In this document: positions 1 through 64,000 of the stretch, in pieces
Layout of the letters: the number at the start of each line of letters is the position of its first letter
Position numbering within the stretch: the stretch's first letter is position 1
Assembly: GCA_964417855.1 (NCBI GenBank)
Contig: CAYQJB010000001.1
Span: forward strand, 38,709-102,708
Source of the DNA: an uncultured Candidatus Saccharibacteria bacterium
GTDB taxonomy: Bacteria; Patescibacteriota; Minisyncoccia; Phycocordibacterales; CAIZLB01
Length of the DNA: 64,000 nucleotides
Reading direction: 5' to 3'
Notes under the pieces: generated by a model
The model's input: only the letters and a program-made list of their open reading frames with translations
Database searches by the model: none
What the model was told of the DNA's origin: nothing
Position numbers and translations under genes: made by a program

Positions 1-167
1 TCCAATCCTGCATCAGCTGTGGTACTTGAGGTATTTGTTGAAACACCCAGTGTTTGTAATATAGAATTATTAACCAAACCATAATCTGAGGGTCTTAAAT
101 ACCCCCTAAAAGCATAGATAACTATGAAAAATATTAGAACTGTAAGTAATAACCTATATATCTTCAT
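1..167 (-). CDS. partial CDS (N-terminus only, runs off window): membrane protein, MKIYRLLLTVLIFFIVIYAF... then a Ser/Thr-rich segment
   Basis: Hand translation of the minus strand from ATG at 165-167 gives a hydrophobic N-terminal helix. It is absent from the ORF track because it is truncated at the window edge. Confidence 0.3.
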   Translation of the reverse strand, partial: MKIYRLLLTVLIFFIVIYAFRGYLRPSDYGLVNNSILQTLGVSTNTSSTTADAGL

Positions 168-212
168 GTCGGTAATATTACGATAATTTTACCCATAAGT
201 CCACGACTATTT

Positions 213-240
213 GGGGTCAGGCACCATGGTGCCTGACCCC
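213..240. repeat. perfect 28-bp palindrome GGGGTCAGGCACCATGGTGCCTGACCCC, copy 1 of 4
   Basis: Read directly. Flanked TT..AAA. Identical or near-identical copies at 43242-43269, 44111-44138 and 53423-53450. Confidence 0.9.
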
Positions 241-252
241 AAAAAACAAAAA

Positions 253-1515
253 CTAGTCCCACAGTACAGCTTCAATACACATAAACAAAGGAATTTCCTT
301 TTTACATCTTTTATCAGCTAATTCTCTTGTCCCTGGATTACTCTTCTTGTGACTTGTCCATTCCTCAATTCTTAGTATTGCAAAACCTGCATTAGCAAGC
401 CACTTACTATAAACCTGCATCGGTCTATGGAATGATGTTGTATAAGATTTCTTTCTTCTATCTTTTTCTCCTGGATGCATATCAATTTTTATAACTTCTT
501 CACTCATGTAACTATAAACAACTCTTCCGTATCTTCCTGCCTTTTTACCATTAACAATAGTGTACGATGGGTCTCCCTCAGGTCCCCCACCTTCTGCATC
601 AAAATACCAATCAGAGTTCTTTGGAACACGGAAACATGGGTGATTTAACACAATTACCATTTTTCCCTTTGGCTTTAATATCTTTGCAGACTCCTTAAGA
701 GCTATATCAAATTCCTCAATGTTCTGTGCCGCTAGTATGCACATTGCAGAATCACATGACTTCTCTTCAACTCCGGCTGAAATCATTTTATGAGCTGGTG
801 AAACTATGAAGGCGTCATTTTCTGATATCTTATCCTTGAATCTATTTTTAGCAACCGTAATTAACTCGTTAGAAATATCCACCCCTACTACATTTGCCCC
901 CTTATCAATCATTGATTCAGAAAAAAGACCTTGTCCACAAGCAACATCCAGAACCTTCTGTCCCACTGTAGGATTAATGATTCTTATAATATTAGGCATG
1001 ATTATTTGCTTCTGATATGAATCACTGTCAGCTAGATAGTTATCGTACCACTCAGCTTCATTTCCCCATGATGTGTTATTTTTTGAAGCAACAACAGGAG
1101 TACCAATTGAAGCGTCTCTTGAAACACGTGCGTGCGCAATCCTTGGAGCATAGTCAGGTGCCATTCTAGTTGAAATCTTTGGAATAATTCTAGGCGCACT
1201 ACTTGGAGCATGCTTTGTTATTCCTCTTGAAGCATATGAAGTTACAAACTTAGGATTGTTTGAATAACGGCCCGATGAACCTTTTGCACCACGTGATGGT
1301 GAGTACCTTGAGGTACTTGGAGAGTATCTAGGTGCTCTGGGTGCAGACAATATAGGAGCACTGCTTGGAGCCCCTCTTGAGGCGCTTCTGGACGTACTTT
1401 TTGGCTTTGATCTCTGGAATCCCTTATTGTTTGGTTTGTTCATATATATATTGGTATTTGTGTAATTTAGTCCAGCAATCATACAATATAAATGAGGAAA
1501 TAGCAACAGGTACAA
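253..1515 (-). CDS. class I SAM-dependent methyltransferase with Ser/Ala/Pro/Arg-rich N-terminal low-complexity extension; true start probably the internal Met (MNKPNNK...)
   Basis: LDVACGQGLFS glycine-rich SAM-binding motif I. N-terminal approx 150 aa contains SAPR, APR and RYSPSTSRYSPSRG repeats. Confidence 0.7.
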   Translation of the reverse strand: MYLLLFPHLYCMIAGLNYTNTNIYMNKPNNKGFQRSKPKSTSRSASRGAPSSAPILSAPRAPRYSPSTSRYSPSRGAKGSSGRYSNNPKFVTSYASRGITKHAPSSAPRIIPKISTRMAPDYAPRIAHARVSRDASIGTPVVASKNNTSWGNEAEWYDNYLADSDSYQKQIIMPNIIRIINPTVGQKVLDVACGQGLFSESMIDKGANVVGVDISNELITVAKNRFKDKISENDAFIVSPAHKMISAGVEEKSCDSAMCILAAQNIEEFDIALKESAKILKPKGKMVIVLNHPCFRVPKNSDWYFDAEGGGPEGDPSYTIVNGKKAGRYGRVVYSYMSEEVIKIDMHPGEKDRRKKSYTTSFHRPMQVYSKWLANAGFAILRIEEWTSHKKSNPGTRELADKRCKKEIPLFMCIEAVLWD

Positions 1516-1573
1516 AAAAATAAACCCGAGCTTAGCGTCTCGAATTTATTGATTACAACAAGTACATACAGAA

Positions 1574-4009
1574 CTACCTCCCCACCACCCCTCTCGTCAT
1601 CTTCCCAAAGAATCCCGTACCTGGTACCTTGTTCGCCTTCTGGAACTTGATAAGCGCAGCCTTGGTAGCGGGGCCAAAGTATGTAGTCTCCTTTCCTTTG
1701 GAACCAACACCTGTCTTTGCAATAGCAAAGCCATTGTTGTTCAAGAACTTCTGTAGTTGTAGTACATCATTGTTTCTCATACCAAGTCTAAGGTCTTTGG
1801 TGAAGTCGTACTTTGTTGATGAAGTTGTAATACCACATGCTTGACCTGTGACTGTACTGAATAGGTTTCCGGAAGCACAACCAATGTTGTTTGATGTCGT
1901 GCTTGATGAGACAAGAGTAGCAAGGAGAGCTGGAGGATAATATCCACCACCTCCTCCCCCACCAGAAGATACAACAATACTTGGATCAGCAGATGTGGTG
2001 AAAGACATTACAGAAGTTGTAGAAGTGTTTGAGTCAGCATCGGTTGAAGTGATTTGGTAATAGTATGTAGTGCTGTAGCTTAAGTTTGGGAGTATCACAT
2101 AGTGTGATGTTGAAGCAAATGATGCATCGGTTGTTGTTGAGGTTGTAACAGATGAGTCTGTTCCATAGTTTAATCCAGTTGTTGCTCCCTTGTCTGTGTT
2201 CCAAGAGATTGTAGCTTGAAGACCAGATAGTGAGACGGCGGTGTTTGTAATTACAGATGGTATTGTTAAGCCAAAGATACCAAATGTTGAGAAGTGTGTT
2301 GTTGGGCAAGTTACGGTGTGAAGTCCAGTATCAACTACACAAGATGATAGCGGAGACCATACAGATCCATCAGTACTGAATATTGTAAGGGTTGAGGGAT
2401 CAGTGACACCAAGTGTTGCTGGGTTATACGTTAGGGTGATGAATAATGGATTGGTGAATGTTGTAAGGGTTGAAGTTGCTGTTGGCATTGCTTGCAATTG
2501 ATACAGTGAGTTGAATAGATTGTATCTTGCTGGTTTGCCGAGAGTGGAGATGACGGTTGTTGTTGCGAGTTCTGTGGCTTCGAACTGGGCGGTGGTTGTT
2601 GTTGCGGAGAAGCCGGTGGGGATGGTTAGGTGTAGGTTTCCCAGACTGAGTGTTCCCAGGTTGCTGATTGCAGTTGAGGTTGATTGAATGTATGTGGTGT
2701 TTGCTATACAGCCCGATGTTTTAAAGGAGTAGTTGGGGGAGGTGGCAGGATTGCTGTATATATCCATTACATCGTATTTATAATTATATGTGGTGCATGG
2801 AAGGAGGTTGGTGATGTTAAAGGAAGATGTTGTTGAAGCGGTTGATGTTGATACTGTATCAGTGTATATACTTGGTGCGAGACCGTATGATACTGATGAT
2901 GTTGCTGATTTGTCCGTAGTGAAGGAGATGGTTGAGGTAGATACTCCGGCTGAGAGGCTGTTGTTGGAGATTATTGGGGTGGTGAAGGAGATGGTGCCAC
3001 TGTGATCTAGTGAAGTTATTGTGAGACCATCATAAGAGACAAATAATCTTCCAGGAGTTGAATCAAACGTTGCGTTAGTACCAAACACGTTCGAATCCGA
3101 AGAACGAACAAAAGCAGTACCTCCGTCTATAGAACTATACAAAAACCAATTACCTGCATCCGGTGTACGACCTGCAAACACCTTCATTCCATCATAGGAT
3201 GAAGCAATCTTTCCCCATCCTGCAGTAACTCCAGGTATATCATAATATGTCCAAGATAAACCATCATTTATGGATGTGTATATCTTAGAGTCAGCATCAT
3301 CAGCCCAAAATAAATGACTTCCATCAGGAGAATATTTAAAGCCCATCAAAGTCCCAACCACTGTTGGAAAAGTAGCGGATCTATCTACCCAAGTCGCACC
3401 ACTAGTTGTTGATACATAAAATTTATTAACACCATTAGAAATAGATATTTTTGTACTACTTGCTGACATAGTGAGATAGTTCCAATATCCAGACGGTATA
3501 CTAGAAGTTGCCCAGGTCGCACCACTTGTTGTTGAATAATATAAATACGGCGCAGTATTATTGGTTAAAAATAAATTTACGCCACTAGCTGATGACCACA
3601 TGTCTTTCCATTGTGTATGCGGTATAGAATTTACAGAAGTACTTGTCGCCCACGTTAAACCACTATCTATCGAATACCATATATTTGTATTTGTTTTTAG
3701 CCATAATTTTGTAAAATCGTCTGACCCCGTTATACTTATACCCATATCGGACCATGTACTTGTACCCAATTGACTGATTGGAGTAAAGGTAGCGCCGCTT
3801 GTAGTTGAAATGTTGATAGATCTGGTTCCGCCCCTAACGCCAACGATATTCCTGCCATCAGAAGATACAAAGTTAGTGTAAGACGTTTGAGTAAAATTTT
3901 TTTCCACGTGGGCAGTAGAAGCTTCAGCTTTTTTATACTCAACAGGACATAAAACAATCGAAAACAAGAACAATGACAAGGTAATCAGTTTAAGATTATT
4001 TTTTAACAT
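1574..4009 (-). CDS. secreted cell-surface protein with BNR/Asp-box repeats, poly-Gly linker and C-terminal peptidoglycan-binding (PG_binding_1-like) domain
   Basis: Signal peptide. Repeated S-x-D/S-G-x-T-W/F boxes (YSTTSGATW, SIDSGLTW, SINDGLSW). GGGGGGGYYPP linker. C-terminal DVLQLQKFLNNNGF...FGPATKAALIKFQ motif. Confidence 0.55.
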   Translation of the reverse strand: MLKNNLKLITLSLFLFSIVLCPVEYKKAEASTAHVEKNFTQTSYTNFVSSDGRNIVGVRGGTRSINISTTSGATFTPISQLGTSTWSDMGISITGSDDFTKLWLKTNTNIWYSIDSGLTWATSTSVNSIPHTQWKDMWSSASGVNLFLTNNTAPYLYYSTTSGATWATSSIPSGYWNYLTMSASSTKISISNGVNKFYVSTTSGATWVDRSATFPTVVGTLMGFKYSPDGSHLFWADDADSKIYTSINDGLSWTYYDIPGVTAGWGKIASSYDGMKVFAGRTPDAGNWFLYSSIDGGTAFVRSSDSNVFGTNATFDSTPGRLFVSYDGLTITSLDHSGTISFTTPIISNNSLSAGVSTSTISFTTDKSATSSVSYGLAPSIYTDTVSTSTASTTSSFNITNLLPCTTYNYKYDVMDIYSNPATSPNYSFKTSGCIANTTYIQSTSTAISNLGTLSLGNLHLTIPTGFSATTTTAQFEATELATTTVISTLGKPARYNLFNSLYQLQAMPTATSTLTTFTNPLFITLTYNPATLGVTDPSTLTIFSTDGSVWSPLSSCVVDTGLHTVTCPTTHFSTFGIFGLTIPSVITNTAVSLSGLQATISWNTDKGATTGLNYGTDSSVTTSTTTDASFASTSHYVILPNLSYSTTYYYQITSTDADSNTSTTSVMSFTTSADPSIVVSSGGGGGGGYYPPALLATLVSSSTTSNNIGCASGNLFSTVTGQACGITTSSTKYDFTKDLRLGMRNNDVLQLQKFLNNNGFAIAKTGVGSKGKETTYFGPATKAALIKFQKANKVPGTGFFGKMTRGVVGR

Positions 4010-4057
4010 ATGTTTTATTCTAACATAAAAACAAAATATTTACTAGTAAAATAGACA

Positions 4058-4083
4058 ATCGAGCCCTCGTTAGAGAGCTCGAT
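4058..4083 (-). terminator. hairpin ATCGAGC-N12-GCTCGAT downstream of 4133-4579, followed by a T-rich run on the minus strand
   Basis: Inverted repeat read directly. Confidence 0.35.
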
Positions 4084-4132
4084 ATAATGTCTTGACCTTC
4101 CGTATTAATAATTTAAATACCTATTCTGGTGA

Positions 4133-4579
4133 CTATTTAGCTTTTACGATTTTTGTTGTAACAGCAGCCCCTTTTTTAACGACCTTCTTTACAGACTTTG
4201 CTCCTACTCCCAATTCCTTTGAAATTGTCTTCCAATGAGACTTTAATTCTGTTGCTAATTTTTCAAGCTCTGGAGCCTCAATCTTCTTGATTTTAGTGTA
4301 CTTTGATAATACAGAGTCCACATTAGTTTTGTACTTGTCCTCTGTAACATCCTTCATGTCTTCTAGTCTATCAAGTACCTCACCCTTTGCTTTTAATATC
4401 CAACCTTTAGCGTTTTTAATTTTTTTCTTTGCATCTTTTGAATTGTGAACAAAATATGCTCCAACTGCAGCTGCTGCAGTAAGACCACCAATAACTCCTA
4501 GAACACCCGCAACATTACTGCCTTTAGCGTCAGTGCTTTTTTTAGCACCTGCTTTGTTTCCTGTTTTTGTTGTATTCAT
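4133..4579 (-). CDS. hypothetical Lys-rich protein with one TM helix
   Basis: ORF with hydrophobic segment GVLGVIGGLTAAAAVGAYFV. No recognisable catalytic motif. Confidence 0.4.
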   Translation of the reverse strand: MNTTKTGNKAGAKKSTDAKGSNVAGVLGVIGGLTAAAAVGAYFVHNSKDAKKKIKNAKGWILKAKGEVLDRLEDMKDVTEDKYKTNVDSVLSKYTKIKKIEAPELEKLATELKSHWKTISKELGVGAKSVKKVVKKGAAVTTKIVKAK

Positions 4580-4685
4580 AACTCATATATTATATCAAGA
4601 GTAAAAAATTATGCAAAATAGATATACCCTAATATTAGGCAATTCAGTCCAAGGTTTAAATTGTGAGTAACTACGCCCCGAATAC

Positions 4686-5030
4686 CTAGTCCTCTTTCTT
4701 TACCTTCTTCTTTCCCCCAGCTCTAGATTTACGTGTAGTCCTTTCTTCCCCATCCCCAGCAGATCCATTACCCGATCTAATAAAAGATCCAAAAACAAAC
4801 TTCATTAGATTCATTGCCTTGCTTCCCTGCTCCTCAATAGACTCTCTAACCATCAAAACATCTTCCATAATACGGTCAGCCTCTTCTTTTAATTTTCTAG
4901 ATGTATATTCCAAATGCCTAGCTATTTGTATAATGTAATATAAAAATATTATTAGCAGCGATGTAAGGACCACCATTGCTAATGTTGTCATAAAGAAAAA
5001 TATATCGGCATGAACAAAAGATGAATTCAT
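4686..5030 (-). CDS. hypothetical small membrane protein
   Basis: ORF with N-terminal TM helix and basic C-terminus. Confidence 0.35.
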   Translation of the reverse strand: MNSSFVHADIFFFMTTLAMVVLTSLLIIFLYYIIQIARHLEYTSRKLKEEADRIMEDVLMVRESIEEQGSKAMNLMKFVFGSFIRSGNGSAGDGEERTTRKSRAGGKKKVKKED

Positions 5031-5031
5031 T

Positions 5032-5760
5032 TTAATTTAAATTAAGTATTTTTTTAAAGGTTGAACCGTGTGCTACAGATATTTTACCATACTTATTTGG
5101 TTTGGACATACCAGAATCGAACATAAGAAATATAAATAAAATAAAAAGGGCTGTATCATAAAGAAACATTCCTATGGGTGCGTATTCTGAAGATGGAAAA
5201 ACAAACATTCCAAGATATAGAAAACTTATAATTCCCGGTAGTTCCAAATCATGAAGTCTTCTTGTAATCAATGAAAGGAAAATTAAAGTAAAGGGTGCAA
5301 ACATAATTGGCATATACAATAACAAAATATTATTTGTATCACTTGCAACTAATTGACCAAGAAGTCCCCATGCCTCCGGTGACATAGCTTGAATAAAGCT
5401 AGCTACAATTATTAATACACTGAAGAAAAGGCTGAATAAAAAAAGTACAGAAATTGTAAAATCTTTTTTATTCAGTCTTCCAGCAAATAGCCCAAGATGA
5501 GCATGCTGATCTTCTGCTGACGGTGATTTTTTATTCTTGACCACACCCTTATTCTTGTTAAGTGTCGGTAAAAAGTTATTAGCTGCAGCAACATCCTGAT
5601 GTAATGTTCTGTGGGTTTTCTTGGTATTACTGATACCTTCTTCTATCTCTGAGTCAGAAAAACCAGCACTTTTTAAAGACACGTTTATCTCGTCTATAGT
5701 GTTAGCTTTCTCAAGCTTTCTAATTATAAAATTTTCAATTCCTTCCTTTGATTTAGTCAC
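5032..5760 (-). CDS. DUF805-like inner-membrane protein with N-terminal soluble domain
   Basis: Multi-TM C-terminal half with ITRRLHDLELPG, resembling the RRLHD signature of DUF805. Confidence 0.4.
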   Translation of the reverse strand: MTKSKEGIENFIIRKLEKANTIDEINVSLKSAGFSDSEIEEGISNTKKTHRTLHQDVAAANNFLPTLNKNKGVVKNKKSPSAEDQHAHLGLFAGRLNKKDFTISVLFLFSLFFSVLIIVASFIQAMSPEAWGLLGQLVASDTNNILLLYMPIMFAPFTLIFLSLITRRLHDLELPGIISFLYLGMFVFPSSEYAPIGMFLYDTALFILFIFLMFDSGMSKPNKYGKISVAHGSTFKKILNLN

Positions 5761-5844
5761 AATATTATATTACTTTATTAAACCAGCATAAACTCATTTA
5801 TCCCTAGTCATTATAATTAGTATACTATGATTATTTTAAAATAA

Positions 5845-5886
5845 AACAGCCGGGTGTGAACTAATTAGTTCACACCCGGCTGTTTA
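5845..5886 (-). terminator. rho-independent terminator: AAACAGCCGGGTGTGAAC-TAATTA-GTTCACACCCGGCTGTTT plus T-rich tail on the minus strand
   Basis: Perfect 18-bp inverted repeat immediately downstream of 5924-6319. Confidence 0.7.
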
Positions 5887-5923
5887 TAATAGAATCGCTA
5901 TTCGTAATTACTATTGATTATAA

Positions 5924-6319
5924 CTATTTCTTTGAAGGTAATCTATATTTTGTTGAATCAACTGAAACAAGAACAAAAAGTAAGGCTATAATAACAATAT
6001 CAAACTCCCACCCACCTACTCCAGAAAAACCAGCATTCCATACGAATATTTTTGAAAATATCGCTCCAAGTATCACTACTCCCAGAACTGATCCAGCTAA
6101 TCTTATTTTTGTACCTAACAATATAAATACCGCTGACGCTAATTCTACAAGACCTACTATTGTCATAAATATTGACCCTTGTCCGCCTAGCTTAGTAAGT
6201 GCGTGATAAATAAAGACACATCCGATAACGATACGTGCAAACATCATTGCCTCATGAGCATACTTTCCCACCTGAGTTATTTCATGTATTTTGTTATTCA
6301 TTTTTTTTAATTCGTTCAT
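5924..6319 (-). CDS. DoxX-family membrane protein
   Basis: Four predicted TM helices, approx 130 aa, DoxX-like hydrophobic pattern. Confidence 0.45.
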   Translation of the reverse strand: MNELKKMNNKIHEITQVGKYAHEAMMFARIVIGCVFIYHALTKLGGQGSIFMTIVGLVELASAVFILLGTKIRLAGSVLGVVILGAIFSKIFVWNAGFSGVGGWEFDIVIIALLFVLVSVDSTKYRLPSKK

Positions 6320-6351
6320 TTTGTAATTTTATAAGTATCTAATAATTAAAT

Positions 6352-6942
6352 TTATTTAAGCTTTCTTATGACAGCTTTGACAACAGCAGCAATCTGAAGG
6401 TCGTATTCTGGATAAATATTTGAGTATTTTTTATTTGCTGGCTGTAAGTATATCTTACCATGTTTATCATGCTTTAAGTATTTGAGTGTCCAACCCCCAT
6501 CTATTTCCGCAACTATTATTTCACCATCTTTAATTTGTTTACCACCTTCAATTCTCTCTACTAATACATAATCACCTTCACTAATATGGGCTTCTATCAT
6601 GGAATCCCCTTTTACTTCTAGCATGTATGTAGAGGAACTACTTTTACCATCAAGAAGCCACTCATCCAAGCTCAATGTATCTAGAACCTCCTCTTCTGCT
6701 GTTGTTGGGATTCCAGCTTCAACCACTCCAAGCAATGAGACTTCTCCAAAAATATGTCTTGGGGACAATTTACCAGTTGAATCTTTCTCTATGATGCCAT
6801 CATCAATCAATTTATTAACTAATTTAAATACGGCATTCTTTGACTTAAAACTAAGCAAGGACATTATCTCTGAATAACAAGGCATGCGCCTGTTGCTTCT
6901 ATAAAAGTTTGTTATTTTTTGTTTATAATCTTCGTAGGACAT
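6352..6942 (-). CDS. lexA: LexA repressor (S24 self-cleaving peptidase)
   Basis: N-terminal winged HTH. GDSM catalytic Ser and AVVKAVIRK Lys. C-terminus aligns with E. coli LexA. Confidence 0.8.
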   Translation of the reverse strand: MSYEDYKQKITNFYRSNRRMPCYSEIMSLLSFKSKNAVFKLVNKLIDDGIIEKDSTGKLSPRHIFGEVSLLGVVEAGIPTTAEEEVLDTLSLDEWLLDGKSSSSTYMLEVKGDSMIEAHISEGDYVLVERIEGGKQIKDGEIIVAEIDGGWTLKYLKHDKHGKIYLQPANKKYSNIYPEYDLQIAAVVKAVIRKLK

Positions 6943-6998
6943 TATTAATTATTTTTATTTTACTCAGCTCATTGAATTCACATTCATTTTACCAGAGA

Positions 6999-7265
6999 CT
7001 ACAGGAAGAAAGAAGCTAGAGCGAAAGTTCTGGCCATTGATGCCTCCCCTTCAATTTTTCTCAATTGACTTACCAAATGTCTATGACGGCGTGACTCTTT
7101 CTCGTAAGACTGATTACGTATTATTTTTTTATCAATAGCATTGTTTAGTGACTTAACCTCTCTTCTTATTTCAAACATCATTGTCATTTTGCTCATATTA
7201 TTTAAATTAATTATTGTTATTAATATAAATATATTATAAGTGAACGAACGTTCACCGTCAAACAT
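6999..7265 (-). CDS. hypothetical small protein (weak)
   Basis: ORF only. Confidence 0.2.
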   Translation of the reverse strand: MFDGERSFTYNIFILITIINLNNMSKMTMMFEIRREVKSLNNAIDKKIIRNQSYEKESRRHRHLVSQLRKIEGEASMARTFALASFFL

Positions 7266-7310
7266 TACAGAGAAAAATGTTGTGGATAACTCAAAACTCC
7301 ACTTAAGAAC

Positions 7311-7637
7311 CTAGATTAAGCTGATGATTCCTCCTGCATTAACAATATTAGTAAAATCCATTAATTTTAATAAACGCACAGCTTTCTCTGATCTTGCACC
7401 AGACATACAGTAAGCATAGATTTTAGAATCTCTAGGCACATTTGGAACCTTCCCATATTCAATATCTTCAACACTTAGGTTGATTGAATTTGGCAGTGAA
7501 AACTCTGCAAACTCTTCCTTTGATCTCACATCCAAAAGATATGCATTACCAGCCTTCACTTCCTCGTGTATTTGATGTGTATCAATTTTTTCTGTCATAG
7601 ATATATTATATGCTATTTTTGGAAAAATAAAAAACAC
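7311..7637 (-). CDS. single-domain rhodanese-like sulfurtransferase
   Basis: YLLDVRSKEEF...YCMSGARS active-site Cys loop. Confidence 0.7.
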   Translation of the reverse strand: MFFIFPKIAYNISMTEKIDTHQIHEEVKAGNAYLLDVRSKEEFAEFSLPNSINLSVEDIEYGKVPNVPRDSKIYAYCMSGARSEKAVRLLKLMDFTNIVNAGGIISLI

Positions 7638-7655
7638 CAGATTGGTGTTTTTTGA
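7629..7655. terminator. bidirectional hairpin AAAAACACCAGATTGGTGTTTTTT
   Basis: Read directly, between 7311-7637 and 7683-8006. Confidence 0.6.
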
Positions 7656-7682
7656 GTTGTATTTATTTAACTAGAATTTAAT

Positions 7683-8006
7683 TTATATTTTTATTGTTGA
7701 TGTTGTTGATGTTGCTGATGTATTTTGTTTGACTTTTTTAGGAGTCTTTATTTTTTTTGATTTATTATTTTGTATCCTTACTGATGTTGACGTAGGTGTT
7801 ATTTTTTTTGTTGATATTTTAGCCTTTAAATTAACTTTTCTTTGTGCGGCCGTAAGCTTTGGAGATACTACCTTGTTTTGAGTTAAGACCACTTGGGTCG
7901 ATGTAGAATTTACATCACTAGCAAGAGATACTCCTCCACTTACAGCAAAAAGAACGACAAACGGGGCTGAAATAGCTAAATTTTTAAAAGCTTTTCTTAA
8001 TTTCAT
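7683..8006 (-). CDS. secreted Ser/Thr/Lys-rich low-complexity protein
   Basis: Signal peptide followed by a basic S/T/K-rich tail. Confidence 0.4.
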   Translation of the reverse strand: MKLRKAFKNLAISAPFVVLFAVSGGVSLASDVNSTSTQVVLTQNKVVSPKLTAAQRKVNLKAKISTKKITPTSTSVRIQNNKSKKIKTPKKVKQNTSATSTTSTIKI

Positions 8007-8010
8007 TTGA

Positions 8011-8952
8011 TTATTTTAATTGCACCATACTGTTTATAATATTGTATGACTTCATAGCCTTACACTTGTTATTACGCTGGTCTGAAATATTTCTTTCATT
8101 TTTATCTGAGTTTTTTAAATGCTCTCTTATATCCGCTACGGCAGGAGCATATTTAGCGCTATCCCAAGGAAGAACATAGCAAGCACTCATTACTCTTGTC
8201 ATAGAAGATGAAGCTATTCCATTTCCACTAGTGATACCAACAACTCTAATCTGAGATGACGTGGATATTAGATCTAGACTTACATCAGGAATATAATCGG
8301 AAGATATCGTCCATAAATTACCGGTGAAATCTTTTAGAACAAAAGTTGAACTACCATCGGAAAATGAAATAACCTCTCCAGAAAGCACTCCTTTATCTGG
8401 CTGATTCCAAGCCTGCCTTCTCGTAAAGTCTGATGATCTAATAAACATATTGTTTGTTGTAATATTTTCATCAATTAATCTTGAAATTCCAAACTCATGT
8501 AAGGCTACTCCTCCCGCAATATTTGCAACTAATCCAAATAAAAGCACTATACTAAAAGAATACTTATAACCCTTATTTGTATGTCGATAATTTTCATATC
8601 CCAGGAATGCAAATGTGGCAAATAAGACTATCCATATATATGGTGTCATCTCTAGTATGAACTCGATGATGCTGTCGTGAGTTATTTCATAAATTTCAGA
8701 CTCTGAATTAGTAAAAGTAAAAATCATCACAGAAAAAGCTATAGACCCAATTATCAATGACAAAACAAATAAGGACCAGAAGGCTTTATTTCTAGCAGAG
8801 AAATAATACTTAGACGTAGGTTTTATTTTATTTTTTTCGATAAGCCCCAACACCTTAGCTTCCAGATTTTCATCTTTTTTTGTGTATGTATTGCTATTTA
8901 TTTGTGTTTTTATTTTATGTTCCATGTTTTTATTTTTGAATCGAATTTTCAA
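8011..8952 (-). CDS. membrane protein cotranscribed with ECF sigma factor; putative anti-sigma factor
   Basis: Start overlaps the sigma-factor stop by 23 nt. TM helices after a cytoplasmic N-terminal region. No catalytic motifs. Confidence 0.4.
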   Translation of the reverse strand: MKIRFKNKNMEHKIKTQINSNTYTKKDENLEAKVLGLIEKNKIKPTSKYYFSARNKAFWSLFVLSLIIGSIAFSVMIFTFTNSESEIYEITHDSIIEFILEMTPYIWIVLFATFAFLGYENYRHTNKGYKYSFSIVLLFGLVANIAGGVALHEFGISRLIDENITTNNMFIRSSDFTRRQAWNQPDKGVLSGEVISFSDGSSTFVLKDFTGNLWTISSDYIPDVSLDLISTSSQIRVVGITSGNGIASSSMTRVMSACYVLPWDSAKYAPAVADIREHLKNSDKNERNISDQRNNKCKAMKSYNIINSMVQLK

Positions 8953-9517
8953 GATGTTTTAATTTAACCCCCAATCTCTGTTTGGCCCTTCGGATAAGTG
9001 TTGCGACCGAACCTGTTGGAATTTGTAAAATGTCAGATATATTTTCATAGTCTCTGTCTTCAAAGTATCTGAGGACTAGAACGTCTCTATATTTCTGATC
9101 GATTTCTAAAATTGCCTTACCTAATAATTTGGAATTTATTTTTTCATCAATTTCCTGAACCAAATCGATATTTTCATCTTCAATTCTAAAGATAATTTCC
9201 TCGCTATCGTCAATCATGTTACCTTCCGGTCTCGCCTTATTGTGCCTAAAAAATGAGATAGCCTCATTGTGAGATATTCTGTAAATCCAAGAAGAAAAAG
9301 AAAGGTCCTTATTGAAAGAGTTTATATTTTTATAAATTTTTATGAAAACATCCTGAAGAAGATCTTCCATATCCTCATCCTTATAAACACCAATTCGCTT
9401 AAGGTACCTTGAAAGTGGGGCTTGATATCTGTCAATTAAAACAGACATAGCTCCATGTTTTGACGCAATAAGTAGTTCTACTAGCTCGCCATCTGTTTTT
9501 TTTGAGATATCGTCCAT
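8930..9517 (-). CDS. ECF-type sigma-70 family RNA polymerase sigma factor
   Basis: Region 2 (FSSWIYRISHNEAISFFR) and region 4 HTH (YENISDILQIPTGSVATLIRRAKQRL). Confidence 0.8.
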   Translation of the reverse strand: MDDISKKTDGELVELLIASKHGAMSVLIDRYQAPLSRYLKRIGVYKDEDMEDLLQDVFIKIYKNINSFNKDLSFSSWIYRISHNEAISFFRHNKARPEGNMIDDSEEIIFRIEDENIDLVQEIDEKINSKLLGKAILEIDQKYRDVLVLRYFEDRDYENISDILQIPTGSVATLIRRAKQRLGVKLKHLENSIQK

Positions 9518-9863
9518 ATTCTATATAATACAAAGCTCCTAATACAAAGCTCCACAGGATACTACATATATTACTACGTATAATAAAGTATCTAATTTCA
9601 AATAGCTACCAAGAGCACAAGTTTGAATATTTAGAATTCTGTCAGAAATCAAAACAAGCCAGGTTGAACAACCTTATTATTACCCTTGACAATAAACATA
9701 TTCCATAATATAATATGAAAAGAGTTACCGCCGAATACTCCACTAGGTAAAAGGGTGTCATCGAACCCGAGTCACCTGTGTGGGTTACTCGTTTGACATC
9801 TGGGCTTGTGCCACGTCACCTGAAAGTGATGAAAAAGTACTTAGATTCTAGGCATACACAAAA

Positions 9864-10487
9864 ATGACGACTAACCAAAAAAAACTGATTGAAAAGACAG
9901 GCGGACTATTTGGGAGGATCAATGCTGTTGTGCACCCAAATGACAAAGGCATTATCTTCAAGGTAAATGCGGAAGACTGTTTGCAAGAGGCAAGAAGCTG
10001 GAACCAAATCAAAATTGTCCTGTTGATGATTACTTCATTAGCAATTGCAGCTGTGATTGTGGACTTTGGTCTGCCGTTGTGGTATTTGCTGCCTGGCACC
10101 ATTATCATTGGAACGATGATGGGCAAGTTCGATAAAAAGAACAACAAAATGAGGCTCATCATCGGCCTAGCCAAGAAGTGGTCTCCTAATCGGAGAAAAC
10201 TTTTGCAGCTTACGAAGGGGGTCACCATTCCCGCTGTACAGCAGGAATATACTGACGACGCCGACCTGCGTGCCTACCTAATGGAACCACTGTTCAAGAC
10301 GATTGCAAATGCAATCGCCTACAAGGTGGTCAAAATTGAGAGTCTGACTGGTGAATCAAAACACCCCAAGGAAGACAAGAAACGAAAGGAACTGAATGAG
10401 TTGGCTGGGGCCTTCAATATGTCAATTCCGTGGACGGAGATCTTCAAGGAATCCGTTAGTATATTCGGGAAGCGTGAGAGGATTTAA
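9864..10487 (+). CDS. hypothetical protein with two TM helices; GC-richer than surroundings
   Basis: ORF. Local GC approx 43-50% by hand count against approx 32% background. Has its own GC-rich terminator. Confidence 0.5.
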   Translation: MTTNQKKLIEKTGGLFGRINAVVHPNDKGIIFKVNAEDCLQEARSWNQIKIVLLMITSLAIAAVIVDFGLPLWYLLPGTIIIGTMMGKFDKKNNKMRLIIGLAKKWSPNRRKLLQLTKGVTIPAVQQEYTDDADLRAYLMEPLFKTIANAIAYKVVKIESLTGESKHPKEDKKRKELNELAGAFNMSIPWTEIFKESVSIFGKRERI

Positions 10488-10514
10488 CCACCCTCTTCAA
10501 TCCAGACCAAACCC

Positions 10515-10546
10515 AACCGCGACGCACAGTGCGCCGCGGTTTTTTA
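10515..10546 (+). terminator. GC-rich intrinsic terminator CCGCGACGCACAGTGCGCCGCGG plus TTTTTT
   Basis: Read directly, just after the stop of 9864-10487. Confidence 0.75.
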
Positions 10547-10665
10547 ATTTCTCAGTTTTTGGTCCATTGATTTTAGCCAAAAAATATCAGTTCAAAAGAG
10601 ACCGTCTAAAATACTTGGTTGCTGGTCTGAAAAATGATAGAATCATAAGACTACACATACATAAC

Positions 10666-11310
10666 ATGAATCAAATAAACCCAAAAAATTTAGCGTATTT
10701 AAAAAGTAAGACCTACACTATCGCTATACTAGATAGTGCAATTTTTCTCGGACTCGCGCTTGTTGCAAATTTCTTTGCGGGAAGATTTGCAACATTTAAA
10801 GCCGGAAATTCAGTGAATGATATAGTACTTAGTAATATTCCAGTTTATGATGTTCACAATATCTTCATCTACGGACCAATTGTAATGTGGGCTGTATTAC
10901 TTGTTTACTGCTTTAACAAACCTCACAAAATTCCCTTCATATTAAAAAGTATCGCTATTTTTATATTAATTAGAAGTACCTTCGTTTCGCTTACTCATAT
11001 TGGACCATTTCCAGATAGATTAATAATCGGACTTGACGGAGCAAACTGGATGAGGTTATTCACATTTGGTGGAGATCTTTTCTTCTCGGCCCACACAGGA
11101 CTTCCCTTTTTACTAGCCTTAATTTTCTGGAAAGAGAAAGCTCTTAGAATAGTTTTCATTGCAACATCTGTTTTCTTTGGAATTATAGTTTTAATGGGTC
11201 ACCTTCACTATTCAATAGATGTTCTATCGGCGTTCTTTATTACCTACTCAATTTACTGTATATCAAAGTGGATGTTCAAGAACGATTTCGCAATGTTTGA
11301 ATTGAAATAG
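10666..11310 (+). CDS. PAP2-superfamily-like integral membrane protein
   Basis: FFSAHTG and GHLHYSIDVL resemble PAP2 motifs C2/C3. The track ORF 10396-11310 runs through the upstream terminator, so the internal ATG at 10666 was chosen. Confidence 0.45.
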   Translation: MNQINPKNLAYLKSKTYTIAILDSAIFLGLALVANFFAGRFATFKAGNSVNDIVLSNIPVYDVHNIFIYGPIVMWAVLLVYCFNKPHKIPFILKSIAIFILIRSTFVSLTHIGPFPDRLIIGLDGANWMRLFTFGGDLFFSAHTGLPFLLALIFWKEKALRIVFIATSVFFGIIVLMGHLHYSIDVLSAFFITYSIYCISKWMFKNDFAMFELK

Positions 11311-11334
11311 TCTAAGTATCCACAACTAATATAC

Positions 11335-11374
11335 AAAAAAACCTGTAGTAAACTTTAATACTACAGGTTTTTTA
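11335..11374. terminator. bidirectional terminator AAAAAACCTGTAGTA-N7-TACTACAGGTTTTTT
   Basis: Read directly, between convergent genes. Confidence 0.75.
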
Positions 11375-11390
11375 TATTCGCAGCCCTGAA

Positions 11391-13148
11391 CTATAGACTA
11401 ATAATTGTCTTCAAAAACTCTGTAAACAAAGGATGCGGATCAAGTGGTCTTGCAAGAAACTCAGGATGAAACTGTGTACCCAAGAAAAATGGGTGTTCAC
11501 TTTTTGGAAGTTCTGCAATTTCCATCAGCTTACCATTTGGAGACTTTCCAGAAAATACTAACCCAGCAGTCCTTATCTCCTCAACATATTCAGGATTAAC
11601 CTCATATCTATGTCTATGTCTTTCAATAACCTCATCTTCGCCATATGCTTTGTGTGCAATTGTCCCCTTCTCTATGTGAGCTTCGTATGCACCAAGTCTC
11701 ATCGATGCGCCATAATGACCATTGTCTAATTTAATCTTCTGATCAGGCATTATATCAATAACCACATGTTCTGCTTTAGGATTAATCTCAGCAGTATTTG
11801 CGTCTTTCCAACCTAAAACATTTCTAGCGTATTCAATTACCAGAAGCTGCATTCCATAACAAAGACCAAAGTATGGAATCTTGTTTAATCGAGCAAATTC
11901 TATGGTACTAATTAAGCCTTCAATTCCAGAATTTCCAAACCCGCCTGGAACGATTATTCCATCGTAATCTTTAAGACTTTTAATTGTCTTTGGGTCCTTC
12001 TCAAAATCCTTAGAATTTAACCACGATAATTTAACCTTAATCCCCAACTTATATGCAGAAAACTTAATTGCTTCAATAACAGAAACGTAGGCATCAGAAA
12101 AGACAAAATCTCCTGAGTCAAAATACTTTCCAACTACCGCAATTTTTAATGTTTTCTTTCCACTTTTTCCATCATCATTTTTTACAGCATCGCTCGCTGC
12201 TTTTACTTTTGAAACAAAACCCTTCCATGCTTTCATGTCTGTATTTCTATGTTCCAAGGAAAGCTCTCTAATTATCATCTCTCCAAGTTGATCCTTTTCA
12301 AAGTTGATAGGAACATCGTAAATGCTATCTATGTCAGGCGCTGATATTATATTATCAACGGGCACACTACATGAGAAAGCAATTTTCTCTTTTCTCTTTT
12401 TATCTACTGGAACTTCACTTCTTGCAACGATAAAATCTGCATGAACTCCATATGAGTTTAATTGTCTAATAGCATTTTGAGTTGGCTTACTTTTCATTTC
12501 TCCAATCTTGTTTGGAATTGGCATATAGGAAACCAAAATAAATACAACATCTTTTGGATGTCTAAGTTTCATTACACGAGCCGCTTCAATAAACATAATG
12601 TTTTGATAGTCGCCAACAGTTCCACCAATTTCAACAACTGTTATGTCAGAATCATTCATCTTTCCAGAAGCTTCATATCTATTTACAATTTCGTCTCTAA
12701 TATTATCTGCATCAATACACTTTCCACCAAAGCCAAGTGCACGCTCTTTATCTATAACATATTTATATACCATTCCAGATGTCATATAATCTTCCTTCTT
12801 TAATGATCGATTAAGAAATCTCTCATAGTTTCCCATATCTTGATCAGTTTCAAGTCCTGAGTCCATAACAAAAACCTCACCATGCTCGGTGGGGTTCATA
12901 GTACCCGCATCTACGTTTAGATACGGATCAACTTTCATTATATTTATTTTGTATCCTTTAGCCTCAAGTATAGTACCAATTGACGATGTAGTGATTCCCT
13001 TTCCTACTCCTGACATAACCCCTCCAATTACGAATATGTATTTATGCTTATCTACTATTTTTTTGTCTTTAGCCACTTTATCTGTTTTACTTGTTTTTAT
13101 CTGTTTTTTTGCGATTTTGTTTGTTTTGTTGATTTTGGAATTGGGCAT
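11391..13148 (-). CDS. pyrG: CTP synthase with Lys-rich approx 35-aa N-terminal extension
   Basis: YIFVIGGVMSGVGKGI P-loop region and glutamine amidotransferase domain with GLCYGMQ catalytic Cys. Confidence 0.9.
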   Translation of the reverse strand: MPNSKINKTNKIAKKQIKTSKTDKVAKDKKIVDKHKYIFVIGGVMSGVGKGITTSSIGTILEAKGYKINIMKVDPYLNVDAGTMNPTEHGEVFVMDSGLETDQDMGNYERFLNRSLKKEDYMTSGMVYKYVIDKERALGFGGKCIDADNIRDEIVNRYEASGKMNDSDITVVEIGGTVGDYQNIMFIEAARVMKLRHPKDVVFILVSYMPIPNKIGEMKSKPTQNAIRQLNSYGVHADFIVARSEVPVDKKRKEKIAFSCSVPVDNIISAPDIDSIYDVPINFEKDQLGEMIIRELSLEHRNTDMKAWKGFVSKVKAASDAVKNDDGKSGKKTLKIAVVGKYFDSGDFVFSDAYVSVIEAIKFSAYKLGIKVKLSWLNSKDFEKDPKTIKSLKDYDGIIVPGGFGNSGIEGLISTIEFARLNKIPYFGLCYGMQLLVIEYARNVLGWKDANTAEINPKAEHVVIDIMPDQKIKLDNGHYGASMRLGAYEAHIEKGTIAHKAYGEDEVIERHRHRYEVNPEYVEEIRTAGLVFSGKSPNGKLMEIAELPKSEHPFFLGTQFHPEFLARPLDPHPLFTEFLKTIISL

Positions 13149-13224
13149 GGTTTCTCTTTATTTTAATATTTTTTGAGAATAATGCAAAAGGCGTAAATAT
13201 GCTGTAAAATATAGACTGAATAAC

Positions 13225-15105
13225 ATGAAAAAATACATCAACTCAAATAGCATACTTGTCGTGACTATCTTGATTGCCCTCATAAGCTATGCCTTTCTAA
13301 GATCCACAGAATATAGGCAATATATTGATACGATTATTGTATCCATAACAATTATAGGTTCCCTTCCTATAGCCTATAATCTAATAATTTCCATATACAA
13401 AAAACAGTTTGGAGTGGATCTTATCGCTCTTTTTGCAATTATAGCAACGCTTTTGACCAACGAGCATCTCGCTGGTGCAATTATTCTTTTAATGCTTTCT
13501 ACTGGAGTTTTTCTTGAAAAATATGCAGAAGGCCAAGCAAAAAATGCACTGGAAAATCTATTAAGATACGCCCCCACAAAGGCACATAGAGTTATAAAAG
13601 GTACAACAAATTTTGAGGATATAACTGTTCAAGAAATTAAAATTGGTGACACACTACTTATTAAACGAGGAGAAATTATGCCCGTCGATGGCGTTGTTGT
13701 TTCAGGAGTATCTTCAATTGATGAATCTATTGTTACCGGAGAACCAATGCCAAGGAGTGTTAAACCGAGTTCAAAGGTTTGGAGTGGTACTACAAATACA
13801 GTTGATGTAATTTATATTAAGTCTACAACAAATTATGAACAAAGTACTTTCTCAGCAATCATCAGATTAGTAGAAAGAGCTCAAGATGAAAAAGCTCCCA
13901 CAGTTAGGTTGGCAAACAAATTCAGTGTAGTCTTCACTGTCACGACTTTCATTATGGCTGGTATCGCATGGTACATTGATCCAAAACTAGTTGCAGCTGT
14001 TTTAGTTGTTGCAACACCCTGCCCTCTTATCCTAGCGGCGCCGATTGCTTTCATTGCTGGAATGAGTAGATCAGCAAAGAATGGAATTATAGTTAAGCAT
14101 GGTGGAGTGTTTGAATTAATTACAAAAGCGCATTCTTTCTTTTTCGATAAAACAGGCACGCTCACTTTTGGTGTACCTCAGGTGAATAAAATTATTATTT
14201 TGGATAATAGTTCTGATAAAGGTATATCAGCAAAAAAGTGGACCAAGGAGGAGGTCTTAGCACTCTCTGCTTCTGTTGAACAATTCTCTACACATATACT
14301 TTCACAAAGTATTGTAGCCCTTGCTAACACTCAAAAACTTGATTTATTTGTACCTGAAAAGTTTGAAGAAACATTAGGTCAGGGTATAAGTGGGATAGTT
14401 AAGACAAATAGTCATGAGGCTACAGTTGTTGACGGTAGAGCGTCCCTGTTAGAATCAAAAGGAATTACAATTAGCGGTGAGGCAAAAAGACTTGTCGCAG
14501 AAGCAAAGGCCACAGGGGAGATGGCAATATACATTGCGGTTAATAACAGAAATGTTGCAGTGATGACTTTCTCAGACAAAATAAGAAGTGACATTGCTGA
14601 TATTTTAGAAAAGATAAAAGAAACAGGAGCTGAAATTGTTTTGGTAACTGGCGACACTGAGGATAGGGCTCAAAAAATTGGTGAAGAATTAGGTTTTACG
14701 ATAATTGAAGCGAATTGTCTACCAGAACATAAGATGGATTTAATACAAAAATATGAAGCCGCTGGAAAGCCTGTAGTGATGATTGGTGATGGAGTTAATG
14801 ACGCACCAGCAATCGGACGAGCAAGCGTTGGTATTGCACTTGGATATCATGGAGCAACTGCATCGACGGATACAGCTGATGCAATAATTACCTCAGATGA
14901 TACAGCAAAGGTTTTAAAATTAATTCAGATTAGCCATAAGACAATGACCATTGCCATGCAGTCTATTTTTATTGGAATGGCATTAAGTTTAACAGCAATG
15001 GTTTTTGCTATATTTGGTTTTATAACTCCAATTTCAGGTGCGCTACTTCAGGAAGCGATTGATGTTTTGGTTATATTAAATGCTTTGCGTGCGCTGAGGA
15101 ATTAA
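13225..15105 (+). CDS. P-type cation-transporting ATPase (P1B-like, no N-terminal metal-binding domain)
   Basis: TGEP, DKTGTLT, GDGVNDAPA, and a TPCPL (CPx-like) motif in a TM helix. Confidence 0.8.
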   Translation: MKKYINSNSILVVTILIALISYAFLRSTEYRQYIDTIIVSITIIGSLPIAYNLIISIYKKQFGVDLIALFAIIATLLTNEHLAGAIILLMLSTGVFLEKYAEGQAKNALENLLRYAPTKAHRVIKGTTNFEDITVQEIKIGDTLLIKRGEIMPVDGVVVSGVSSIDESIVTGEPMPRSVKPSSKVWSGTTNTVDVIYIKSTTNYEQSTFSAIIRLVERAQDEKAPTVRLANKFSVVFTVTTFIMAGIAWYIDPKLVAAVLVVATPCPLILAAPIAFIAGMSRSAKNGIIVKHGGVFELITKAHSFFFDKTGTLTFGVPQVNKIIILDNSSDKGISAKKWTKEEVLALSASVEQFSTHILSQSIVALANTQKLDLFVPEKFEETLGQGISGIVKTNSHEATVVDGRASLLESKGITISGEAKRLVAEAKATGEMAIYIAVNNRNVAVMTFSDKIRSDIADILEKIKETGAEIVLVTGDTEDRAQKIGEELGFTIIEANCLPEHKMDLIQKYEAAGKPVVMIGDGVNDAPAIGRASVGIALGYHGATASTDTADAIITSDDTAKVLKLIQISHKTMTIAMQSIFIGMALSLTAMVFAIFGFITPISGALLQEAIDVLVILNALRALRN

Positions 15106-15165
15106 TACATATCACAATAGCCCAAAGACTACTTATAACGCTAATATTCGTAGAACCTGATTAAT

Positions 15166-15195
15166 TTGACACAAAAATATAATCCATGATAAACT
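15166..15195 (+). promoter_or_regulatory. sigma70-like element TTGACA-N18-TAAACT, antisense to the mazF-like gene 3' end
   Basis: Motif read directly. The same -10 context gaTAAACT..AGTAC recurs at 40720-40747. The same -35 context ttaatTTGACAC recurs at 15794. Confidence 0.35.
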
Positions 15196-15268
15196 GTAAG
15201 TACGTTTTGAGATTAACGTGCACAGTTGATCTTTTGATTCTGGTTTAGCAATGAACCAGATGACAATT

Positions 15269-15687
15269 TTAGGGAAGCTCAAGTAAAATCTTGAGTTTTT
15301 CTTTTACCTTATTTAAATCAGATAGGCTAAGTTCCCCTATTTTTACAGATAATCTCTTTTTATCAATCATGCGAATCTGATATAACATCACACATACAAC
15401 CTCATTGTTCAATCTGACGTTTGAAAACCATGTACCTTTTTTTGTTTGTAAGTCATCGGCAGCCCGATACACAGACTTGAGGATAATTTCTTAATTACTA
15501 AAATAGGACGTCTAAATACATCTCCTTTGCCAAACGACTCCTCCCCAACATTAATACCAACAGAACACCACCATACGTCACCCTCTCTAAAGTACATCAC
15601 CTGATTTTGATAATGTTCAGCAAATTGAATACTTTGTTTTTTACTATTCCAATCATTGTATTTCTCTATCTTTTTTTCTTTTTCCAT
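15269..15687 (-). pseudogene. MazF/EndoA (PemK)-family endoribonuclease toxin, split into two frames (15409-15687 and 15269-15472) at an A7 tract
   Basis: The two partial ORFs align collinearly with the intact 139-aa paralog at 40783-41202. The frame break is at CAAAAAAAG (15436-15442). Confidence 0.6.
15277..15305 (+). terminator. plus-strand hairpin CTCAAG-taaaat-CTTGAG plus TTTTTCTTTT, overlapping the stop of 15269-15687
   Basis: Read directly. The U-tract is on the plus-strand side only. Confidence 0.45.
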
Positions 15688-15723
15688 TCAACAAACATAA
15701 CAAATCACACCTATGATTTTCAT
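15688..15723 (-). CDS. mini-ORF MKIIGVICYVC; its stop TGA abuts the mazF ATG
   Basis: Hand translation. The first 9 codons resemble the N-terminus of NYN protein 15876-16391 (MKIAGVVCY). Confidence 0.3.
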   Translation of the reverse strand: MKIIGVICYVC

Positions 15724-15751
15724 AAAGAAATTCTAAATAAAACCATTAGTA
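15716..15751 (-). promoter_or_regulatory. conserved leader motif ATTTAGAATTTCTTTATGAAAAT (minus-strand reading), copy 1 of 3
   Basis: 33 of 36 nt identical to 16384-16419. A related copy lies at 41231-41264. Confidence 0.5.
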
Positions 15752-15793
15752 GATATAAAATATACCGATTGCCACCGATAGAATCCTATTAAT

Positions 15794-15821
15794 TTGACAC
15801 GAACGAGCGCCCTACTATATA
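15794..15821 (+). promoter_or_regulatory. sigma70-like element TTGACA-N16-TATATA, preceded by the tagaatcctattaatTTGACAC context
   Basis: 19 of 22 nt identical to 15151-15172. Confidence 0.3.
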
Positions 15822-15835
15822 CTATAAATACGCCA

Positions 15836-15884
15836 AAAAAGATCTTGTTAAGCCGCGTGCTTAATGAGAGCTTTTTTATTTTTC
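15836..15884. terminator. long imperfect hairpin (17-bp stem, one mismatch) AAAAGATCTTGTTAAGC-cgcgt-GCTTAATGAGAGCTTTT plus T-tract, at the NYN gene stop
   Basis: Read directly; bidirectional (A-tract before, T-tract after). Confidence 0.6.
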
Positions 15885-16391
15885 TAGATGACGCTTAATT
15901 TGTATCAAGTACATAAGCCTTAAGTATGATCTCTGTTTTATAAAAATCGATGTGCTTGATGGAGTCACCGCTATACATAAAACTAATTTACCCATATCAC
16001 GAGCGTAATCCATTAAGAAGACAAAGTTCCCATCACCTGATATTATTACTATTTTATCAACCAGACTTCTCTCCACGTCTAGTGTCATTCTGTTTGTTAG
16101 TTCAACGTCACAATTGGCTTTAATTCTACCTCCCTCCATAGATATTTGTTTTATGACTAATTCAACACGGTACTCATTGAGAGTATATTTAATATTTTCT
16201 AAATACAGGACATCACCGACAAAGAAAATTATTTTACAATCTTTATGTTTATCATAAAGATATTTAAAAAGCTTACCTAAATCTAAATTAAAATTTATTC
16301 TTTTTGCACACAGAATAACATTAGCTGCATCTATATATATTGAGGTTAATTTCACCCCTAGATGGTAGCAAACCACTCCTGCTATTTTCAT
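15876..16391 (-). CDS. NYN-domain (LabA/PIN-like) predicted RNase
   Basis: IYIDAANV N-terminus and IISGDGNFV (GDxDF-type) motif. Confidence 0.65.
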   Translation of the reverse strand: MKIAGVVCYHLGVKLTSIYIDAANVILCAKRINFNLDLGKLFKYLYDKHKDCKIIFFVGDVLYLENIKYTLNEYRVELVIKQISMEGGRIKANCDVELTNRMTLDVERSLVDKIVIISGDGNFVFLMDYARDMGKLVLCIAVTPSSTSIFIKQRSYLRLMYLIQIKRHLEK

Positions 16392-16419
16392 AAAGAAATT
16401 CTAAATAAAACCACTAGTA
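16384..16419 (-). promoter_or_regulatory. conserved leader motif, copy 2, overlapping the NYN start codon
   Basis: See 15716-15751. Confidence 0.5.
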
Positions 16420-16422
16420 AAA

Positions 16423-16644
16423 CTACTCCACTATATCCAAAATCTTAGACGGATGATGATGCCCTGTAACTATTCTAACTTTTGATCTAACAATCTTAAA
16501 TTCCCCAGCAAGCAATTCAATCATTCTTCTGTTGGCCCTATTCCCTTCCGCAGGTTCTTTTACATGAACAATAAAACTCGCATCATTCTTTTTAACGATT
16601 TTATCTTCCTTACTATCCGGCTTAATCTTTACGTGCATCAACAT
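16423..16644 (-). CDS. DUF167 (YggU/UPF0235) family small protein
   Basis: VHVKEPAEGNRANRRMIELLAGEFKIVRSKVRIVTGHHHPSKIL fits the DUF167 pattern. Confidence 0.55.
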   Translation of the reverse strand: MLMHVKIKPDSKEDKIVKKNDASFIVHVKEPAEGNRANRRMIELLAGEFKIVRSKVRIVTGHHHPSKILDIVE

Positions 16645-16656
16645 TTATTATTATTT

Positions 16657-16702
16657 TAGGTCAGGCGATTTTGGTCAAAGACCTAAATCGTGCGCCTAAC
16701 CT
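16657..16702. repeat. degenerate composite palindrome: GGTCAGGCGATTT / GGTCaaaGACC / AAATCGtgCGCCTaACC
   Basis: Shares the GGTCAGGC..GCCTGACC arms with the 28-bp palindrome family. Confidence 0.5.
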
Positions 16703-16709
16703 TAAATTA

Positions 16710-17285
16710 TTATTGCAATATCATACCCTTAACTTCAAAAGTCTTAACTGTTCTTACCGTGGGCTCAGCTGACATCGGCTCATCTGTGTTTCTATCAATG
16801 TAAACTAGCTCAATTTTACCATTCCTTATTTTAATACTTATTGGTTCAATTCTATCTCCTATAAAGATAGAGTTAGTATTTTTTATAACACCCGCGTTAT
16901 TCATTACAGAAACCACATAATAAAATAAACCAGTTCCTCCAGAGTCCTGTACCAAAAGTACAGCTGAGTCATTTTCCTTATCATTATTTAAGTCTCCAAT
17001 AGCTGGCTTATCAAACACAGTAGTTTCCAGCTTCTCGGCGGATCCAGGTACTATATCTGATGTCGATGTACCGTTGGCTAATGTAATTTTTTCACCTTCA
17101 ATATCATAAGAAAAATTTAAAGGGTCGAAGTTTAAATTACTCGTACTAGTTGCGCTCGTATTCACATTATCAAAATTATGAACTTCTTTTTTCTTGTTAC
17201 CCAACAAGTACCAGGCTCCAACAACTAGAATAATTATAAGTAAAATTATACCCAAATATTTATTTCCCTTAGTCTTTGTTTTCAT
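16710..17285 (-). CDS. hypothetical membrane-anchored exported protein
   Basis: N-terminal TM helix then a soluble domain. Confidence 0.4.
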   Translation of the reverse strand: MKTKTKGNKYLGIILLIIILVVGAWYLLGNKKKEVHNFDNVNTSATSTSNLNFDPLNFSYDIEGEKITLANGTSTSDIVPGSAEKLETTVFDKPAIGDLNNDKENDSAVLLVQDSGGTGLFYYVVSVMNNAGVIKNTNSIFIGDRIEPISIKIRNGKIELVYIDRNTDEPMSAEPTVRTVKTFEVKGMILQ

Positions 17286-17415
17286 ACGCTAATTATAGCA
17301 CCAAAAACGCAAACAAGAACTGCAACACCTGAATTTACAAATGCCATTTTATATATCAAAAAAATCCCACCTTTTAAAGATGGGATTTTTAGGTTAGCAT
17401 TTAAGCTATTGTAAT

Positions 17416-18300
17416 TTAATTTGACTTTGAGGTTGTAGTCTTCTTCAAATCCCCCTTTTTAACAGCCTTACTTCCTGGAGCCTTAAGACCGTTTGTGATT
17501 ATTGAAGCTGCTTTTCTAGCTGCTGCCAAATCTGCATTTGCATTCTTGATACTAGTCCTTGCTAACTTAAGAGCTGCAGTATTTGCCTCTAAAGTTGCCT
17601 TGTTTCCATTATCAGGAACTAATCCTGAAATTGTTGTTTGAGCAGTTAATGCTTCCTTTTTTGCATCTGCTGTCTTTACTATCATTGAATCAAGTGCAGT
17701 TTGTAATGTTGTTACAACTGTTCCTGTTGCCTTTGCCTCATCTATTCTTATTTGTAATTTTGTAGCTACAGTTTCGAGCATTGTTGCTATTGTATTCACT
17801 TTATCAACTGAAGCTAAGATGTTTGCTCTAGGAATTACCAATGCGTATATTCTTGATCCGGAAATAATAGTAGCTAAATCTGTCTTAATTGTTGCAATAT
17901 CTGTATCTGTCGCAATTTTAGAATTTAGAGCCTGTAGTTTTGAAATCTCAGATTGTATTTCTGAAGACAATGTTGCTTTTTCTGAAGCTGAAACATTTTT
18001 CATTCCATTAACATTCTCCAATGTCTTATTTAGACTTTCAACTCTTTTTGTAATTTCTGTATCAGCCTTCTTTATTGCATCAACAATTGTTTTTGCAATC
18101 TTTGTAGCCTTAGTTGATGAAGCTGTTGATGTTGCTCTAGCTTGTATCTTAGCCTTTATACCATTACCTCTCATCAATGGTTTCGGTGATGTAGTACCGG
18201 CATTAATATCCGCAGCTTTTGACAAAGCTGGTAGTGAAGAAAAAGATAATGTCAAAACCAAAGCCAGAGTCACAATCAATTTTATTTTATTATTTTTCAT
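17416..18300 (-). CDS. secreted Ala/Thr/Lys-rich alpha-helical (coiled-coil-like) protein
   Basis: Signal peptide followed by an A/T/K/L-rich sequence, predicted alpha-helical. Confidence 0.45.
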   Translation of the reverse strand: MKNNKIKLIVTLALVLTLSFSSLPALSKAADINAGTTSPKPLMRGNGIKAKIQARATSTASSTKATKIAKTIVDAIKKADTEITKRVESLNKTLENVNGMKNVSASEKATLSSEIQSEISKLQALNSKIATDTDIATIKTDLATIISGSRIYALVIPRANILASVDKVNTIATMLETVATKLQIRIDEAKATGTVVTTLQTALDSMIVKTADAKKEALTAQTTISGLVPDNGNKATLEANTAALKLARTSIKNANADLAAARKAASIITNGLKAPGSKAVKKGDLKKTTTSKSN

Positions 18301-18330
18301 ATTTTATTTGATTTGGGAGTCGGTTACATG

Positions 18331-18368
18331 TTTTAGGTCTTTGACCAAAAACGCCTGATCCCAATTAT
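18331..18368. repeat. degenerate composite palindrome: GGTCtttGACC plus AAAAACGCCTGATCCC arm
   Basis: Related to 16657 and 21283. Confidence 0.4.
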
Positions 18369-18374
18369 TAATTA

Positions 18375-18722
18375 TTAATTAGCTGAAGTTGTGTTCAAGG
18401 CTTTAATTTGATCATCGACTTTACTCAAATCTGTAGTAAGAGCCTCGTCTGAGTTATCTTGTACTGAAATTGATGTGCTAGCGTCTTCAATTACTGCAGA
18501 TACCTCCGTTGTTGTAGCTTGTAATTCAAATTGTTGAACTGGAGCAACAGTTGGCACTTGGGATTCTGGATTACTACCAATGAACCACCAAATACCTCCG
18601 ACTAGAATAAGTATTATAATCATCCATGAAGTTGTCTTTGCTGTATCAGTCATATTTATATATTTAATATTAGAATTAATATCGGGCGCACGGTGCACAG
18701 CCACGATGAATATGGAAACCAT
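18375..18722 (-). CDS. hypothetical single-TM protein
   Basis: ORF with TM helix. Confidence 0.35.
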   Translation of the reverse strand: MVSIFIVAVHRAPDINSNIKYINMTDTAKTTSWMIIILILVGGIWWFIGSNPESQVPTVAPVQQFELQATTTEVSAVIEDASTSISVQDNSDEALTTDLSKVDDQIKALNTTSAN

Positions 18723-18863
18723 GTAGCGTTATACCGAACATGCCCCACCTAACTATTATACACCCCTGTCATCAAAAGGTGAATATCTCAAAGATTTCAT
18801 AAATTCAAGGTCTCAAAAAAGGATTTCGGGCAAACTCTCCAAACACATATCAATAATCACTAC

Positions 18864-20027
18864 TTAATGACTCTTTGCAGACTTCATAACAGCTTTTGCA
18901 ACAACCTTCGCTACCCTTCTGTCAAAAGGACTTGGTATTATATAGTCCTTTTTAAGCTCTGTTTTTTTAACGAGTGATGCGATTGCGTGAGCCGCAGCTA
19001 GTTTCATCTCATCTGTAATTTGTTTAGCTCCAGAATCAAGGGCTCCACGGAAAATTCCAGGAAAAACCAAAACATTATTTATCTGATTTGGATAGTCTGA
19101 ACGACCTGTTCCAAAGACAGCAATCTTTGTTTGCTTCGCATCCTCATAAGATATCTCAGGATTTGGATTGGCCATTGCAAAAACAATTGGATTCTCTGCC
19201 ATTTCACTCACCCATTCTTTTTTTAGAGCTCCAGCAACCGATACACCAATAAACACATCGGCATCTTTAATTACAATATCAAGAAGCCCTTCTACCTTCT
19301 TCTTGTTTGTAATTTTTGCCATTTCAATTTTTGATGCATTTAATCCTTCTCTCCCTTCATAAATTGCACCCCTACTATCTACAATAATCATCTTCCCCGC
19401 TGTTATTCCAGCCTTGATAAGTAGTTTTGAAACTGCTGTTGCTGCAGCTCCAGCTCCATTTACTACAACTTTAATATTTTTTATATCCTTCTTAATAATC
19501 TTTAGCGCATTTATTAATGCAGCAAGCACAACAATTGCTGTACCATGCTGATCATCGTGAAAGACAGGAATATTCAATTCTTTCTTTAGACGCTCTTCAA
19601 TATAAAAACAATTTGGCGCAGATATGTCTTCAAGATTAATTCCCCCAAATGTTGGTGCTAATAATTTTACGGCTTCAATAACTTTTTCTGGATCTTGTGT
19701 ATCAAGACAAATTGGGAAAGCGTCTACATTTGCAAATTCCTTAAATAAAATAGACTTTCCTTCCATAACAGGCATCGCAGCATAGGGACCAATATTTCCT
19801 AGACCAAGAACCGCTGAACCATCCGTTATAACCGCCACTGTATTGCCTCGCATTGTGTATGAATTAACCTGCTTTTGATCCTTATGAATTAAACGGCACA
19901 CTTCCGCCACCCCCGGGGTATAAGCCAAAGATAAATCAATTTTTGTTTTAAGTGGAACTTTGGATTTTAATTCCATTTTTCCTTTATATTTCTTGTGAAG
20001 TGCTAATGATTTTTTATTGTAGTCCAT
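18864..20027 (-). CDS. NAD(P)-dependent malic enzyme (short form)
   Basis: LAYTPGVAEVC, GLGNIGP and VVNGAGAAA (Rossmann-fold) motifs. Confidence 0.85.
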   Translation of the reverse strand: MDYNKKSLALHKKYKGKMELKSKVPLKTKIDLSLAYTPGVAEVCRLIHKDQKQVNSYTMRGNTVAVITDGSAVLGLGNIGPYAAMPVMEGKSILFKEFANVDAFPICLDTQDPEKVIEAVKLLAPTFGGINLEDISAPNCFYIEERLKKELNIPVFHDDQHGTAIVVLAALINALKIIKKDIKNIKVVVNGAGAAATAVSKLLIKAGITAGKMIIVDSRGAIYEGREGLNASKIEMAKITNKKKVEGLLDIVIKDADVFIGVSVAGALKKEWVSEMAENPIVFAMANPNPEISYEDAKQTKIAVFGTGRSDYPNQINNVLVFPGIFRGALDSGAKQITDEMKLAAAHAIASLVKKTELKKDYIIPSPFDRRVAKVVAKAVMKSAKSH

Positions 20028-20083
20028 ACAGCAATTATATCACATTCAATTTAGCGACAAACATCAGAGTACACTACCTATAA

Positions 20084-20125
20084 AAAACAACCCCGACAGC
20101 AATTACGCCGTCAGGGTTGGGGTTA
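20084..20125 (-). terminator. imperfect hairpin AACCCCGAC..GTCAGGGTTGGGGTT plus a T-run on the minus strand, downstream of pyrC
   Basis: Read directly. Confidence 0.4.
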
Positions 20126-20153
20126 TTAAACTAAAACATCGATCCGATACCAA

Positions 20154-21239
20154 TCAGAACATCATCTTGCCATGAGGCCAATCCTGCAATTTCCAATTCA
20201 GAGTTGTTCCTCCCTTGAAGATTTGAACCGGGCCTAATTTCATGGGGACTTCCCACGACTCACGCTTAATTGTCATAAACTCGGTAGATACCTCCATGTC
20301 ATACAGATCAATGAAGTTCTCTGACATGAATGGACCCAGATGTTTCAAGGCATTATCTTCATCGAAGATTGTTGTATATAATTCAACAGCATTTGGTGCA
20401 GTGAAGATACCAGCTGCACATCCGTAACAATGAGACTTCGCAGCTTCATCATGAGGAGCAGAATCAGTTCCCGCTCCAAAACGAGGGTTTCCAGAAGTGA
20501 CATGCTTCCGAACACGCATACGATGCTCTTCACGCTTAGGCACAGGTTTGCAATAGTTCCCTGGATTCATTCCACCCAAGAACATTGCATTCCTGTTGAT
20601 CATCATGCCTTGAGGAGTAGCTGTTGCATAAATTGGATGGTCAACCTCCGCTACAAAGTCTGCAGAACGTCCATCGGTAATGTGTTCAAACACAACCTTG
20701 AGCCCTGGGAAGACTTTTATCAACGGAACCAAATCACGCTCAATGGAAACAATCTCGCGATCGAATTCATCAACCTCTCGCTCAGCCGCTTCAAAGTGAC
20801 CAAGAAGTGGAATACCATGTTTCTCCATCATTTCAAAGACAGGGTATCTTCCAAGAAGATTTCTGACTCCATGTTGGGATCCCGTTGTTCCCCCTTCTCC
20901 ATTCTTGTCAGCCATATACAATTTGACAGCAGTAAGATATCCAGTGTCAATCCACTTCTTGATTTCAGAGGCTGGAGTTGTGTCGGTGAGATACAACGCC
21001 AAACGCGGTTCAAAGTCACTCCACCAAGGAAGGGTTTCTTTGATTCGGCGATAATAAGCTTCAACCTTTTCCGGCGTATCAATCTGATCAGGATATTTCA
21101 GGTTAGGCATAATCAGCGCACCACTTGCCTGTTGGCAAACAGTAGCTGGCAATACCAGACTCATCACTTCTCCATCTCTCACATGTAAATGGCGATCAAA
21201 CCATCTTTTAATCAAGATTTTATTTTGTTTTTCTTTCAC
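20154..21239 (-). CDS. pyrC: dihydroorotase, type II (E. coli PyrC-like); GC-richer than the genome background
   Basis: WFDRHLHVRDG, LKVVFEHIT and GTDSAPH align with E. coli PyrC. Confidence 0.8.
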   Translation of the reverse strand: MKEKQNKILIKRWFDRHLHVRDGEVMSLVLPATVCQQASGALIMPNLKYPDQIDTPEKVEAYYRRIKETLPWWSDFEPRLALYLTDTTPASEIKKWIDTGYLTAVKLYMADKNGEGGTTGSQHGVRNLLGRYPVFEMMEKHGIPLLGHFEAAEREVDEFDREIVSIERDLVPLIKVFPGLKVVFEHITDGRSADFVAEVDHPIYATATPQGMMINRNAMFLGGMNPGNYCKPVPKREEHRMRVRKHVTSGNPRFGAGTDSAPHDEAAKSHCYGCAAGIFTAPNAVELYTTIFDEDNALKHLGPFMSENFIDLYDMEVSTEFMTIKRESWEVPMKLGPVQIFKGGTTLNWKLQDWPHGKMMF

Positions 21240-21282
21240 GACTCAATTTCTTTCTATGTTTGTTTTGTTTTCTGCGTTTTGC

Positions 21283-21328
21283 GGTCAGACACACGATTCA
21301 GGTCTTCGACCAGAATCGCCTGACCCCA
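21283..21328. repeat. degenerate composite palindrome GGTCAGacacaCGATTCa-GGTCttcGACC-aGAATCGCCTGACCCC
   Basis: Read directly, between pyrC and pyrD. Confidence 0.5.
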
Positions 21329-21332
21329 AAGA

Positions 21333-22274
21333 TTATTCCAACAAATGTGTTGGCTGATCCTGATGATTCAATTCCTCCACAATCGCTGTCGGCCTCCATG
21401 GAGTCCTTAAGTGAATTGCACCGAAGCTAATTGCAGCGGCTTTGAGAATTAAATTTGCATGTACAACGTCTTGATAGTTCATCACGCTCGGCACAATTAC
21501 CGGAAGTGATCCTTGTCTGTAGAGCTGTTCAGCAGCCCTCCAATTAAGTTTTTGTGCTGGCTTCCCAGACACACCACCACCACCTCCACCAACTTTTTTC
21601 TCCAATCTCCAAAGAGGTGTTTCCTCACCGTCAGGAAAGGCGGTTTTCCAAGGTATACTATTCAGAGCGATTGCTTCCGCAATGCCCTCCAGATCACTGG
21701 CGATAGTCAAATAGTCTTGGTCAACTGAAACCTTCACGATAACAGGGTGCCCAGACACTTCCTTCACAGCCTTAACAGCATCAACGACACTGCCAGCGTC
21801 TTGCAAAGCATCTCCAGAATTTGGACATGAATAATTCACCTTGATTGCAACAAATGGATATCGGTTGAGCATCTTTGTCATTTCGACAAGCTCTTCCTTT
21901 GTTCCAAAAATTGAGGCAATTAGAGGAAATTTTACAAAATCATGAAATGGTGCAATTTCTTTACACCACCAATCAATTCCCTTGTTAGTCAATCCAATCT
22001 TGTTGACAGAGCCTCCACGAATCAAACGCATGCAAGTCCAAGGATTCCACCAACGCAGATTTCCCGGACGAGGATGACGAGTCAGAGTTTTGATAACCAC
22101 GGTAAAAAGCTCGGGTTTAATAATCCCAAGCCAAACCAATGGCCATTCCCAAAACCATCCTTTCCCATCAAAAGCGAGAGCCCCGCTTGCAACAACATAT
22201 TTCAACTCATGTCCATTCGATAGTTTAATCATCTTATGTATTCCTCCAGTTTGTAGTTTTTGTTCAATTGTCAA
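21333..22274 (-). CDS. pyrD: dihydroorotate dehydrogenase-like (class 1 type) protein
   Basis: NYSCPNSGD and GGGGGGVSGKP segments align with class 1 DHODH. Confidence 0.6.
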   Translation of the reverse strand: MTIEQKLQTGGIHKMIKLSNGHELKYVVASGALAFDGKGWFWEWPLVWLGIIKPELFTVVIKTLTRHPRPGNLRWWNPWTCMRLIRGGSVNKIGLTNKGIDWWCKEIAPFHDFVKFPLIASIFGTKEELVEMTKMLNRYPFVAIKVNYSCPNSGDALQDAGSVVDAVKAVKEVSGHPVIVKVSVDQDYLTIASDLEGIAEAIALNSIPWKTAFPDGEETPLWRLEKKVGGGGGGVSGKPAQKLNWRAAEQLYRQGSLPVIVPSVMNYQDVVHANLILKAAAISFGAIHLRTPWRPTAIVEELNHQDQPTHLLE

Positions 22275-22367
22275 TTGTAAGGCCGTAGGACCGTTACAGG
22301 ACGATGTCGATTTAATCGACTATACGGCAATCCTAGACTAAATAAGGCTTAAAAGCAAACCAAAATA

Positions 22368-23582
22368 CTATAAATTATTCTTCCTAATTCTATTCCCTGC
22401 AACAAACAAAAGTGTCAAAAAAACTAAAGCTGAAAATCCTATTCCCGCCCAAGCTATCCAGGGATATTGTTCAGTGAATCTACTTTCACTAGTGTCGCAA
22501 GCATCTCCAATTTTATCGCCATCAGTATCTCTTTGATCATAATTTGGAACATCCCTACAATTATCTATGGAGTTAATTATTCCGTCTCTGTCATAATCAT
22601 CACAAACATCCCCTCTTCCATTTTGATCAATATCAAGCTGATCTCCATTGGCAACGTTTATACAATTATCTATTACATTAGGAACACCATCTCCGTCAGT
22701 ATCACTTAGGACAAAAACTGGGTTCTCCAAAACAGCAGGCATTGAGATTTTCCTTACACCAAGAGACGATGAATAATTGGAGGCCTCTTCATAATTTGCA
22801 TATATCTTAGGTGCAACTTCAGGATTTACATAAATTACATACTCTTTTTTGGGAAGCGCTAAAAAACTTAAGGACTCTCCAGCATATGCATTTAATGTAT
22901 CATTTAAATGAATCTCTGAAATTCTAATAGGTTGAGCGTATTGTAGTTCTAAAATCCATTTGTTTGACAATGTTATTGGAAAGTTAATTTCATTTGAGGT
23001 TGGTTTGTAATTGTTTAGCAAGACAATTTCTTTGCCATTTACGTATGCCTTCAATGTAACCAATGTAGGTAGTGAGACATACGAATCAAAAGATAAATTT
23101 AAAGAGTCAGACTTAATTGCTTTTGAATAATTAATTGAAATTGCAGAAATACTTTTACTCTCTTCCTTATTAAGGTAGAAATCCTTCATCGTTTGATAAT
23201 TATTATCAAACAAATCGTTTAGATTTTCATTAGTAGAAATATCTATTGCATTTACATTATTAACATTTATTTGATTATCTCTCGTGACCAAACTTGAAAT
23301 AAATTTACCATCAGTTTTATTGTATACACCAAAAGAGTCACTACTGATTTGATTGATGTCTATGGGAATCTGTAAGAGTGTCGGAACTAATATATTTTGG
23401 GCAGGAACTTTCATATAGTTCTTATACGCTTTAAATATCACCTCGTTTGTTGATGTGGCGACACTTGTCACAGGTTGCCAATCTTTTACAATCGCATATG
23501 CAGGCTTAAAACTTAAAATTAGGACGAATGCTATTGCAAGACATGCTGTAACCGATGATTTTATAATTAGTTTTTTATTCAT
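22368..23582 (-). CDS. surface protein with signal peptide, thrombospondin type-3-like Ca-binding Asp repeats and C-terminal TM anchor
   Basis: [40 protein letters not shown] and [12 protein letters not shown] repeats; C-terminal hydrophobic helix. Confidence 0.55.
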
Positions 23583-23618
23583 GTTTATTATTGTTTTTAT
23601 TTTTACTGTGGACGTATC

Positions 23619-25547
23619 TTATTGTTGTTTTTTTGAAATAAAAGCTGTACTGATAAACATAACTCCCAAAATAATGAATGTAACAACACGTAATGCCAAC
23701 TCCATTTGCCATACATCAACGAGTACTAATCTAAGTACAACCAAGACAAGAAGAACTCCTCCATACTTTTTTAGAATATCACTCCTGTTAAATAACCCAA
23801 TAAAATACGTTCCTAATCCAATAACTGTATACATAAATAAGCTAACAAAGACCGCTGTATCTTGATTGAATATTACAGCGTGTGATGATAGCCAAATTAT
23901 TACATAAAGATAAACTGTTGAGAATATTAGTGATAAATGATAGAAATCAAATTCAGGCGCCATTGAGTCTTTTTCTTTATTTAACCTATAGAACATTCCA
24001 AGAGTAGCTAGAATTACTCCTATCAGAAATAGAACAAAGAAGTCAACATGGAACATTCCCATTCCCCTTTCATATTCCCAATTAGAAGAGAAAACACTCT
24101 CCAAGGACATCGCCATTGGTATAACCATTAAAGCACCAAAGGCCTTTGATATTTTAATATTATTTGTTACCAAGAATGATGCGATAGAAACAATTGCCGC
24201 TTCAATAGCAAAAGCAATAATTAATGATTTACCACTTAATTCTACAGATGTGGCTATCGCTAAAAACAAAACGGCAACTAGAGAATGTATATAGAATAGC
24301 TTTTCGTTTCTTGTAGCTTGAAATACAATAAATCCTGAAACTCCGTATATCAACATCCACATAGATAACACAAGAGATTGATAAATCATAGGAACAAGAC
24401 CTAGTGTAAGACCTAGAATAATTATTGTACTGACCACAGTTAGGAGTACATCATTTGAAGTAGCGCCAAACTCTACACTCTCTTCACTATTAACACCTCT
24501 ATTTTTGGCCAATGCAACACTTCCATTTTCTGCGATTAGTGTATTGTCCTTTTTAATCAAACTCCAAGAACTAACAACAAGGTATAATAGTGATATTACG
24601 TATGCAAGTATAAGTGTTGTATATTTTGCAGAATCAGAGGCAAAGCTGTTTTGAGCATTCATCATTATAGGAAAACTGTAAAGTAGTATTCCAACTATTC
24701 CTATTGGATTACCAAATCTCCATCCCTTAACAATAGAAACCCAGATTGTAGAAATCGAAATAACAAGTAAATACAGGTAGATAGACACATAATCTAGATT
24801 CATTGATACATGAGATAGAACAGGAGCAAGAAGCGCTAATATTAGACCGTAAATTGCCAACTTTTCTACAGAGTATGCAAGGGCTGTAAGGCTTACATAG
24901 AACGAAACCAAGAATATTATTCCTAGCACTATCATTGGAGAGAAAAATTGATAGAAATATTGTCCAGATAGAACAGAAATAATAACAAGAGCAGCACCTA
25001 ATGCTGTAAACAAAACTCCCTGTGTTTCATCCTTACCAAGTCTAATTGTTCCAAAAATTGATATAAACGATCCTGCAACAATACCAATTGCAATTCTACC
25101 TACGGGACCAATCCAATCATGCATAAATGCATAACTCACAAACCAACCAAAGCCAATTAGAATCATCAGTACTCCAAGTTTTAATAACCAGTTCTCTTGA
25201 ATCCACGCAAGTACAGGATCAGGAGTACTTGTTTCAGGCTGATTTACTCTGGCGGGTTGACGATAAATAGGCTGACCCATTTCCGTCACCCCAACATACG
25301 TATGCGTTTCAGGATTATTAGCCCCATTTCTTTGTTCTGCATAATTTACGTCTGTTCGTTGAGAATCAGAAATTGAAACCTTAGATGAAGACTGCGAGAC
25401 TCCTCCTTCTATTTCAGCAAGTTTCTGCTTAATCTTATAAACCTCTGACTTTAAATTCCGCACAGAACTACTTAAATCTGATGTCCTCGCGAGGAATATA
25501 ATCCCTAAAATAATAAGTAAAAAATAAATCATAAATATGATGAACAA
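23619..25547 (-). CDS. large polytopic membrane protein (DUF2339-like)
   Basis: N-terminal coiled segment then at least 14 predicted TM helices. Confidence 0.4.
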   Translation of the reverse strand: MFIIFMIYFLLIILGIIFLARTSDLSSSVRNLKSEVYKIKQKLAEIEGGVSQSSSKVSISDSQRTDVNYAEQRNGANNPETHTYVGVTEMGQPIYRQPARVNQPETSTPDPVLAWIQENWLLKLGVLMILIGFGWFVSYAFMHDWIGPVGRIAIGIVAGSFISIFGTIRLGKDETQGVLFTALGAALVIISVLSGQYFYQFFSPMIVLGIIFLVSFYVSLTALAYSVEKLAIYGLILALLAPVLSHVSMNLDYVSIYLYLLVISISTIWVSIVKGWRFGNPIGIVGILLYSFPIMMNAQNSFASDSAKYTTLILAYVISLLYLVVSSWSLIKKDNTLIAENGSVALAKNRGVNSEESVEFGATSNDVLLTVVSTIIILGLTLGLVPMIYQSLVLSMWMLIYGVSGFIVFQATRNEKLFYIHSLVAVLFLAIATSVELSGKSLIIAFAIEAAIVSIASFLVTNNIKISKAFGALMVIPMAMSLESVFSSNWEYERGMGMFHVDFFVLFLIGVILATLGMFYRLNKEKDSMAPEFDFYHLSLIFSTVYLYVIIWLSSHAVIFNQDTAVFVSLFMYTVIGLGTYFIGLFNRSDILKKYGGVLLVLVVLRLVLVDVWQMELALRVVTFIILGVMFISTAFISKKQQ

Positions 25548-25601
25548 TAAATAATTGGTAAATAATAAAACCTTCTTGTTTATAATTATACAACATTAAG
25601 C

Positions 25602-25645
25602 AAAACAAAACACCTCGCGTTTAAGCGAGGTGTTTTGTTTTTTTT
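25602..25645 (-). terminator. terminator AAAACAAAACACCTCGC-GTTTAA-GCGAGGTGTTTTGTTTT
   Basis: Perfect inverted repeat immediately downstream of the helicase gene. Confidence 0.7.
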
Positions 25646-25659
25646 GAAATCAGTATTAC

Positions 25660-27267
25660 TTAGTCAATGAAAGTAAGAGCCTTACCTTTCTTATCACTTC
25701 TACCTGTTCTACCAATACGGTGAACATAGTCATCATGAGTTTCAGGTAATTCATAGTTAATAACGTGAGATACGTTAGGTATATCAAGTCCACGTGCAGC
25801 AACGTCAGTTGCAACAAGCATTTGAACTTCACCATCCTTGAAAGACTTTAGAGCACGTTGACGTTGAGTATGAACCTTGTCTCCGTGAATAGATGCTGCT
25901 TTGAAACCACGTTCTGCAAGCATTGTTGTTAGCTTCTCTACACCATGCTTTGTTCTTCCAAAAATAATAACCTTTTGAAATTCTGGATTGATCAATAGAT
26001 CATGAAGAATATCAATTTTTGTTCCTCCCTTAACATAGACAACATCTTGATCAACGTTCTTTGCGGTATCTCTAGTTTTAACAGAAATACGAATTGGGTT
26101 TTTCAAGAAGTCATTAATGATTCTTTCAATATCAGGAGACAATGTAGCTGAGAAGAAAAGAGTTTGTCTTTCCTTTGGCATAAGACTCATAACGTATTTC
26201 ATATCGTTAATGAATCCCATATCAAGCATACGGTCAGCCTCATCAAGAACTAAGTTCTTGAAGTTTGAAAGATTTAATTTCTTTCGCTCGATAAGGTCCT
26301 TCAGACGTCCTGGAGTTCCAATTATAAAGTTGTTGAAATATCTTAGTTCAGAAATTTGTCTTCCGATTGGCGCTCCACCAACACAACAAACTGAATAGAT
26401 TTTTAATCCTTTAATAAAAGATTGTAATTCTTGATCAATTTGAATAGCTAGTTCACGAGTTGGGGCCATTATAATAGCCTGCTCATCAGGATTTATAAGA
26501 ACCTTGTTTATAAGTGGTAAAAGAAAAGCTGCTGTTTTACCAGTACCTGTATTTGCAATACCTACCAAGTCTTCCCCATTAAGAATATGGGGAATTGTTT
26601 TATCTTGAATTGGTGAAGGTGTTATGTAACCTTTTGCGATTACACTTTTCTTTAGAGTTTCTTCGATTTTAAAATCGCTGAAAGTATTCTCTGGTACGTA
26701 AACCTCTACCTTGTCATCAGTTGTAGCTTTGTTGATGAATCTTGAAACATCAAGACGTGCACCACCTCTTGCTCCACCGCGACCACGGTTACCACCAAAG
26801 TTTCCTCTGCCACCGAATCTACTTGCTCCACCTCCAAATCCACCGCGTGAACCACCGTTTCCTCCGGCGTATCCACCACGACTTCCTGATGAAGCTCCGT
26901 ATGAAGAACCTCCACCAAAAGATGAACCGTCACGTGAACTTGCACGTGAGCTGTATGAAGAACCACCAGATGAACGTCCACCAGCAGATGATCCGCTGTA
27001 TGAAGAACCACCATGACTTGCGCCAGATGTTCCTCTTGATGATCCACCATAAGATGAACCACCACGTGATGCACCGTATGAAGAACCTCCAGATCTTGGG
27101 GCGCTTGATGAAGTGCTTTTATTTAATGAACCACCGTATACACCAGTAAAAGCAGCGTTACTAGCTGATCTTGGAGCACTAGAACTACGAGGCGCTGATT
27201 TACGAGCTCCTCCTGTTGTACCACGAGTAATATTGTTTCTATTGCTAGAAGTTGTTTTATTATACAT
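25660..27267 (-). CDS. DEAD-box ATP-dependent RNA helicase with approx 170-aa N-terminal Gly/Ser/Arg-rich (RGG/SAPR) low-complexity extension
   Basis: Q-motif, GTGKT, DEAD, SAT and HRIGRTGR motifs. The N-terminus repeats SAPR, GGSSY and RGG. Confidence 0.85.
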   Translation of the reverse strand: MYNKTTSSNRNNITRGTTGGARKSAPRSSSAPRSASNAAFTGVYGGSLNKSTSSSAPRSGGSSYGASRGGSSYGGSSRGTSGASHGGSSYSGSSAGGRSSGGSSYSSRASSRDGSSFGGGSSYGASSGSRGGYAGGNGGSRGGFGGGASRFGGRGNFGGNRGRGGARGGARLDVSRFINKATTDDKVEVYVPENTFSDFKIEETLKKSVIAKGYITPSPIQDKTIPHILNGEDLVGIANTGTGKTAAFLLPLINKVLINPDEQAIIMAPTRELAIQIDQELQSFIKGLKIYSVCCVGGAPIGRQISELRYFNNFIIGTPGRLKDLIERKKLNLSNFKNLVLDEADRMLDMGFINDMKYVMSLMPKERQTLFFSATLSPDIERIINDFLKNPIRISVKTRDTAKNVDQDVVYVKGGTKIDILHDLLINPEFQKVIIFGRTKHGVEKLTTMLAERGFKAASIHGDKVHTQRQRALKSFKDGEVQMLVATDVAARGLDIPNVSHVINYELPETHDDYVHRIGRTGRSDKKGKALTFID

Positions 27268-27334
27268 ATTATTTAAGACTCTTTCTAAAAAGAAAGAGGT
27301 TTGATTTCCATTTATTTATGGAAAACTGAATTAG

Positions 27335-27374
27335 TCTTTAGAGATATACGTAAGGCGACTAGAAATCTCTAAAG
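27335..27374 (-). promoter_or_regulatory. 10-bp inverted repeat CTTTAGAGAT-N20-ATCTCTAAAG within the approx 230-nt helicase 5' leader
   Basis: Read directly. Confidence 0.3.
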
Positions 27375-27498
27375 TTTCGAAAAGTATATAGTTTGTGTGA
27401 AATATCCACGCAAAACCCATGAGAGATTAACTTACCCCTGTAGTATGTACTATTTTGATGCTTTTGTCAAATGAGCGATTGGGTGCTTATTGAGCAAC

Positions 27499-27526
27499 CA
27501 AAAAACCCCGAGATTCGGGGTTTTTT
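27499..27526. terminator. bidirectional terminator AAAAAACCCCGAGATTCGGGGTTTTTT
   Basis: Read directly, downstream of 27551-27748. Confidence 0.75.
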
Positions 27527-27550
27527 GGTGTATTGAGATTAACTCTTTAC

Positions 27551-27748
27551 TTATGCGACTACTTCTTCTGCTGCTGGAGCAACTTCTTCAACTGGGGCTA
27601 CTTCCTCTGCTGCAACTGTAGCAACTTCCTCTGTAGGAGCTTCTACTGTAGCATCAGCTGCAACCTCTGCAGAGGCCTCAACTGTAACCTCCGCTGCAAC
27701 TACTGCATCATCAGCTACACCTGTAACAATTGTTTGTTCATCTGTCAT
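27551..27748 (-). CDS. small acidic Ala/Glu/Val-rich protein
   Basis: ORF with its own terminator; composition only. Confidence 0.4.
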   Translation of the reverse strand: MTDEQTIVTGVADDAVVAAEVTVEASAEVAADATVEAPTEEVATVAAEEVAPVEEVAPAAEEVVA

Positions 27749-27816
27749 ATAATTATTATAAGATTAGATATTATTAAAAACGACCAAGGGAGTATACTAC
27801 ACATGTTCTGTATGTA

Positions 27817-28653
27817 CTAATTTATTAGTTTTTCTATAATTTTTTTTGTCTCCTCCGGTCCACTTACCTGAATACAATCAACACCCGTCATTTTTGCAGC
27901 ATAGTCATTTCCTCCGGGAAATATTTTATCACCAACAAAAACCATCTTGATGATTGGAATCTTCAAGAATTCTTCAAGTTTATGAATTCCATATGCTTTA
28001 TTCACCCCTTTCATGGTTATATCAATTGATGTAGATCCACCCATTGATACATCAAAATTTGGAAGTCTCTCCTTAAGAATATCAACTGCAACCTTACGTT
28101 TTGCTCCATTTGGATCCCAAGCATTCTTAAGCTCAAGCGGGGCTTCTTGTCCAAGCGCCGAAAATGTTATTTGTGATTCCCTATCCTCAATAATTTGCCC
28201 ATATGTTTTTTCTGGAGTTTCTATACCAGCTTCAAGTAATGCCTCCTTAAGCGTTTTCAAAATAGTTTTTTTGTCATCCTCAGATAAATTTTCTGAATAC
28301 TCTTCATACCAGACTCCAACTGCACCCACTTTTTTTCCGCCAGAATTTTCCCTTTCCCCTTCACGTTCACCAATCATCTTCCAAGAATAAAGTCTGGTAC
28401 CTGAAGTAGGTAATAAAAATAAATTTTGAAAGTACTTTGCAGAAAGTTCATCTTTAGGCAAATTTCCTAAAAATTGTTTCTCAAATTGAGCATATTTTCC
28501 ACCAGAAATAACAGCGACCTTTCTTCCTTCTAGGAGTTTAATAATTAGGCCTGCCATCTCACTATCCAGTGCAGACTTGCTGGCAGCAAGGGTTCCGTCT
28601 AAATCGAAAATGATTAACTCTTTCTCCAGACTACCTTTATGTTCTAAGCTCAT
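27817..28653 (-). CDS. HAD-IIB eukaryotic-type phosphomannomutase-like enzyme
   Basis: FDLDGTL, VAVISGGKYAQFEKQFLGN and VGDKIFPGGNDY align with human PMM2 (FDVDGTL, IGVVGGSDFEKVQEQLGND, FGDKTMPGGNDH). Confidence 0.6.
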   Translation of the reverse strand: MSLEHKGSLEKELIIFDLDGTLAASKSALDSEMAGLIIKLLEGRKVAVISGGKYAQFEKQFLGNLPKDELSAKYFQNLFLLPTSGTRLYSWKMIGEREGERENSGGKKVGAVGVWYEEYSENLSEDDKKTILKTLKEALLEAGIETPEKTYGQIIEDRESQITFSALGQEAPLELKNAWDPNGAKRKVAVDILKERLPNFDVSMGGSTSIDITMKGVNKAYGIHKLEEFLKIPIIKMVFVGDKIFPGGNDYAAKMTGVDCIQVSGPEETKKIIEKLIN

Positions 28654-28654
28654 A

Positions 28655-30559
28655 TTATATTCTTAGTTTATGCAACAAATCCTTCAAAACAATTGTTGCA
28701 ACGCCAATAACACTGTCTCCTGCTCCATAATAAATATAAGCTCTTTCATCTCTTAGAACCAAACTACATGGGAATACAACCTTAGGAACAAGACCATTTA
28801 ATTCATAAGGATCTTCTGGCTCAAAAATTGGAGCTGCAGTTCTTGCTTTTACAATTGTTGGATTTTCTAAATCCAAGAGCACAGCACCCACACGATACGT
28901 TTTATTTTTTGAAATACCATGATACAAAAGAAGCCATCCTTCTTCTGTCTTTATTGGAGGGCCTGCAATACCAACCTTAACACCATCCCACATACCAGGT
29001 TGCGGATTCAATACTTCTATACATCTACTAATTTTTTCTTTAGTAAAATCAAGTGTTGCAACAAAGTCTGCGCAAATACTTGTGTTAACTCTGTGTATTA
29101 TCATGTACTTACCACCAATTTTCTCAGGAAAAATTACAGCGTCTTTATTAGGTATATTTGACGGAGTAATAACATTTGGCATTTCCCAATTATCCCATTT
29201 TCTATTCACAAAATCTTCAATAGAAATGGAACTTACTGCAACACGCGGGGTAACACCATCATAGGCAGTGTATGTCATGTAAATTCTTCCTTCAATTTCT
29301 ATAATACGAGGGTCTTCACATCCATAATTTCCACTAGCTCCAATGCTTCTTTCAAAATCGGTACGGGGTGAATAAATTGGAGTATTAGGCCTTTCGTCGA
29401 TTTTTAAACCATCACTACTTACAGCATAACCAAGGACAGAGAGATTGGTTGACGATGCTGCTCTGTAGATAATATGAGTTTGACCGTTAATATTAATTGC
29501 CGCTGGATTAATTGTTCCACCAGCTTCCCAAAGAAGCCCTTGTCGTGGAGTGATTATTGGATTCCCAGCAAAGCGCTTAAATTTATGTTCAAGCTTAGAA
29601 TCCGTCATCATATCCAAAAGATTTTCCATATATATAGTAGCTGTAGCACAGTGTGTATCAGCTGCTCCGTAGAATATTTCCAATCTTCCTTCCTTAACTA
29701 GTGCTCCTGTTGGAAATACAATATTTATAATATGCCCAGTCTTTTCATAATATGTATCAGGCACCATAAATGGACCCTTTGTTCTTCCCACAATACGTCT
29801 TGGATCTACTAAATCAAGCAAAACGGCCTCAACACCAAAAACAGGAGCCGAACTATTGTATTCCTGAATATGTGAATATATAAAAAGCCACCCCTTATCT
29901 GTTCTTATTGGAGGTGTCCCCATCTCAACCTGTTCATTATCTTTTCTTCTAAGAATTATTTTATGAACATCCATGTGCGCCATCCACTCTATCCACTTAT
30001 TTTCATTCCACATATCTTCAACGTTATCAAACTCTGCATAGCAAATATCGGACATTTTAAGATCTGTATTTACAGTAAGAAGCGCTGCAAACTTTCCATT
30101 TATTTTTTCTGGAAACAGGACCATCGCCTTTGCATTAAAGGGTGTAATAAGGTGTTTCTCCCTAACTGTTTCCAAATCATCAGATATTGCAACAGCAACC
30201 TTTATATTGTCCGATGAATATGGGTAACCCCCAAGTGCTGTATAAAAAATATAATATGTGTCATCAACCTTGGTAATTCTTGGATCCTCGCAACCAGCTT
30301 TATCGTAATCTGTATTTGGACCAAAGAAAACTTTCCTATCTTCAAAATGCACCCCATCATCTGCTATTCCAACACCAATTACAGAAGTACTTATATACGG
30401 GTACAAAAGAAGGTCTGGGCGTGACATTGCTCTATAGAAAAGATATGTCTTATCTCCTTTTACTATTGGACACCCATTAAACGATGCGCTAGCCTCCCAT
30501 GGATGATCCTTAATTGGTGATAATATTGGATTGTGTTCTGATCTGGTTAATGTAAACAT
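28655..30559 (-). CDS. tandem double-domain GH130-family glycoside phosphorylase/hydrolase
   Basis: Two repeats of the GH130 pattern (NPIL..FNP...YRA, GCEDPRI..YTA, FPEKI, GWL..YH, YYGAAD). Confidence 0.7.
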   Translation of the reverse strand: MFTLTRSEHNPILSPIKDHPWEASASFNGCPIVKGDKTYLFYRAMSRPDLLLYPYISTSVIGVGIADDGVHFEDRKVFFGPNTDYDKAGCEDPRITKVDDTYYIFYTALGGYPYSSDNIKVAVAISDDLETVREKHLITPFNAKAMVLFPEKINGKFAALLTVNTDLKMSDICYAEFDNVEDMWNENKWIEWMAHMDVHKIILRRKDNEQVEMGTPPIRTDKGWLFIYSHIQEYNSSAPVFGVEAVLLDLVDPRRIVGRTKGPFMVPDTYYEKTGHIINIVFPTGALVKEGRLEIFYGAADTHCATATIYMENLLDMMTDSKLEHKFKRFAGNPIITPRQGLLWEAGGTINPAAININGQTHIIYRAASSTNLSVLGYAVSSDGLKIDERPNTPIYSPRTDFERSIGASGNYGCEDPRIIEIEGRIYMTYTAYDGVTPRVAVSSISIEDFVNRKWDNWEMPNVITPSNIPNKDAVIFPEKIGGKYMIIHRVNTSICADFVATLDFTKEKISRCIEVLNPQPGMWDGVKVGIAGPPIKTEEGWLLLYHGISKNKTYRVGAVLLDLENPTIVKARTAAPIFEPEDPYELNGLVPKVVFPCSLVLRDERAYIYYGAGDSVIGVATIVLKDLLHKLRI

Positions 30560-30603
30560 GTTTTATTCTTTGGTTATATTTTATTTATTATCGATATCTT
30601 TTC

Positions 30604-31734
30604 CTAAACCTTTCCGTAGGTTACCAACCAATCTAATAGTGGTTTCAAAGGGGTCTTTGCAACACAAACATGTTTATCACCACCTCCATAATAAACATAC
30701 AGATCATCATCTTGAAGAATTGCACCTGAAGCATATACAACACCCGGTTTTTCATCATTCTCATAATTCTCTACAGGCTCAAGTATTGGCGAAGGAGAAC
30801 GATACAAAATCTTTGTTGGATCTTCAAAATCCAAAATCATACATCCTAACTTATATTTATTTGGATCACTCTTATCCATTGCGTGGTACAAAAGTAACCA
30901 ACCGATTTCTGTTCTGATAGGTGGTGATCCCGCACCTCTTACCCAATTATCCCACTGATCCTCTCTTCCTCCTGAAGGCGCGGAGCTTTGAATAAATTCT
31001 TCATCGATACGATCAATGTCATCAATATATCCAATTCTAATTTCTGGAGAAATACTGTGAATTACAGCAAATTTTCCATTTAGCTTTTCTGGAAATAATA
31101 CCCAATTTTTATTTATGTCTTTTGCAGATGAAATAAATTTTGGTTTTTTCCAATTCCATTTTCCTTTTTTAAAATCCTCCATTGAAATAGAGGTCAATGC
31201 CATACGCACTGATCCCCAACCTTCAAAAGCTGTGTAGGTCATGTAAATACGATCACCAATCACAACTGCCCTTGGGTCTTCAGTTCCTCCCCATCCTCCA
31301 CCAGAAGCGTAAACCATTGGATTATAAAAATGCGGTCTATCCTCCTCGCATTCATTTTCTATACAAAAAGTTGAGACAGAGACATAAACAGGATAATTAT
31401 ACCTTTCATCAAAAACAATTCCGTCCTGACTATTTGCATATCCAATACGTGAAAGTCCATCATCCCCCACAGCTCTGTATAACATATGAACAACACCGTC
31501 ATCATCTTTTATGATTGCAGGGTTGAATGTTCCAATGTTCTCCCATTTATTTAGGAGAGAAGGACTTATAACAGGATTGTTTACATTACGATCCAGATGA
31601 ATACCGTCTACGGAGACTTCTGGAGTCTTAATTGAGATCTGCTTCTTTCTGAAAATCGAAACGATAAGCACCCCTAGAAATATAATCGCTAATACCCAAA
31701 ATGGGTTTGTTATTATTTCTTTTAAATTAGGCAT
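30604..31734 (-). CDS. GH130-family protein with N-terminal TM anchor
   Basis: NPVISP..FNPAII..YRAVG, GTEDPRAVVIGDRIYMTYTA and GWLLLYHA motifs. Confidence 0.65.
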   Translation of the reverse strand: MPNLKEIITNPFWVLAIIFLGVLIVSIFRKKQISIKTPEVSVDGIHLDRNVNNPVISPSLLNKWENIGTFNPAIIKDDDGVVHMLYRAVGDDGLSRIGYANSQDGIVFDERYNYPVYVSVSTFCIENECEEDRPHFYNPMVYASGGGWGGTEDPRAVVIGDRIYMTYTAFEGWGSVRMALTSISMEDFKKGKWNWKKPKFISSAKDINKNWVLFPEKLNGKFAVIHSISPEIRIGYIDDIDRIDEEFIQSSAPSGGREDQWDNWVRGAGSPPIRTEIGWLLLYHAMDKSDPNKYKLGCMILDFEDPTKILYRSPSPILEPVENYENDEKPGVVYASGAILQDDDLYVYYGGGDKHVCVAKTPLKPLLDWLVTYGKV

Positions 31735-31740
31735 TTATTT

Positions 31741-32121
31741 TTACTTTACTCTATTGTATTTATCCTCAATACGAACGATGTCTTCCTCATCAAAAGTTCC
31801 GTATGCTATTTCTAAAAAAGTGACATTCTCATCACCAGCTTCAATTCTGTGTAACATCTTTCTAGGAATGAATAGCTCAAGACCTGCTTTTATTTCTATT
31901 TTCTCTTCGCCTACTGTAGCTATTCCGTTACCAGAAAGGATGTACCAGAACTCATCACGCGAATCATGATATTGCAAACTAAAAGCTTGACCACTGTTTA
32001 CAGTAATAGTCTTTACCGTACAGGGTAAATTTTCCACAAATTTTACAAAATCACCCCAAGGGCGTTTTTCCTTATATGATTTTGGGGGATTTTCTATTGT
32101 AAATTGTGTTGTCATTTGCAT
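31741..32121 (-). CDS. small cupin, phosphomannose-isomerase (type II C-terminal)-like
   Basis: Cupin motifs G(X)5HxH-like (SLQYHDSRDEFWYILSG) and IPRKMLHRIEA. Confidence 0.5.
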   Translation of the reverse strand: MQMTTQFTIENPPKSYKEKRPWGDFVKFVENLPCTVKTITVNSGQAFSLQYHDSRDEFWYILSGNGIATVGEEKIEIKAGLELFIPRKMLHRIEAGDENVTFLEIAYGTFDEEDIVRIEDKYNRVK

Positions 32122-32176
32122 TGATTATTATATCACAACGTGCCCTTTTTTTGTCTATTTGTTTGTACTTATTGCA

Positions 32177-33451
32177 TTACCAGGCCTTAATCTTTGTATT
32201 TACAAAGATTCTATACTTTTCTAGGTTGTCTTGTTCTCTTTTGGAGACATTAATGCTTACTGGAATTTTATCAGCATCGAGTGGTAGAACTGTATAATAT
32301 TTGTTTCCATTTTTGTCTGACCCTCTCTTTACCCATGTACCCATAAAATCTGGTGTTATAGACAGAGTACTACTGCCATTAACCCTGCTGGGATTAATTT
32401 CTTTTGTAATTTCAAGCTTAAGTATTCCTCCAAGGTCCGTATATGGATTGGTCATTCCAGACACAAAATTTCCAAGTGAATATATAACTAGACACTTTTC
32501 ACCATTAGTACTTTTCAAAAATGTTATAGGTTCCAGTACATGAGGATGATCTCCTAGAACAATATTTGCACCACTGTTACATGCCAGCTGTGCAAGTTCT
32601 CGTTGAGATGCATTCTCTTGTAATTTATACTCTACCCCAAAATGTAATGCTGTCACAATTACATCAACATTTTGTTTTTTTAAATCATTTATGTCCCTTA
32701 CTATTTGCTCTTTATTAATATATGAAAGCATTCCAGATTTACTTTTAGGTAATGTTAGGCCGTTTGTATCATAAGTATATGAAACAAAACCAAATTTAAG
32801 TCCGTTCTTTTCAGTAATTTGATAATTAGAAATAGGTGAAACAATTCCATTTGGTAATGAACTTGTGCCAGATAGAGCAATTTTAGTATCGGGCTGAATT
32901 CTAGCACCCAATCCAATTAAGCCAGAATTCTCGACATTCTTAATTGTATTCGTAAGGCCTACAACACCCCTATCGAGCGCGTGATTATTTGCCAAAGACA
33001 CATGAGTAAAATAATTATTTTTTAATTCAGTTAATATTTCTGCAGGAGCATTAAACCTTGGATACCCAGAGTATTTTAATTCCTTTCCTGCAATTGGCGT
33101 TTCTAAATTAGCATAAACAATATCCGCATTATTTAAATACGGTTTTATGTTTACAAAAAAACTTGAGAAATCATATTTACCATTTTTTTTATTATAAGTA
33201 GCATCAAGTTGTGCCTGATGCATCATAATATCTCCAACAGCGAGAAGCGTCACCTTTCTAACCACTGGGGCCGGCTCAACTTGTTTTATAGAGTCAGCTC
33301 CCGCAACCTGCGCGGAGAGACTTGATTCTACTTTTTTAAAATATTTACCATATTGTGTGTTTACAAAAAAACCTCCGATTATGAAAACAGCTGTTGCTGT
33401 TAGGTAAAATGCATAATGACTAATTCTTCCTGATTGATTTTTGAGTATCAT
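32177..33451 (-). CDS. CapA/PgsA-family metallophosphoesterase
   Basis: GDIMMH, NLETPI, ANNHALD and GDHPHV metallophosphatase motifs. Confidence 0.65.
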   Translation of the reverse strand: MILKNQSGRISHYAFYLTATAVFIIGGFFVNTQYGKYFKKVESSLSAQVAGADSIKQVEPAPVVRKVTLLAVGDIMMHQAQLDATYNKKNGKYDFSSFFVNIKPYLNNADIVYANLETPIAGKELKYSGYPRFNAPAEILTELKNNYFTHVSLANNHALDRGVVGLTNTIKNVENSGLIGLGARIQPDTKIALSGTSSLPNGIVSPISNYQITEKNGLKFGFVSYTYDTNGLTLPKSKSGMLSYINKEQIVRDINDLKKQNVDVIVTALHFGVEYKLQENASQRELAQLACNSGANIVLGDHPHVLEPITFLKSTNGEKCLVIYSLGNFVSGMTNPYTDLGGILKLEITKEINPSRVNGSSTLSITPDFMGTWVKRGSDKNGNKYYTVLPLDADKIPVSINVSKREQDNLEKYRIFVNTKIKAW

Positions 33452-33468
33452 TTTATATTATATCTTTA

Positions 33469-34032
33469 TTATTCAGCTTCATTAAAATTTTCAGCATTTT
33501 GAATCATAAATTCCCGAACACTTTTTAATGCAATATTTCGCATTGCAAAAGAAGACCTTTCTTCATCTAACATTTCGGCGTATGTTTTATCATATCCATC
33601 TGGAATGAATATAGATGACCAGCCAAAACTATTTGTGCCCTTTGGTGAATCAGAAATAGTACCAGACATTGATCCATCAAATAGATGAACAGTTTCTCCA
33701 TCGCAAAAACCATAGCAAACTTTAGCTGTACATCTCCTATCTTTTCCATCAATAAGTCTACAAAGGCCTTCATTTTCAAGTTCTTTTAAAAACCATTTAA
33801 TTAGTGGGCCAGGCAGTTTTCCCAAGGCATGAAAAACAAAAGAGACATCCTCCACAAGAACAGGTTTTCCAATTTTACTATATGCACGCAAAGCTTTATC
33901 TTTTACAATTTCTTCTAGATCTAAAGATTGTATTTCTTCCAAATCAAGTGAATGATGGTCTATTTCAAGACCTAGGTACCTACTAACCTCTTCGGCCTTT
34001 CCAGCATTTCCAGTTATAAAGGTTATTTTCAT
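33469..34032 (-). CDS. non-canonical purine NTP pyrophosphatase (Ham1/RdgB family)
   Basis: ITFITGNAGKAEE start and conserved C-terminus. Confidence 0.7.
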   Translation of the reverse strand: MKITFITGNAGKAEEVSRYLGLEIDHHSLDLEEIQSLDLEEIVKDKALRAYSKIGKPVLVEDVSFVFHALGKLPGPLIKWFLKELENEGLCRLIDGKDRRCTAKVCYGFCDGETVHLFDGSMSGTISDSPKGTNSFGWSSIFIPDGYDKTYAEMLDEERSSFAMRNIALKSVREFMIQNAENFNEAE

Positions 34033-34080
34033 ACATTTAATATATCATATAACACCCCGGGGAAGAACTTCTTTTTAATG

Positions 34081-34860
34081 CTAAAGTTTACTGTATAGTA
34101 ATTTAAAAATTTTAGTTTGAAACTGAGCAATCATCTCATTTTCTATAACAATTGCTGTCTTACTATTATAATCAATCAAAGCCACCTTATTTCCATAAAT
34201 GATTTGAGTAATATTTAAATCAAATAAATTATAACTATTTGGTACCGTTCTGACAGATCTGCCAAGTTTTGCATGACCAGCATTTTTTGAGGATTCATCT
34301 GTAATAACTAATCTTTCAAGGGATTTCCTATCTCTTATAATTTTATAATCTGCCGGAACATATTTTTTGCGGGATAATGTCAGTCCAGAACTGTATCTAT
34401 AATAGATAGCGTTTTTGGGTAAACTATGTACAACATCTGAAAACACAGCCTTGATTGCACTATCACCTTCTGTAAAGGTAACGATTGGTTTCTTGTCTCT
34501 CATTTTATAAGTCTCATGAAGTTCATGGATCTCCGCATTAAAGTTATCCTCCAAATCATTAAAAAGTTTTTCTAGCTTTTCTGGAGATTCTGCAACATAC
34601 AACTTATACTTACCTTTTGGCATAGCATTAACTAACCCCAAACTAGATAGATTTGGTAATGCCTTATAAACAGTTGGCCTATGTAATTTTGTCTCTCTTA
34701 TAATATCTGAAATAGAAGCAGGACCTAGTTTCAAAAGACCCTTATAAATCAAGGCTTCTTCTTTACTCATCCCTATTTGTTCCAGTACAGTTTTGTTTAT
34801 TTTCATAAGTTGTAATGTTTTGTTACAACTTAATATATCACTATTAACTATGTAAATCAA
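34081..34860 (-). CDS. TrmB-family HTH transcriptional regulator; real start may be the internal MKINK
   Basis: N-terminal wHTH (ALIYKGLLKLGPASISDIIRETKLHRPTVYKALPNL). Confidence 0.55.
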   Translation of the reverse strand: MIYIVNSDILSCNKTLQLMKINKTVLEQIGMSKEEALIYKGLLKLGPASISDIIRETKLHRPTVYKALPNLSSLGLVNAMPKGKYKLYVAESPEKLEKLFNDLEDNFNAEIHELHETYKMRDKKPIVTFTEGDSAIKAVFSDVVHSLPKNAIYYRYSSGLTLSRKKYVPADYKIIRDRKSLERLVITDESSKNAGHAKLGRSVRTVPNSYNLFDLNITQIIYGNKVALIDYNSKTAIVIENEMIAQFQTKIFKLLYSKL

Positions 34861-34979
34861 GGGTGCTACAGCAGGCTCTCTGTTTAATGTACAAATTTTA
34901 GCATTTTCAAATACAAGTTTGTTGATTTGAACTATAGTTTAATCAGAAAAGAAATTAACAATTAACAGCAAACAAAACC

Positions 34980-35891
34980 ATGAAAAACAAAATCGAAAAC
35001 ACTAGGGTTAAGCAAATTGGGAATATCATTCTTCAAAACCTTGTTCCACAGGCAATACAAATAATTCAAGATGAATGTCATGACCTGACTATAATCAAGA
35101 AGGTTGGCTATGATGGAGTGAAGCCTGACCTTGCAACTAATGGTGACAGAAAAGCACAGGAAATGTACATGCGAGAAATCGCCAAACACTTCCCTGACTT
35201 TGGAATCATCGCCGAGGAAGATGGGGTTGCCTTTGATGGCAAAGATAATGGCGAGGATGGAGAGAAGGGCGAAGATATATATTTCACTATTGATCCACTA
35301 GATGGAACCAAGGCGTATGAACGTGGTGCAGGACAAGGTGTTGGAACAATGATTGCCCTCTGTAAAGACAACGATGTCATTGCAGCTTACATCGGCGACG
35401 CAAACACTGGTGAGACATACGGTTTTGCAGACATGGAAAAAAGAGGCGCAGCCATAAGGCAAAGATTTGGTGTAACAACCAACTTAAAGCCCAGAACTGA
35501 TAAACCTCTAGCTGAACAATATGTACTCTTGCGTGAAATGCCTCGCAAGCAACCCGAGTTAATTAATAAAATGATTAACGATATAACAGCAGGTGGGCTA
35601 TTTAAGGACGCTGAGGTTACAGGAGGAAGTATTGGTACAGCTTTTGCAAGGTTGTGGAAGGGAGAGGTTGGAGCGATGGTTCTTCAGCCAGGATTCAATA
35701 CACCATGGGATCTTGCTCCAACACTTGGTATTAGCCGTAGGCTTGGCTACAAGTTTTTCAAACTTTTAGATGGTAAACTCATTGAGAATGAGCCAATGCT
35801 TACAAAGACTGTTGTTGAGAAACCATACACAGAAATTGTTGTCCATGAAGCTCATGAAAAGGAATTGATGGAGTGGTTGAAGGTTAATTAA
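34980..35891 (+). CDS. inositol monophosphatase/FBPase-family phosphatase
   Basis: DPLDGT and WDLAP metal-binding motifs. Confidence 0.6.
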   Translation: MKNKIENTRVKQIGNIILQNLVPQAIQIIQDECHDLTIIKKVGYDGVKPDLATNGDRKAQEMYMREIAKHFPDFGIIAEEDGVAFDGKDNGEDGEKGEDIYFTIDPLDGTKAYERGAGQGVGTMIALCKDNDVIAAYIGDANTGETYGFADMEKRGAAIRQRFGVTTNLKPRTDKPLAEQYVLLREMPRKQPELINKMINDITAGGLFKDAEVTGGSIGTAFARLWKGEVGAMVLQPGFNTPWDLAPTLGISRRLGYKFFKLLDGKLIENEPMLTKTVVEKPYTEIVVHEAHEKELMEWLKVN

Positions 35892-35905
35892 CAGCGGAAT
35901 AAACC

Positions 35906-35943
35906 GCAATGCCCCGGCGCCAGAATGGCGCCGGGGCATTGCA
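35906..35943 (+). terminator. GC-rich perfect palindrome GCAATGCCCCGGCGCC-AGAAT-GGCGCCGGGGCATTGC
   Basis: Read directly, 15 nt after the stop of 34980-35891. Confidence 0.6.
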
Positions 35944-36009
35944 AATGTTTAAACGTTTCCGTTCAATATACTCGTGCTATATCCAATCATAAAAAAACAA
36001 TTCCTTCTG

Positions 36010-36903
36010 TTAGAGATTATCCATCCCTGGCCTTCTGATTAATGTAGAATAATTCTCAGCATACCCAGTTTTTTGAGAAATATCTGTAATGTAAAATTTC
36101 TTTCTAGCCTGATCTATAGTAAGTTTTGTATCGATTAACCCACTATCTAACGCCATCTTATCGGCATGACTTGTAAGCACTACTTGCCAGTCAAAAGACG
36201 TTAACATTCCTGGCCAAAGTTTGTTCACATGTCCTGCAATACTTGATGTACAATTTGCAAAGATAGAGTTGTACCATGCAGGGTGAATAGATAACTCGTT
36301 CATTCTATTTAACATATCCACAAGCAATAACTTACCATCTTTTTGATTAGCTTTAAGTGGGTATATATAAATGTCAGCCTTGAATATATTTGCACGAACA
36401 TAAATAGCATCCCTCTCGTCCGTTGCAATATACATCAATGGAAAAGTACGAATAGTTCCATTCACCGGGCTGTATTTTTGACCCTTTGTTAATCTTCCTT
36501 CAATTGTAATTACCAAAAATGAATTATCTTCAAATTCAAATGATAAAAAGGTATGAGCAAAAGAACTATCTGGACTGAATGGAGCTGTTATGTACCAAAC
36601 TTTTTTTAACTTATTCAAATCATAGGTTTTATCATAGTACACCTCAATAGTTGGGTTCCCATTAGCATCATATTGAAAATTTCTGACATTTTTGACCGTG
36701 ACTAAATTATCTTTAAATTCAGCTGTAGACAGTACTTTTAAGGTATCCTTCCAGTCTCCATCAGTTGGAACTTTTTTTGTTGCTTGCCAAATGATAAAAA
36801 CAGCGAGGATTATACAAATTAGAGACAGGGTGAATTTTAGTATTTTTCTGAATTTGAAGCCCTTCCTGATTTTTGCCATGTGAGATGGTTTCGTGTTTTT
36901 CAT
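36010..36903 (-). CDS. DUF4105-like membrane-anchored protein
   Basis: AHTFLSF and YNSIFANCTS resemble DUF4105 signatures. Confidence 0.45.
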   Translation of the reverse strand: MKNTKPSHMAKIRKGFKFRKILKFTLSLICIILAVFIIWQATKKVPTDGDWKDTLKVLSTAEFKDNLVTVKNVRNFQYDANGNPTIEVYYDKTYDLNKLKKVWYITAPFSPDSSFAHTFLSFEFEDNSFLVITIEGRLTKGQKYSPVNGTIRTFPLMYIATDERDAIYVRANIFKADIYIYPLKANQKDGKLLLVDMLNRMNELSIHPAWYNSIFANCTSSIAGHVNKLWPGMLTSFDWQVVLTSHADKMALDSGLIDTKLTIDQARKKFYITDISQKTGYAENYSTLIRRPGMDNL

Positions 36904-37097
36904 TTAGTTCATTATAAAACAAAAGCAATACAATTACACGCAAAAATCAAAAGATTTTTATATATTTTACGCTTAAAAACATTGTCCCTCGCTAAGCTCG
37001 GGATGATTTAGGCTAATATTGATGCGCTTCGCACCTAATAAGAGGAACATCTACGTCAAAATCTGCTGATTTTGACGCGATTTTTACGCTTAAAAAT

Positions 37098-37171
37098 TGG
37101 CTGCGAGACTTGGACTCGAACCAAGATAGCGCCCTTCAGAGGGGCGCGTCCTACCATTAGACGATCTCGCA
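37098..37171 (-). tRNA. tRNA-Gln (anticodon CUG), CCA encoded
   Basis: Hand-folded cloverleaf: acceptor TGCGAGA/TCTCGCA, T-arm CTTGG-TTCGAGT-CCAAG, anticodon loop CTCTGAA. Confidence 0.8.
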
Positions 37172-37306
37172 ATGTAAATAAAGAATATCATTTTAGACTC
37201 TCATAAACAAGGGGTTAAAAATAACACTGATTACCACTTCAAAAACAAAAGCACCCCCTGTATGTTGGATGCTTTTTCTAGTTTACCAACCATATTATGA
37301 AACGTT

Positions 37307-38236
37307 TTAGACCTTCAAATACTTCTTCACCGCCAAATAACTTGAAACAGCACCGAGAATTAGTCCTGTTCCAACAACAACCATAAACATCTGTCCAAAA
37401 TTTGAAACATAGTAGCTAAAGATATTTAGCCCAGTTCCAAGATTAAACGTAAGCGGACCAACATAATAAGTCATTGGATATAATAGAATCAAGGTTATAA
37501 TTCCAGCTACGGCACCATACATTAAACCAACAGTAACAAACGGACCTCTAATATACATTTCACTAGCACCAACTAATCTCATAACAGCAATTTCCTCTCT
37601 GAAGATGTAAATCGCCAATCTAACGGTATTAAATGTTATTAAAATTGAAACGATTGCAAAGAACGTCACCACAATTGTTCCAAGCTTCCTTGAAGAATCC
37701 ATTATTCTATTAAGCGCATCAATTGCTTGTTTATTGTTAGAATAGTTTACTCTATCAACAATACCCGCGCCATTTCCATCGACACCAGTTTTCTGACTAT
37801 CCAAGAATTTTACGATTGACTCATATTGTGAAGGATTCTTTGCTCTAATATTAAAGCTAGCTCCAAGTGGGTTTGCCCCAATTTCATCTAATGCTTGAAG
37901 TGTAAGCTCATCATCTTGATGTCTCTTTCTAAATTGAGTTAATGACTCCTCTCTTGAAACAAATGTAGCTGAAGCAACTTCTGGCAAATTCTTAATAGAC
38001 TTTTGAAGTGAAGCTATGTCTTCATCGCTTGCGGATTGAGTTAAATAAACATTAACATCAACCTTACTTTCAATTGATTTCAATGTCGATGTTAGCATCG
38101 CGCCAATAAAGATGATTGAAGATATGACGAGTAGTGTCACAATCATCACGAGAACCGATGCCAGAGAAACTGATCCGTTTCTCCAGAAACTTACAAAACC
38201 TGACTTTAATGTTCTTTTTATATTTGTCCAAATCAT
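37307..38236 (-). CDS. ftsX: cell division ABC-transporter-like permease FtsX
   Basis: Four-TM topology with large periplasmic loop; the FtsE partner gene lies upstream. Confidence 0.8.
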   Translation of the reverse strand: MIWTNIKRTLKSGFVSFWRNGSVSLASVLVMIVTLLVISSIIFIGAMLTSTLKSIESKVDVNVYLTQSASDEDIASLQKSIKNLPEVASATFVSREESLTQFRKRHQDDELTLQALDEIGANPLGASFNIRAKNPSQYESIVKFLDSQKTGVDGNGAGIVDRVNYSNNKQAIDALNRIMDSSRKLGTIVVTFFAIVSILITFNTVRLAIYIFREEIAVMRLVGASEMYIRGPFVTVGLMYGAVAGIITLILLYPMTYYVGPLTFNLGTGLNIFSYYVSNFGQMFMVVVGTGLILGAVSSYLAVKKYLKV

Positions 38237-38293
38237 AAGTTTATTATAACCCCATATGTGGGAATTACAAAATCATGAAAAATAGATATACGG

Positions 38294-38910
38294 TTAGTTT
38301 CCAGCACAATATGACCGGTCCCAGACATAAGGATCCGTTGGACCCACCAATTCCTTATTTAAATAAGAAATACCCACGTCTATAGGATTGTTTTGTTTAT
38401 CAAGTACATACAAATTAAAATAATATTCGTTAAAGGATCTTTTACCCCCACAATCATAACCCCAACTACTATCCCAAGATAAAGGAGAAAGGTAGCTAAC
38501 ATTAACTGTGCCATAATTTGGGATAGTTTTTAGAATAGATATTAAATCTCCATTATACATTTTTTTTAACTGTAGATCAGCCGTAATATAAGTTGTAAAA
38601 CCTCCGTCACTCCATACTGTATCACCAGGATCAAAATTAACATCACATTCACCATACTGACACAACGAAGAGGATGGGTAGTGACCGTAAGCTGTTCTGT
38701 ACACTTCCAAAGACTTCATGAACTCCTCAAGAGAACTTTTAACCTTGGACATTTGCGCTTTTTGCCTAGCTATATTAACAGAAGCCAACACAATAGATGA
38801 AAGCAAGGCAATAATCGATATAACCACCAAAAGCTCAATTAAAGTGAATCCTGCTTTTTTACTATTACCACCCCCCCCCTTGCTAGTTTTTTGTTTTTGA
38901 AAATATTCAT
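38294..38910 (-). CDS. type IV pilin-like protein whose leader (ATG at 38908-38910) is out of frame with the mature domain because of a G9 tract
   Basis: A G10 tract would give MNIFKNKKLARGGGGNSKKAGFTLIELLVVISIIALLSS... The in-frame portion 38294-38830 lacks an ATG. Confidence 0.55.
38871..38879 (-). repeat. homopolymeric G9 (C9 on plus) tract inside the pilin leader-coding region
   Basis: Read directly. It is the only tract of this kind noticed in an AT-rich window. Confidence 0.9.
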
Positions 38911-38941
38911 TTTACTAGTTTTTCAGGTTTTTTTCTTTTTA

Positions 38942-39622
38942 TTACACAACAAACTCCCCTGTCTCACTATCCATAACAATCGCACCATCCTTCATTGAAA
39001 TAACTCTTTTACCAACATGATCCACCACTCCAGTGTTATGTGTAGTTAGGATGACGGTTGTTCCAAGATCATTGATCTTTTTAAGAATCTGAATAATCTC
39101 ATAGGCGGTCTTTGGATCTAGATTTCCAGTTGGCTCATCGGCAATAATAATGTCTGGTTGATTAACAATAGCTCTTGCGATAGCCACTCTCTGCTTCTCT
39201 CCACCTGAAAGTTGGTGAGGAAAGTTATGCATTTTATTACCAAGATCAACTAACTCTAGAACATGAGGAACATCAGCATGAATCTCTTCCTCATTTCTTC
39301 CTGCGGCTTCCATTGCAAAAGCTACGTTCTCATAGGCAGTTTTGTCGGATAATAATCTAAAATCCTGAAACACAGTTCCAACACGCCTTCTGTATTCATT
39401 CATATCAGACTTTCTTATTCCATGAATATCAATATTTTCAAAGGTTATAATTCCCTCTGTAGGTTTCTCCTCCGCTAAGATCATTTTAAGCAAAGTTGTC
39501 TTTCCAGCACCTGAGTGCCCCACAATTGAAACAAACTCTTTTGGTTTGATTAATAATGAAACATTATCTAACGCAAATGTATTATCAGCGTATTTTTTTG
39601 AGACTTTGTCGAGGAATAACAT
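38942..39622 (-). CDS. ftsE: cell division ATP-binding protein FtsE
   Basis: Walker A GHSGAGKTT, signature LSGGEKQRVAIARA, Walker B IIIADEPTG. Confidence 0.85.
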   Translation of the reverse strand: MLFLDKVSKKYADNTFALDNVSLLIKPKEFVSIVGHSGAGKTTLLKMILAEEKPTEGIITFENIDIHGIRKSDMNEYRRRVGTVFQDFRLLSDKTAYENVAFAMEAAGRNEEEIHADVPHVLELVDLGNKMHNFPHQLSGGEKQRVAIARAIVNQPDIIIADEPTGNLDPKTAYEIIQILKKINDLGTTVILTTHNTGVVDHVGKRVISMKDGAIVMDSETGEFVV

Positions 39623-39664
39623 ATAGAGATATTATAACCCCATATGCGGTTTTTACAAAATGCT

Positions 39665-40567
39665 TTATTCCGCAAAGAACTTTTTCTCTGCCTGTATAAA
39701 ATCGTCCAGATCTCCACTTAAAACATTCTCCACCTTACTAGTCTCCTCCCCAGTCCTATGATCCTTAACCATTTTATATGGATGAAGTACATATGATCTT
39801 ATCTGATTCCCCCACTCGGCATCCGTAGTCTTGCTCACATATAAACCTTTTTCTTTTGCCAGTCTTTCTTCTTCTTGATGTGCATATATTTTGGCCTTCA
39901 ACATTGCAATTCCTTTTTCTCTATTCTGTAACTGCGAACGTTCAGTTGTAACATGCACAGACATTTTTGTTGGCTTATGAACAATCCTAACTGCAGTTTC
40001 CCTTTTATTTACATTCTGTCCCCCAGGACCTCCGGCTCTTGCATAGGAGTATTCCAATTCATCTTCTGGAATTTCAATATCAACTTCCCTTTCAAATTTT
40101 GGTACAACCTCAACCATAGAAAAACTTGTATGTCTTAATTGTTTTGAATTAAACGGAGAAAGTCTAACAAGCCTATGCACTCCTGACTCATGTTTTAAAG
40201 TTCCGTAAGCGTTCTTTCCATCTATGTCAAAAGAGACATTTCTGTATCCTCCGTGATCATTTTTGTGTTCGTGAATCAAGGTCATACTCCAGCCTTTTTT
40301 TGAGATGAACTTCTGATACATTTCAAATAGCATTCTAGAGAAATCTTCTGAATCATCCCCTCCAGCTCCTGAGAAGATTGTAATAATAGCCGAGCCTCCG
40401 TCATAAGGGCTTCCACCAAGACCGCTTGCAAGCTCTGTTTTTAGGTCCTGAAGCTCTTTTATTGTAGCCTGCGCTGTTGTTGAATCATTCCAAAAATCAA
40501 CAGCGTTCATTGCTGATTCTATTTCAATTATTCTAGCTTCTTTTTCTTTTTTGTTTAGATTATTCAT
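39665..40567 (-). CDS. prfB: peptide chain release factor 2
   Basis: SPF tripeptide and GGQ motif (GGPGGQNVNKRET). Confidence 0.85.
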   Translation of the reverse strand: MNNLNKKEKEARIIEIESAMNAVDFWNDSTTAQATIKELQDLKTELASGLGGSPYDGGSAIITIFSGAGGDDSEDFSRMLFEMYQKFISKKGWSMTLIHEHKNDHGGYRNVSFDIDGKNAYGTLKHESGVHRLVRLSPFNSKQLRHTSFSMVEVVPKFEREVDIEIPEDELEYSYARAGGPGGQNVNKRETAVRIVHKPTKMSVHVTTERSQLQNREKGIAMLKAKIYAHQEEERLAKEKGLYVSKTTDAEWGNQIRSYVLHPYKMVKDHRTGEETSKVENVLSGDLDDFIQAEKKFFAE

Positions 40568-40719
40568 GTTTTTAGACCTGATTAAGCATATTTTCCTAAC
40601 ACGATTCGCATTACTCCATCTACTCCGTGACCCTTCCCTTTTATTGGTATTTTAGCATAAATTTGGGTTTTCTTTATCTTTCCCTTGGTAATTCGAAACC
40701 CCGCCAGATAAACAAAAAT

Positions 40720-40747
40720 TTGACAAGCCAAAATTATTTGATAAACT
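40720..40747 (+). promoter_or_regulatory. sigma70-like element TTGACA-N16-TAAACT, antisense to and 35 nt upstream of the mazF stop
   Basis: Same gaTAAACT...AGTAC context as 15188-15203. Confidence 0.35.
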
Positions 40748-40773
40748 AAAAGTACAAATGGGGTATCCCAACC

Positions 40774-40818
40774 GCCCGAGCCTTAAAACCGCTCGGGCTT
40801 AAGGTTTGATTTTATTTT
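40774..40818 (+). terminator. plus-strand hairpin GCCCGAGC-N9-GCTCGGGC followed by a T-rich run, overlapping the mazF stop
   Basis: Read directly. Confidence 0.45.
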
Positions 40819-41202
40819 AATCAGATCTTTTATAGACCTCTGTATCATTGCGAAATCTTTGTCTGACAAATATCCGATATGAGTGTCTAGCCTTTTTGTA
40901 TCCAAAACCCTAAGTTGAGAGATTATAACAGACTGCTCAGTATTTTTCAGTAAGACCTTCACATAATAGATATTGTCTTTATTTTTAGTACTCATTGGTA
41001 TTCCCCAAAAAATGTTATTATTGAATTTTTTGAATACCAAAACAGGCCTTCGAAATATATACCCTTTTCCGTTTTCTTCATCCCCAACATTCTCCCCCAG
41101 TGCGCACCATCGAACCTCACCTTCTTTAATATAGATTCCCTTCCTTTCTTTTTTATCCAAATTAATTTTCACATATATCCAATCAATAAATATTTTTAGC
41201 AT
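40783..41202 (-). CDS. MazF/EndoA (PemK)-family endoribonuclease toxin with approx 25-aa N-terminal extension; no antitoxin gene adjacent
   Basis: EGEVRWCALGENVGDEENGKG..RRPVLV and SVIISQLRVLDTKRLDTHIGYLSDKDFAMIQRSI align with B. subtilis EndoA ([25 protein letters not shown] / [32 protein letters not shown]). Confidence 0.7.
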   Translation of the reverse strand: MLKIFIDWIYVKINLDKKERKGIYIKEGEVRWCALGENVGDEENGKGYIFRRPVLVFKKFNNNIFWGIPMSTKNKDNIYYVKVLLKNTEQSVIISQLRVLDTKRLDTHIGYLSDKDFAMIQRSIKDLIKIKSNLKPERF

Positions 41203-41214
41203 TTAGAAATGTTA

Positions 41215-41238
41215 TCAAAATGCAAGTGTGATTTTCAT
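41215..41238 (-). CDS. mini-ORF MKITLAF, 12 nt upstream of the mazF ATG
   Basis: Hand translation. Lies within conserved leader motif copy 3 (41231-41264). Confidence 0.25.
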   Translation of the reverse strand: MKITLAF

Positions 41239-41286
41239 TAACAAATTATAAAGAAATTCCAAATTTTTTATAAACATACGTGAAAT

Positions 41287-41363
41287 TGGAGCCAATGGAC
41301 GGGATCGAACCGTCGGCCTGCACGTTACGAATGTGCCGCTCTACCAACTGAGCTACATCGGCT
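41287..41363 (-). tRNA. tRNA-Thr (anticodon CGU), CCA encoded
   Basis: Cloverleaf: GCCGATG/CATTGGC acceptor, GCTC-AGTTGGTA-GAGC D-arm, TTCGTAA anticodon loop, GACGG-TTCGATC-CCGTC T-arm. Confidence 0.85.
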
Positions 41364-41427
41364 TAAATAAGTCACTCACTATCTCACTTTTCCACACAGC
41401 ATATTAACACTCACATACAATACTACT

Positions 41428-42288
41428 CTATCCCTTTTTTACCAGTTTTGAAAACAGGTCCATTATTACCTTAGTATTTTTGCCGACAACTCCATCACCA
41501 ACCTTATCTTTATCAACCATAACAATTGGAACGATATCTTTATAAGAGGAGGTTAGAAAAATTTCATCTGCCTTCTTCATCTCTTCTATTGTGACGTCTC
41601 TTTCCTCAATCTTAAAATGCTTTTTTGCAATATCAAGCACGGCCATTCTGGTTATACCGAATAGAACATTATCTTTTGGAGTAACAAGTGTATCACCGAA
41701 GAACATAAAAATATTACTTGTTGAACACTCAAGAATTTTTCCCTTATCGGTGAATAGTATCTCTATTGCTTTTTCTTTCTTACGCTTAACCTGTAAACTA
41801 ACTGTGGTTATGTAATGAGTACTTTTTACATCAGGCATAAAACGTTGATGTTCTTCTACAATAATCTTTCCACCTTTTATATATAAGTCTTCAGGAAGTG
41901 GAGTCCATTTTTCTGCTATTACAAAAAAAGTAGGTGTGTTTACATTGAATTCTATTCCCCTAATTGCGTCACCCCCTGTTAAAATCATTTTTAAATTAGT
42001 TCTTTCAAACCCATTCTTTTTTATAAGCGTCTTTAGAATTTGCTCTATCTCAACATCTGTAGATGGTATTTGTAGTCCGAGTTTTTTTGCAGATCTTTTA
42101 AATCTAGCCAAATGTTGTTTAAGGTAAAAAGGTTTATCGCCGTAAGCTGTAATTCCTTCATATATTGCATACCCTCTCAAAAGTCCAATATCGTAACAAC
42201 TCACGTAAAGTTTATCAGCTCTCTCTATCTTTCCATTTATATAGCAATAAGGCTTAATGCTTGGCTTACCCGTTTTTTCTGATGTCAT
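41428..42288 (-). CDS. class IV PLP-dependent aminotransferase (branched-chain or D-amino-acid aminotransferase)
   Basis: Fold-type IV pattern, approx 286 aa with an EILFTDKGKILE region. Catalytic Lys not pinpointed. Confidence 0.6.
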   Translation of the reverse strand: MTSEKTGKPSIKPYCYINGKIERADKLYVSCYDIGLLRGYAIYEGITAYGDKPFYLKQHLARFKRSAKKLGLQIPSTDVEIEQILKTLIKKNGFERTNLKMILTGGDAIRGIEFNVNTPTFFVIAEKWTPLPEDLYIKGGKIIVEEHQRFMPDVKSTHYITTVSLQVKRKKEKAIEILFTDKGKILECSTSNIFMFFGDTLVTPKDNVLFGITRMAVLDIAKKHFKIEERDVTIEEMKKADEIFLTSSYKDIVPIVMVDKDKVGDGVVGKNTKVIMDLFSKLVKKG

Positions 42289-42382
42289 AAGTTAAATATA
42301 CCAAATATGGTCTAGGGTTACAAACTATATACGAGTTCTTAGATACATTTAACATAACAGGACACAGGTTCAATACTAATTG

Positions 42383-42454
42383 AGCCGACAGTGAGAATCG
42401 AACTCACGATCTCTTCCTTACCAAGGAAGTGCTTTACCACTAAGCTATAACGGC
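42383..42454 (-). tRNA. tRNA-Thr (anticodon GGU), CCA not encoded
   Basis: Cloverleaf: CTTCC-TTGGTAA-GGAAG anticodon arm, GTGAG-TTCGATT-CTCAC T-arm, one U-U mismatch in acceptor stem. Confidence 0.7.
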
Positions 42455-42505
42455 TTTGATACCAAATGAGTAACAACCAGAACCCCGATGGACTCTGACT
42501 ATACC

Positions 42506-43219
42506 CTACTCATCAATCTCCTGCTCCTCTTCAGTCTCAATATGATGATTACTTGGAATAATATCATCATCGTCAGAAAATGCACGGTCGAGCCATGCGT
42601 GCATGATATTCGAGCTTGCTGGCACAAGATTGAATAGAATTGCTAAAATAAAGAGTACTTTGGCCACCAGGGGACTCCAGAAACAGACGATGATTGCAAG
42701 AATAGCTGTTGCAACAGGAAACAGAATTCTAATATAACCACTTCTTCTATCGATTTTTGTTATATCAACAGTGTCGATTTCCGGATCCTTTTCAATATGC
42801 CTCCTCATTAAATATAAGCTCAATCCTATCAAAATAACATTTATCGCATAAACAATTACAGCTATTTTACTATCTGGATATCTTCCAAGTAAGGTTGTTG
42901 AAAAAGGGACTAGGATAATTAATAGGAAAAATAATGCGTTATAACATGCAAGGTATACGGTTAGAGTTTTGGCGTAAACAGAAGATATATAGTGGTGAGC
43001 ACGCCAGTATGTAAACAAAAGAGAGAATGACATTATGAAACTTAGAAAGATTGGAAGTAATTCTTTTAGAGAAGTAAGCAGAAGTTGTTCAGATGCTCCA
43101 TCTGCTAAAATTGGGACCTTAATTTCAAAAGCCAGAAGCGTCATAACAATTGCAAATATACCATCTGCAAGCCCATCTAATCTCTGACGTCGCATATGAA
43201 TTGGTCTCTTTGTAATCAT
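42506..43219 (-). CDS. DUF1211/TMEM175-like membrane protein
   Basis: RLDGLADGIFAIVMTLLAFEI N-terminal signature plus approx 6 TM helices. Confidence 0.5.
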   Translation of the reverse strand: MITKRPIHMRRQRLDGLADGIFAIVMTLLAFEIKVPILADGASEQLLLTSLKELLPIFLSFIMSFSLLFTYWRAHHYISSVYAKTLTVYLACYNALFFLLIILVPFSTTLLGRYPDSKIAVIVYAINVILIGLSLYLMRRHIEKDPEIDTVDITKIDRRSGYIRILFPVATAILAIIVCFWSPLVAKVLFILAILFNLVPASSNIMHAWLDRAFSDDDDIIPSNHHIETEEEQEIDE

Positions 43220-43241
43220 GTAATTATTTTAGCATGACTTT

Positions 43242-43269
43242 GGGGTCAGGCACCAGCGTGCCTGACCCC
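43242..43269. repeat. 28-bp palindrome copy 2 (GGGGTCAGGCACCAGCGTGCCTGACCCC)
   Basis: Read directly. Confidence 0.9.
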
Positions 43270-43343
43270 AAATTAAAAATAGCGCAGCCCAATTCTAGGT
43301 CACACTATTTTTATGAAGCAAATAATTTGTTCAACCCTTCCCC

Positions 43344-44090
43344 CTAGTCTCTTTGTCTCTCCATGTAAACAGATATTGTTCTTCTTTTGTAAGCTTTACC
43401 GTCTCTTATATGTTTATAAGATTTAATCATCTTATGAATTTTAAAATATGGTGAAAACAATTCTATAATTTCATCATCTGTCCAGACGTGCTCATAAACA
43501 TCAATTCTAGGATGTATATATGAATTCAACTCCCCCGCTGGATTTTCCTTAATCAATCTTATTGCATGAGCGTCGGCGTCAAGCACAAATGTTTTTAGAA
43601 ACGCCCAACCATACGGCTTAACAACTCTTGCAATTTCTTTAACATAATTTTTACGCTCTTCATCTCTAAGAAAATGACTTGTCATCATGTCTAGGAACAT
43701 ATCAACAGTTCCGTCCTCTGTAGGTATTGGATCTGATAGGTCCTGAACATAAAATAGAATTCTTTCTGCTTTAGGGATTTTTGCATCTGGATTCACTTTT
43801 GTAACACCCTTCTCTTTTGCCATATCCTTTGCTTGTGAAATAGCAGTTCCAGAAATATCTATTCCAATACCCCTCATGTTATATTCAGCACAAAGTGGGA
43901 CGAGATTTCTACCATTTCCGCACCCCGCATCAACAATTAATCCATTCTTTGGAAAAGGAGGCCACTCTGAGTTTCTGGTCACCCATTTTTCAAAAGTAAT
44001 TAAATCAGAAGAAGGCTCAGTGGACATTGCTAAATGCTCCCCTGTTTTATATTCCTTATTCCAAAACGCTGCTGAATTTTTTTTAGTCAT
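43344..44090 (-). CDS. class I SAM-dependent methyltransferase, flanked on both sides by the 28-bp palindrome
   Basis: LIVDAGCGNGRN motif I. Confidence 0.65.
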   Translation of the reverse strand: MTKKNSAAFWNKEYKTGEHLAMSTEPSSDLITFEKWVTRNSEWPPFPKNGLIVDAGCGNGRNLVPLCAEYNMRGIGIDISGTAISQAKDMAKEKGVTKVNPDAKIPKAERILFYVQDLSDPIPTEDGTVDMFLDMMTSHFLRDEERKNYVKEIARVVKPYGWAFLKTFVLDADAHAIRLIKENPAGELNSYIHPRIDVYEHVWTDDEIIELFSPYFKIHKMIKSYKHIRDGKAYKRRTISVYMERQRD

Positions 44091-44110
44091 GATATTTGTT
44101 TGTTTGATTT

Positions 44111-44138
44111 GGGGTCAGGCACCACGGTGCCTGACCCC
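44111..44138. repeat. 28-bp palindrome copy 3, extended to TTTGATTTGGGG...CCCCAAATCAAA
   Basis: Read directly. Confidence 0.9.
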
Positions 44139-44146
44139 AAATCAAA

Positions 44147-45667
44147 CTATGAGAACAAAGCATAGATTGTAGCCAAAGCTGTAACACCCATAAACACTAC
44201 CGTAACCCACCCAACAACATTAGTCAATTTTTTATTTCTATTTTCACCCATCACATCCTTTCTAGAGCTTAATCTAACGATAAAATACAATATTACAGGG
44301 GCAACAATACCATTAAGAACGGCAGAGTAGATTAATGCCTTTATAGGGTCTAAACCAATAAAGTTAAGCCCAATACCCACTATTACAGCAAGTGATATAA
44401 CTCCATAAAAAGCCCTAGCCTCTTTTAGCTTCCTATTCAAACCAAACTTCCATCCAAAACTCTCAGATACAGCATATGCTGCTGAGCCTGCAAGAACTGG
44501 CACAGCAAGTAGTCCAACACCAATGATACCTATCGTAAACAGCAAATAAGCAAAATCTCCAGCAAAAGGACGAAGTGCAGCAGCAGCATCAGCAGCAGTG
44601 CCAATATTCGTTACACCATGTGAAAATAGAGTTGCAGAACAAACTGCGATAATAAAAAACATCGCAGCATTTGAAATAAACATTCCCATCCAAATATCTA
44701 CTCTCATTTTTTTAATATCCTCTGGAGTAGAAATTGTCATCAATGGTTCCGTCACAACTGATACAAAAGAAGGGTCAGTTAAAGGAACGGTCTCTAAGGT
44801 TTGAACATTCTGATTATTTTGTAAATCTAAAATTCTTTGAGCAAGTTGTTTTTCTTCTATCTCCTGAGAAGTCTGCCAGAAGAATAGATATGGAGAAATT
44901 GTTGTTCCTAATATTCCACAAACCAAAAGTATTTGATCTTTTGTAAAATCAAAATGTGGAACAACAGTATAATATAATACCGCTGACCAATCTATTTGAA
45001 CAAAGAATGCCGTAATAACATATGAAAGTAGCACAAGCGCTAAATATTTTAAATACCTAGCATACTTTCCATAGCTCATAAATATTTGCATCAATAGACC
45101 ACTCACACCAAAGAAAATAACAGTTGGACCAAAAGGAAAATAAGGAAAAATTAATTGAAGCGCCTTAGTCATTGCACCAAAGTCTGCACCAATATTGAAA
45201 ATATTTGCAGCAAGCAATAGAAATGTACAAATATAAATAGCAGTTCTTGAATGATACTGTCTTATGTTTGCAGCAAGGCCTTGCCCTGTAATCATACCAA
45301 TTCTAGCGCACATCTCTTGAACTGTTGCCATTAAAGGAAAGGTAAAAAGAGAAAGCCAAATTAATTTGAAACTATACTGAGCGCCGGTTTGAGAATATGT
45401 AGCAATTCCTGATGGATCATCATCAGAAGCACCCGTAGTTAGTCCTGGGCCAAGCATACGCCAAAAGTTTTTTGCTTTCTTTTCAACCACAACAGCTTCA
45501 TGGCCTGCAGCTCTTACCCCCTCTCCTGCTACATGAATAGTTTTTCCAATTACATGACCAGTTGCATGTAAGGCATCTTTCATTCTATGTACATCATTTT
45601 GTTCATCATTATTCACAACAATATTATACACTATTAGATATTTTTTGAACAAGCAGTTATAATACAT
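44147..45667 (-). CDS. mntH: NRAMP-family divalent metal (Mn2+/Fe2+) transporter with long N-terminal extension
   Basis: GPGLTTGASDDDPSGIATYSQTGAQYSFKLIWLSL...QEMCARIGMITG matches the NRAMP consensus. Confidence 0.75.
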   Translation of the reverse strand: MYYNCLFKKYLIVYNIVVNNDEQNDVHRMKDALHATGHVIGKTIHVAGEGVRAAGHEAVVVEKKAKNFWRMLGPGLTTGASDDDPSGIATYSQTGAQYSFKLIWLSLFTFPLMATVQEMCARIGMITGQGLAANIRQYHSRTAIYICTFLLLAANIFNIGADFGAMTKALQLIFPYFPFGPTVIFFGVSGLLMQIFMSYGKYARYLKYLALVLLSYVITAFFVQIDWSAVLYYTVVPHFDFTKDQILLVCGILGTTISPYLFFWQTSQEIEEKQLAQRILDLQNNQNVQTLETVPLTDPSFVSVVTEPLMTISTPEDIKKMRVDIWMGMFISNAAMFFIIAVCSATLFSHGVTNIGTAADAAAALRPFAGDFAYLLFTIGIIGVGLLAVPVLAGSAAYAVSESFGWKFGLNRKLKEARAFYGVISLAVIVGIGLNFIGLDPIKALIYSAVLNGIVAPVILYFIVRLSSRKDVMGENRNKKLTNVVGWVTVVFMGVTALATIYALFS

Positions 45668-45766
45668 ATGTAGCCTAAAATGAAATTTTTCTGAATATTA
45701 GACGTAATAATCATTATGAAGGCTAAAGGTGACAGCTTTCTGTTTTAACTAAACATAAATATAAAT

Positions 45767-46660
45767 ATGAATATAAAAAAAATATCATTAGTAACGTCTA
45801 GCCTTGCATTAGTTGCAAGTATGATGATAGCCTCTTCATCTTCTGCAGACAGCATTACTAATACTAGACCCCAAGGAATGACGGGTCGAGGCGTGGCGCC
45901 TTATGGCGTAAACAAAAACGCAGTAAGACCTGTAGCTATGGGGGCAGTTACATCCATTAATGGATCAACAATTACAATCGCAGGACGTCAGGTATCATTT
46001 AGTGAAAGAAGTAGCTCATCAACTCCATCGTCAGCAGTAGTAACCTATACTGTTGATGCAACAAACGCTGTTGTAACTAAAGGAAACGCTTCAAGCACAG
46101 TTTCAAGTATTGTAGTTGGAGATAACATTGTTGTTATGGGTACCGTAAGTGGAACAAACATTGTTGCCACAACAATTTTTAATAGTGTAAGAGGTCCGGC
46201 AAATGGACAAGGTAAAGAGCTGCAAAACAGCGGTCAAGATAGTAGACAAAACGGTGGACAAAAAACTGGAAATAGAAATCCAAGAAACGGAACCTCAACG
46301 CAACCAGGAATTATTGGTAATGGGCAGCCGGTTGTGGCGGGAAAAATTGTCACTATAAATTCAAACTCTATCACAATTACAACCTCTGGTAATCTTACAT
46401 ATACAATCGATGTAGCAAACGCAAAAATTACACTAGGGCAGGCCATCAGTGATATATCAAAACTAACTATTGGAGATATGGTTGTTGTTCAGGGTACAAT
46501 AAACGGATCATCTGTTACAGCTTCAACAATAATGGATAGAGGAAATTCTAATGGGCCATCCGGAACAGCAACAGGCTCTGCAAACACAAATCCTACTAAT
46601 GGTGTAAAGGGATTTTTTGGTGGAGTAGGACAATTCTTCATGCACATGTTTGGATTCTAA
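45767..46660 (+). CDS. secreted protein with two internal repeats and Gly/Asn/Gln-rich linker
   Basis: Signal peptide. Repeated ITI..G..TYT(V/I)D..NA..T.G modules. Confidence 0.45.
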   Translation: MNIKKISLVTSSLALVASMMIASSSSADSITNTRPQGMTGRGVAPYGVNKNAVRPVAMGAVTSINGSTITIAGRQVSFSERSSSSTPSSAVVTYTVDATNAVVTKGNASSTVSSIVVGDNIVVMGTVSGTNIVATTIFNSVRGPANGQGKELQNSGQDSRQNGGQKTGNRNPRNGTSTQPGIIGNGQPVVAGKIVTINSNSITITTSGNLTYTIDVANAKITLGQAISDISKLTIGDMVVVQGTINGSSVTASTIMDRGNSNGPSGTATGSANTNPTNGVKGFFGGVGQFFMHMFGF

Positions 46661-46682
46661 TCTAAATTTTTATCGATTAAAT

Positions 46683-46714
46683 AAAAAAGGACCGCATTCT
46701 GCGGTCCTTTTTTT
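46683..46714. terminator. bidirectional terminator AAAAAAGGACCGCATTCTGCGGTCCTTTTTTT
   Basis: Read directly, between convergent genes. Confidence 0.75.
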
Positions 46715-47345
46715 AATTCTTATTCCTATTTACCCACCAAGCATCATCCTTATCACCAAACCACCAATGATCAGATTCTATATTTAATATTTTCTCTGCC
46801 AAGTCTTTTGCTTCATCCGTCTTTAGTCTACTTATTGTAGATTTAACCCAAGTCCTTGCTCTCTCATTACCAATATCAATTTGCTCTTTTAGTGAAATTA
46901 AAAATTCTAGATTATCTGCATCTTTTGCAAGCTGTGATTCATATGTAGTTCTTTCATGATATTCATGCAACAACTCCCCTATTTTATTTCCAAACGGCAA
47001 TGAATCAACCAAATCTTTTTCAGCCTTCTCCTCTAGTCTTTCTGTATATTTTTGATGAACATAATTTAAATCAGAAATTCTAGATTCTGTTATGTCGTGG
47101 AATTGACACATTTGAACGATTCTTCCAACATCAACTTTTCCATTTATGTGACCTAGGCAAAATCCAATATAAACAACTCTGTTAATATGTTCAGCAACAC
47201 TTTGTTGTCCGCTGCCCAAAAACGCAGACCAACTACGAGGTGTTTTTGCTAAGATTCCAACTTCATATAAGAAGTCTACTACGGGGTCCACTGAATTCTC
47301 TGGAATGTTAGTTATGATGTTTTTCATATAATTAGATACTAGCAT
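46713..47345 (-). CDS. HD-domain phosphohydrolase (YfbR-like 5'-nucleotidase family)
   Basis: H..R...HD..E HD-domain motif. Confidence 0.6.
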   Translation of the reverse strand: MLVSNYMKNIITNIPENSVDPVVDFLYEVGILAKTPRSWSAFLGSGQQSVAEHINRVVYIGFCLGHINGKVDVGRIVQMCQFHDITESRISDLNYVHQKYTERLEEKAEKDLVDSLPFGNKIGELLHEYHERTTYESQLAKDADNLEFLISLKEQIDIGNERARTWVKSTISRLKTDEAKDLAEKILNIESDHWWFGDKDDAWWVNRNKN

Positions 47346-47436
47346 ATCTGAGCCAAATTTGTGTACTGCTCCAAATTTTTAACTTCTATATTACGCTCCT
47401 AACACAGCCCTCATGTTCCAGAATTTTAGCAGAAAT

Positions 47437-47480
47437 AAAAAACCTCTGGGTCACATATAATGTGCCCCAGAGGGTGTTTG
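47437..47480 (-). terminator. terminator CCTCTGGG-N15-CCCAGAGG plus a T-run on the minus strand
   Basis: Read directly, downstream of 47511-47810. Confidence 0.6.
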
Positions 47481-47510
47481 AGAATAGAATCATATTGTAA
47501 TGATTGGTAA

Positions 47511-47810
47511 TCACCAGCCAAACGGGTTAGCGTATGGATTGTAGTATGGTTCCACGTAGTGTCCACGGTAGTAGCCACGGCGGCCATAGCCACCGTACGG
47601 AACAGTCGGACGGTTCATGGAATTGTTGAGGACAGCACCCCCTACCGCAGCAGCAGCAACACCCAATGCGGCCATTCCGACAGCATTGCCCATCTTGGCA
47701 TTAGCTTCAGTTTGGCGAGCGCGCTGTTCGGGAGTACCACTTGGCATGGCGCAGTTTGTGAAAACAAGCGACACCATCGTAACGACAACAGTCAACAGTT
47801 TAGTTTTCAT
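47511..47810 (-). CDS. lipoprotein with Gly-zipper and Gly/Tyr/Arg-rich tail; GC-rich gene
   Basis: Signal peptide plus lipobox FTNC. Approx 50% GC. Promoter TTGACA-N17-TAGCAT duplicated upstream of the next gene. Confidence 0.5.
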   Translation of the reverse strand: MKTKLLTVVVTMVSLVFTNCAMPSGTPEQRARQTEANAKMGNAVGMAALGVAAAAVGGAVLNNSMNRPTVPYGGYGRRGYYRGHYVEPYYNPYANPFGW

Positions 47811-47904
47811 TTGTTCTGATTCTGGTTTTGGTTTTCTGACATCAGGAAAGGAGTATTCCTCCGGTCCTCACTAATGCTATTCCTATCATATTTTTTGTCA
47901 ATGA

Positions 47905-48318
47905 TCATCTATTGTTATGACCGTGTCCACCTTGGTGTTGATTGCCCCCAAAGTTTTGGTGCTGACCATATCCACCTCCTCTTCCTGGCGTGTTGTATAC
48001 ACCACGGTTGTAACTACCGTTGTAACCACTATATCCATGATTACCGCCAACACTGTGACCGTAACCACTTGTATATCCACGATCTCCATAACTTGATCCG
48101 TAGTTATGGTTATCGTAACGATTATAGTATCCACCTCCGCGATAATAATTACGATATGGTTCGTACCCATAATACTGGGGACTTTCCACAATCACCTCCT
48201 CGACATACCCAGGTGTGTATGCTTGACTGCTATAATCAATCATCGGCACACAACTCGTCAAAAGAAATGCTGGTGGAGCAAGGACAAGTAATGCTGTAAG
48301 AAACAATTTTGCATTCAT
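47905..48318 (-). CDS. lipoprotein with Gly/Tyr/Asn/Arg-rich low-complexity domain; GC-rich gene
   Basis: Signal peptide plus lipobox LTSC. Same promoter architecture as 47511-47810. Confidence 0.5.
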   Translation of the reverse strand: MNAKLFLTALLVLAPPAFLLTSCVPMIDYSSQAYTPGYVEEVIVESPQYYGYEPYRNYYRGGGYYNRYDNHNYGSSYGDRGYTSGYGHSVGGNHGYSGYNGSYNRGVYNTPGRGGGYGQHQNFGGNQHQGGHGHNNR

Positions 48319-48488
48319 ATTCTTTGTGATTCTAGGGTTCTGTATTTTAGTTCAGGGTTCTGATGCAAGGAATCGATAACATCTTCACATCTGTCTTAAT
48401 GCTATTCTTCTCGTGATTTTTGTCAATGCAGAAAAATAATCACAAAAAAAAGAGCCCTATTGCTAGGACTCTTTTTATTGTTTCTTTG

Positions 48489-48560
48489 CGCGGCTGATGG
48501 GTGCTGACCCCACGGCCTCTCCCGTGACAGGGGAGTGCTCTACCGTTGAGCTACAGCCGC
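48489..48560 (-). tRNA. tRNA-Asp (anticodon GUC), CCA not encoded, unusual T-loop GTCAGCA
   Basis: Cloverleaf: GCGGCTG/CAGCCGC acceptor, GCTC-AACGGTA-GAGC D-arm, CTCCC-CTGTCAC-GGGAG anticodon arm. Confidence 0.6.
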
Positions 48561-49159
48561 ATTTTCATGAATCCTTCGAAAATAAGCTTTTTTCTGTCCA
48601 GATAAAGCTTACTCGTCGTATTATACATGATTTTATAAATTTTCAAAGAGTCTCGGGTACTATACTGTAATCTACTATAATTTCCACTTCTAAGGTTAAA
48701 TAAACTTCCACCGTCCAAACCTAAAGAATTAAGCATATTAAATAGATTATTTAAGAACATTTTACTAGCAGAAGTAAAGGCTACAAACATCACGGATGTT
48801 GGTTTTTTTCTTGTTTTATTAGTATGCCCTACCCAGATATTTCCATCCCCATCAAAATACCCTCTAATAAAATCTCCTTCATATTTTTTTGGAATGGTAG
48901 GAATATCCATTCTTAATGACTTATTTGGGGTAAGTCCAAGGAGTACAAGGTCATTAAACATTTCTTTGCTTCCAATTTGGACCCTATATACAGACCCCGT
49001 TTCTGATTTTATTTCAGATATTTTATGTGGTAATTTCATTACTTCAGCAATAGAAATAAGAAGTTCCCTGTCAGCCGTATAGAAAGAGATAAAATGAGTA
49101 TTTCTTTTAGTTTTAATTATGTTACCATCTGCAAATAAAAAACCTAAAATATAAGCCAT
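48551..49159 (-). CDS. double-motif LAGLIDADG homing endonuclease; stop lies inside tRNA-Asp 5' end
   Basis: LGFLFADGNI and IRGYFDGDGNIW dodecapeptide motifs. Confidence 0.75.
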   Translation of the reverse strand: MAYILGFLFADGNIIKTKRNTHFISFYTADRELLISIAEVMKLPHKISEIKSETGSVYRVQIGSKEMFNDLVLLGLTPNKSLRMDIPTIPKKYEGDFIRGYFDGDGNIWVGHTNKTRKKPTSVMFVAFTSASKMFLNNLFNMLNSLGLDGGSLFNLRSGNYSRLQYSTRDSLKIYKIMYNTTSKLYLDRKKLIFEGFMKMRL

Positions 49160-49267
49160 GTTAGGCGACCATTTTTTGAAAAAGTTGTTGTTGTTAATTT
49201 TAAATACTGGAGTGGTATTATTATATATTCGAAAAAATTAATGACAATTGCGAACATTAAAAAAGTG

Positions 49268-49341
49268 TGTCGACGGGAGGGATCGAACCTCCGACCTTGG
49301 GCTTATGAGTCCCACGCTCTAACCAACTGAGCTACGTCGAC
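49268..49341 (-). tRNA. tRNA-Met (or tRNA-Ile lysidine), anticodon CAU, elongator-type
   Basis: Cloverleaf: perfect acceptor GTCGACG/CGTCGAC, canonical D-arm and T-arm (GGAGG-TTCGATC-CCTCC), loop CTCATAA. Confidence 0.8.
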
Positions 49342-49423
49342 GTACAGACACTATAATACAAAAACACCTAATTTTCAAGCTTTATAGAAGGCTCTATTTT
49401 ATGCATTTTTTACGATTAATATC

Positions 49424-49460
49424 TACCCAGCAAAAAAGCCCCTATTAGGAGCTTTTTTTT
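49424..49460. terminator. bidirectional hairpin AAAAAAGCCCCTATTAGGAGCTTTTTTTTTT between the two CAU tRNAs
   Basis: Read directly. Confidence 0.6.
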
Positions 49461-49468
49461 TTAAATTG

Positions 49469-49539
49469 TTGCGGAGTCCGGAATTGCACCGGATCTACAA
49501 GGTTATGAGCCTCGCGTGCGACTGTAACACTCCCCCGCA
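49469..49539 (-). tRNA. atypical tRNA-like gene with CAU anticodon: 7-bp acceptor, 4-bp D-stem with 7-nt D-loop lacking GG, T-loop TGCAATT
   Basis: Hand-folded TGCGGGG..(GTGT-TTACAGTC-GCAC)..CGAGG-CTCATAA-CCTTG..TCCGG-TGCAATT-CCGGA..CTCCGCA-A. Confidence 0.4.
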
Positions 49540-49647
49540 ATTTGTATCTATATCAAATATGAATACCTTCGTACTATATAACATATTGTAATAAAAGACA
49601 ATCCTTTTCAGGTTTTAGTCTAAAATACCAAATAGCAATAAGTCAGC

Positions 49648-50430
49648 CTAGATAAAATAGAATTCAGCAAAAACCTTTCTGTATAAATCTATTGTGTTTT
49701 GAGCTTGCTCATGTGACAACTCATATGAAGACCCTTCATGAGCAATGGTGTTTCTAACTTTATGAGCCCTCCATGCCAAATCAAGTGTATTAAAGTCTGA
49801 GGACTCAATTGCTTTTAATTTGTCTGCGATAGTGTCTCCATCGTAACCCATTTGATCAAGCATTTCATATAGCAAAATATCAGCTTCAAGAATTGCCATT
49901 CTCCAATCTGAAGAATTTGTAGATGCTATGTGACCTAAAATATCTTCCCATTTTTTATTTTCTCCAGATGGATTAAGTACAGGCTTACCGGCAGACAAGT
50001 CTGTACCACCTTCAGACACACCTTCTCCAACACCCCCCTGCGATACACCACTCTGTGAACCCGCAGTACTTGAAATACTTGCGATATAACCTTTTGGTAA
50101 ACTAGTTTTATACAAAGTAACAATTTCCTTTTGCTTATTTTTTAAATAAAAGGACGCAAGAAGGAAAAATAGAATTAAAAAAACAGAGAAAAATATCACC
50201 ATATTAAATAGTGAATTGAATGAGTCCAGAGCCTGATTTATAAAACCAGTTGAGTCTGTAGTCAACTTTCCTTGTCCGTACCCCAAATTCTCTAAAACTC
50301 TTTTCCCGGTTGCAAGATAAATAAGAACAATAAAAGCGACAACTGAAAATATCTTAATTTCCAATGCGAACATATGGTCTGAAGCCCCAGCACTTGCTGG
50401 TTTTTTTGCATCTGGTTTTTTATCTGCCAT
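49648..50430 (-). CDS. membrane protein with C-terminal DUF4145 (HEPN-superfamily, R-x4-H) domain
   Basis: Two TM helices. C-terminal LDLAWRAHKVRNTIAHEG...DLYRKVFAEF fits the DUF4145/HEPN RN..AH pattern. Confidence 0.5.
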   Translation of the reverse strand: MADKKPDAKKPASAGASDHMFALEIKIFSVVAFIVLIYLATGKRVLENLGYGQGKLTTDSTGFINQALDSFNSLFNMVIFFSVFLILFFLLASFYLKNKQKEIVTLYKTSLPKGYIASISSTAGSQSGVSQGGVGEGVSEGGTDLSAGKPVLNPSGENKKWEDILGHIASTNSSDWRMAILEADILLYEMLDQMGYDGDTIADKLKAIESSDFNTLDLAWRAHKVRNTIAHEGSSYELSHEQAQNTIDLYRKVFAEFYFI

Positions 50431-50551
50431 TGTATTGTAATTCTATCATACTAGATGAGCAAAGAGAAAGACTAATTAGAATATGTACAAATTTTCGATT
50501 AAATTCCCCACCAACATACAGTATTACTGCCTAAAGTAGAATTAGTTTCCC

Positions 50552-51895
50552 TTACTGGGGGGTGCTGGTGCCGGTGTCAACACAGGTGTTAGTTACATAG
50601 TCAAAATATGTGGTCTCCGTTGCTCCAGCACAGTAAGGTTCAACAGACGTCTTTCTTTGATCAACCGAGGCTGCGCATGTACCATTGGCAGTATTTTCCG
50701 TTCCGTCTGTAAGGAACACCAGACCTTCAGGACAAACAGCCTCAGTAGTACAATCCGTATCCGCTGAATCCACATCATTATCCAAATCATTATCTATACC
50801 GTCATGACATGTTGTTAAAGTATTTTCAGGACGTGATAGAAAAGGGTGAGCACCCGAGTGCAAAAAACCGGCACAATCTGCATCATAATTATCACTAGCT
50901 CCATCACCATCATTATCGATATGATCGTTACAAAGATCTGCTGTATTCTCCTGTGGAGATGGAGAAGTAATGGTATTTACGATTGGAGCAAAGACAGTCT
51001 CATAGAAGCTTCCTCCTGAACCATTAGAAATAGCAGGGGCACCATTTGTAATACCAGCAACGGCATCAACGGAGTCGCTTATATTGGTAGATGCCTCTAA
51101 ACCATCATGTCCTGCAGGGAAGGGTCTCTCAGAAACTTCAGATTCACCAGCTCCAACAGTATACTCCACAACACCATACGTGTACCCATTTTCGTTTTCG
51201 CCTCCATTATTCAAAACATCAATAGCCGCAGGACTCGTGTCCCCTAAAATAAAACCAGTTCTCTTGTTTATAATACCACTTGATTCTGACCCACCTCCAC
51301 TTACTCCAACTTGAGCTGTCAAAATAGAGTAAGTTGCAAACGTTGTGTCAGTTTTAATTGCCTTATAACAAATCCCTGCTGCATCATCATCATATGGGTG
51401 AACGGGTACGGCTGGCATGTATTTTTTTGCTACCAATGCCGCCGCCGCATTATCAAAGTTTACACAAAGCTGTGTCGTACTATGTGTGGCTGATGCATCA
51501 GCCTTTTTAATAAAAAACGAAAGTTTGTTTGCCCAATTTGCTCTTTGTTCATTGTTGTGTCCAGCCGTTCTCTGCAAACCCAAAACCTTATTTTCCTTTT
51601 GATTATTCAGCGCAACGGTAGTTCCATCTGTTGGCGGAAATGTATGTGTATCATTATAATAAAGATCTGCAGCTATTCTAAACTGCCTCAAGTCCTCTGT
51701 TATCTTTGTATCATTAGTTTTCATTCTTGTGCTAGCAAGATTATTTAGAACAATTGATGACATTAGTGCGATTATCGCAACAACAACGAGAAGCTCAATT
51801 AAAGTGAAAGCTCTTTCTCTATTAGTTTTAGTTTTCATCATACTTATATTATACAGCTTTATCGAAAAAAATCGACAACATAACGCCAAATACAA
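50552..51895 (-). CDS. type IV pilin-like protein with C-terminal thrombospondin-type-3-like Asp repeats
   Basis: Prepilin N-terminus RAFTLIELLVVVAIIALMSSIV. C-terminal DNDGDGASDNYDADC and DNDLDNDVDSADTDC. Confidence 0.6.
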   Translation of the reverse strand: MYLALCCRFFSIKLYNISMMKTKTNRERAFTLIELLVVVAIIALMSSIVLNNLASTRMKTNDTKITEDLRQFRIAADLYYNDTHTFPPTDGTTVALNNQKENKVLGLQRTAGHNNEQRANWANKLSFFIKKADASATHSTTQLCVNFDNAAAALVAKKYMPAVPVHPYDDDAAGICYKAIKTDTTFATYSILTAQVGVSGGGSESSGIINKRTGFILGDTSPAAIDVLNNGGENENGYTYGVVEYTVGAGESEVSERPFPAGHDGLEASTNISDSVDAVAGITNGAPAISNGSGGSFYETVFAPIVNTITSPSPQENTADLCNDHIDNDGDGASDNYDADCAGFLHSGAHPFLSRPENTLTTCHDGIDNDLDNDVDSADTDCTTEAVCPEGLVFLTDGTENTANGTCAASVDQRKTSVEPYCAGATETTYFDYVTNTCVDTGTSTPQ

Positions 51896-51906
51896 TCAAA
51901 CAATGA

Positions 51907-53412
51907 CTATCTCACCTCTTCAAACTTCTTTCCTATTGCAAACAAAACGTCTTCTCTACATGACGGTGCCATGAATTGAATACCAAGTGGTAATTTTATT
52001 TTTCCCCCATTATTTTCTATAGAATTTACACTTGAAGAATCTTTCTCTTCTGCTTCTACATAACCCGATGGAACAGAAATAGCTGGGATTCCAATTAGGT
52101 TTGCAGTAACCGTAAATATATCTTCTAAATACATTTGAACTGGATCACTAGTATTTTGGCCAATTTTAAAAGCTGGACTTGGTGCTGTTGGTGTCAGGAT
52201 GACATCAACTTCCTCAAATGCTTTTTTGAAATCTTGTGCAATCAAATCTCTGACAATATTGGCCTTGTTATAATACGCATCATGATATCCAGATGAAAGC
52301 ACATAGGTTCCTAAAATTATTCTTCTTCTAACTTCCTTTCCCAATAATCCCCCTCTGGTATTTAGATAGTCACCAAGTAAATCATCGCCCTCAATTTTTG
52401 AACCGTATTTTACAGCATCAAATCTTGCCATGTTCGATGAAACCTCAGCTGGCATCAAAATATAATAAACAGCTAGTGAATATTTTATATGAGGAAGACT
52501 AACTTCTTTTATCTCAACCCCTGCTTTTTTAAGTTTTTCTATTGATTCATTTAAATTCTTAAGAACAGCTGGATCAATTCCACCCATATTCATAAGCTCA
52601 GGAACAATTCCTATTCTTAATTTATTCAAATCTATTCTTGATGTATTTGCGACTGTATTCTTCACCTCTTCATCTGAAAGTGAGGTTGCGTCATATCTAT
52701 CCTGTCCTTTTATTACATTAAAAATTTGTTCCGTTTCTTCAACTGTTTTTGCGATTGGTCCGATTACGTCTAGTGACGACCCCATCGCCATTAGTCCATG
52801 ACGAGAAACTCTTCCATATGTTGGCTTAAGTCCAACTACTCCGCAGTAACTTGCGGGTTGTCTAATTGATCCACCTGTATCTGATCCAAGTGAAACAAGT
52901 ACGGCGTCCATTGCAACCGAAGCCGCTGATCCACCTGATGAGCCTCCGGCAACACGAGATAAATCATTTGGATTTTTTGTTACCCCATATGCGGAGTTCT
53001 CAGTTGAACCTCCCATGGCAAATTCATCCATATTCACTCTTCCGATAAAAATAGCTCCGACTGCTTTTAGTTTTGTGATTACATTTGAATCATAGGCGCT
53101 AATATAATTTTCCAGGATTTTCGATGAAGCTCCCGCGTGCTTTCCTTCTGTTAAAATATTGTCCTTGATTGCAAAAGGAATTCCAAGCAGGGCTCTCGCT
53201 GAAAGGTCTCCTCCTCCCTTTCTTTCGTCATCAGCTTTTTTTGCTTGTTCAAGTGCGTCTGCAAAAACCTCTCTAAATGCATTTATATCTTTGTCTTTTA
53301 AATTTATTTGATCAAGATAAGCTTGCACCAAATCAACACTGGTTAATGTGCCGTTTGCAAACATTTCTTTTACTGATGATATTGTGAGTGATTTTAGATC
53401 TATTGTAGTCAT
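51907..53412 (-). CDS. gatA: Glu-tRNA(Gln)/Asp-tRNA(Asn) amidotransferase subunit A
   Basis: Amidase signature GGSSGGSAASVA with Ser-cisSer-Lys triad context. Confidence 0.9.
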   Translation of the reverse strand: MTTIDLKSLTISSVKEMFANGTLTSVDLVQAYLDQINLKDKDINAFREVFADALEQAKKADDERKGGGDLSARALLGIPFAIKDNILTEGKHAGASSKILENYISAYDSNVITKLKAVGAIFIGRVNMDEFAMGGSTENSAYGVTKNPNDLSRVAGGSSGGSAASVAMDAVLVSLGSDTGGSIRQPASYCGVVGLKPTYGRVSRHGLMAMGSSLDVIGPIAKTVEETEQIFNVIKGQDRYDATSLSDEEVKNTVANTSRIDLNKLRIGIVPELMNMGGIDPAVLKNLNESIEKLKKAGVEIKEVSLPHIKYSLAVYYILMPAEVSSNMARFDAVKYGSKIEGDDLLGDYLNTRGGLLGKEVRRRIILGTYVLSSGYHDAYYNKANIVRDLIAQDFKKAFEEVDVILTPTAPSPAFKIGQNTSDPVQMYLEDIFTVTANLIGIPAISVPSGYVEAEEKDSSSVNSIENNGGKIKLPLGIQFMAPSCREDVLFAIGKKFEEVR

Positions 53413-53422
53413 ATTTTTTGTT

Positions 53423-53450
53423 GGGGTCAGGCACCATGGTGCCTGACCCC
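53423..53450. repeat. 28-bp palindrome copy 4 (identical to copy 1)
   Basis: Read directly, between gatC and gatA. Confidence 0.9.
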
Positions 53451-53456
53451 AAATCG

Positions 53457-53765
53457 TTAGCCGAGAATTTTCTTAACCTCCACCAATCCATCTTGATGCT
53501 TTGGAGCAGCCTCTACCAGCTTTTGTGGAACTGGATTAAGCAATTGATCAGCAACATCATCTCTCATTACATTTCTATGAGAAAGATCCGATGGGTTTTT
53601 AATTGAAGCGCTTGTAGTATCAGCACCTTCTGTCACCTCTTGTATTTGATCTACATACTTCAGAATATGGCTTATCTCCGTAGCGTATTGCTCAGCCTCT
53701 TCATTTGCAACCTTAATACGTGCAAGGCTAGCCAATTTTTGTATATCTTCTGATGTGATTGTCAT
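53457..53765 (-). CDS. gatC: amidotransferase subunit C
   Basis: Approx 100 aa, ITSEDIQKLASLARIKVANEE typical GatC N-terminus, immediately upstream of gatA. Confidence 0.8.
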   Translation of the reverse strand: MTITSEDIQKLASLARIKVANEEAEQYATEISHILKYVDQIQEVTEGADTTSASIKNPSDLSHRNVMRDDVADQLLNPVPQKLVEAAPKHQDGLVEVKKILG

Positions 53766-53870
53766 GTTTGTTATAGTAGCATTATTGGGACGATTTTCAA
53801 ATGTCGAGGTCTGGTGAGACTTAGGCCTATCTTCATAAAATGTAGTACATTTTATTAAAATTAAACTCTA

Positions 53871-54128
53871 CTAATAAAGTTCGCTATGCGAACCAATTTC
53901 GACTAGAATAACCACATCTTTCTGACTTTTATCAAAAATAACTCTAACATCCCCTGTTACATTCAAACTCCATAAATCCTTTAACTTACCAGATAGTCTA
54001 TGAATATTTAGAGACCTATCACCTGAGTCTTTTATAAAAATTCCTATTCTAGCCCTGAACTCATTTTTAATTCTTTGGTCCTGTTTTTTAAATTGCTTAT
54101 CAAATTTATTGGTAGTGGTTATTATCAT
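53871..54128 (-). CDS. RelE/ParE-superfamily toxin (YafQ-like)
   Basis: HRLSGKLKDLWSLNVTGDVRVIFDK...VVILVEIGSHSELY matches the YafQ/RelE C-terminal pattern. Confidence 0.65.
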   Translation of the reverse strand: MIITTTNKFDKQFKKQDQRIKNEFRARIGIFIKDSGDRSLNIHRLSGKLKDLWSLNVTGDVRVIFDKSQKDVVILVEIGSHSELY

Positions 54129-54156
54129 TAGTAAGGTTCATTATGACGACTAGAGA

Positions 54157-54462
54157 TTAAGAATTAAGATGCTTCATTAAATCATTGGTATTATCAAATG
54201 GGCCCGAGGTTTTACCTTCTTTATATTCTTTCCTTGCTTCAACAATTAAAGACTCTAAACGTGGTGTTATGGTTGTTGATGTAGAAAATTCAAGCTGACC
54301 AGTTCTTGCAAATTGCTTTAGTGTTGCGTTCACTATTGAACTCAAAGACAGCCCTAGATCAAAGGCTCTTTGCTGGGCTTGTACCTTTACATCATTATCT
54401 ATCTTTAGATTGACCTGTGTTTTCATATACCATAAGTATATACTTATGGTAGCGTGAGTCAA
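54157..54462 (-). CDS. DinJ/RelB-like RHH antitoxin (likely start MKTQVNL at 54426)
   Basis: VNLKIDNDVKVQAQQRAFDLGLSLSSIVNATLKQ ribbon-helix-helix segment. Overlaps and pairs with the toxin gene. Confidence 0.6.
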   Translation of the reverse strand: MTHATISIYLWYMKTQVNLKIDNDVKVQAQQRAFDLGLSLSSIVNATLKQFARTGQLEFSTSTTITPRLESLIVEARKEYKEGKTSGPFDNTNDLMKHLNS

Positions 54463-54470
54463 GTCAACTA

Positions 54471-56618
<2,148 letters not shown>

Positions 56619-56691
56619 TTAACACAATTTAAGCACGGGGTCAGTCACGACGGCACTCAAACACCCAATAGTCATACATAGTCCTAAATCA

Positions 56692-57324
56692 TTAGTATTG
56701 TACATCCAGACCTCTTTCTACCGTTCTTGGATTTGCAGTATTACAACCTATTTTATCGGCTGTTACACCAGAATTATATCCTCTAGAAATAATTCTGGTG
56801 TAGGGTACGTTTTCTGTATTACCCAAATCATCTGTTGCACTATTATAACCTTTAGCAATCACGACTTTTGCACAAGACGGATATCCATCGGTATTATTTG
56901 AATAATCAATAATTAAAGTTGAGGTTGCTGCATCAAAAGACACCATTTTTGATGCATATATTTTACCAGCTCCGCAACGAATAGTTGCATTTTCGGTGGG
57001 TATAGGTATAGGTGTAGGTGTAGCTGCGACAACAGTAGAAGATGCAGAAAATGGACCATCATCCAAAACATTTGTTCCATCAGCATTTTTTACATCCCAA
57101 AACTGTACACATTCAGAGCCAGAGTCAGCTGCATAAAAAGCAATCTGTGAATCTTTTCCTGAGCCTGCAAGAAGTAATTGCTTCAAAATAATATTCCCAA
57201 TAGAAAAACCAACAGCAAGCAGAAGGCTTGAGACAACCATAGCCACAAAGAGTGTAAAACCAGAAGATCTGCTTTCTCTTGTGCTGTTCTTTTTGTTTTT
57301 CATCAGTTTATTTAAATTAATCAT
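56692..57324 (-). CDS. minor type IV pilin/pseudopilin
   Basis: Prepilin N-terminus GFTLFVAMVVSSLLLAVG. Confidence 0.6.
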   Translation of the reverse strand: MINLNKLMKNKKNSTRESRSSGFTLFVAMVVSSLLLAVGFSIGNIILKQLLLAGSGKDSQIAFYAADSGSECVQFWDVKNADGTNVLDDGPFSASSTVVAATPTPIPIPTENATIRCGAGKIYASKMVSFDAATSTLIIDYSNNTDGYPSCAKVVIAKGYNSATDDLGNTENVPYTRIISRGYNSGVTADKIGCNTANPRTVERGLDVQY

Positions 57325-57345
57325 ATTGTAATTATATTACTTAAA

Positions 57346-58005
57346 TTATAAACCATTTTTAGAAGCCCAGTTTGTAAAATACTCTTTTAAAGTAAGCTTT
57401 GATTGACTACTTCCAGTTTTCCAATACATATTCACAACCATAACAATTTCTTGCGGGACTGCCGGTTGAGTACCTGTAGGCATAGGTACTCTTTCAAAAT
57501 ATATCTCTCTTTTAAATATAGAATCTGTTACTACACTCCCTGTTGTTTTACCAAAAATACCATCCCCAATCTTTAAAAAATTATCATTGTATGCATCAAA
57601 TTGATATCCACCAACACCTATAGTCAAGGATACTGTATTTGTCTTAGTAGTTGCAGCATTAGGAGCCGTCAGTATCATCTTGGTTCCGAATACACCGTCA
57701 GCTGTATTATCTCCAAGCCATATTCTTCTATCAGCATATTTCGCATTATCAACGTAAAACCCCGTAATTCCAATGCTCTGAACATCTCTCAAATTCCTTA
57801 CATATTCAATTGCCTCCTGCGCCAGATAATAAGCGGTCATTTGGTCTCTTGTGTAATACGATGAATGCAAAGCCTGCGCAATAATTCCGAGAGGCCCAAT
57901 AACAGCAATTGTCAAAATAGAAATTGCGACCAAAGTTTCTACCATAGTTAAGCCTGCGTTACTTCTCACCTTACCAATATTTAATTTTATTTTTTTCAGG
58001 AACAT
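57346..58005 (-). CDS. minor type IV pilin/pseudopilin
   Basis: GLTMVETLVAISILTIAVIGPL. Confidence 0.6.
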   Translation of the reverse strand: MFLKKIKLNIGKVRSNAGLTMVETLVAISILTIAVIGPLGIIAQALHSSYYTRDQMTAYYLAQEAIEYVRNLRDVQSIGITGFYVDNAKYADRRIWLGDNTADGVFGTKMILTAPNAATTKTNTVSLTIGVGGYQFDAYNDNFLKIGDGIFGKTTGSVVTDSIFKREIYFERVPMPTGTQPAVPQEIVMVVNMYWKTGSSQSKLTLKEYFTNWASKNGL

Positions 58006-58010
58006 ATTTA

Positions 58011-58652
58011 TTATTTTGGTAGATTTAGATTTCTTTGAGAAATATATGTCTGCACTGTAAAATCAGAAGTCTGGGTTGGGTTCACATTTGCCGTTCCATT
58101 CATCGTAAGAAACACACTCGGTTGACCAGTATAATTTGCAGAGATGGGATTACTCACAACAAATTTTAAATCCTTAATATCAACTTCTGGTGATGTTAAT
58201 GGATATTGGGAAACGACTTCGGACCCTGTGCGGGTTTCTTTCCATATTCTACCCTTACCGTCTGTCACTTCACGATAATATCTAACACCTCTTTTTTCAC
58301 CTGTAATTGTGGATACTAGGGAAATAGAGAAGAACGACGTATTGGGAGTACAACCATTATCACCAGATAGATTAGAAGTCGTGGATGCTGAAATAACATT
58401 CACAGTACAGGTGTAAGCATATCCTGTTTTAATGTCTCTGACCATACTTTCGACTGCAAAGTTTAAGTTATTAGCTACAGCATTTATTGCTTGAGCTTTT
58501 TTGTTACCATCAACGATAGATAAGATTGCTCCAAGACTCAGAGTCATAACCATAGCAAATAAACTAACAGAAACCATAACCTCAATAAGGGTAAAACCTC
58601 TTTTTTGATTGGTATTCTTTTCAGTTTTATTTTTATTATTATTTCTAATCAT
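58011..58652 (-). CDS. minor type IV pilin/pseudopilin
   Basis: GFTLIEVMVSVSLFAMVM. Confidence 0.6.
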   Translation of the reverse strand: MIRNNNKNKTEKNTNQKRGFTLIEVMVSVSLFAMVMTLSLGAILSIVDGNKKAQAINAVANNLNFAVESMVRDIKTGYAYTCTVNVISASTTSNLSGDNGCTPNTSFFSISLVSTITGEKRGVRYYREVTDGKGRIWKETRTGSEVVSQYPLTSPEVDIKDLKFVVSNPISANYTGQPSVFLTMNGTANVNPTQTSDFTVQTYISQRNLNLPK

Positions 58653-58694
58653 TTTTTTATTATTTACTATTTTTCAATAGAACCTCACATTATT

Positions 58695-59396
58695 TTACGG
58701 AATTGGAGTAGTGGGTGTTGTACAATTAAGTCCTGGATTAGGAACCCCCGGATTCTCAACTCTTATCTGCCCAGTAACTTCAACTACAATAGCTCTACAG
58801 TTTGTCCCCTCCGCATTGTTTACAATAATTCTTGCAGGACCCACAGCCTGAGTGACACCAAGACTAGCATCAACAACATAAAAAGTAGCCTCAGGATTTG
58901 GTCTTTTAAACATTATAGCTAGTTTTTCACTAGATTGCAGAGACATACAGGCAGGGTCAGTACCATGGGCGACGCAAGCTCCTGTAATTTTATTTCCTCT
59001 CTGGTTCTGAATTTGATACATTGATTGAACTTCTGATGGTTGACCATCAGACTCAAGTATGCGGGGCACTTTGTTATCATCAGCGTCACCAAATACAACA
59101 ACTTGATTTGAAATTCCCATATCAAAATACGCACCATATCCCATATTAAAATTAGGATTGGCAGAGGCTGTTGCTCTCACTCCAATACCATAGGTCTGTG
59201 CCTCTCTTACAGAAAGTGCAGTCTCATACGCAAGGTTCGTTATCAAAATACTACTATTCAATCCAGTCTGATTAAATAATGCAGCACCCATAATTACAGC
59301 AAAAATACCAAGAACAACAATAAGCTCAATCATAGTAAACCCCCCATTCTTTAGCTTTACAATCTGCTTATTTTTTTTAGAAAAAATTACCTTCAT
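58695..59396 (-). CDS. minor type IV pilin/pseudopilin
   Basis: GFTMIELIVVLGIFAVIM. Confidence 0.6.
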   Translation of the reverse strand: MKVIFSKKNKQIVKLKNGGFTMIELIVVLGIFAVIMGAALFNQTGLNSSILITNLAYETALSVREAQTYGIGVRATASANPNFNMGYGAYFDMGISNQVVVFGDADDNKVPRILESDGQPSEVQSMYQIQNQRGNKITGACVAHGTDPACMSLQSSEKLAIMFKRPNPEATFYVVDASLGVTQAVGPARIIVNNAEGTNCRAIVVEVTGQIRVENPGVPNPGLNCTTPTTPIP

Positions 59397-59437
59397 TAGC
59401 TATATTGTAACACAACAGAAAACAAGAAAATAGTAAA

Positions 59438-60442
59438 TTATGAATTAAATATCGCAAGAAAATCCATTACAGAAATATTTAAGAAGAATACAATCAACAG
59501 TCCAAGTATTAGGAATGGTGCAAACGGTATCTCACTTTGAAATTTAACAGAATACAGTTGCTTGAAATCACTTTGTATTCCCATTCTATTCTTTCTGTTT
59601 GCCGTCTTTTTTGATATAAATTTCATCACAGCAACGCCTCCCATTGCAATAAGTGATATTATTGCTCCAATCCAGAAGGCAAAAACAACAGCTGAGAAGC
59701 CATATTTAACTCCAAGAAGCCATCCGATTCCTAACCCGAGCTTTGCATCACCAAGTCCCATCCACTTCCCTCCTGAGATAAGCCAAATGAAATAGAATGG
59801 AAATGCAACGAAGATTCCAGAAAGTAGCATCATATACCCATCAAAGTTCAGTGGTATGCCAAAAAGAATACTAGAAGTTTCATAATTGAAGCTGAGAAAA
59901 ATCTGAAGAAATGCTATAGCAGCAAATGCGTATGAGAATTCATCGGGAATAATTTTATGCTTGAAATCATAAACTGTCATCAGAACCAGCAAACACATAA
60001 TTATTAAAGATACCCCTACAGATACACCAAAAATTAATGGCGACACCTCAAGTATTGCTGCGTTTTTTAAATATACAAACAAAAACAGAACGGCAGTGAA
60101 AATCTCTACCAATACATATTGTGGAGATATCTTACTTTTACACGTTCTACATTTTCCTTTTAGGAATATCCAACTGAAAATTGGGAACAGGTCTATTACA
60201 GACAATGTTCTTCTGCACGATGGACATTTAGAGCGACCCCCCAACCCCCTCCCTGTATTAAATCTATATAAAACTACATTCAAGAAACTTCCAATAATGG
60301 CGCCAAAAATAAAAAAGGCAAATGATAAGAAAATGGTCATGTCTATATAATACATTATTATTGGTGTGCTGGCGATTGGGTAGTTTCCAGCTGTATTTTG
60401 TGATTTTAGAACAACAAAAAAACCGAGCCGGAATATCTCCAA
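59438..60442 (-). CDS. pilD: prepilin peptidase (A24 family)
   Basis: CPSCRR...CRTC zinc tetracysteine and GLGDAKL catalytic Asp motif. N-terminal extension in the track ORF may be spurious. Confidence 0.8.
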   Translation of the reverse strand: MEIFRLGFFVVLKSQNTAGNYPIASTPIIMYYIDMTIFLSFAFFIFGAIIGSFLNVVLYRFNTGRGLGGRSKCPSCRRTLSVIDLFPIFSWIFLKGKCRTCKSKISPQYVLVEIFTAVLFLFVYLKNAAILEVSPLIFGVSVGVSLIIMCLLVLMTVYDFKHKIIPDEFSYAFAAIAFLQIFLSFNYETSSILFGIPLNFDGYMMLLSGIFVAFPFYFIWLISGGKWMGLGDAKLGLGIGWLLGVKYGFSAVVFAFWIGAIISLIAMGGVAVMKFISKKTANRKNRMGIQSDFKQLYSVKFQSEIPFAPFLILGLLIVFFLNISVMDFLAIFNS

Positions 60443-60475
60443 ACTCGGTTTTTAATTCTCCCAAACTATGTCAAA

Positions 60476-60901
60476 TTAACTTCCACAAACACCCCCCGTA
60501 ACTGTATTTCCTGTTGTAGAAGCTGATTTTCCAGTACTATCTACACACCAATATGCGCCAGACGTCTTTGCTGCTACAGCCCAAGCTGTAGTTGATGCGG
60601 TACAATAAACGGAATTTACTGGTGAAGTTTTTGTCTTAACATCCGTTATAAGAGTTTTTAAGCCTGTATCTGCGATAAAAATACCACCGGTACAGTCAGC
60701 AGAACTACTGTAACTTCCAGCTGTCGAATAATACAACTCCGCCTGAGCTCTCATGTTTGAAAGCTCAGATTGGATAGCTGCATCCTGTCCTTTTGTTCTC
60801 GCTGTTGTAAGTGAAGCTAACACAACAGATGAAAGAATACCGATGATAGCAATAACTACCAAGAGCTCGATCAATGTGAAACCTTTATTTGAATTTTTCA
60901 T
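60476..60901 (-). CDS. pilA: major type IV pilin
   Basis: MKNSNKGFTLIELLVVIAIIGILSSVVLAS prepilin signature, 141 aa. Confidence 0.8.
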   Translation of the reverse strand: MKNSNKGFTLIELLVVIAIIGILSSVVLASLTTARTKGQDAAIQSELSNMRAQAELYYSTAGSYSSSADCTGGIFIADTGLKTLITDVKTKTSPVNSVYCTASTTAWAVAAKTSGAYWCVDSTGKSASTTGNTVTGGVCGS

Positions 60902-60984
60902 AAACTATTTTTAAATTTAATTGTTATAACAATGAGACTGGCCGAAAACCGAAACTGATTTTTAACTTGATTTTGATTTCAAAA

Positions 60985-61011
60985 TTACGTGAGTGTCTTA
61001 AATAGACATTC
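60985..61011. promoter_or_regulatory. 27-bp near-perfect palindrome CGTGAGTGTCTTAAATAGACATTCACG upstream of pilA
   Basis: Read directly. A second 12-bp palindrome TTGTTATAACAA at 60921-60932. Confidence 0.35.
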
Positions 61012-61107
61012 ACGTATGTTTAATTATATACTATATATACAAATAGGCTATTTTGATGTGTGGATAGGTCATTTGCGTCCATTACTTTTTTCCTTCTTTC
61101 CCAATTA

Positions 61108-62319
61108 CTACATAGATGAAGACACGTTGTAAATAGGAATCAAAACTGACGCGAGCAAGAATCCAACACCAAGACCAAGTGCAACAATCATAATAGGTTC
61201 AATCAAGTCCACAAGTGTATCAACTGCTTGCATAACCTCTCTTTGATAGAATTTAGCAAGAGTCTTTAGAATTCCACCCACATCTCCCGTCTCCTCTCCA
61301 ACCTTAACCATCTGTACCATAATTCCTGGAATTTCTTTTTGATAGGGCATCAATGAATCAGACAATGACTTACCACCTCTAACCGCTTCCAATGCGTCAT
61401 TCAACAAATCTTCATAAACTTTATTGTCCACAACCTTACTTGTAAGTTCAAGTGCTTTAACCATAGGAACACCAGAAATTAGCTGTGTGTTCATGTTATC
61501 TGCAATTCTTGAAAGATACAGTTTCTTATACAAACTACTTACATAAGGAATCTCTAATTTAAATTTTGCAAACGAGTCCTTGCCAGCTGGTGTTCTTGCG
61601 TAATAAATAAGTAAAATAATTCCTGCAATGAACACCGCCAAAAAGAAGAATCCATATCTCACCATAAAATTACTAAGTCCAATAACAATTTTTGTATAAA
61701 TAGGAACCTCTTGTCCAGAATCAAGAATAATTGAAGAGATTTTTGGAATAACCACAGTAAGCATCAGAATCATAACGGCAAAGAATGTGAAGATAACAAA
61801 GGCTGGATAAATTAAGGCATTCTTAACCTTTGATGAAACTTCATAACTTCTATCAAGATAGTCAGCTAGGTATTCAAATGTCTCATCCAACTTACCAGAC
61901 TCCTCCCCCGCCTTGATCATGTTTGTATAAAAAGAGGAGAAAACTCTTGGATGCTTTGACAAAGCAGATGACATGGATGTACCACCCTGAATATCTTCTG
62001 CAACTTCTGAAAGAATTATTCTAAGATTCTTATTCTCCATTTCCCCCGCTAGCAATCTAAAGATTCTAAGAGCAGAAACCTGCGCAGTAAAGAGTGTAGC
62101 CAACTGACGAGACAAAATAACAATATCCTTGTTTGAGATACCTGTACCAAAAATAGCCAAATCTCTACTTAAAAGACCTTTATCTTCAGCTGGCTTAATT
62201 GAGGAAATTGTCAGATTTCTTCTTTGAAGAGAGTTTATGGCAATATCAACATTGATTGCATCAATTGTTCCTTCACTCTCGGCTCCACCTTCTCCTATTG
62301 CTTTGTATTTGAATAACAT
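61108..62319 (-). CDS. pilC: type IV pilus platform protein (GspF/PilC family)
   Basis: Two GspF-like repeats with three TM segments, approx 400 aa. Confidence 0.8.
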   Translation of the reverse strand: MLFKYKAIGEGGAESEGTIDAINVDIAINSLQRRNLTISSIKPAEDKGLLSRDLAIFGTGISNKDIVILSRQLATLFTAQVSALRIFRLLAGEMENKNLRIILSEVAEDIQGGTSMSSALSKHPRVFSSFYTNMIKAGEESGKLDETFEYLADYLDRSYEVSSKVKNALIYPAFVIFTFFAVMILMLTVVIPKISSIILDSGQEVPIYTKIVIGLSNFMVRYGFFFLAVFIAGIILLIYYARTPAGKDSFAKFKLEIPYVSSLYKKLYLSRIADNMNTQLISGVPMVKALELTSKVVDNKVYEDLLNDALEAVRGGKSLSDSLMPYQKEIPGIMVQMVKVGEETGDVGGILKTLAKFYQREVMQAVDTLVDLIEPIMIVALGLGVGFLLASVLIPIYNVSSSM

Positions 62320-62339
62320 CTTTTTTAGATTTGTTTAAA

Positions 62340-63401
62340 TTATACCATTCTTTCTAGATTTTTTGGATTCAAAGAATGCTTATATGCAGATTCAATTGAA
62401 ATTTCCCCACGTCTTACTAGCTCCGCAAGGGACCTATTCATATCAATCATACCATCACCCATTCCCGTTTCAATTACGGTATTTATTTCATATGATCTTT
62501 TCTCTCTAATTAAGTTTGCTGTTGCGTTGTTTGCAATCATAAGCTCAAAGGCAGGAACCATTCCACCTGAAATTTTTGGAATTAATCTTTGTGAAAATAT
62601 TCCGGTTAAGGATGATGCCAGCTGTGTTCTAATTTGATCCTGTTGTTCAGGTGGAAATGAATCTATAATTCTATCAATGGTTTGCGATGCATTATTAGTA
62701 TGAAGTGTTGAAAGAACTAAGTGACCAGTCTCGGCTGCTGTTACCGCAGCTGATATTGTCTCCGTATTCCTCATCTCTCCCAATAGAATAACGTTAACGT
62801 CTTGACGCAAAACTGAGGTTAGTGCAGCTTCAAAACTATTTGTATCAACAAAAATCTCTCTTTGGTCAATAATAGATTTCTTTTGTTCATACAAATATTC
62901 AATGGGGTTTTCAATTGTGATAATATGTTCTGCTCTTTCTTGATTAATAAGTTCAACCATAGACGCCAGGGTTGTTGACTTGCCTTGTCCAACTGGACCA
63001 ACTACCAAAAAGAAACCTTGCTTCATTCTGGCAAAGCTTTCCAGAATTTCTGGTAACCCTAACTCCTTAAGTGTCTTTATTTTATTTTGAATAAGTCTAA
63101 GTGCAATAGTATGAGCACTTCTTTGTATATACGCATTACCTCTAAATCTTGACACTTCATTAAACTGATACGAGAAGTCCAACTCTTTATTGTCTAAAAA
63201 TCTTTTACGAGAAGCTTCATCTATCATTAAATTTAACAAGGAATCAATATCATCATGTGTAAGAAGTGGTTTTTTAACTAATGGAATTAAAACCCCATTA
63301 ACTCTAACTGTTGGATGTCTACCCTCAGACAAGTGTAAATCAGACGCCCCCTCTAGGGTAACTGTTGATAAAAGGTCTTTTAATTCTTGTTCGTAATTCA
63401 T
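62340..63401 (-). CDS. pilT: type IV pilus retraction ATPase
   Basis: Walker A GPVGQGKSTT, Walker B ILLGEMR, 353 aa (PilT/PilU size, not PilB). Confidence 0.8.
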   Translation of the reverse strand: MNYEQELKDLLSTVTLEGASDLHLSEGRHPTVRVNGVLIPLVKKPLLTHDDIDSLLNLMIDEASRKRFLDNKELDFSYQFNEVSRFRGNAYIQRSAHTIALRLIQNKIKTLKELGLPEILESFARMKQGFFLVVGPVGQGKSTTLASMVELINQERAEHIITIENPIEYLYEQKKSIIDQREIFVDTNSFEAALTSVLRQDVNVILLGEMRNTETISAAVTAAETGHLVLSTLHTNNASQTIDRIIDSFPPEQQDQIRTQLASSLTGIFSQRLIPKISGGMVPAFELMIANNATANLIREKRSYEINTVIETGMGDGMIDMNRSLAELVRRGEISIESAYKHSLNPKNLERMV

Positions 63402-63425
63402 ATTTTTTATTTTAATAGTTTAAAA

Positions 63426-63842
63426 TTATATAGAAACACCTACCCTTCTATCTTTTGTTCTCTCTAAAAGAGCAAAAACTTCTGTGACAATTTCTGATGG
63501 AATAGATGTTGCCTTAACAATATAACCATCAACACCAAGACTTTTGGCCTTCTCAATATCAGATGGCTGTCCTTGATTACTAAGCATCATAATAGCAGCT
63601 CTCTTTGCTAGGCCGTCCACCCTGATTGCGTTCAACGCCTCTATGCCATCCATTACAGGCATTACAACATCCAGAAGAATGACATCAGGTTCGTATCCAT
63701 CCTTTAGTTTGGTAACAGCAACCAAACCATTGCCAGCTAAAGTAACATCAAATCTATTATTGGTAAATTTTATTGAATACATATTCAATAAAAACTTATC
63801 ATCATCCACAATCATTACTTTAAATGGTATATCTCCGTTCAT
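63426..63842 (-). CDS. single-domain CheY-like response regulator receiver
   Basis: IMIVDDD..., phospho-acceptor D in ILLDVVMP, conserved K in GYIVK. Confidence 0.75.
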   Translation of the reverse strand: MNGDIPFKVMIVDDDKFLLNMYSIKFTNNRFDVTLAGNGLVAVTKLKDGYEPDVILLDVVMPVMDGIEALNAIRVDGLAKRAAIMMLSNQGQPSDIEKAKSLGVDGYIVKATSIPSEIVTEVFALLERTKDRRVGVSI

Positions 63843-63933
63843 GTTTTTATTATATCACAAAACAATTACAAAAAAATGTAGATAGTAACATTCCAACATA
63901 AAAAAAACACTTCTCTCTACGCAATAGATCTTA

Positions 63934-64000
63934 CTAAACTTTACTGATTTCTTCCATCGGAATAACTTTATTTAAAGCCTTGATTGTAGCATCCTCTTTC
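63934..64000 (-). CDS. partial CDS (C-terminal 22 codons ...KEDATIKALNKVIPMEEISKV), gene continues beyond the window
   Basis: Hand translation of the minus strand; stop TAG at 63934-63936. Confidence 0.3.
   Translation of the reverse strand, partial: KEDATIKALNKVIPMEEISKV

Follow-up and report, generated by a model that had tools for sequence, protein, structure and literature searches.

In gonococci and meningococci, the pilC gene possesses a homo-guanine tract in the region encoding the signal peptide, and frameshifts in this tract switch expression in a RecA-independent manner, according to a later publication (PMC5354566, citing Jonsson et al. 1991). The contingency loci of Campylobacter, Helicobacter, and Haemophilus contain intragenic G/C homopolymers of about 8-11 bases that are located near the 5' ends of the genes (PMC8355987). 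The DNA studied here, a stretch of 64,000 bases with a G+C content of 36.5% to which we refer as the window, carries a G9 homopolymer on its minus strand (38871-38879; C9 on the plus strand, CCCCCCCCC) that occupies codons 11-14 of the leader of a type IV pilin gene. As far as that account of the pilC genes of Neisseria gonorrhoeae and N. meningitidis goes, the likeness consists in the presence of the tract in a type IV pilus gene, and there in a protein segment that is subsequently cleaved off.

A life attached to other microbes is assumed for Patescibacteria, whose main known device for attachment and motility is the type IV pilus. A full-text search of the literature yielded no paper that links Patescibacteria or the Candidate Phyla Radiation (CPR) with phase variation or with homopolymer tracts in pilins. 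The class of mechanism considered here is thus a known one, set in a lineage for which such switches are unreported in the literature searched.

Results

Inspection of the window for runs of G or C longer than 6 bases revealed the tract in the pilin leader and none besides it. Since only 0.004-0.1 runs of 9 or more bases are expected per window (iid or first-order Markov models), the length of this tract lies far beyond chance; the first-pass annotation, which had called a G9 run conspicuous in an AT-rich genome, was well founded on this point. An ATG at position 38910 opens a reading frame of 23 codons (MNIFKNKKLARGGVVIVKKQDSL, followed by a stop codon; 38839-38910, minus strand) that starts out as a prepilin leader and is out of the pilin frame past the tract; it is the product of the OFF state, in which the leader is read out of frame beyond G9. 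The pilin reading frame (38294-38911, minus strand) is open from a TAA at 38912-38914 to its stop at 38294 and encodes ...GGGGNSKKAGFTLIELLVVISIIALLSS..., with the codon for the Gly at position -1 of the mature protein at 38851-38849, that for the Phe at +1 at 38848-38846, and a Glu at +5. When read by hand from 38911 to 38830, this frame contained no ATG, GTG, or TTG until the TTG at 38830, which is situated downstream of the G/F cleavage site (G-1 codon at 38851).

A single added G (G10) joins the ATG at 38910 to the pilin frame and yields a prepilin of 205 amino acids that is identical to the database protein P0121; a variant of it with one exchanged residue (P0001) is also on record. An uninterrupted repeat in the 5' coding region therefore specifies a peptide of 23 amino acids as G9 and a prepilin of 205 amino acids as G10. 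When we re-read the window sequence, the coordinates given in the first-pass annotation, both of its translations, and its arithmetic for G10 and G7 all proved right. It had also correctly described the ATG-initiated frame as ending after the G9 tract (the stop is at 38839), the frame of the mature pilin as lacking a start, and the G10 product as a canonical prepilin with a G/F site.

The product of the G10 frame has the properties of a class III leader peptide, with a cleavage site (...KKAG/FTLIELLVVISIIALLSS) that combines Gly at -1, Phe at +1, and Glu at +5, and it matches the Pfam profile PF07963 (N_methyl) with an E value of 1.5e-8 and 34.3 bits (cut-off 21.2). In the alignment of this family, all 18 homologs share G21, F22, T23, L24, I25, and E26 as well as a C-terminal Cys. 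An AF2 model computed with the family alignment as input (pLDDT 87.5) predicts a disordered leader, a helix comprising residues 24-75, and a subsequent beta sheet. Structure searches placed the pilins CFA/III, TcpA, CofA/B, PilE, PulG, and PilA4 among the longest alignments, with weak scores, a result that is consistent with the predicted pilin fold but not decisive for it.

The pilin gene sits between ftsE and ftsX, downstream of prfB. The ftsE gene (ABC ATPase; 38942-39622, minus strand) ends 31 nt upstream of the ATG of the pilin gene, and ftsX (FtsX_ECD and FtsX permease domains; 37307-38236, minus strand) starts 57 nt after its stop codon. The promoter-like sequence TTGTAA-N16-TATAAT is found just upstream of ftsE (39631-39658, minus strand) and in the spacer between the pilin gene and ftsX (38243-38270, minus strand), in both cases as a consensus match only. 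The pilin gene is probably co-transcribed with ftsE, since the 31-nt spacer separating them contains no promoter-like site and the motif at 39631-39658, again judged by its match to the consensus, is the sole strong candidate promoter for an ftsE-pilin transcript. Through its own promoter-like motif, ftsX may be expressed independently of the ON or OFF state of the pilin gene and thereby be shielded from polarity.

The two motifs are identical, and each is separated by only 6-8 nt from the ATG of the gene that follows it (ftsX or ftsE); were they real promoters, the mRNAs of both genes would be leaderless or nearly so. The prfB (RF2) reading frame (39665-40567, minus strand) encodes 300 amino acids only and matches PCRF from profile position 80; its product starts at about the point where the E. 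coli RF2 protein resumes after its programmed frameshift. Several small mobile or selfish elements are found around the locus (40783-41202, 53871-54426 [L043:12184-12739], and 48551-49159), namely a PemK/MazF-like toxin gene adjoining prfB, a RelB/YafQ toxin-antitoxin pair adjoining ligA, and a LAGLIDADG-like ORF.

The window also contains a type IV pilus gene cluster (56692-64000), which is located 20 kb from the tract and is encoded, like the pilin gene between ftsE and ftsX, on the minus strand. Its genes, identified through precomputed Pfam hits on a contig that is 100% identical to the window, encode the prepilin peptidase PilD (A24_N_bact and Peptidase_A24; 59438-60442), PilC (T2SSF; 61108-62319), PilT (62340-63401), a pilin of 141 amino acids with the short leader MKNSNKG (60476-60901), two pilin-like proteins (58695-59396 and 58011-58652), a response regulator, and two more small proteins, all coordinates referring to the minus strand; PilB runs off the window end. 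Hence, the genome that harbors the tract pilin also provides a cognate prepilin peptidase together with an assembly ATPase and platform, and PilD would be the enzyme expected to cut the leader of the tract pilin at the G/F site. No gene of the pilus cluster in the window contains a G/C tract. Because the pilus machinery is clustered at 56692-64000, apart from the site between ftsE and ftsX, the tract pilin is an accessory ("orphan") pilin. A pilin-type N-terminus (RAFTLIELLVVVAIIALMSS) is also present in a large protein of 429 amino acids (50552-51841, minus strand) that is encoded beside gatA/gatC and not in the main pilus cluster.

We then compared the tract in 15 distinct near-identical contigs. 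Thirteen of them, from JGI, ENA, Logan, and NCBI assemblies, possess G10, and two possess G9, in a set gathered in part through look-ups with the in-frame protein, which are biased towards G10. The G9 carriers are the window and the NCBI contig JBAXXP010000001.1 (MAG GCA_037127815.1), which begins at window position 1593 and is therefore a record separate from that of the window; the two may derive from the same sample. A look-up with FtsX, which is free of the in-frame bias, gave eight contigs that span the tract, seven with G10 and one with G9. The near-identical contigs trace to metagenomes of the IISD-ELA Boreal Shield lakes (JGI 3300020158, 3300020228, 3300021349, and 3300021605, SRA runs, GCA_005795785.1, GCA_037127815.1, and ENA assemblies). 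On the best reading of these sequences, the pilin gene would be ON in most of the sampled populations and the window would represent its OFF state.

An exact look-up of the truncated products expected from G9 templates (178, 177, and 152 amino acids) returned no positions on record, and a search of a metagenome contig collection with a variable-gap pattern and a fixed 26-mer gave no match, this collection evidently being without the lake samples in question. The NCBI annotation of JBAXXP010000001.1 has no gene at the position of the pilin, and another record contains a stub of 152 amino acids (P0123); such tracts cause genuine genes to be left out or shortened by annotation pipelines.

The immediate rival to a true length difference is a miscounted homopolymer: the tract would be G10 everywhere, the gene would be intact, and G9 would stem from PCR stutter, read correction, or an assembler consensus error. 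Both library PCR and sequencing are prone to errors at G/C homopolymers of 9-10 bases, and such an error would fit the finding that 13 of the 15 contigs possess G10, as well as the fact that both G9 contigs are very long MAG contigs, possibly from one sample or pipeline. The Logan contig L041 starts at 38866, 5 nt past the tract, which hints at local assembly trouble. In addition, the window and the JGI contig Ga0194052_1000108 (L001) differ by a single substitution in 20.6 kb, and it falls 3 nt upstream of the tract (L001:10029, corresponding to window position 38883), where GCA is changed to GGA (Ala to Gly). This substitution may be a real neighboring mutation or a tract-associated sequencing error, and heterogeneity or technical trouble at the tract would explain both it and the start of L041.

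Against a miscount stands the agreement of these assemblies everywhere else. In the segment 28294-48910, the alignment of the window with L001 contains a single mismatch and a single gap, the gap being the tract, and the other contigs depart from the window in the tract gap alone; in the segment 44471-64000, comparison with nine other contigs yielded no indel and at most one mismatch. The tract is accordingly the only indel in the approximately 35.7 kb compared (28294-64000), and 34 of 34 other homopolymers of at least 7 bases are equal in length, including a T10 at 49453. Since no other indel occurs and these homopolymers agree, the assemblies with G9 are otherwise accurate. The G9 state is moreover present in two different contig records, and miscounts of a 10-mer are rare in a majority-rule consensus of Illumina reads. 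Illumina HiSeq is the probable source of the data: the 756 "ELA" MAGs reported for these lakes by Tsuji et al. (2024) stem from 37 metagenomes sequenced on the Illumina HiSeq 2500 (PMC10972752). From the accession order, in which JBAWXN (ELA064) is followed 678 steps later by JBAXXP, we infer that the latter is ELA742 and belongs to the ELA set. Taken together, we consider a miscount rather unlikely, and even if G10 were the only true state, a perfect G10 run in the 5' coding region would still be a potential switch. A homopolymer error of long-read sequencing was judged unlikely, given that all other homopolymers agree and that the likely source is Illumina.

Many short-read contigs end at a distance of no more than a few hundred bases from the pilin gene, five of them (L003, L004, L005, L007, and L008) at window positions 39054-39273 and two (L006 and L009) at about 37534, and in a low-coverage contig (L011:1-33) 33 unrelated bases replace the start of the pilin gene. 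Such features may reflect strain heterogeneity or assembly trouble at the locus.

The first-pass annotation had proposed a comparison of tract length in related genomes. Within the species, this comparison revealed the length difference described above (G9 in two contigs, G10 in 13), the outcome predicted by phase variation; among congeners, it revealed pilin genes without a tract. A scan of species-representative genomes with FtsX recovered 15 Patescibacteria MAGs labeled as Parcubacteria or Paceibacterota, mostly from freshwater lakes, with FtsX identities of 45-92%; no conspecific genome was found among the species representatives, the relatives having at most 92% identity. In 13 of the 15 MAGs, ftsE is adjacent to ftsX. 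A pilin of the same family is encoded between ftsE and ftsX in L013 (3343-3939) and between prfB and ftsE in L015 (1095-1793), and the tract is absent from both genes. Since the orthologs in these congeners are devoid of a tract, it is young and lineage-specific.

At an FtsX identity of about 90%, the position of the pilin gene in the prfB-ftsE-ftsX cluster varies, the gene being absent in some species and present in others, where it adjoins ftsE on the side of either ftsX or prfB; this comparison also took in L012, L014, and L022 (around 3295-4927). The pattern suggests rapid relocation, or rapid gain and loss, of these orphan pilin genes. In the 113 kb from the 15 related MAGs, we found one G/C run of at least 7 bases, a C8 run in L020, which was rejected as a pilin tract because its surroundings are rich in GC, apparently non-coding, and unrelated to pilins. 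The region L020:380-560 (reverse strand) is strikingly GC-rich and poor in ORFs and has the look of a structured-RNA gene.

Leaders with a pure G run (Gly3-4) are present in three of about 118 homologous pilins, compared to about 0.003 expected by our own estimate. The first of the three is the gene in the window; the second, the paralog P0002/P0124 (44% identity), has G8 in its leader at gene nt 49. P0124 is encoded at L053:4001-4657 on contig 2 (JBAXXP010000002.1) of GCA_037127815.1, the MAG with the G9 tract, whose sequence is identical to the window wherever the two were compared. The P0124 gene has a PAS histidine kinase gene on one side and a response regulator gene on the other, a placement comparable to that of the window pilin between ftsE and ftsX. 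Its tract aligns with that of the window (AAAACTRnnA-Gn) and hence occupies a homologous leader site; it is G8 in 10 of 10 assemblies, a set biased by the exact in-frame protein look-up. The third, the more distant pilin P0022 (35% identity), has a G8 run in the leader at gene nt 31. GGG accounts for 12.7% of the Gly codons and AGG for 14.4% of the Arg codons in the window. The tract appears to be maintained, since it is a perfect run of rare codons and since diverged paralogs have kept such a run at the corresponding point of the leader, and the choice of codons points to selection for the tract itself and not for glycine.

P0106 was rejected as a tract carrier because interruptions break up the run that codes for its Gly5 leader (GGAGGAGGGGG); this would be the appearance expected of a decayed tract. 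The long "leaders" of P0022 and P0106 (L028:936-1070 and L030:2501-2626) have DNA blocks in common (ATCCTCCAnAnTTTT ... CAAAAACTTAnTAGGACAAnG) whose reading frame differs between the two genes; the blocks may represent a conserved 5' nucleotide element rather than a coding one.

These comparisons also bear on simple decay, according to which one base was deleted at a mutational hotspot and a subpopulation thereby lost this accessory pilin, with neither regulation nor reversion to any meaningful extent; the gene would be on its way to becoming a pseudogene. Relatives can do without the pilin, as the 13 MAGs with adjoining ftsE and ftsX genes indicate, and the missing NCBI gene call in JBAXXP010000001.1 would fit a lost gene. 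Yet the remaining ORF is 100% intact in the G9 contigs and carries no second lesion, the perfect tract is kept in all conspecific contigs, and a diverged paralog keeps a homologous tract, whereas unselected tracts tend to become interrupted (cf. the run in P0106). We therefore hold decay to be improbable.

Highly improbable, finally, is a recoding of G9 transcripts by -1 ribosomal frameshifting on G_GGG_GGG or by an RNA polymerase that adds a G: frame arithmetic indicates that a -1 shift within the run restores the pilin frame and yields the exact G10 protein, and tRNA-Gly would be able to re-pair on the G run, but the in-frame G10 is the common state (13 of 15 contigs) that makes recoding unneeded, the orthologs are single ORFs, the 111 nt downstream of the tract have a fold of -24.4 kcal/mol (z = -1.24 compared to shuffled sequences) and thus no significant structure, and transcriptional slippage is known to be efficient mainly at A/T runs, so that programmed frameshifting was rejected as the main explanation and would at most make the OFF state leaky.

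Discussion

The data reported here favor, with a probability that we put somewhat above even, a genuine hypermutable on/off tract that operates by slipped-strand mispairing and that is captured in its OFF state in the window. As in contingency loci, the repeat is over-represented, and its length differs among near-identical genomes. According to this proposal, the tract would be a hypermutable simple-sequence repeat in the leader-coding part of an accessory type IV pilin gene, and slipped-strand mispairing during replication would alter its length. With G10 (or G7 or G13), translation from the ATG at 38910 would read through Arg-Gly4 into KKAG/FTLIELLVV and produce the prepilin of 205 amino acids, which would then be processed by PilD (59438-60442) and assembled by the neighboring pilus machinery; with G9, translation would halt after 23 codons and the pilin would be absent. 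Since the Gly run would be removed with the leader by PilD, the length of the tract in the ON frames should be neutral for the mature pilin. We infer from the sequences that the changes in length occur in vivo at high frequency and reversibly, and that switching this pilin is useful. In a Patescibacteria cell with an episymbiotic way of life, the switch might alter attachment to the host cell or the exposure to pilus-binding phages.

The first-pass annotation had named the tract a candidate for a phase-variation switch. That proposal gains from the G9/G10 polymorphism, from its being the sole indel in about 35.7 kb, and from the G8 tract of the paralog, and it loses from the missing tract in congeners and from the residual chance of a miscount in the G9 assemblies; the sequence comparisons have strengthened it in part and stop short of proof. 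A wider scenario strikes us as possible rather than probable: freshwater Patescibacteria (Parcubacteria/Paceibacteria-like) might possess a small family of orphan pilins whose genes reside inside unrelated operons (between ftsE and ftsX, or between a histidine kinase and a response regulator) and whose poly-G leaders serve as stochastic switches by which a clonal, ultra-small episymbiont varies the pilins on its pili and, with them, host attachment or susceptibility to phages. If true, this scenario would make these pilin genes the first contingency loci reported from the CPR, and a mutational on/off switch of a pilin would give reduced genomes a concrete mechanism of diversity that can be tested cheaply.

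When compared to described systems, the locus resembles the Campylobacter-type contingency loci in that these affect genes for surface structures, are found in small AT-rich genomes, and possess tracts whose length varies among otherwise identical isolates. It differs from them in several respects. Their genomes contain tens of tracts, whereas there is one here in 64 kb and at least one elsewhere in the genome; their targets are mostly genes for glycosyltransferases, flagellar modification, and restriction-modification and not pilins; and switching rates have been measured there. With the type IV pilins that Patescibacteria and Saccharibacteria use for host attachment and twitching, the tract pilin shares the protein class, the machinery (PilB, PilC, PilD, PilT, and several pilins), and the likely role in episymbiotic attachment; unlike them, it is an orphan between ftsE and ftsX, outside the pilus cluster. 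Unlike the tract pilin with its class III leader, PilC of Neisseria is a PilY1-like protein, a large adhesin of the pilus tip that also acts in assembly, and it carries a Sec signal peptide. The two are not homologous in sequence, and pilC belongs to a host-associated proteobacterial pathogen in which switching has been shown experimentally. By analogy in both mechanism and placement of the tract, gonococcal pilC is nonetheless the closest, albeit non-homologous, counterpart of the locus described here.

Follow-up and report, generated by a model that had tools for sequence, protein, structure and literature searches.

Organization of the tRNA-Met/tRNA-Asp locus

The window, a stretch of 64,000 nucleotides from a Patescibacteria metagenome-assembled genome, carries a cluster of tRNA genes in which an open reading frame (ORF) for a LAGLIDADG homing endonuclease (homing-endonuclease gene, HEG) is located between tRNA-Met(CAU) and tRNA-Asp(GUC) (Table 1). 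The first gene of the cluster, an atypical tRNA-Met that was missing from the whole-window Rfam scan at gathering thresholds, has its own promoter-like site and is followed by a hairpin with a T-run. The HEG ORF (stop codon included) and the 5' end of tRNA-Asp share exactly 10 nt (48551-48560, tRNA positions 1-10), as the sequence-only reading had stated, and the TAG stop codon (48551-48553) is formed by U8-A9-G10 of the tRNA. No terminator was found between the HEG and tRNA-Asp in the window. The promoter, the HEG, the tRNA-Asp lying over the last HEG codons and the terminator form one unit. In the relatives described below the start codon is located 6 nt past the -10 box, so that the mRNA of the family is probably leaderless.

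Table 1. Features of the tRNA-Met/tRNA-Asp locus (positions in the window).
Feature	Position	Strand	Evidence
tRNA-Met(CAU), atypical, first gene of the tRNA cluster	49468/9-49539	-	ARAGORN; Rfam tRNA 40.7 bits
Hairpin/T-run after the atypical tRNA-Met	~49431-49465		
Promoter-like site TTGAAA-17-TATAGT, tRNA-Met (conserved neighbour)	49378-49350		
tRNA-Met(CAU), conserved upstream neighbour of the cassette	49267/8-49341	-	ARAGORN; Rfam tRNA 69.8 bits
Promoter-like site TTGTCA-16-TATAAT, HEG-tRNA-Asp unit	49220-49247	-	11/12 matches, best in region
18 in-frame codons TPVFKINNNNFFKKWSPN, homologous to the family N-terminus	49160-49213	-	family comparison
HEG ORF, 202 aa from internal ATG	48551-49159	-	ORF list, Pfam
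LAGLIDADG motif 1, LGFLFADGN	49121-49147		
LAGLIDADG motif 2, RGYFDGDGN	48839-48865		
tRNA-Asp(GUC), intron-less	48488/9-48560	-	ARAGORN; Rfam tRNA 59.3 bits
Intrinsic-terminator-like hairpin and T-run, closing the HEG-tRNA-Asp transcription unit	48447-48476	-	

A group I or II intron was not detected by Rfam in the region 47800-50200 (E<=10), and over the whole window no intron model reached its gathering threshold. A search of the spacers for intron cores yielded nothing, an intron enclosing the ORF was not recovered, and the flanking tRNAs are complete; the earlier statement that no intron is evident at the locus thus stands. The T-loop of tRNA-Asp (GUCAGCA), previously noted as odd, is real according to the Rfam alignment. 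Since it is kept in more than 100 loci, together with compensatory changes in the T-stem, this T-loop is, on comparative grounds, no sign of decay. The tRNA-Asp sequence of the window is the same as the spliced exons of intron-bearing relatives (e.g., locus L023).

The ORF encodes a two-domain LAGLIDADG protein

The description of the ORF as a double-motif LAGLIDADG gene between two tRNA genes was confirmed by Pfam, ARAGORN and Rfam. Two stretches of the ORF matched LAGLIDADG_3 (PF14528, E=1.2e-13) and about 1,970 homologues were present in the database, which places the ORF far beyond chance. Each of the two LAGLIDADG motifs closes on a catalytic acidic residue, and neither catalytic aspartate is replaced in any of 66 intact family copies. 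Sequence comparison with the Protein Data Bank (PDB) gave I-Tsp061I as a match, identity to solved enzymes being only about 20%. In the AlphaFold2 model (pLDDT 85.9, pTM 0.84) the alpha-beta-beta-alpha-beta-beta-alpha order is present twice, as in the tandem domains that make up the DNA-binding saddle of such enzymes. The 50 best Foldseek matches in the PDB comprised only LAGLIDADG enzymes and maturases. The highest-ranking ones, I-Tsp061I (first, E=3e-11), I-AniI and I-DmoI, are all monomeric LAGLIDADG enzymes. The dN/dS values were 0.07-0.15 within the family (0.088 at a dS of 0.21) and 0.08-0.13 for the window ORF against its relatives, indicating that the protein is under strong purifying selection. 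Judged from sequence and model, this is a LAGLIDADG HEG that stands free of any intron and encodes a monomeric enzyme of two domains, which would be expected to cut a specific DNA target of about 20 bp.

An intein-associated endonuclease was also considered and rejected. Stop codons delimit the frame on both sides, one of them 26 codons 5' of the ATG (49238-49240) and the other being the TAG within the tRNA, no extein was found around the HEG ORF, and PI-PkoII aligned over the endonuclease-domain region only.

A HEG family with a fixed address and a polymorphic site

The HEG or its remnant was located directly upstream of tRNA-Asp in 37 of 37 species-level genomes recovered, and this address was held at protein identities down to 43%. 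The family protein is mostly 220 aa long and starts 18 codons upstream of the ATG of the 202-aa window ORF. Annotations of the HEG routinely omit these 18 codons, and they often miss the neighbouring intron-bearing tRNA-Asp. The comparisons indicate that this is a large family of Patescibacteria whose fixed address is the tRNA-Met/tRNA-Asp(GUC) spacer.

For the comparison of related loci with and without the ORF, a metagenome set of 105 loci sharing a common tRNA-Asp 5' exon (dereplicated at 97%) was used. Among the 93 classifiable loci the site was filled by a full HEG in 33, decayed to a remnant in 14 and empty in 46, an empty site consisting of tRNA-Met, a spacer of 22-140 nt and tRNA-Asp. 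Tblastn alone overlooked short C-terminal relics, of which a profile search added four (the highest score on the reverse strand, taken as control, was 2.2 bits); profile matches of 3-6 bits (L047, L065, L083, L087, L110) were scored as 'none'. In-frame stops turn the HEGs of L018, L030 and L040 into pseudogenes, and remnant loci without exception retain the tRNA-proximal HEG codons. Presence or absence at one fixed site, together with decayed copies, is the pattern of a mobile element. A close filled/empty pair was not found for the window itself, as its nearest relatives (77-82% protein identity) all carry the HEG. Pfam gave no match for other small ORFs located in long 'empty' spacers (L044, L071).

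Recent transfer of the block

In the pair L036/L038 a block of 880 nt comprising promoter, HEG, tRNA-Asp and terminator is 99.1% identical, whereas the flanks are 79-88% identical. The block of L007/L008 is 93-99% identical, with 46-87% identity upstream and an unalignable downstream region. L050/L159 likewise belongs to the pairs with a pattern of transfer or gene conversion, and in L046/L060 the downstream regions are 96% identical, the cassettes are different and the intron of tRNA-Asp (see below) is precisely present or absent. These alignments indicate recent exchange of the block between genomes that have diverged. Its fixed tRNA-Asp address, the polymorphic site and the recent transfer in relatives bear out the proposal of the sequence-only reading that the gene is a free-standing homing element at a tRNA-gene site. 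The two clearest transfers, L036/L038 and L007/L008, are both intron-less, and the intron is therefore not needed for mobility. A search of IMG/VR revealed distant relatives only (27-40% identity), none of them adjoining a tRNA, and hence no evidence for a phage vector.

Association with the group I intron of tRNA-Asp

The tRNA-Asp genes of many relatives are interrupted by inserts of 195-344 nt (none above 344 nt) that match Rfam Intron_gpI with 33-54 bits and contain no ORF. They sit at position 35/36, the site at which a group I intron of tRNA-Asp has been shown to splice itself in vitro in the absence of protein (Nakagawa et al., 2026; PMC13011429), and the distance from intron to HEG is about 35 nt. 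The intron was present in 22 of 33 full-HEG loci, 10 of 14 remnant loci and 5 of 46 empty loci, the last five being without any trace of a HEG. HEG and intron thus co-occur with an odds ratio of 16 (Fisher p=5e-7; loci dereplicated at 97%, in a test that ignores phylogeny). In the HEG tree one clade is mostly intron-plus and one mostly intron-minus, with scattered exceptions, and in the species-level set the intron was found in 14 of 34 full-length HEG loci (some with in-frame stops). One third of the full-HEG loci, the window included, lack the intron in tRNA-Asp, and the sequence of this tRNA gene matches exactly the spliced exons of loci that have it.

The idea of a former intron in a neighbouring tRNA was right in so far as tRNA-Asp of many relatives does carry one, and failed in so far as the HEG lies outside the intron in every case: in none of more than 70 related loci was it found inside an intron, and it always abuts tRNA-Asp. 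A stranded intron ORF was rejected on this ground, and an intron-encoded endonuclease on the same ground together with the ORF-less state of the relatives' introns and the lack of an intron model in the window. That an intron-encoded endonuclease stayed behind as this ORF when a flanking tRNA lost the intron RNA would agree with the usual residence of LAGLIDADG genes in introns or inteins and with the introns next door in relatives. This is very improbable, as the HEG stands upstream of a whole tRNA in every related locus and never within the 195-344-nt intron, and the window has complete flanking tRNAs and no intron core.

The ORF might also be a domesticated host factor inherited vertically with the tRNA operon as an intron maturase, an operon regulator or a tRNA-processing helper. 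Conservation of position over deep divergence, strong purifying selection, the association with the intron and the similarity of the fold to I-AniI and the bI3 maturase fit such a role. However, half of the loci with this tRNA-Asp do not have the gene, decayed copies (pseudogenes and remnants) are frequent, and the 99%-identical blocks lie within flanks of 79-88% identity. The catalytic residues are invariant in the family; the dedicated maturase bI3 has lost its own. Moreover, many intact copies have no intron to serve, and the tRNA-Asp intron splices by itself in vitro (PMC13011429). A domesticated role is therefore improbable.

Immunity of HEG-bearing genomes through variation of the target was considered and rejected: the three main anticodon-stem variants are common to all classes compared (HEG+/intron-, HEG+/intron+ and HEG-/intron-), and no cleavage-resistant tRNA-Asp allele could be defined from them. 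An exception is the CTCCC/GGGAG stem, for which the metagenome set contains no full-HEG intron-less locus, although the window has exactly that combination. Inspection of the species-level set revealed no pattern of D-loop or T-loop type against intron state.

A partial tRNA-Asp copy upstream of the HEG

Most cassettes have a degenerate copy of the 5' part of tRNA-Asp, from the D-loop to the anticodon loop, upstream of the HEG. The motif CTGTCA[CT] was found at a fixed offset 5' of the start codon in 44 of 62 unique loci, compared with 1.2% of random windows, and GGTTAG-N8-11-CTGTCA[CT], with tRNA-like spacing, in 28 of 62. This relic ends at about tRNA positions 38-43 and retains CCTGT/CACG, and the motif is located within the promoter spacer or beside the -10 box. 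Alignment of the relic to the resident tRNA-Asp, locus by locus, gave a median z of only 1.8, and the score exceeded that of every one of 300 shuffles in 6 of 55 loci, so that the homology of the relic rests on the position-specific motif of the family and not on single loci. The motif is absent from the window and from its closest relatives, L007 and L008. In L046 and L127 a GIY-YIG gene occupies the site of the HEG, with a near-intact pseudo 5' tRNA-Asp upstream. The same design around a GIY-YIG gene points to insertion into the tRNA-Asp gene itself.

These observations bear on a further alternative, in which the target is not the anticodon arm or intron site of tRNA-Asp but the spacer, tRNA-Met or another part of tRNA-Asp. 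The intron would then hitch-hike by co-conversion without giving immunity, and CTGTCAC would be a promoter or operator element instead of a relic. Intact HEGs beside intron-less tRNA-Asp genes of identical sequence, the intron-less state of the recently transferred cassettes and the position of the motif in the promoter spacer or adjoining the -10 box are consistent with this. On the other hand, the unrelated GIY-YIG gene repeats the order of pseudo 5' tRNA-Asp, endonuclease gene and whole tRNA-Asp, the relic ends (~38-43) within a LAGLIDADG-sized footprint of position 35/36, and an odds ratio of 16 is high if the intron does no more than hitch-hike. We consider another target to be rather unlikely.

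State of the window copy

The window has ACT (49211-49213) where its relatives have ATG or GTG, which means that the canonical start codon has been lost; relative L166 has GTT at this position. As it is also intron-less and devoid of the upstream relic, the window copy may be declining. It is either recently disabled or the source of an N-terminally shortened enzyme. Recent loss of endonuclease function, which would be compatible with the explanation offered for the family, is a possibility to be taken seriously, if not the one we favour. The gene would persist since its promoter and 3' end are needed by the overlapping, probably essential tRNA-Asp. The ACT codon 6 nt after the -10 box, the missing CTGTCA motif and intron, the lack of a terminator between the HEG and tRNA-Asp and the tRNA-proximal codons always kept by remnants are in line with a disabled copy. 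Against it, the frame is uninterrupted over 660 nt, both catalytic aspartates and all family-invariant residues are retained, dN/dS against relatives is low (see above), pN is well below pS in the 17 codons upstream of the internal ATG, and this ATG could yield a 202-aa protein with both motifs.

Proposed mechanism

The comparative data suggest that the family is probably a free-standing HEG cassette in the tRNA-Met/tRNA-Asp spacer that homes on the tRNA-Asp gene. In a genome that lacks the cassette, the enzyme would cut tRNA-Asp within or close to the anticodon arm, a target derived from the cassette architecture only, and recombinational repair would copy the donor segment into the cut genome. 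As this segment would be flanked by the degenerate tRNA-Asp 5' copy upstream (in most members) and the real tRNA-Asp downstream, the tRNA gene could supply both homology arms. An intron in the donor tRNA-Asp, being about 35 nt from the HEG and part of what is copied, would be mobilised in trans, and it would split the presumed target and so protect the donor. By analogy, this logic resembles collaborative (trans) homing in phages.

A further-reaching version, which we put forward tentatively, takes the cassette as self-contained and built around an essential tRNA, with the target gene as both arms and the ORF-less 35/36 intron as an immunity device spread in trans. Such a cassette could move between very divergent genomes, and a GIY-YIG gene may take the place of the LAGLIDADG gene at the same site. 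Two layers of control can be envisaged for it. The conserved anticodon-loop mimic in the promoter could act as an autoregulatory operator, for which the stretch GGTTAG-N9-CCTGTCACG-TATAAT may be a candidate, and the RNase P cut at tRNA +1 would remove the HEG stop codon (U8-A9-G10) and leave a non-stop mRNA.

Comparison with known systems

In collaborative homing a free-standing endonuclease is paired with a neighbouring intron, as with F-CphI and the ORF-less psbA intron of cyanophage S-PM2 or MobE and the T4 nrdB intron carrying the defunct I-TevIII (PMC3984707; PMC2790892; PMC6083498). [quoted passage not shown] They differ in that they reside in Patescibacteria chromosomes, the enzyme is of the LAGLIDADG and not of the HNH or Endo VII-like type, the host gene is a tRNA, the HEG ORF overlaps this tRNA and a pseudo-copy of the target gene stands upstream. 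In addition, one third of the HEG-bearing loci, including the window, have no intron, and the target is only presumed.

The T4 gene SegB lies within a tRNA gene cluster, and the HEG is similarly embedded among tRNA genes. Intronless homing has been described for the free-standing Seg and Mob genes of T-even phages (PMC2988022, PMC3984707), which resemble the present family in their location between conserved genes, the localised co-conversion of flanking markers and the patchy distribution among relatives. However, those are GIY-YIG or HNH genes spread in phage co-infection, whereas here a LAGLIDADG gene sits on a bacterial chromosome at an address fixed across a phylum-level radiation.

With I-Tsp061I, I-DmoI, I-AniI and PI-PkoII the HEG shares the fold, the two motifs and the catalytic aspartates. 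LAGLIDADG genes have been reported within rRNA insertions of CPR bacteria (PMC11270868), which belong to the same phylum as the HEG. Unlike such genes borne by introns, inteins or rRNA insertions, the HEG is not enclosed and has its own promoter-like site.

Group I introns at 35/36 of tRNA-Asp and tRNA-Asn of Patescibacteria were described by Nakagawa et al. (2026; PMC13011429), and the introns of the relatives agree with these in site (CCUGU/...G/CAC), length (195-344 nt) and lack of an ORF, whereas tRNA-Asp of the window itself is intron-less. That study looked for HEGs inside introns only and, since most tRNA introns had none, concluded that horizontal transfer is limited; its text does not mention an adjacent free-standing LAGLIDADG gene.

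Integrative elements targeting tRNA genes bring along a substitute for the tRNA end that they displace. The HEG cassette is comparable in its flanking partial tRNA duplicate and in a tRNA that is functional after insertion. In contrast to these elements, the duplicated part is the 5' portion and not the 3' end, and there is no integrase, so that double-strand-break repair would be the source of the duplication, or the process that it serves.

Implications

Introns in the tRNA genes of Patescibacteria have been surveyed systematically only by Nakagawa et al. (PMC13011429). For the 'HEG-less' introns our data suggest a mobility gene that lies outside the intron but close by, at a distance of about 35 nt: 22 of the intron-bearing loci have a full HEG, 10 a remnant and 5 no trace. 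If true, spread of the intron in trans would explain why 'HEG-less' tRNA introns are common in the phylum. If the enzyme cuts intron-less tRNA-Asp, collaborative homing would be seen for the first time in a cell and not a phage, and for the first time with an enzyme of the LAGLIDADG type. A long-standing model, by which a mobile intron originates from the convergence of an ORF-less intron and a free-standing endonuclease on one site, would then become directly testable. The family offers hundreds of natural LAGLIDADG variants, presumably with the same or nearly the same tRNA target of approximately 20 bp, for meganuclease engineering. It calls for caution in annotation, where short starts and missed intron-bearing tRNA-Asp genes occur, and it provides a marker of recombination between uncultured ultra-small bacteria.

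Organization of the HEG-tRNA-Asp locus

The sequence-only reading had placed a LAGLIDADG gene between tRNA-Asp and tRNA-Met, and ARAGORN, Rfam and Pfam agreed on this arrangement (see table). An exact protein match assigned the window to GCA_037127815.1, a metagenome-assembled genome of Patescibacteria (CPR). The ORF, here termed HEG for homing-endonuclease gene, matched Pfam LAGLIDADG_3 in two stretches (E=1.2e-13), and its closest solved relative was I-Tsp061I, an archaeal intron enzyme. The proposed overlap with the 5' end of tRNA-Asp was exactly 10 nt, the final codons CGG CTG TAG being tRNA positions 2-10. No terminator was found between the HEG and tRNA-Asp, and tRNA bases U8-A9-G10, within the overlap (48551-48560, minus strand), make up the stop codon of the HEG. 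RNase P cleaves tRNA precursors at position +1; processing of a co-transcript is therefore predicted to deprive the HEG mRNA of its stop codon. The reported absence of an intron also held, as group I and group II intron models gave zero matches both in an Rfam scan of 47800-50200 (E<=10) and across the whole window.

The two small ORFs downstream have signal-peptide-like N-termini and repetitive Gly/Tyr/Asn-rich tails and have no bearing on the HEG finding. The atypical tRNA-Met(CAU) has a D-loop without GG, a T-loop UGCAAUU and a U1-A72 pair. Since several related loci showed an Rfam group I intron match where its counterpart was expected, a further tRNA of the cluster may be prone to introns, perhaps at the tRNA-Met 33/34 site that PMC13011429 lists.

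Features of the window locus and of related loci (L numbers; species-level genomes or metagenome contigs)
Feature	Position	Strand	Evidence or remark
tRNA-Asp(GTC)	48488-48560	-	ARAGORN; Rfam tRNA 59.3 bits
tRNA-Met(CAT)	49267-49341	-	ARAGORN; Rfam tRNA 69.8 bits
Second tRNA-Met(CAT), atypical, lower-scoring	49468-49539	-	ARAGORN; Rfam tRNA 40.7 bits
HEG ORF, 202 aa	48551-49159	-	Between tRNA-Asp and tRNA-Met (49267-49341)
18 in-frame N-terminal codons homologous to family	49160-49213	-	ACT in start-codon position
Strong promoter-like site TTGTCA-16-TATAAT	49247-49220	-	5' bracket of HEG-tRNA-Asp unit
Putative terminator after tRNA-Asp	48476-48447	-	3' bracket of HEG-tRNA-Asp unit
Two small ORFs, 99 and 137 aa	47511-47810 and 47905-48318	-	Directly after the tRNA-Asp terminator
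Group I intron match at expected place of atypical tRNA-Met counterpart	L030 2073-2287; L034 1770-1984; L040 2518-2734; L043 2455-2684		Rfam 63-81 bits
GIY-YIG genes, 79 and 92 aa	L046 ~4190-4600; L127 ~510-880		Pfam E=4e-11 and 2e-13
Downstream copy of tRNA-Asp 3' end	L023 ~4090; L046 4835; L060 999; L066 1167; L130 2058		Oriented coordinates

The HEG lies beside tRNA-Asp in all 37 species-level loci

About 1,970 database proteins matched the HEG protein, and the best 120 of these shared 54-100% identity over the full length and were mostly of 220 aa. A scan with one genome per species yielded 37 loci from Paceibacteria, Nomurabacteria, Taylorbacteria, Wolfebacteria and others. The ORF or a remnant abutted tRNA-Asp(GUC) in 37 of 37, usually with tRNA-Met upstream. 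ARAGORN did not call tRNA-Asp in 15 of the 37; inspection revealed that in 14 of these an insert separates the 5' half (...CCTGT) from the 3' half (CACG...), and in the remaining locus, L015, the contig end falls within the 5' half. The inserts matched Rfam Intron_gpI (33-54 bits) and occupy site 35/36.

The extra 18 N-terminal residues of the 220-aa homologues have the consensus MPIxKxxNKxFFKKWSxD. Automated annotation starts many family members at the internal Met, which gives 202 aa. In L163 (protein P0002, 1684-2346) a canonical ATG lies 18 codons upstream of the annotated Met. The family start (ATG or GTG) is replaced by ACT in the window; this position is GTT in L166 (1947-2609) and ATG in L163 and L164. 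The database lengths of 202 and 220 aa therefore reflect a mixture of annotation choice and real start-codon loss.

Both catalytic aspartates were invariant in 66 of 66 uninterrupted HEG copies, and pairwise dN/dS, the window copy included, was 0.07-0.15 (0.088 in the least saturated pair, dS 0.21). The AlphaFold model (pLDDT 85.9, pTM 0.84) showed two alpha-beta-beta-alpha-beta-beta-alpha domains, with exclusively monomeric LAGLIDADG enzymes as its top Foldseek neighbours. By these measures, the protein is kept functional. In the window copy the family start and the family's upstream CTGTCA motif (see below) are missing, and tRNA-Asp has no intron. On the other side, the frame is intact, the invariant residues remain and purifying selection extends even across the 17 codons before the internal ATG. 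We take this copy to have been disabled recently or else to be translated in some unconventional manner.

The adjoining tRNA-Asp has no intron and matches exactly the joined exons of relatives that have one, L023 and L028 among them. Its odd T-loop GUCAGCA was present as described, with G54 and G58 in place of U54 and A58. This loop is kept in more than 100 related loci (L044-L162), accompanied by a short D-loop AACGGUA; T-stem changes are compensatory (GUGGG/CCCAU, GAGGG/CCCUU, GCGGG/CCCGU), and AUCAACA and AUCAUCA occur as rare T-loop variants. This looks like a functional lineage-specific architecture and not a pseudogene. In relatives with G9 (L021, L022, L027, L031) the HEG ORF ends before the tRNA.

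Mobility at the tRNA-Asp site

Metagenome contigs were scanned for a pattern taken only from the 5' exon of window-type tRNA-Asp, a choice neutral to HEG and intron state. This gave 119 loci, or 105 after dereplication at 97% identity. Remnants were detected with the family profile (reverse-strand control maximum 2.2 bits). The classifiable loci comprised 33 with a full HEG, 14 with a remnant, typically the last 30-65 codons beside tRNA-Asp, and 46 with none; at empty sites tRNA-Met is followed by a 22-140 nt spacer and tRNA-Asp. In-frame stops interrupt the HEG copies of L018, L030 and L040. Homing endonuclease genes undergo a cycle of invasion, decay and loss, which would be expected to produce just such a mixture of full, decayed and empty sites.

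Direct evidence of recent exchange comes from four pairs of loci. L036/L038, from two species of Nomurabacteria, have in common an 880-nt block of 99.1% identity with flanks of 79-88%; the block starts ~100 nt before the HEG, takes in the HEG and tRNA-Asp and stops where the terminator ends. In L007/L008, members of the window's own HEG clade, the HEG-tRNA-Asp block is 93-99% identical, the upstream region 46-87%, and the downstream region unalignable. From the 3' exon onward L046/L060 share 96% identity, but their cassettes differ, a 209-nt intron being precisely present or absent. In L050/L159 downstream identity is 89-93%, but only 71-73% in the HEG and upstream. Since the best cases of block transfer are intron-less, the intron is not required for movement. 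The comparison of relatives with and without the ORF thus bears out the first proposal of the sequence-only reading, a free-standing homing element at a tRNA-gene site, through the fixed address (37/37), the polymorphic site and block exchange.

The 3' end of the HEG in L032 (1132-1240) consists of a degenerate version of roughly the first 25 nt of tRNA-Asp, and the real, intron-bearing tRNA-Asp begins 71 nt further on. This suggests a past insertion whose junction was left out of register.

Pseudo-tRNA motif and GIY-YIG cassettes

The start codon of most family members follows a TATAAT box at a distance of 6 nt, so a leaderless mRNA is likely. A bipartite motif, GGTTAG-N8-11-CCTGTCAC(G), sits close upstream; it equals the D-loop and anticodon loop of tRNA-Asp with tRNA-like spacing. 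Of 62 unique upstream regions, 44 had CTGTCA[CT] at a constant offset (-23, or -5/-7 for the wider clade of the window), compared with 1.2% of random windows, and 28 had the full motif; CTGTCA is absent upstream of the window HEG. In L034 and L037 the similarity reaches back to tRNA positions 6-10. We read this motif as a probable degenerate copy of the 5' two-thirds of tRNA-Asp with an uninterrupted intron-insertion site.

Two loci scored as empty, L046 and L127, hold a small GIY-YIG gene in the tRNA-Met/tRNA-Asp spacer instead of LAGLIDADG. These genes run into, or end at, the 5' end of tRNA-Asp. Ahead of them lies a near-intact pseudo-copy of tRNA-Asp positions 1 to ~22-30 that a GC-rich hairpin interrupts; it is much fresher than the one before LAGLIDADG genes. 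One layout in two unrelated nuclease families argues for elements that insert into the tRNA-Asp gene, carrying or regenerating its 5' part. In the resulting order of pseudo 5' part, HEG and whole tRNA-Asp, the pseudo-copy could serve as left homology arm and the real tRNA-Asp as right arm during repair; the pseudo-copy could also be an operator for the enzyme.

In five loci the last ~20 nt of tRNA-Asp (CAGCACCCATCAGCCGCGC) occur again 170-210 nt beyond the gene, on its downstream side, with a conserved stretch GGGTAGYGAAATTT...GACGGCGAG... ahead of the repeat. A different small element that entered at the 3' end of the tRNA could have left this trace.

Association with the 35/36 intron

In the dereplicated metagenome set the intron was present in 22/33 loci with a full HEG, 10/14 with a remnant and 5/46 with none. 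With loci taken as independent and kinship ignored, the odds ratio for full HEG versus none was 16 (Fisher p=5e-7), and full plus remnant versus none gave p=1e-8. In the neighbour-joining tree of the HEG one large clade was mostly intron-plus and the window's clade mostly intron-minus, with scattered exceptions in each. All tRNA-Asp introns were 195-344 nt and without an ORF, and five intron-bearing loci had no HEG trace. Intact HEGs adjoin intron-less tRNA-Asp genes identical in sequence to those of intron-bearing loci, and comparison of HEG and intron states defined no resistant tRNA-Asp variant. The explanation would be a target outside the anticodon arm, tight limits on expression, or a specificity that varies among clades.

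Nakagawa et al. (2026) described 35/36 introns in Patescibacteria tRNA-Asp and tRNA-Asn, shown to self-splice; they sought endonuclease genes inside introns only, found most tRNA introns without them, and make no mention of a gene upstream of the tRNA (PMC13011429). Our literature search found no description of a HEG upstream of tRNA-Asp beside an ORF-less intron. A free-standing HEG beside a co-inherited ORF-less intron is likewise known from collaborative or trans homing of cyanophage F-CphI/psbA and T4 MobE/nrdB (PMC3984707, PMC2790892, PMC6083498). On the comparative sequence evidence, the window element is a free-standing LAGLIDADG homing-endonuclease cassette, putatively targeted to tRNA-Asp, and the cassette would be a new form, in bacterial chromosomes, of the intronless and collaborative homing known from phages. 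Beyond mobility and association, the mechanism is one that we infer. The cassette is of direct relevance to the spread of the tRNA introns recently described in Patescibacteria.

Follow-up and report, generated by a model that had tools for sequence, protein, structure and literature searches.

A 71-nt sequence with a CAU anticodon lies beside a canonical tRNA(CAU) gene in the window, by which we mean the whole stretch of 64,000 nt of DNA that was analysed, and both its D-loop and its T-loop depart from the usual form. Three kinds of CAU tRNA come into question for it: the initiator tRNA(fMet), the elongator tRNA-Met and tRNA-Ile2. So the locus raises two questions: which tRNA it encodes, if it encodes one, and whether the elbow, the contact between D-loop and T-loop, has been lost or only changed. 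An earlier note on this DNA had considered three answers: an initiator tRNA or an Ile-lysidine tRNA, either of them with an elbow specific to the lineage, or else a decoy that only resembles a tRNA.

The tRNA gene and its surroundings

The features of the locus are listed below, and all of them are on the minus strand.

49469..49539, minus strand: 71-nt tRNA(CAU) gene, assigned as probable initiator tRNA(fMet) (ARAGORN, RF00005, fold, initiator-type sequence, conservation)
49520..49526, minus strand: 7-nt D-loop UACAGUC, A18 at 49523, G19 at 49522, G18 absent (Infernal alignment)
49503..49509, minus strand: anticodon loop CUCAUAA, CAU at 49505-49507 (ARAGORN, Rfam alignment)
49482..49488, minus strand: T-loop UGCAAUU with U54, G55 (49487), C56 (49486), A57, A58, U59 and U60 (direct reading)
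49432..49458, minus strand: terminator-like hairpin directly 3' of the tRNA, GCUCC/GGGGC core plus A:U pairs, ending in U6 (fold)
49573..49601, minus strand: weak sigma-70-like promoter match TTGTCT-17-TATAGT, 9/12 positions, about 30 nt upstream of the tRNA (consensus match only)
49268..49341, minus strand: canonical tRNA(CAU) neighbour of elongator type, G1-C72, GG in the D-loop, T-loop UUCGAUC (Rfam, 69.8 bits)

The cloverleaf beside a canonical tRNA(CAU), as described in the earlier note, is present at these positions, and the two checks proposed there, by gene finder and by covariance model, both accepted it. ARAGORN called a tRNA-Met(cat) at 49468-49539, and a local search with permissive filters matched RF00005 to 49469-49539 with 40.7 bits, above the gathering score of 29 (E = 2.8e-07). 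The alignment runs end to end over model positions 1-71 with no non-canonical pairs flagged. When Rfam was run on the whole window at the gathering threshold, the speed filters kept this tRNA out of the list; the model itself did not reject it.

Written arm by arm, the RNA is UGCGGGG GA GUGU UACAGUC GCAC G CGAGG CUCAUAA CCUUG UAGA UCCGG UGCAAUU CCGGA CUCCGCA A. The cloverleaf is the minimum-free-energy fold (-26.4 kcal/mol, z = -2.24), which was equalled by 2 of 200 shuffles. Its stems are of 7 bp (acceptor, G6-U67 included), 4 bp (D), 5 bp (anticodon) and 5 bp (T), and the variable loop has 4 nt; fold and RF00005 alignment agree with the acceptor stem, T-stem and anticodon arm CGAGG-CTCATAA-CCTTG that had been folded by hand. 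CCA is unencoded, and CAA comes after A73.

The 3' hairpin has a free energy of -14.1 kcal/mol (z = -3.04). It was unlisted by a simple terminator scan of the window, and a related locus (L171) has a GC hairpin with a U tract behind it at the matching position. Together with the promoter match upstream, the gene appears to be served by its own promoter and terminator. The neighbouring tRNA(CAU) starts 127 nt downstream of the atypical one, with a promoter-like site at 49350-49378 in the promoter scan.

Genes of the locus include type IV pilus genes, ligA, gatC, gatA, a free-standing LAGLIDADG ORF and an HD-domain protein. The GatA sequence of the window recurs unchanged on 13 contigs, among them a 365-kb contig of MAG GCA_037127815.1, and the window tRNA sequence is identical in six loci (L001-L006) which encode this GatA. 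The nearest named GatA homologues belong to Parcubacteria, Paceibacterota, Taylorbacteria and 'Patescibacteria group' MAGs, and this points to a host among the candidate-phyla-radiation (CPR) bacteria, probably of Parcubacteria/Paceibacteria type.

Similarity with known initiators

As references for identity we used E. coli MG1655 metZ (initiator), metT (elongator) and ileX (Ile2) in direct global alignments. The window tRNA was 63.4% identical to metZ, 46.5% to metT and 46.5% to ileX, and the commonest form among CPR relatives reached 84.7%, 55.6% and 56.9%, respectively. It means that the window tRNA is nearer to a known initiator than to an elongator tRNA-Met or an Ile2. BLAST of the window tRNA gave no match in complete E. 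coli genomes, and the similarity to metZ is therefore taken from the global alignment.

Aligned to metZ, the window tRNA has the initiator-type acceptor UGCGGGG/CUCCGCA, the discriminator A73 and the GGCUCAUAACC anticodon arm with its CAU anticodon. This is matched with E. coli metZ, metW and metV, which have CAU, A73, the acceptor xGCGGGG/CCCCGCA and the same GGCUCAUAACC arm. In the common CPR form the likeness to the E. coli initiator extends to the D-arm, GGAGCAG...GUAGCUCG, in keeping with its 85% identity to metZ.

There are also departures. Pair 1:72 is U1-A72, a weak Watson-Crick pair, where initiators are normally mismatched (C1xA72 in E. coli); weak 1:72 pairs are tolerated by the E. 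coli formyltransferase. Pair 11:24 is U11:A24 where initiators such as that of E. coli have A11:U24, and the core carries G8, U14 and C21. Two of the three G-C pairs 29-31:39-41 typical of initiators are present in the anticodon stem CGAGG/CCUUG (G30-C40 and G31-C39), with A29-U41 in place of the first. Mycoplasma-type initiators, which have canonical D- and T-loops, share this AU/GC/GC anticodon stem with the window tRNA and with 103 of 132 members of the family described below. The loops differ from the E. coli initiator too: its D-loop has 9 nt against 7 nt here, it has G18/U55 against A18/G55, and the variable loop of the window tRNA, with its 4 nt, is another difference.

Conservation in relatives

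Relatives were collected with a pattern that combines the initiator-type anticodon arm with a G55 T-loop, GGCTCATAACC N10-12 GTGCRANNC. In each of three collections, metagenome stretches, GTDB species genomes and viral contigs, it had at least 120 matches. Among the matches listed, the genome loci were 76 labelled as CPR, 7 unlabelled and 33 from other phyla. The CPR names included Saccharibacteria, Parcubacteria, Paceibacterota, Taylor-, Niyogi-, Zambryski-, Giovannoni-, Adler-, Kaiser- and Berkelbacteria and others, and no Microgenomates-type name occurred among the 76 CPR-labelled matches listed.

The 71 unique CPR sequences among these matches form one family. Acceptor positions 2-7 are GCGGGG in 56/71, A73 is found in 71/71, A11:U24 in 63/71 and A29-U41 in 61/71, and 1:72 is A:A in 32, C:A in 17 and U:A in 10 of the 71. 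The D-loop has 7 nt in 66/71 and reads AGUAGUA in 39/71, GG being absent from 69/71, and the T-loop is UGCAAUU in 37/71.

The wider set of 132 unique family sequences from the matches listed gives the same picture. All stem pairs except 1:72 are canonical in at least 95% of members (D4 in 126/132, the others in at least 130/132), with up to six pair types at a single pair; the third T-stem pair, for example, is CG in 49, GC in 35, UA in 25 and AU in 21 of the 132. Pair 1:72 is unpaired in 106/132 (80%), with A:A in 50, C:A in 36 and U:A in 19, while A11:U24 is kept in 118/132 and A29-U41 in 103/132. The T-loop has U54 in 132/132, A57 in 113/132 and U60 in 131/132; the invariance of G55, C56, A58 and G30/G31 was fixed by the pattern and holds by construction. 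Stem conservation together with an unpaired 1:72 are the marks of a bacterial initiator that appears to be under selection.

Because a pattern requiring G55 is biased, nine further loci were picked by GatA homology (62-80% identity), with the tRNA unconditioned and position 55 left free. In every one of the nine, an initiator-type tRNA of 71 nt lies downstream of gatA and carries A18-G19 and G55, so the conservation in relatives that had been proposed as a check was found without selection for it. The order of genes is also the same in the window and in 9/9 relatives: pilus genes, ligA, gatC, gatA, an ORF of about 260 aa and then the tRNA.

Two relatives are very near to the window copy, L373, the closest of the nine, and L171, which came from the pattern. 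In each, a single compensatory pair of the T-stem sets the tRNA apart from the window copy (69/71 identity), and the flanks of L171 have about 71% nucleotide identity to the window. Compensatory changes in the stems are thus seen both across the 132 relatives and in these two loci. The tRNA gene at 49469-49539 is well beyond chance, because relatives with about 71% identical flanks keep 69/71 nucleotides and the differences are compensatory.

The window copy and loci L137, L171, L206, L238, L373, L374 and L378-L381 form a subtype whose D-arm is GUGU-NACAGNN-GCAC and which has U11:A24 and a purine at position 8. Within it, the window tRNA has G8, U14 and C21 against U8, A14 and A21 of the family, a combination which, in the family and the GatA-selected loci, occurs only in the window copy, L171 and L373. 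This suggests that the 8-14-21 core triple has been remodelled as well.

In four of the nine GatA-selected loci (L373, L374, L376 and L378) an intron, 215-240 nt long, interrupts the gene exactly at the junction of U33 and C34, and Rfam Intron_gpI identifies three of the four, with 58.8, 70.4 and 52.8 bits. The window copy is without an intron, and the intron-bearing orthologues keep their exons intact. According to a paper on Patescibacteria tRNA genes (PMC13011429), 33/34 is a position at which group I introns are commonly inserted in tRNA-fMet, and Patescibacteria tRNA introns are enriched at 35/36 in tRNA-Asn and tRNA-Asp. As the introns of the orthologues sit at the known tRNA-fMet site, they mark the gene as tRNA-fMet.

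With default settings ARAGORN found only two of the nine genes, missing 3 of the 5 intronless and 4 of the 4 intron-bearing orthologues. Because of these misses and that of the default Rfam run, initiator tRNAs may be under-called in CPR genomes.

Assignment among the CAU tRNAs

We consider that the gene at 49469-49539 is probably the functional initiator tRNA(fMet) of the organism, with a probability of roughly 85%. The initiator option of the earlier note is borne out by the acceptor stem, the discriminator, the anticodon arm, the identity to metZ, the family hallmarks and the introns at 33/34. It would presumably be the sole initiator in the genome, expressed and formylated, and the window gene appears to be an ordinary, essential housekeeping tRNA.

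Another reading takes the gene for tRNA-Ile2, in which C34 is converted to lysidine by TilS for the reading of AUA, while the neighbour or another gene supplies Met and fMet. The CAU anticodon fits it, bacteria that read AUA via lysidine need such a tRNA, and the neighbour is equally near to metT and to ileX (70% each). However, the acceptor xGCGGGG/CCCCGCA-A is that of an initiator, and 80% of the family leave 1:72 unpaired; tRNA-Ile2 is an elongator, which is expected to keep G1-C72-type pairing for EF-Tu. The determinants recognised by TilS vary from species to species. Similarity also speaks against the Ile-lysidine option, with 46.5% for ileX versus 63% for metZ in the window copy and 57% versus 85% in the common CPR form, and the group I introns lie at 33/34, like those of tRNA-fMet. 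We regard the Ile2 reading as very improbable.

The elongator tRNA-Met, with the neighbour as Ile2 or initiator, is hardly credible at all. CAU and A73 would agree with it, and U1-A72 is tolerable by EF-Tu in principle. But it is the neighbour in which G1-C72 and C11:G24 are found, which lacks an anticodon stem of the initiator type, and whose top E. coli BLAST matches are annotated as tRNA-Met, of the elongator kind. The atypical family, moreover, is mostly unpaired at 1:72, and an unpaired 1:72 disfavours EF-Tu in bacterial initiators.

The A18/G55 elbow

The elbow of the initiator-type tRNA was described in the earlier note as lacking the D-loop G18G19 and carrying G55 in the T-loop TGCAATT. 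The T-loop was read correctly, and so was the D-loop length of 7 nt; the D-loop sequence TTACAGT was shifted by one base, the actual one being UACAGUC. G18 is indeed absent, but Infernal puts the A-G of the D-loop beneath G18-G19 of the model, so position 18 is A and G19 is present. Compared with the RF00005 elbow, G19, U54, C56 and A58 are in place, with A at 18 and G at 55; G19-C56, U54-A58, U33 and the CAU anticodon are all kept. Since G19 and C56 are both retained, only the 18/55 contact is altered, on both sides. The claim of a loss on both sides of the D/T-loop interaction is thus half right: it holds for 18/55 as a change, but G19-C56 stands and the change is a coordinated one.

Coordination was followed in 779 unique tRNAs, which are the ARAGORN calls in the window and in the metagenome and genome loci among the matches listed. 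The D-loop class was counted as AG or GG only at loop positions able to be 18/19. The counts were as follows.

All 779 tRNAs: G55 with AG 203; G55 with GG 4; U55 with AG 3; U55 with GG 526
Non-CAU tRNAs, unselected by the search pattern: G55 with AG 46; G55 with GG 0; U55 with AG 3; U55 with GG 439

A18 accompanies G55 in 203 of 207 classifiable G55 tRNAs, counts of related sequences and not of independent events. The non-CAU G55 cases cover 16 amino-acid types in 17 loci. Because the changes at 18 and 55 covary across the 779 tRNAs, the elbow is best read as a variant and not as absent: it is apparently swapped from G18/U55 to A18/G55 in a coordinated way, and not lost.

A precedent for such a contact exists in other RNAs. 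In FMN and cobalamin riboswitches the T-loop consensus is (UGHAA)UU. What inserts between loop positions 4 and 5 is almost always an adenosine, bound through two hydrogen bonds to the G at position 2, on its sugar edge (bioRxiv 10.1101/2022.12.26.521914). The window loop UGCAAUU agrees with (UGHAA)UU, A18-G19 is found in 121/121 family members with a 7-nt D-loop, and this invariance of A18 together with its covariation with G55 is consistent with an intercalating-adenosine contact. By analogy, A18 may insert between A57 and A58 and hydrogen-bond to G55, as in the FMN/cobalamin riboswitches; an insertion of this kind would leave the flat G19-C56 face in place. So we infer that the elbow is probably intact, with the inner contact built in the riboswitch way and the outer G19-C56 pair preserved. 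The riboswitch modules share with the window tRNA the (UGHAA)UU loop and the adenosine partner (A18 here); they differ in that the loop is here part of a tRNA elbow where C56 pairs with G19, and the geometry here is taken from the riboswitches by analogy.

The elbow also bears on the remaining option of the earlier note, a pseudogene or a tRNA-like RNA outside translation such as a decoy, a regulator or a cell-wall donor like staphylococcal tRNA-Gly. G18 and U55 are missing, as in staphylococcal tRNA-Gly without G18G19 and U55C56, and the tRNA scores 40.7 bits on the general tRNA model versus 59-70 for its neighbours. The staphylococcal tRNAs, however, lose both D/T contacts, and G19 and C56 are retained here, in a tRNA with an acceptor and an anticodon of initiator type. 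The four stems are kept by compensatory changes over 132 sequences, the 69/71 identity stands against flanks of about 71%, and the intron-bearing orthologues have intact exons. This option was not upheld, and we hold it extremely unlikely.

Distribution of the elbow

In the CPR loci, the other CAU tRNAs are all of G1-C72 elongator type with GG and U55 or C55, and 78 of 80 non-CAU tRNAs have U55 or C55 with GG. The A18/G55 elbow is specific to the initiator within the CPR loci examined. No canonical initiator was found in these loci (8-20 kb each).

Outside CPR, initiator-like tRNAs with A18/G55 are part of tRNA arrays in Hyphomicrobiaceae, Nostoc, Steroidobacteraceae and Polyangiaceae, and arrays of Verrucomicrobia carry the A18/G55 elbow on many isoacceptors. 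Viral copies from IMG/VR, among the matches listed, are often within arrays of up to 27 tRNAs. The cultured phages which were the best INPHARED matches (Gordonia phage GodonK, Caulobacter phage CcrSC and Clavibacter phage CN1A) have canonical initiators with GG/UUC, so the viral examples come only from IMG/VR contigs. The term 'lineage-specific' was too narrow, since the elbow extends over many CPR lineages, viral contigs and arrays of other phyla.

As an observation in its own right, the A18/G55 elbow appears fixed in a large part of CPR and recurs in phage- or array-borne initiator-like tRNAs.

Such copies suggest that the window gene might be an extra initiator-like tRNA from a phage or mobile array, with a canonical chromosomal initiator elsewhere. 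G55/A18 initiator-like tRNAs are common in IMG/VR (at least 120 matches, many in arrays) and are present in non-CPR arrays also. The chromosomal context, on the other hand, is the same in the window and 9/9 GatA-selected relatives, and a canonical initiator was missing from the CPR loci mentioned above. CCA is encoded in 73/98 viral copies versus 9/71 CPR copies among the matches listed, and the window copy is without it. An acquisition of this kind is quite improbable, and the chromosomal initiator of the organism remains the preferred assignment.

Comparison with known systems

[quoted passage not shown] Searches of the open-access literature for a G55/A18 elbow, in initiator tRNAs or in tRNAs of CPR, brought up no account of one. 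The variant is not discussed in PMC13011429, and the G55 T-arm strings GGTGCAAT, GGTGCAAA, GTGCAATTCC, GTGCAAATCC and GTGCAAGTCC are all absent from its supplementary tables (95 complete Patescibacteria genomes), as far as these were accessible. The A18/G55 variant is widespread and apparently unreported, and it removes a nearly universal feature of tRNA. Separately from the question of its role, it removes the otherwise universal pseudouridine-55 site.

A bacterial tRNA outside the elongation cycle that tolerates elbow changes is known already: the non-proteinogenic tRNA-Gly of Staphylococcus departs from G18G19/U55C56 and binds EF-Tu weakly (PMC4574755). It differs in having U18U19 or C18U19, a UCC anticodon, a function in cell-wall synthesis and the loss of both contacts (PMC4574755).

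In the T-loop of the eukaryotic initiator, A54 and A60 are thought to contribute to the discrimination between initiator and elongator. The eukaryotic cytoplasmic initiator resembles the tRNA of the window in having a non-standard T-loop (A54, A60) on the initiator and not on elongators (PMC7912444), and differs in the positions concerned, 54/60 versus 18/55, and in the domain of life.

Proposed function and meaning

We propose the following course for the initiator tRNA. The transcript would be processed at its 5' and 3' ends and receive CCA, MetRS would charge it via its CAU anticodon and A73, and it would start translation in the ribosomal P site. In the elbow, A18-G55 would take the place of the inner contact G18-pseudouridine55, with the D-loop shortened to 7 nt. 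According to a review of the elbow, the G19-C56 face, preserved here, is in direct contact with ribosomal protein L5 in the P site, and base stacking is the means by which both the L1 stalk and RNase P recognise an elbow (PMC4810234).

One may go further and suppose that the A18-G55 elbow is a functional mark of initiator tRNAs and not a neutral swap. This is a tentative idea, which we hold possible but rather doubtful. If it is true, the elbow may fold without modification, and initiation factors, L5, EF-Tu or RNase P may treat the elbow of the initiator unlike that of elongators. It would then be a bacterial counterpart of the eukaryotic initiator T-loop with A54/A60, and also a signature for recognising CPR initiators which annotation tools overlook.

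These tRNAs would offer a natural test system for the contribution of the inner elbow contact and of pseudouridine-55, and for the constraints on the elbow in initiator versus elongator tRNAs. For the biology of these lineages, it would mean that the tRNA which starts translation, needed by every bacterium, is without G18 and U55.

Introns and a LAGLIDADG ORF near the initiator gene

The initiator tRNA(fMet) gene of the window (49469-49539, minus strand), with its A18-G19/G55 elbow, is intronless. Its orthologues in four relatives picked by GatA homology have group I introns of 215-240 nt, located exactly at 33/34, and three of these four introns score 52.8-70.4 bits with the Rfam model Intron_gpI.

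L373, 12454-12683: intron in initiator orthologue, at 33/34
L374, about 12764-13003: intron in initiator orthologue, at 33/34
L376, about 12369-12598: intron in initiator orthologue, at 33/34
L378, about 13185-13399: intron in initiator orthologue, at 33/34

In the window, the tRNA-Met-like and tRNA-Asp genes flank an ORF resembling homing endonucleases, whose stop codon shares bases with the 5' end of the tRNA-Asp gene. Several relatives (the P0002 place, L373, L380 and L381) also have a called LAGLIDADG ORF downstream of gatA, alongside the tRNA genes.

49268-49341, minus strand: canonical CAU neighbour tRNA, arm GGGA-CUCAUAA-GCCC
48551-49159, minus strand: free-standing LAGLIDADG homing-endonuclease-like ORF, 202 aa
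48488-48560, minus strand: tRNA-Asp(GUC), T-loop GUCAGCA, 7-nt D-loop AACGGUA

Neighbouring tRNAs

The T-loop of the tRNA-Asp carries G54 and G58 in place of the usual U54 and A58. The same loop was found in tRNA-Asp of four further loci of the candidate phyla radiation (CPR), namely L214, L238, L116 and L380, while that of L235 and L377 reads AUCAACA (A54, A58). Positions 54 and 58 of tRNA-Asp thus seem to covary, with G/G or A/A replacing U/A.

The anticodon stem of the canonical CAU neighbour is closed by a non-canonical A31-G39 pair, and exactly the same arm was found again in many CPR loci. This tRNA shows 70% identity to E. coli metT and equally 70% to ileX, which does not separate elongator Met from Ile2. 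A further departure from U55, besides G55, is C55 (T-loop UCCGAUU-like), which was seen with a normal GG D-loop in 15 tRNAs (CPR loci L149, L156, L164, L216, L220, L240 and others), several of them elongator-type CAU tRNAs of CPR genomes.

The elbow outside CPR

Initiator-like tRNA(CAU) genes with the A18/G55 elbow are present in at least 120 IMG/VR viral contigs (L250-L369). Many of these genes belong to tRNA arrays with as many as 27 members, and most encode CCA (73 of 98 among the matches listed). The initiators of the cultured phages GodonK, CcrSC and CN1A, checked for the elbow, were canonical.

Some tRNA gene arrays (L127, L162, L140, L087) carry the A18-G19/G55 elbow in many isoacceptors, including Leu, Gln, Arg, Thr, Gly and Ile.

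L127, 3235-5400: tRNA array of a Verrucomicrobiaceae MAG, 12 non-CAU tRNAs with the elbow
L162 and L140: tRNA arrays of Prosthecobacter, isoacceptors with the elbow

The pattern-matched CAU tRNA also has G55 and A18 in the non-CPR arrays of L132 (Hyphomicrobiaceae), L153 and L213 (both Nostoc), L186 and L230. The remaining array tRNAs read in L132 (19), L153 and L213 are canonical; L186 and L230 contain further G55 tRNAs. Two Bacteroidales loci, L133 (Muribaculaceae MAG) and L166 (Prevotella MAG), each gave an initiator-type tRNA as the sole tRNA parsed, which may be chromosomal, prophage-borne or a contaminant. Its D-loop is AGUAGUA and its T-loop either UGCGAUU or UGCGAAU; positions 1 and 72 form a C1:C72 mismatch, and the gene encodes the tail CCA or CUA.

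3' end and detection of CPR initiator genes

Among the matches listed, A73 of CPR initiator genes is followed by CAA in 38 of 71, CAC in 11 and CCA in 9.

49466-49468: 3' flank of the window initiator gene, an example of the post-A73 triplet

Since CAA and CAC predominate, C74 is usually encoded and the full CCA usually is not.

The window initiator gene was overlooked by the default Rfam gathering run despite a score of 40.7 bits. ARAGORN found none of the four intron-split orthologues, and with default settings it did not find three intronless ones (L379-L381). Detection is fragile, and annotations of CPR genomes may be missing some initiator tRNAs.
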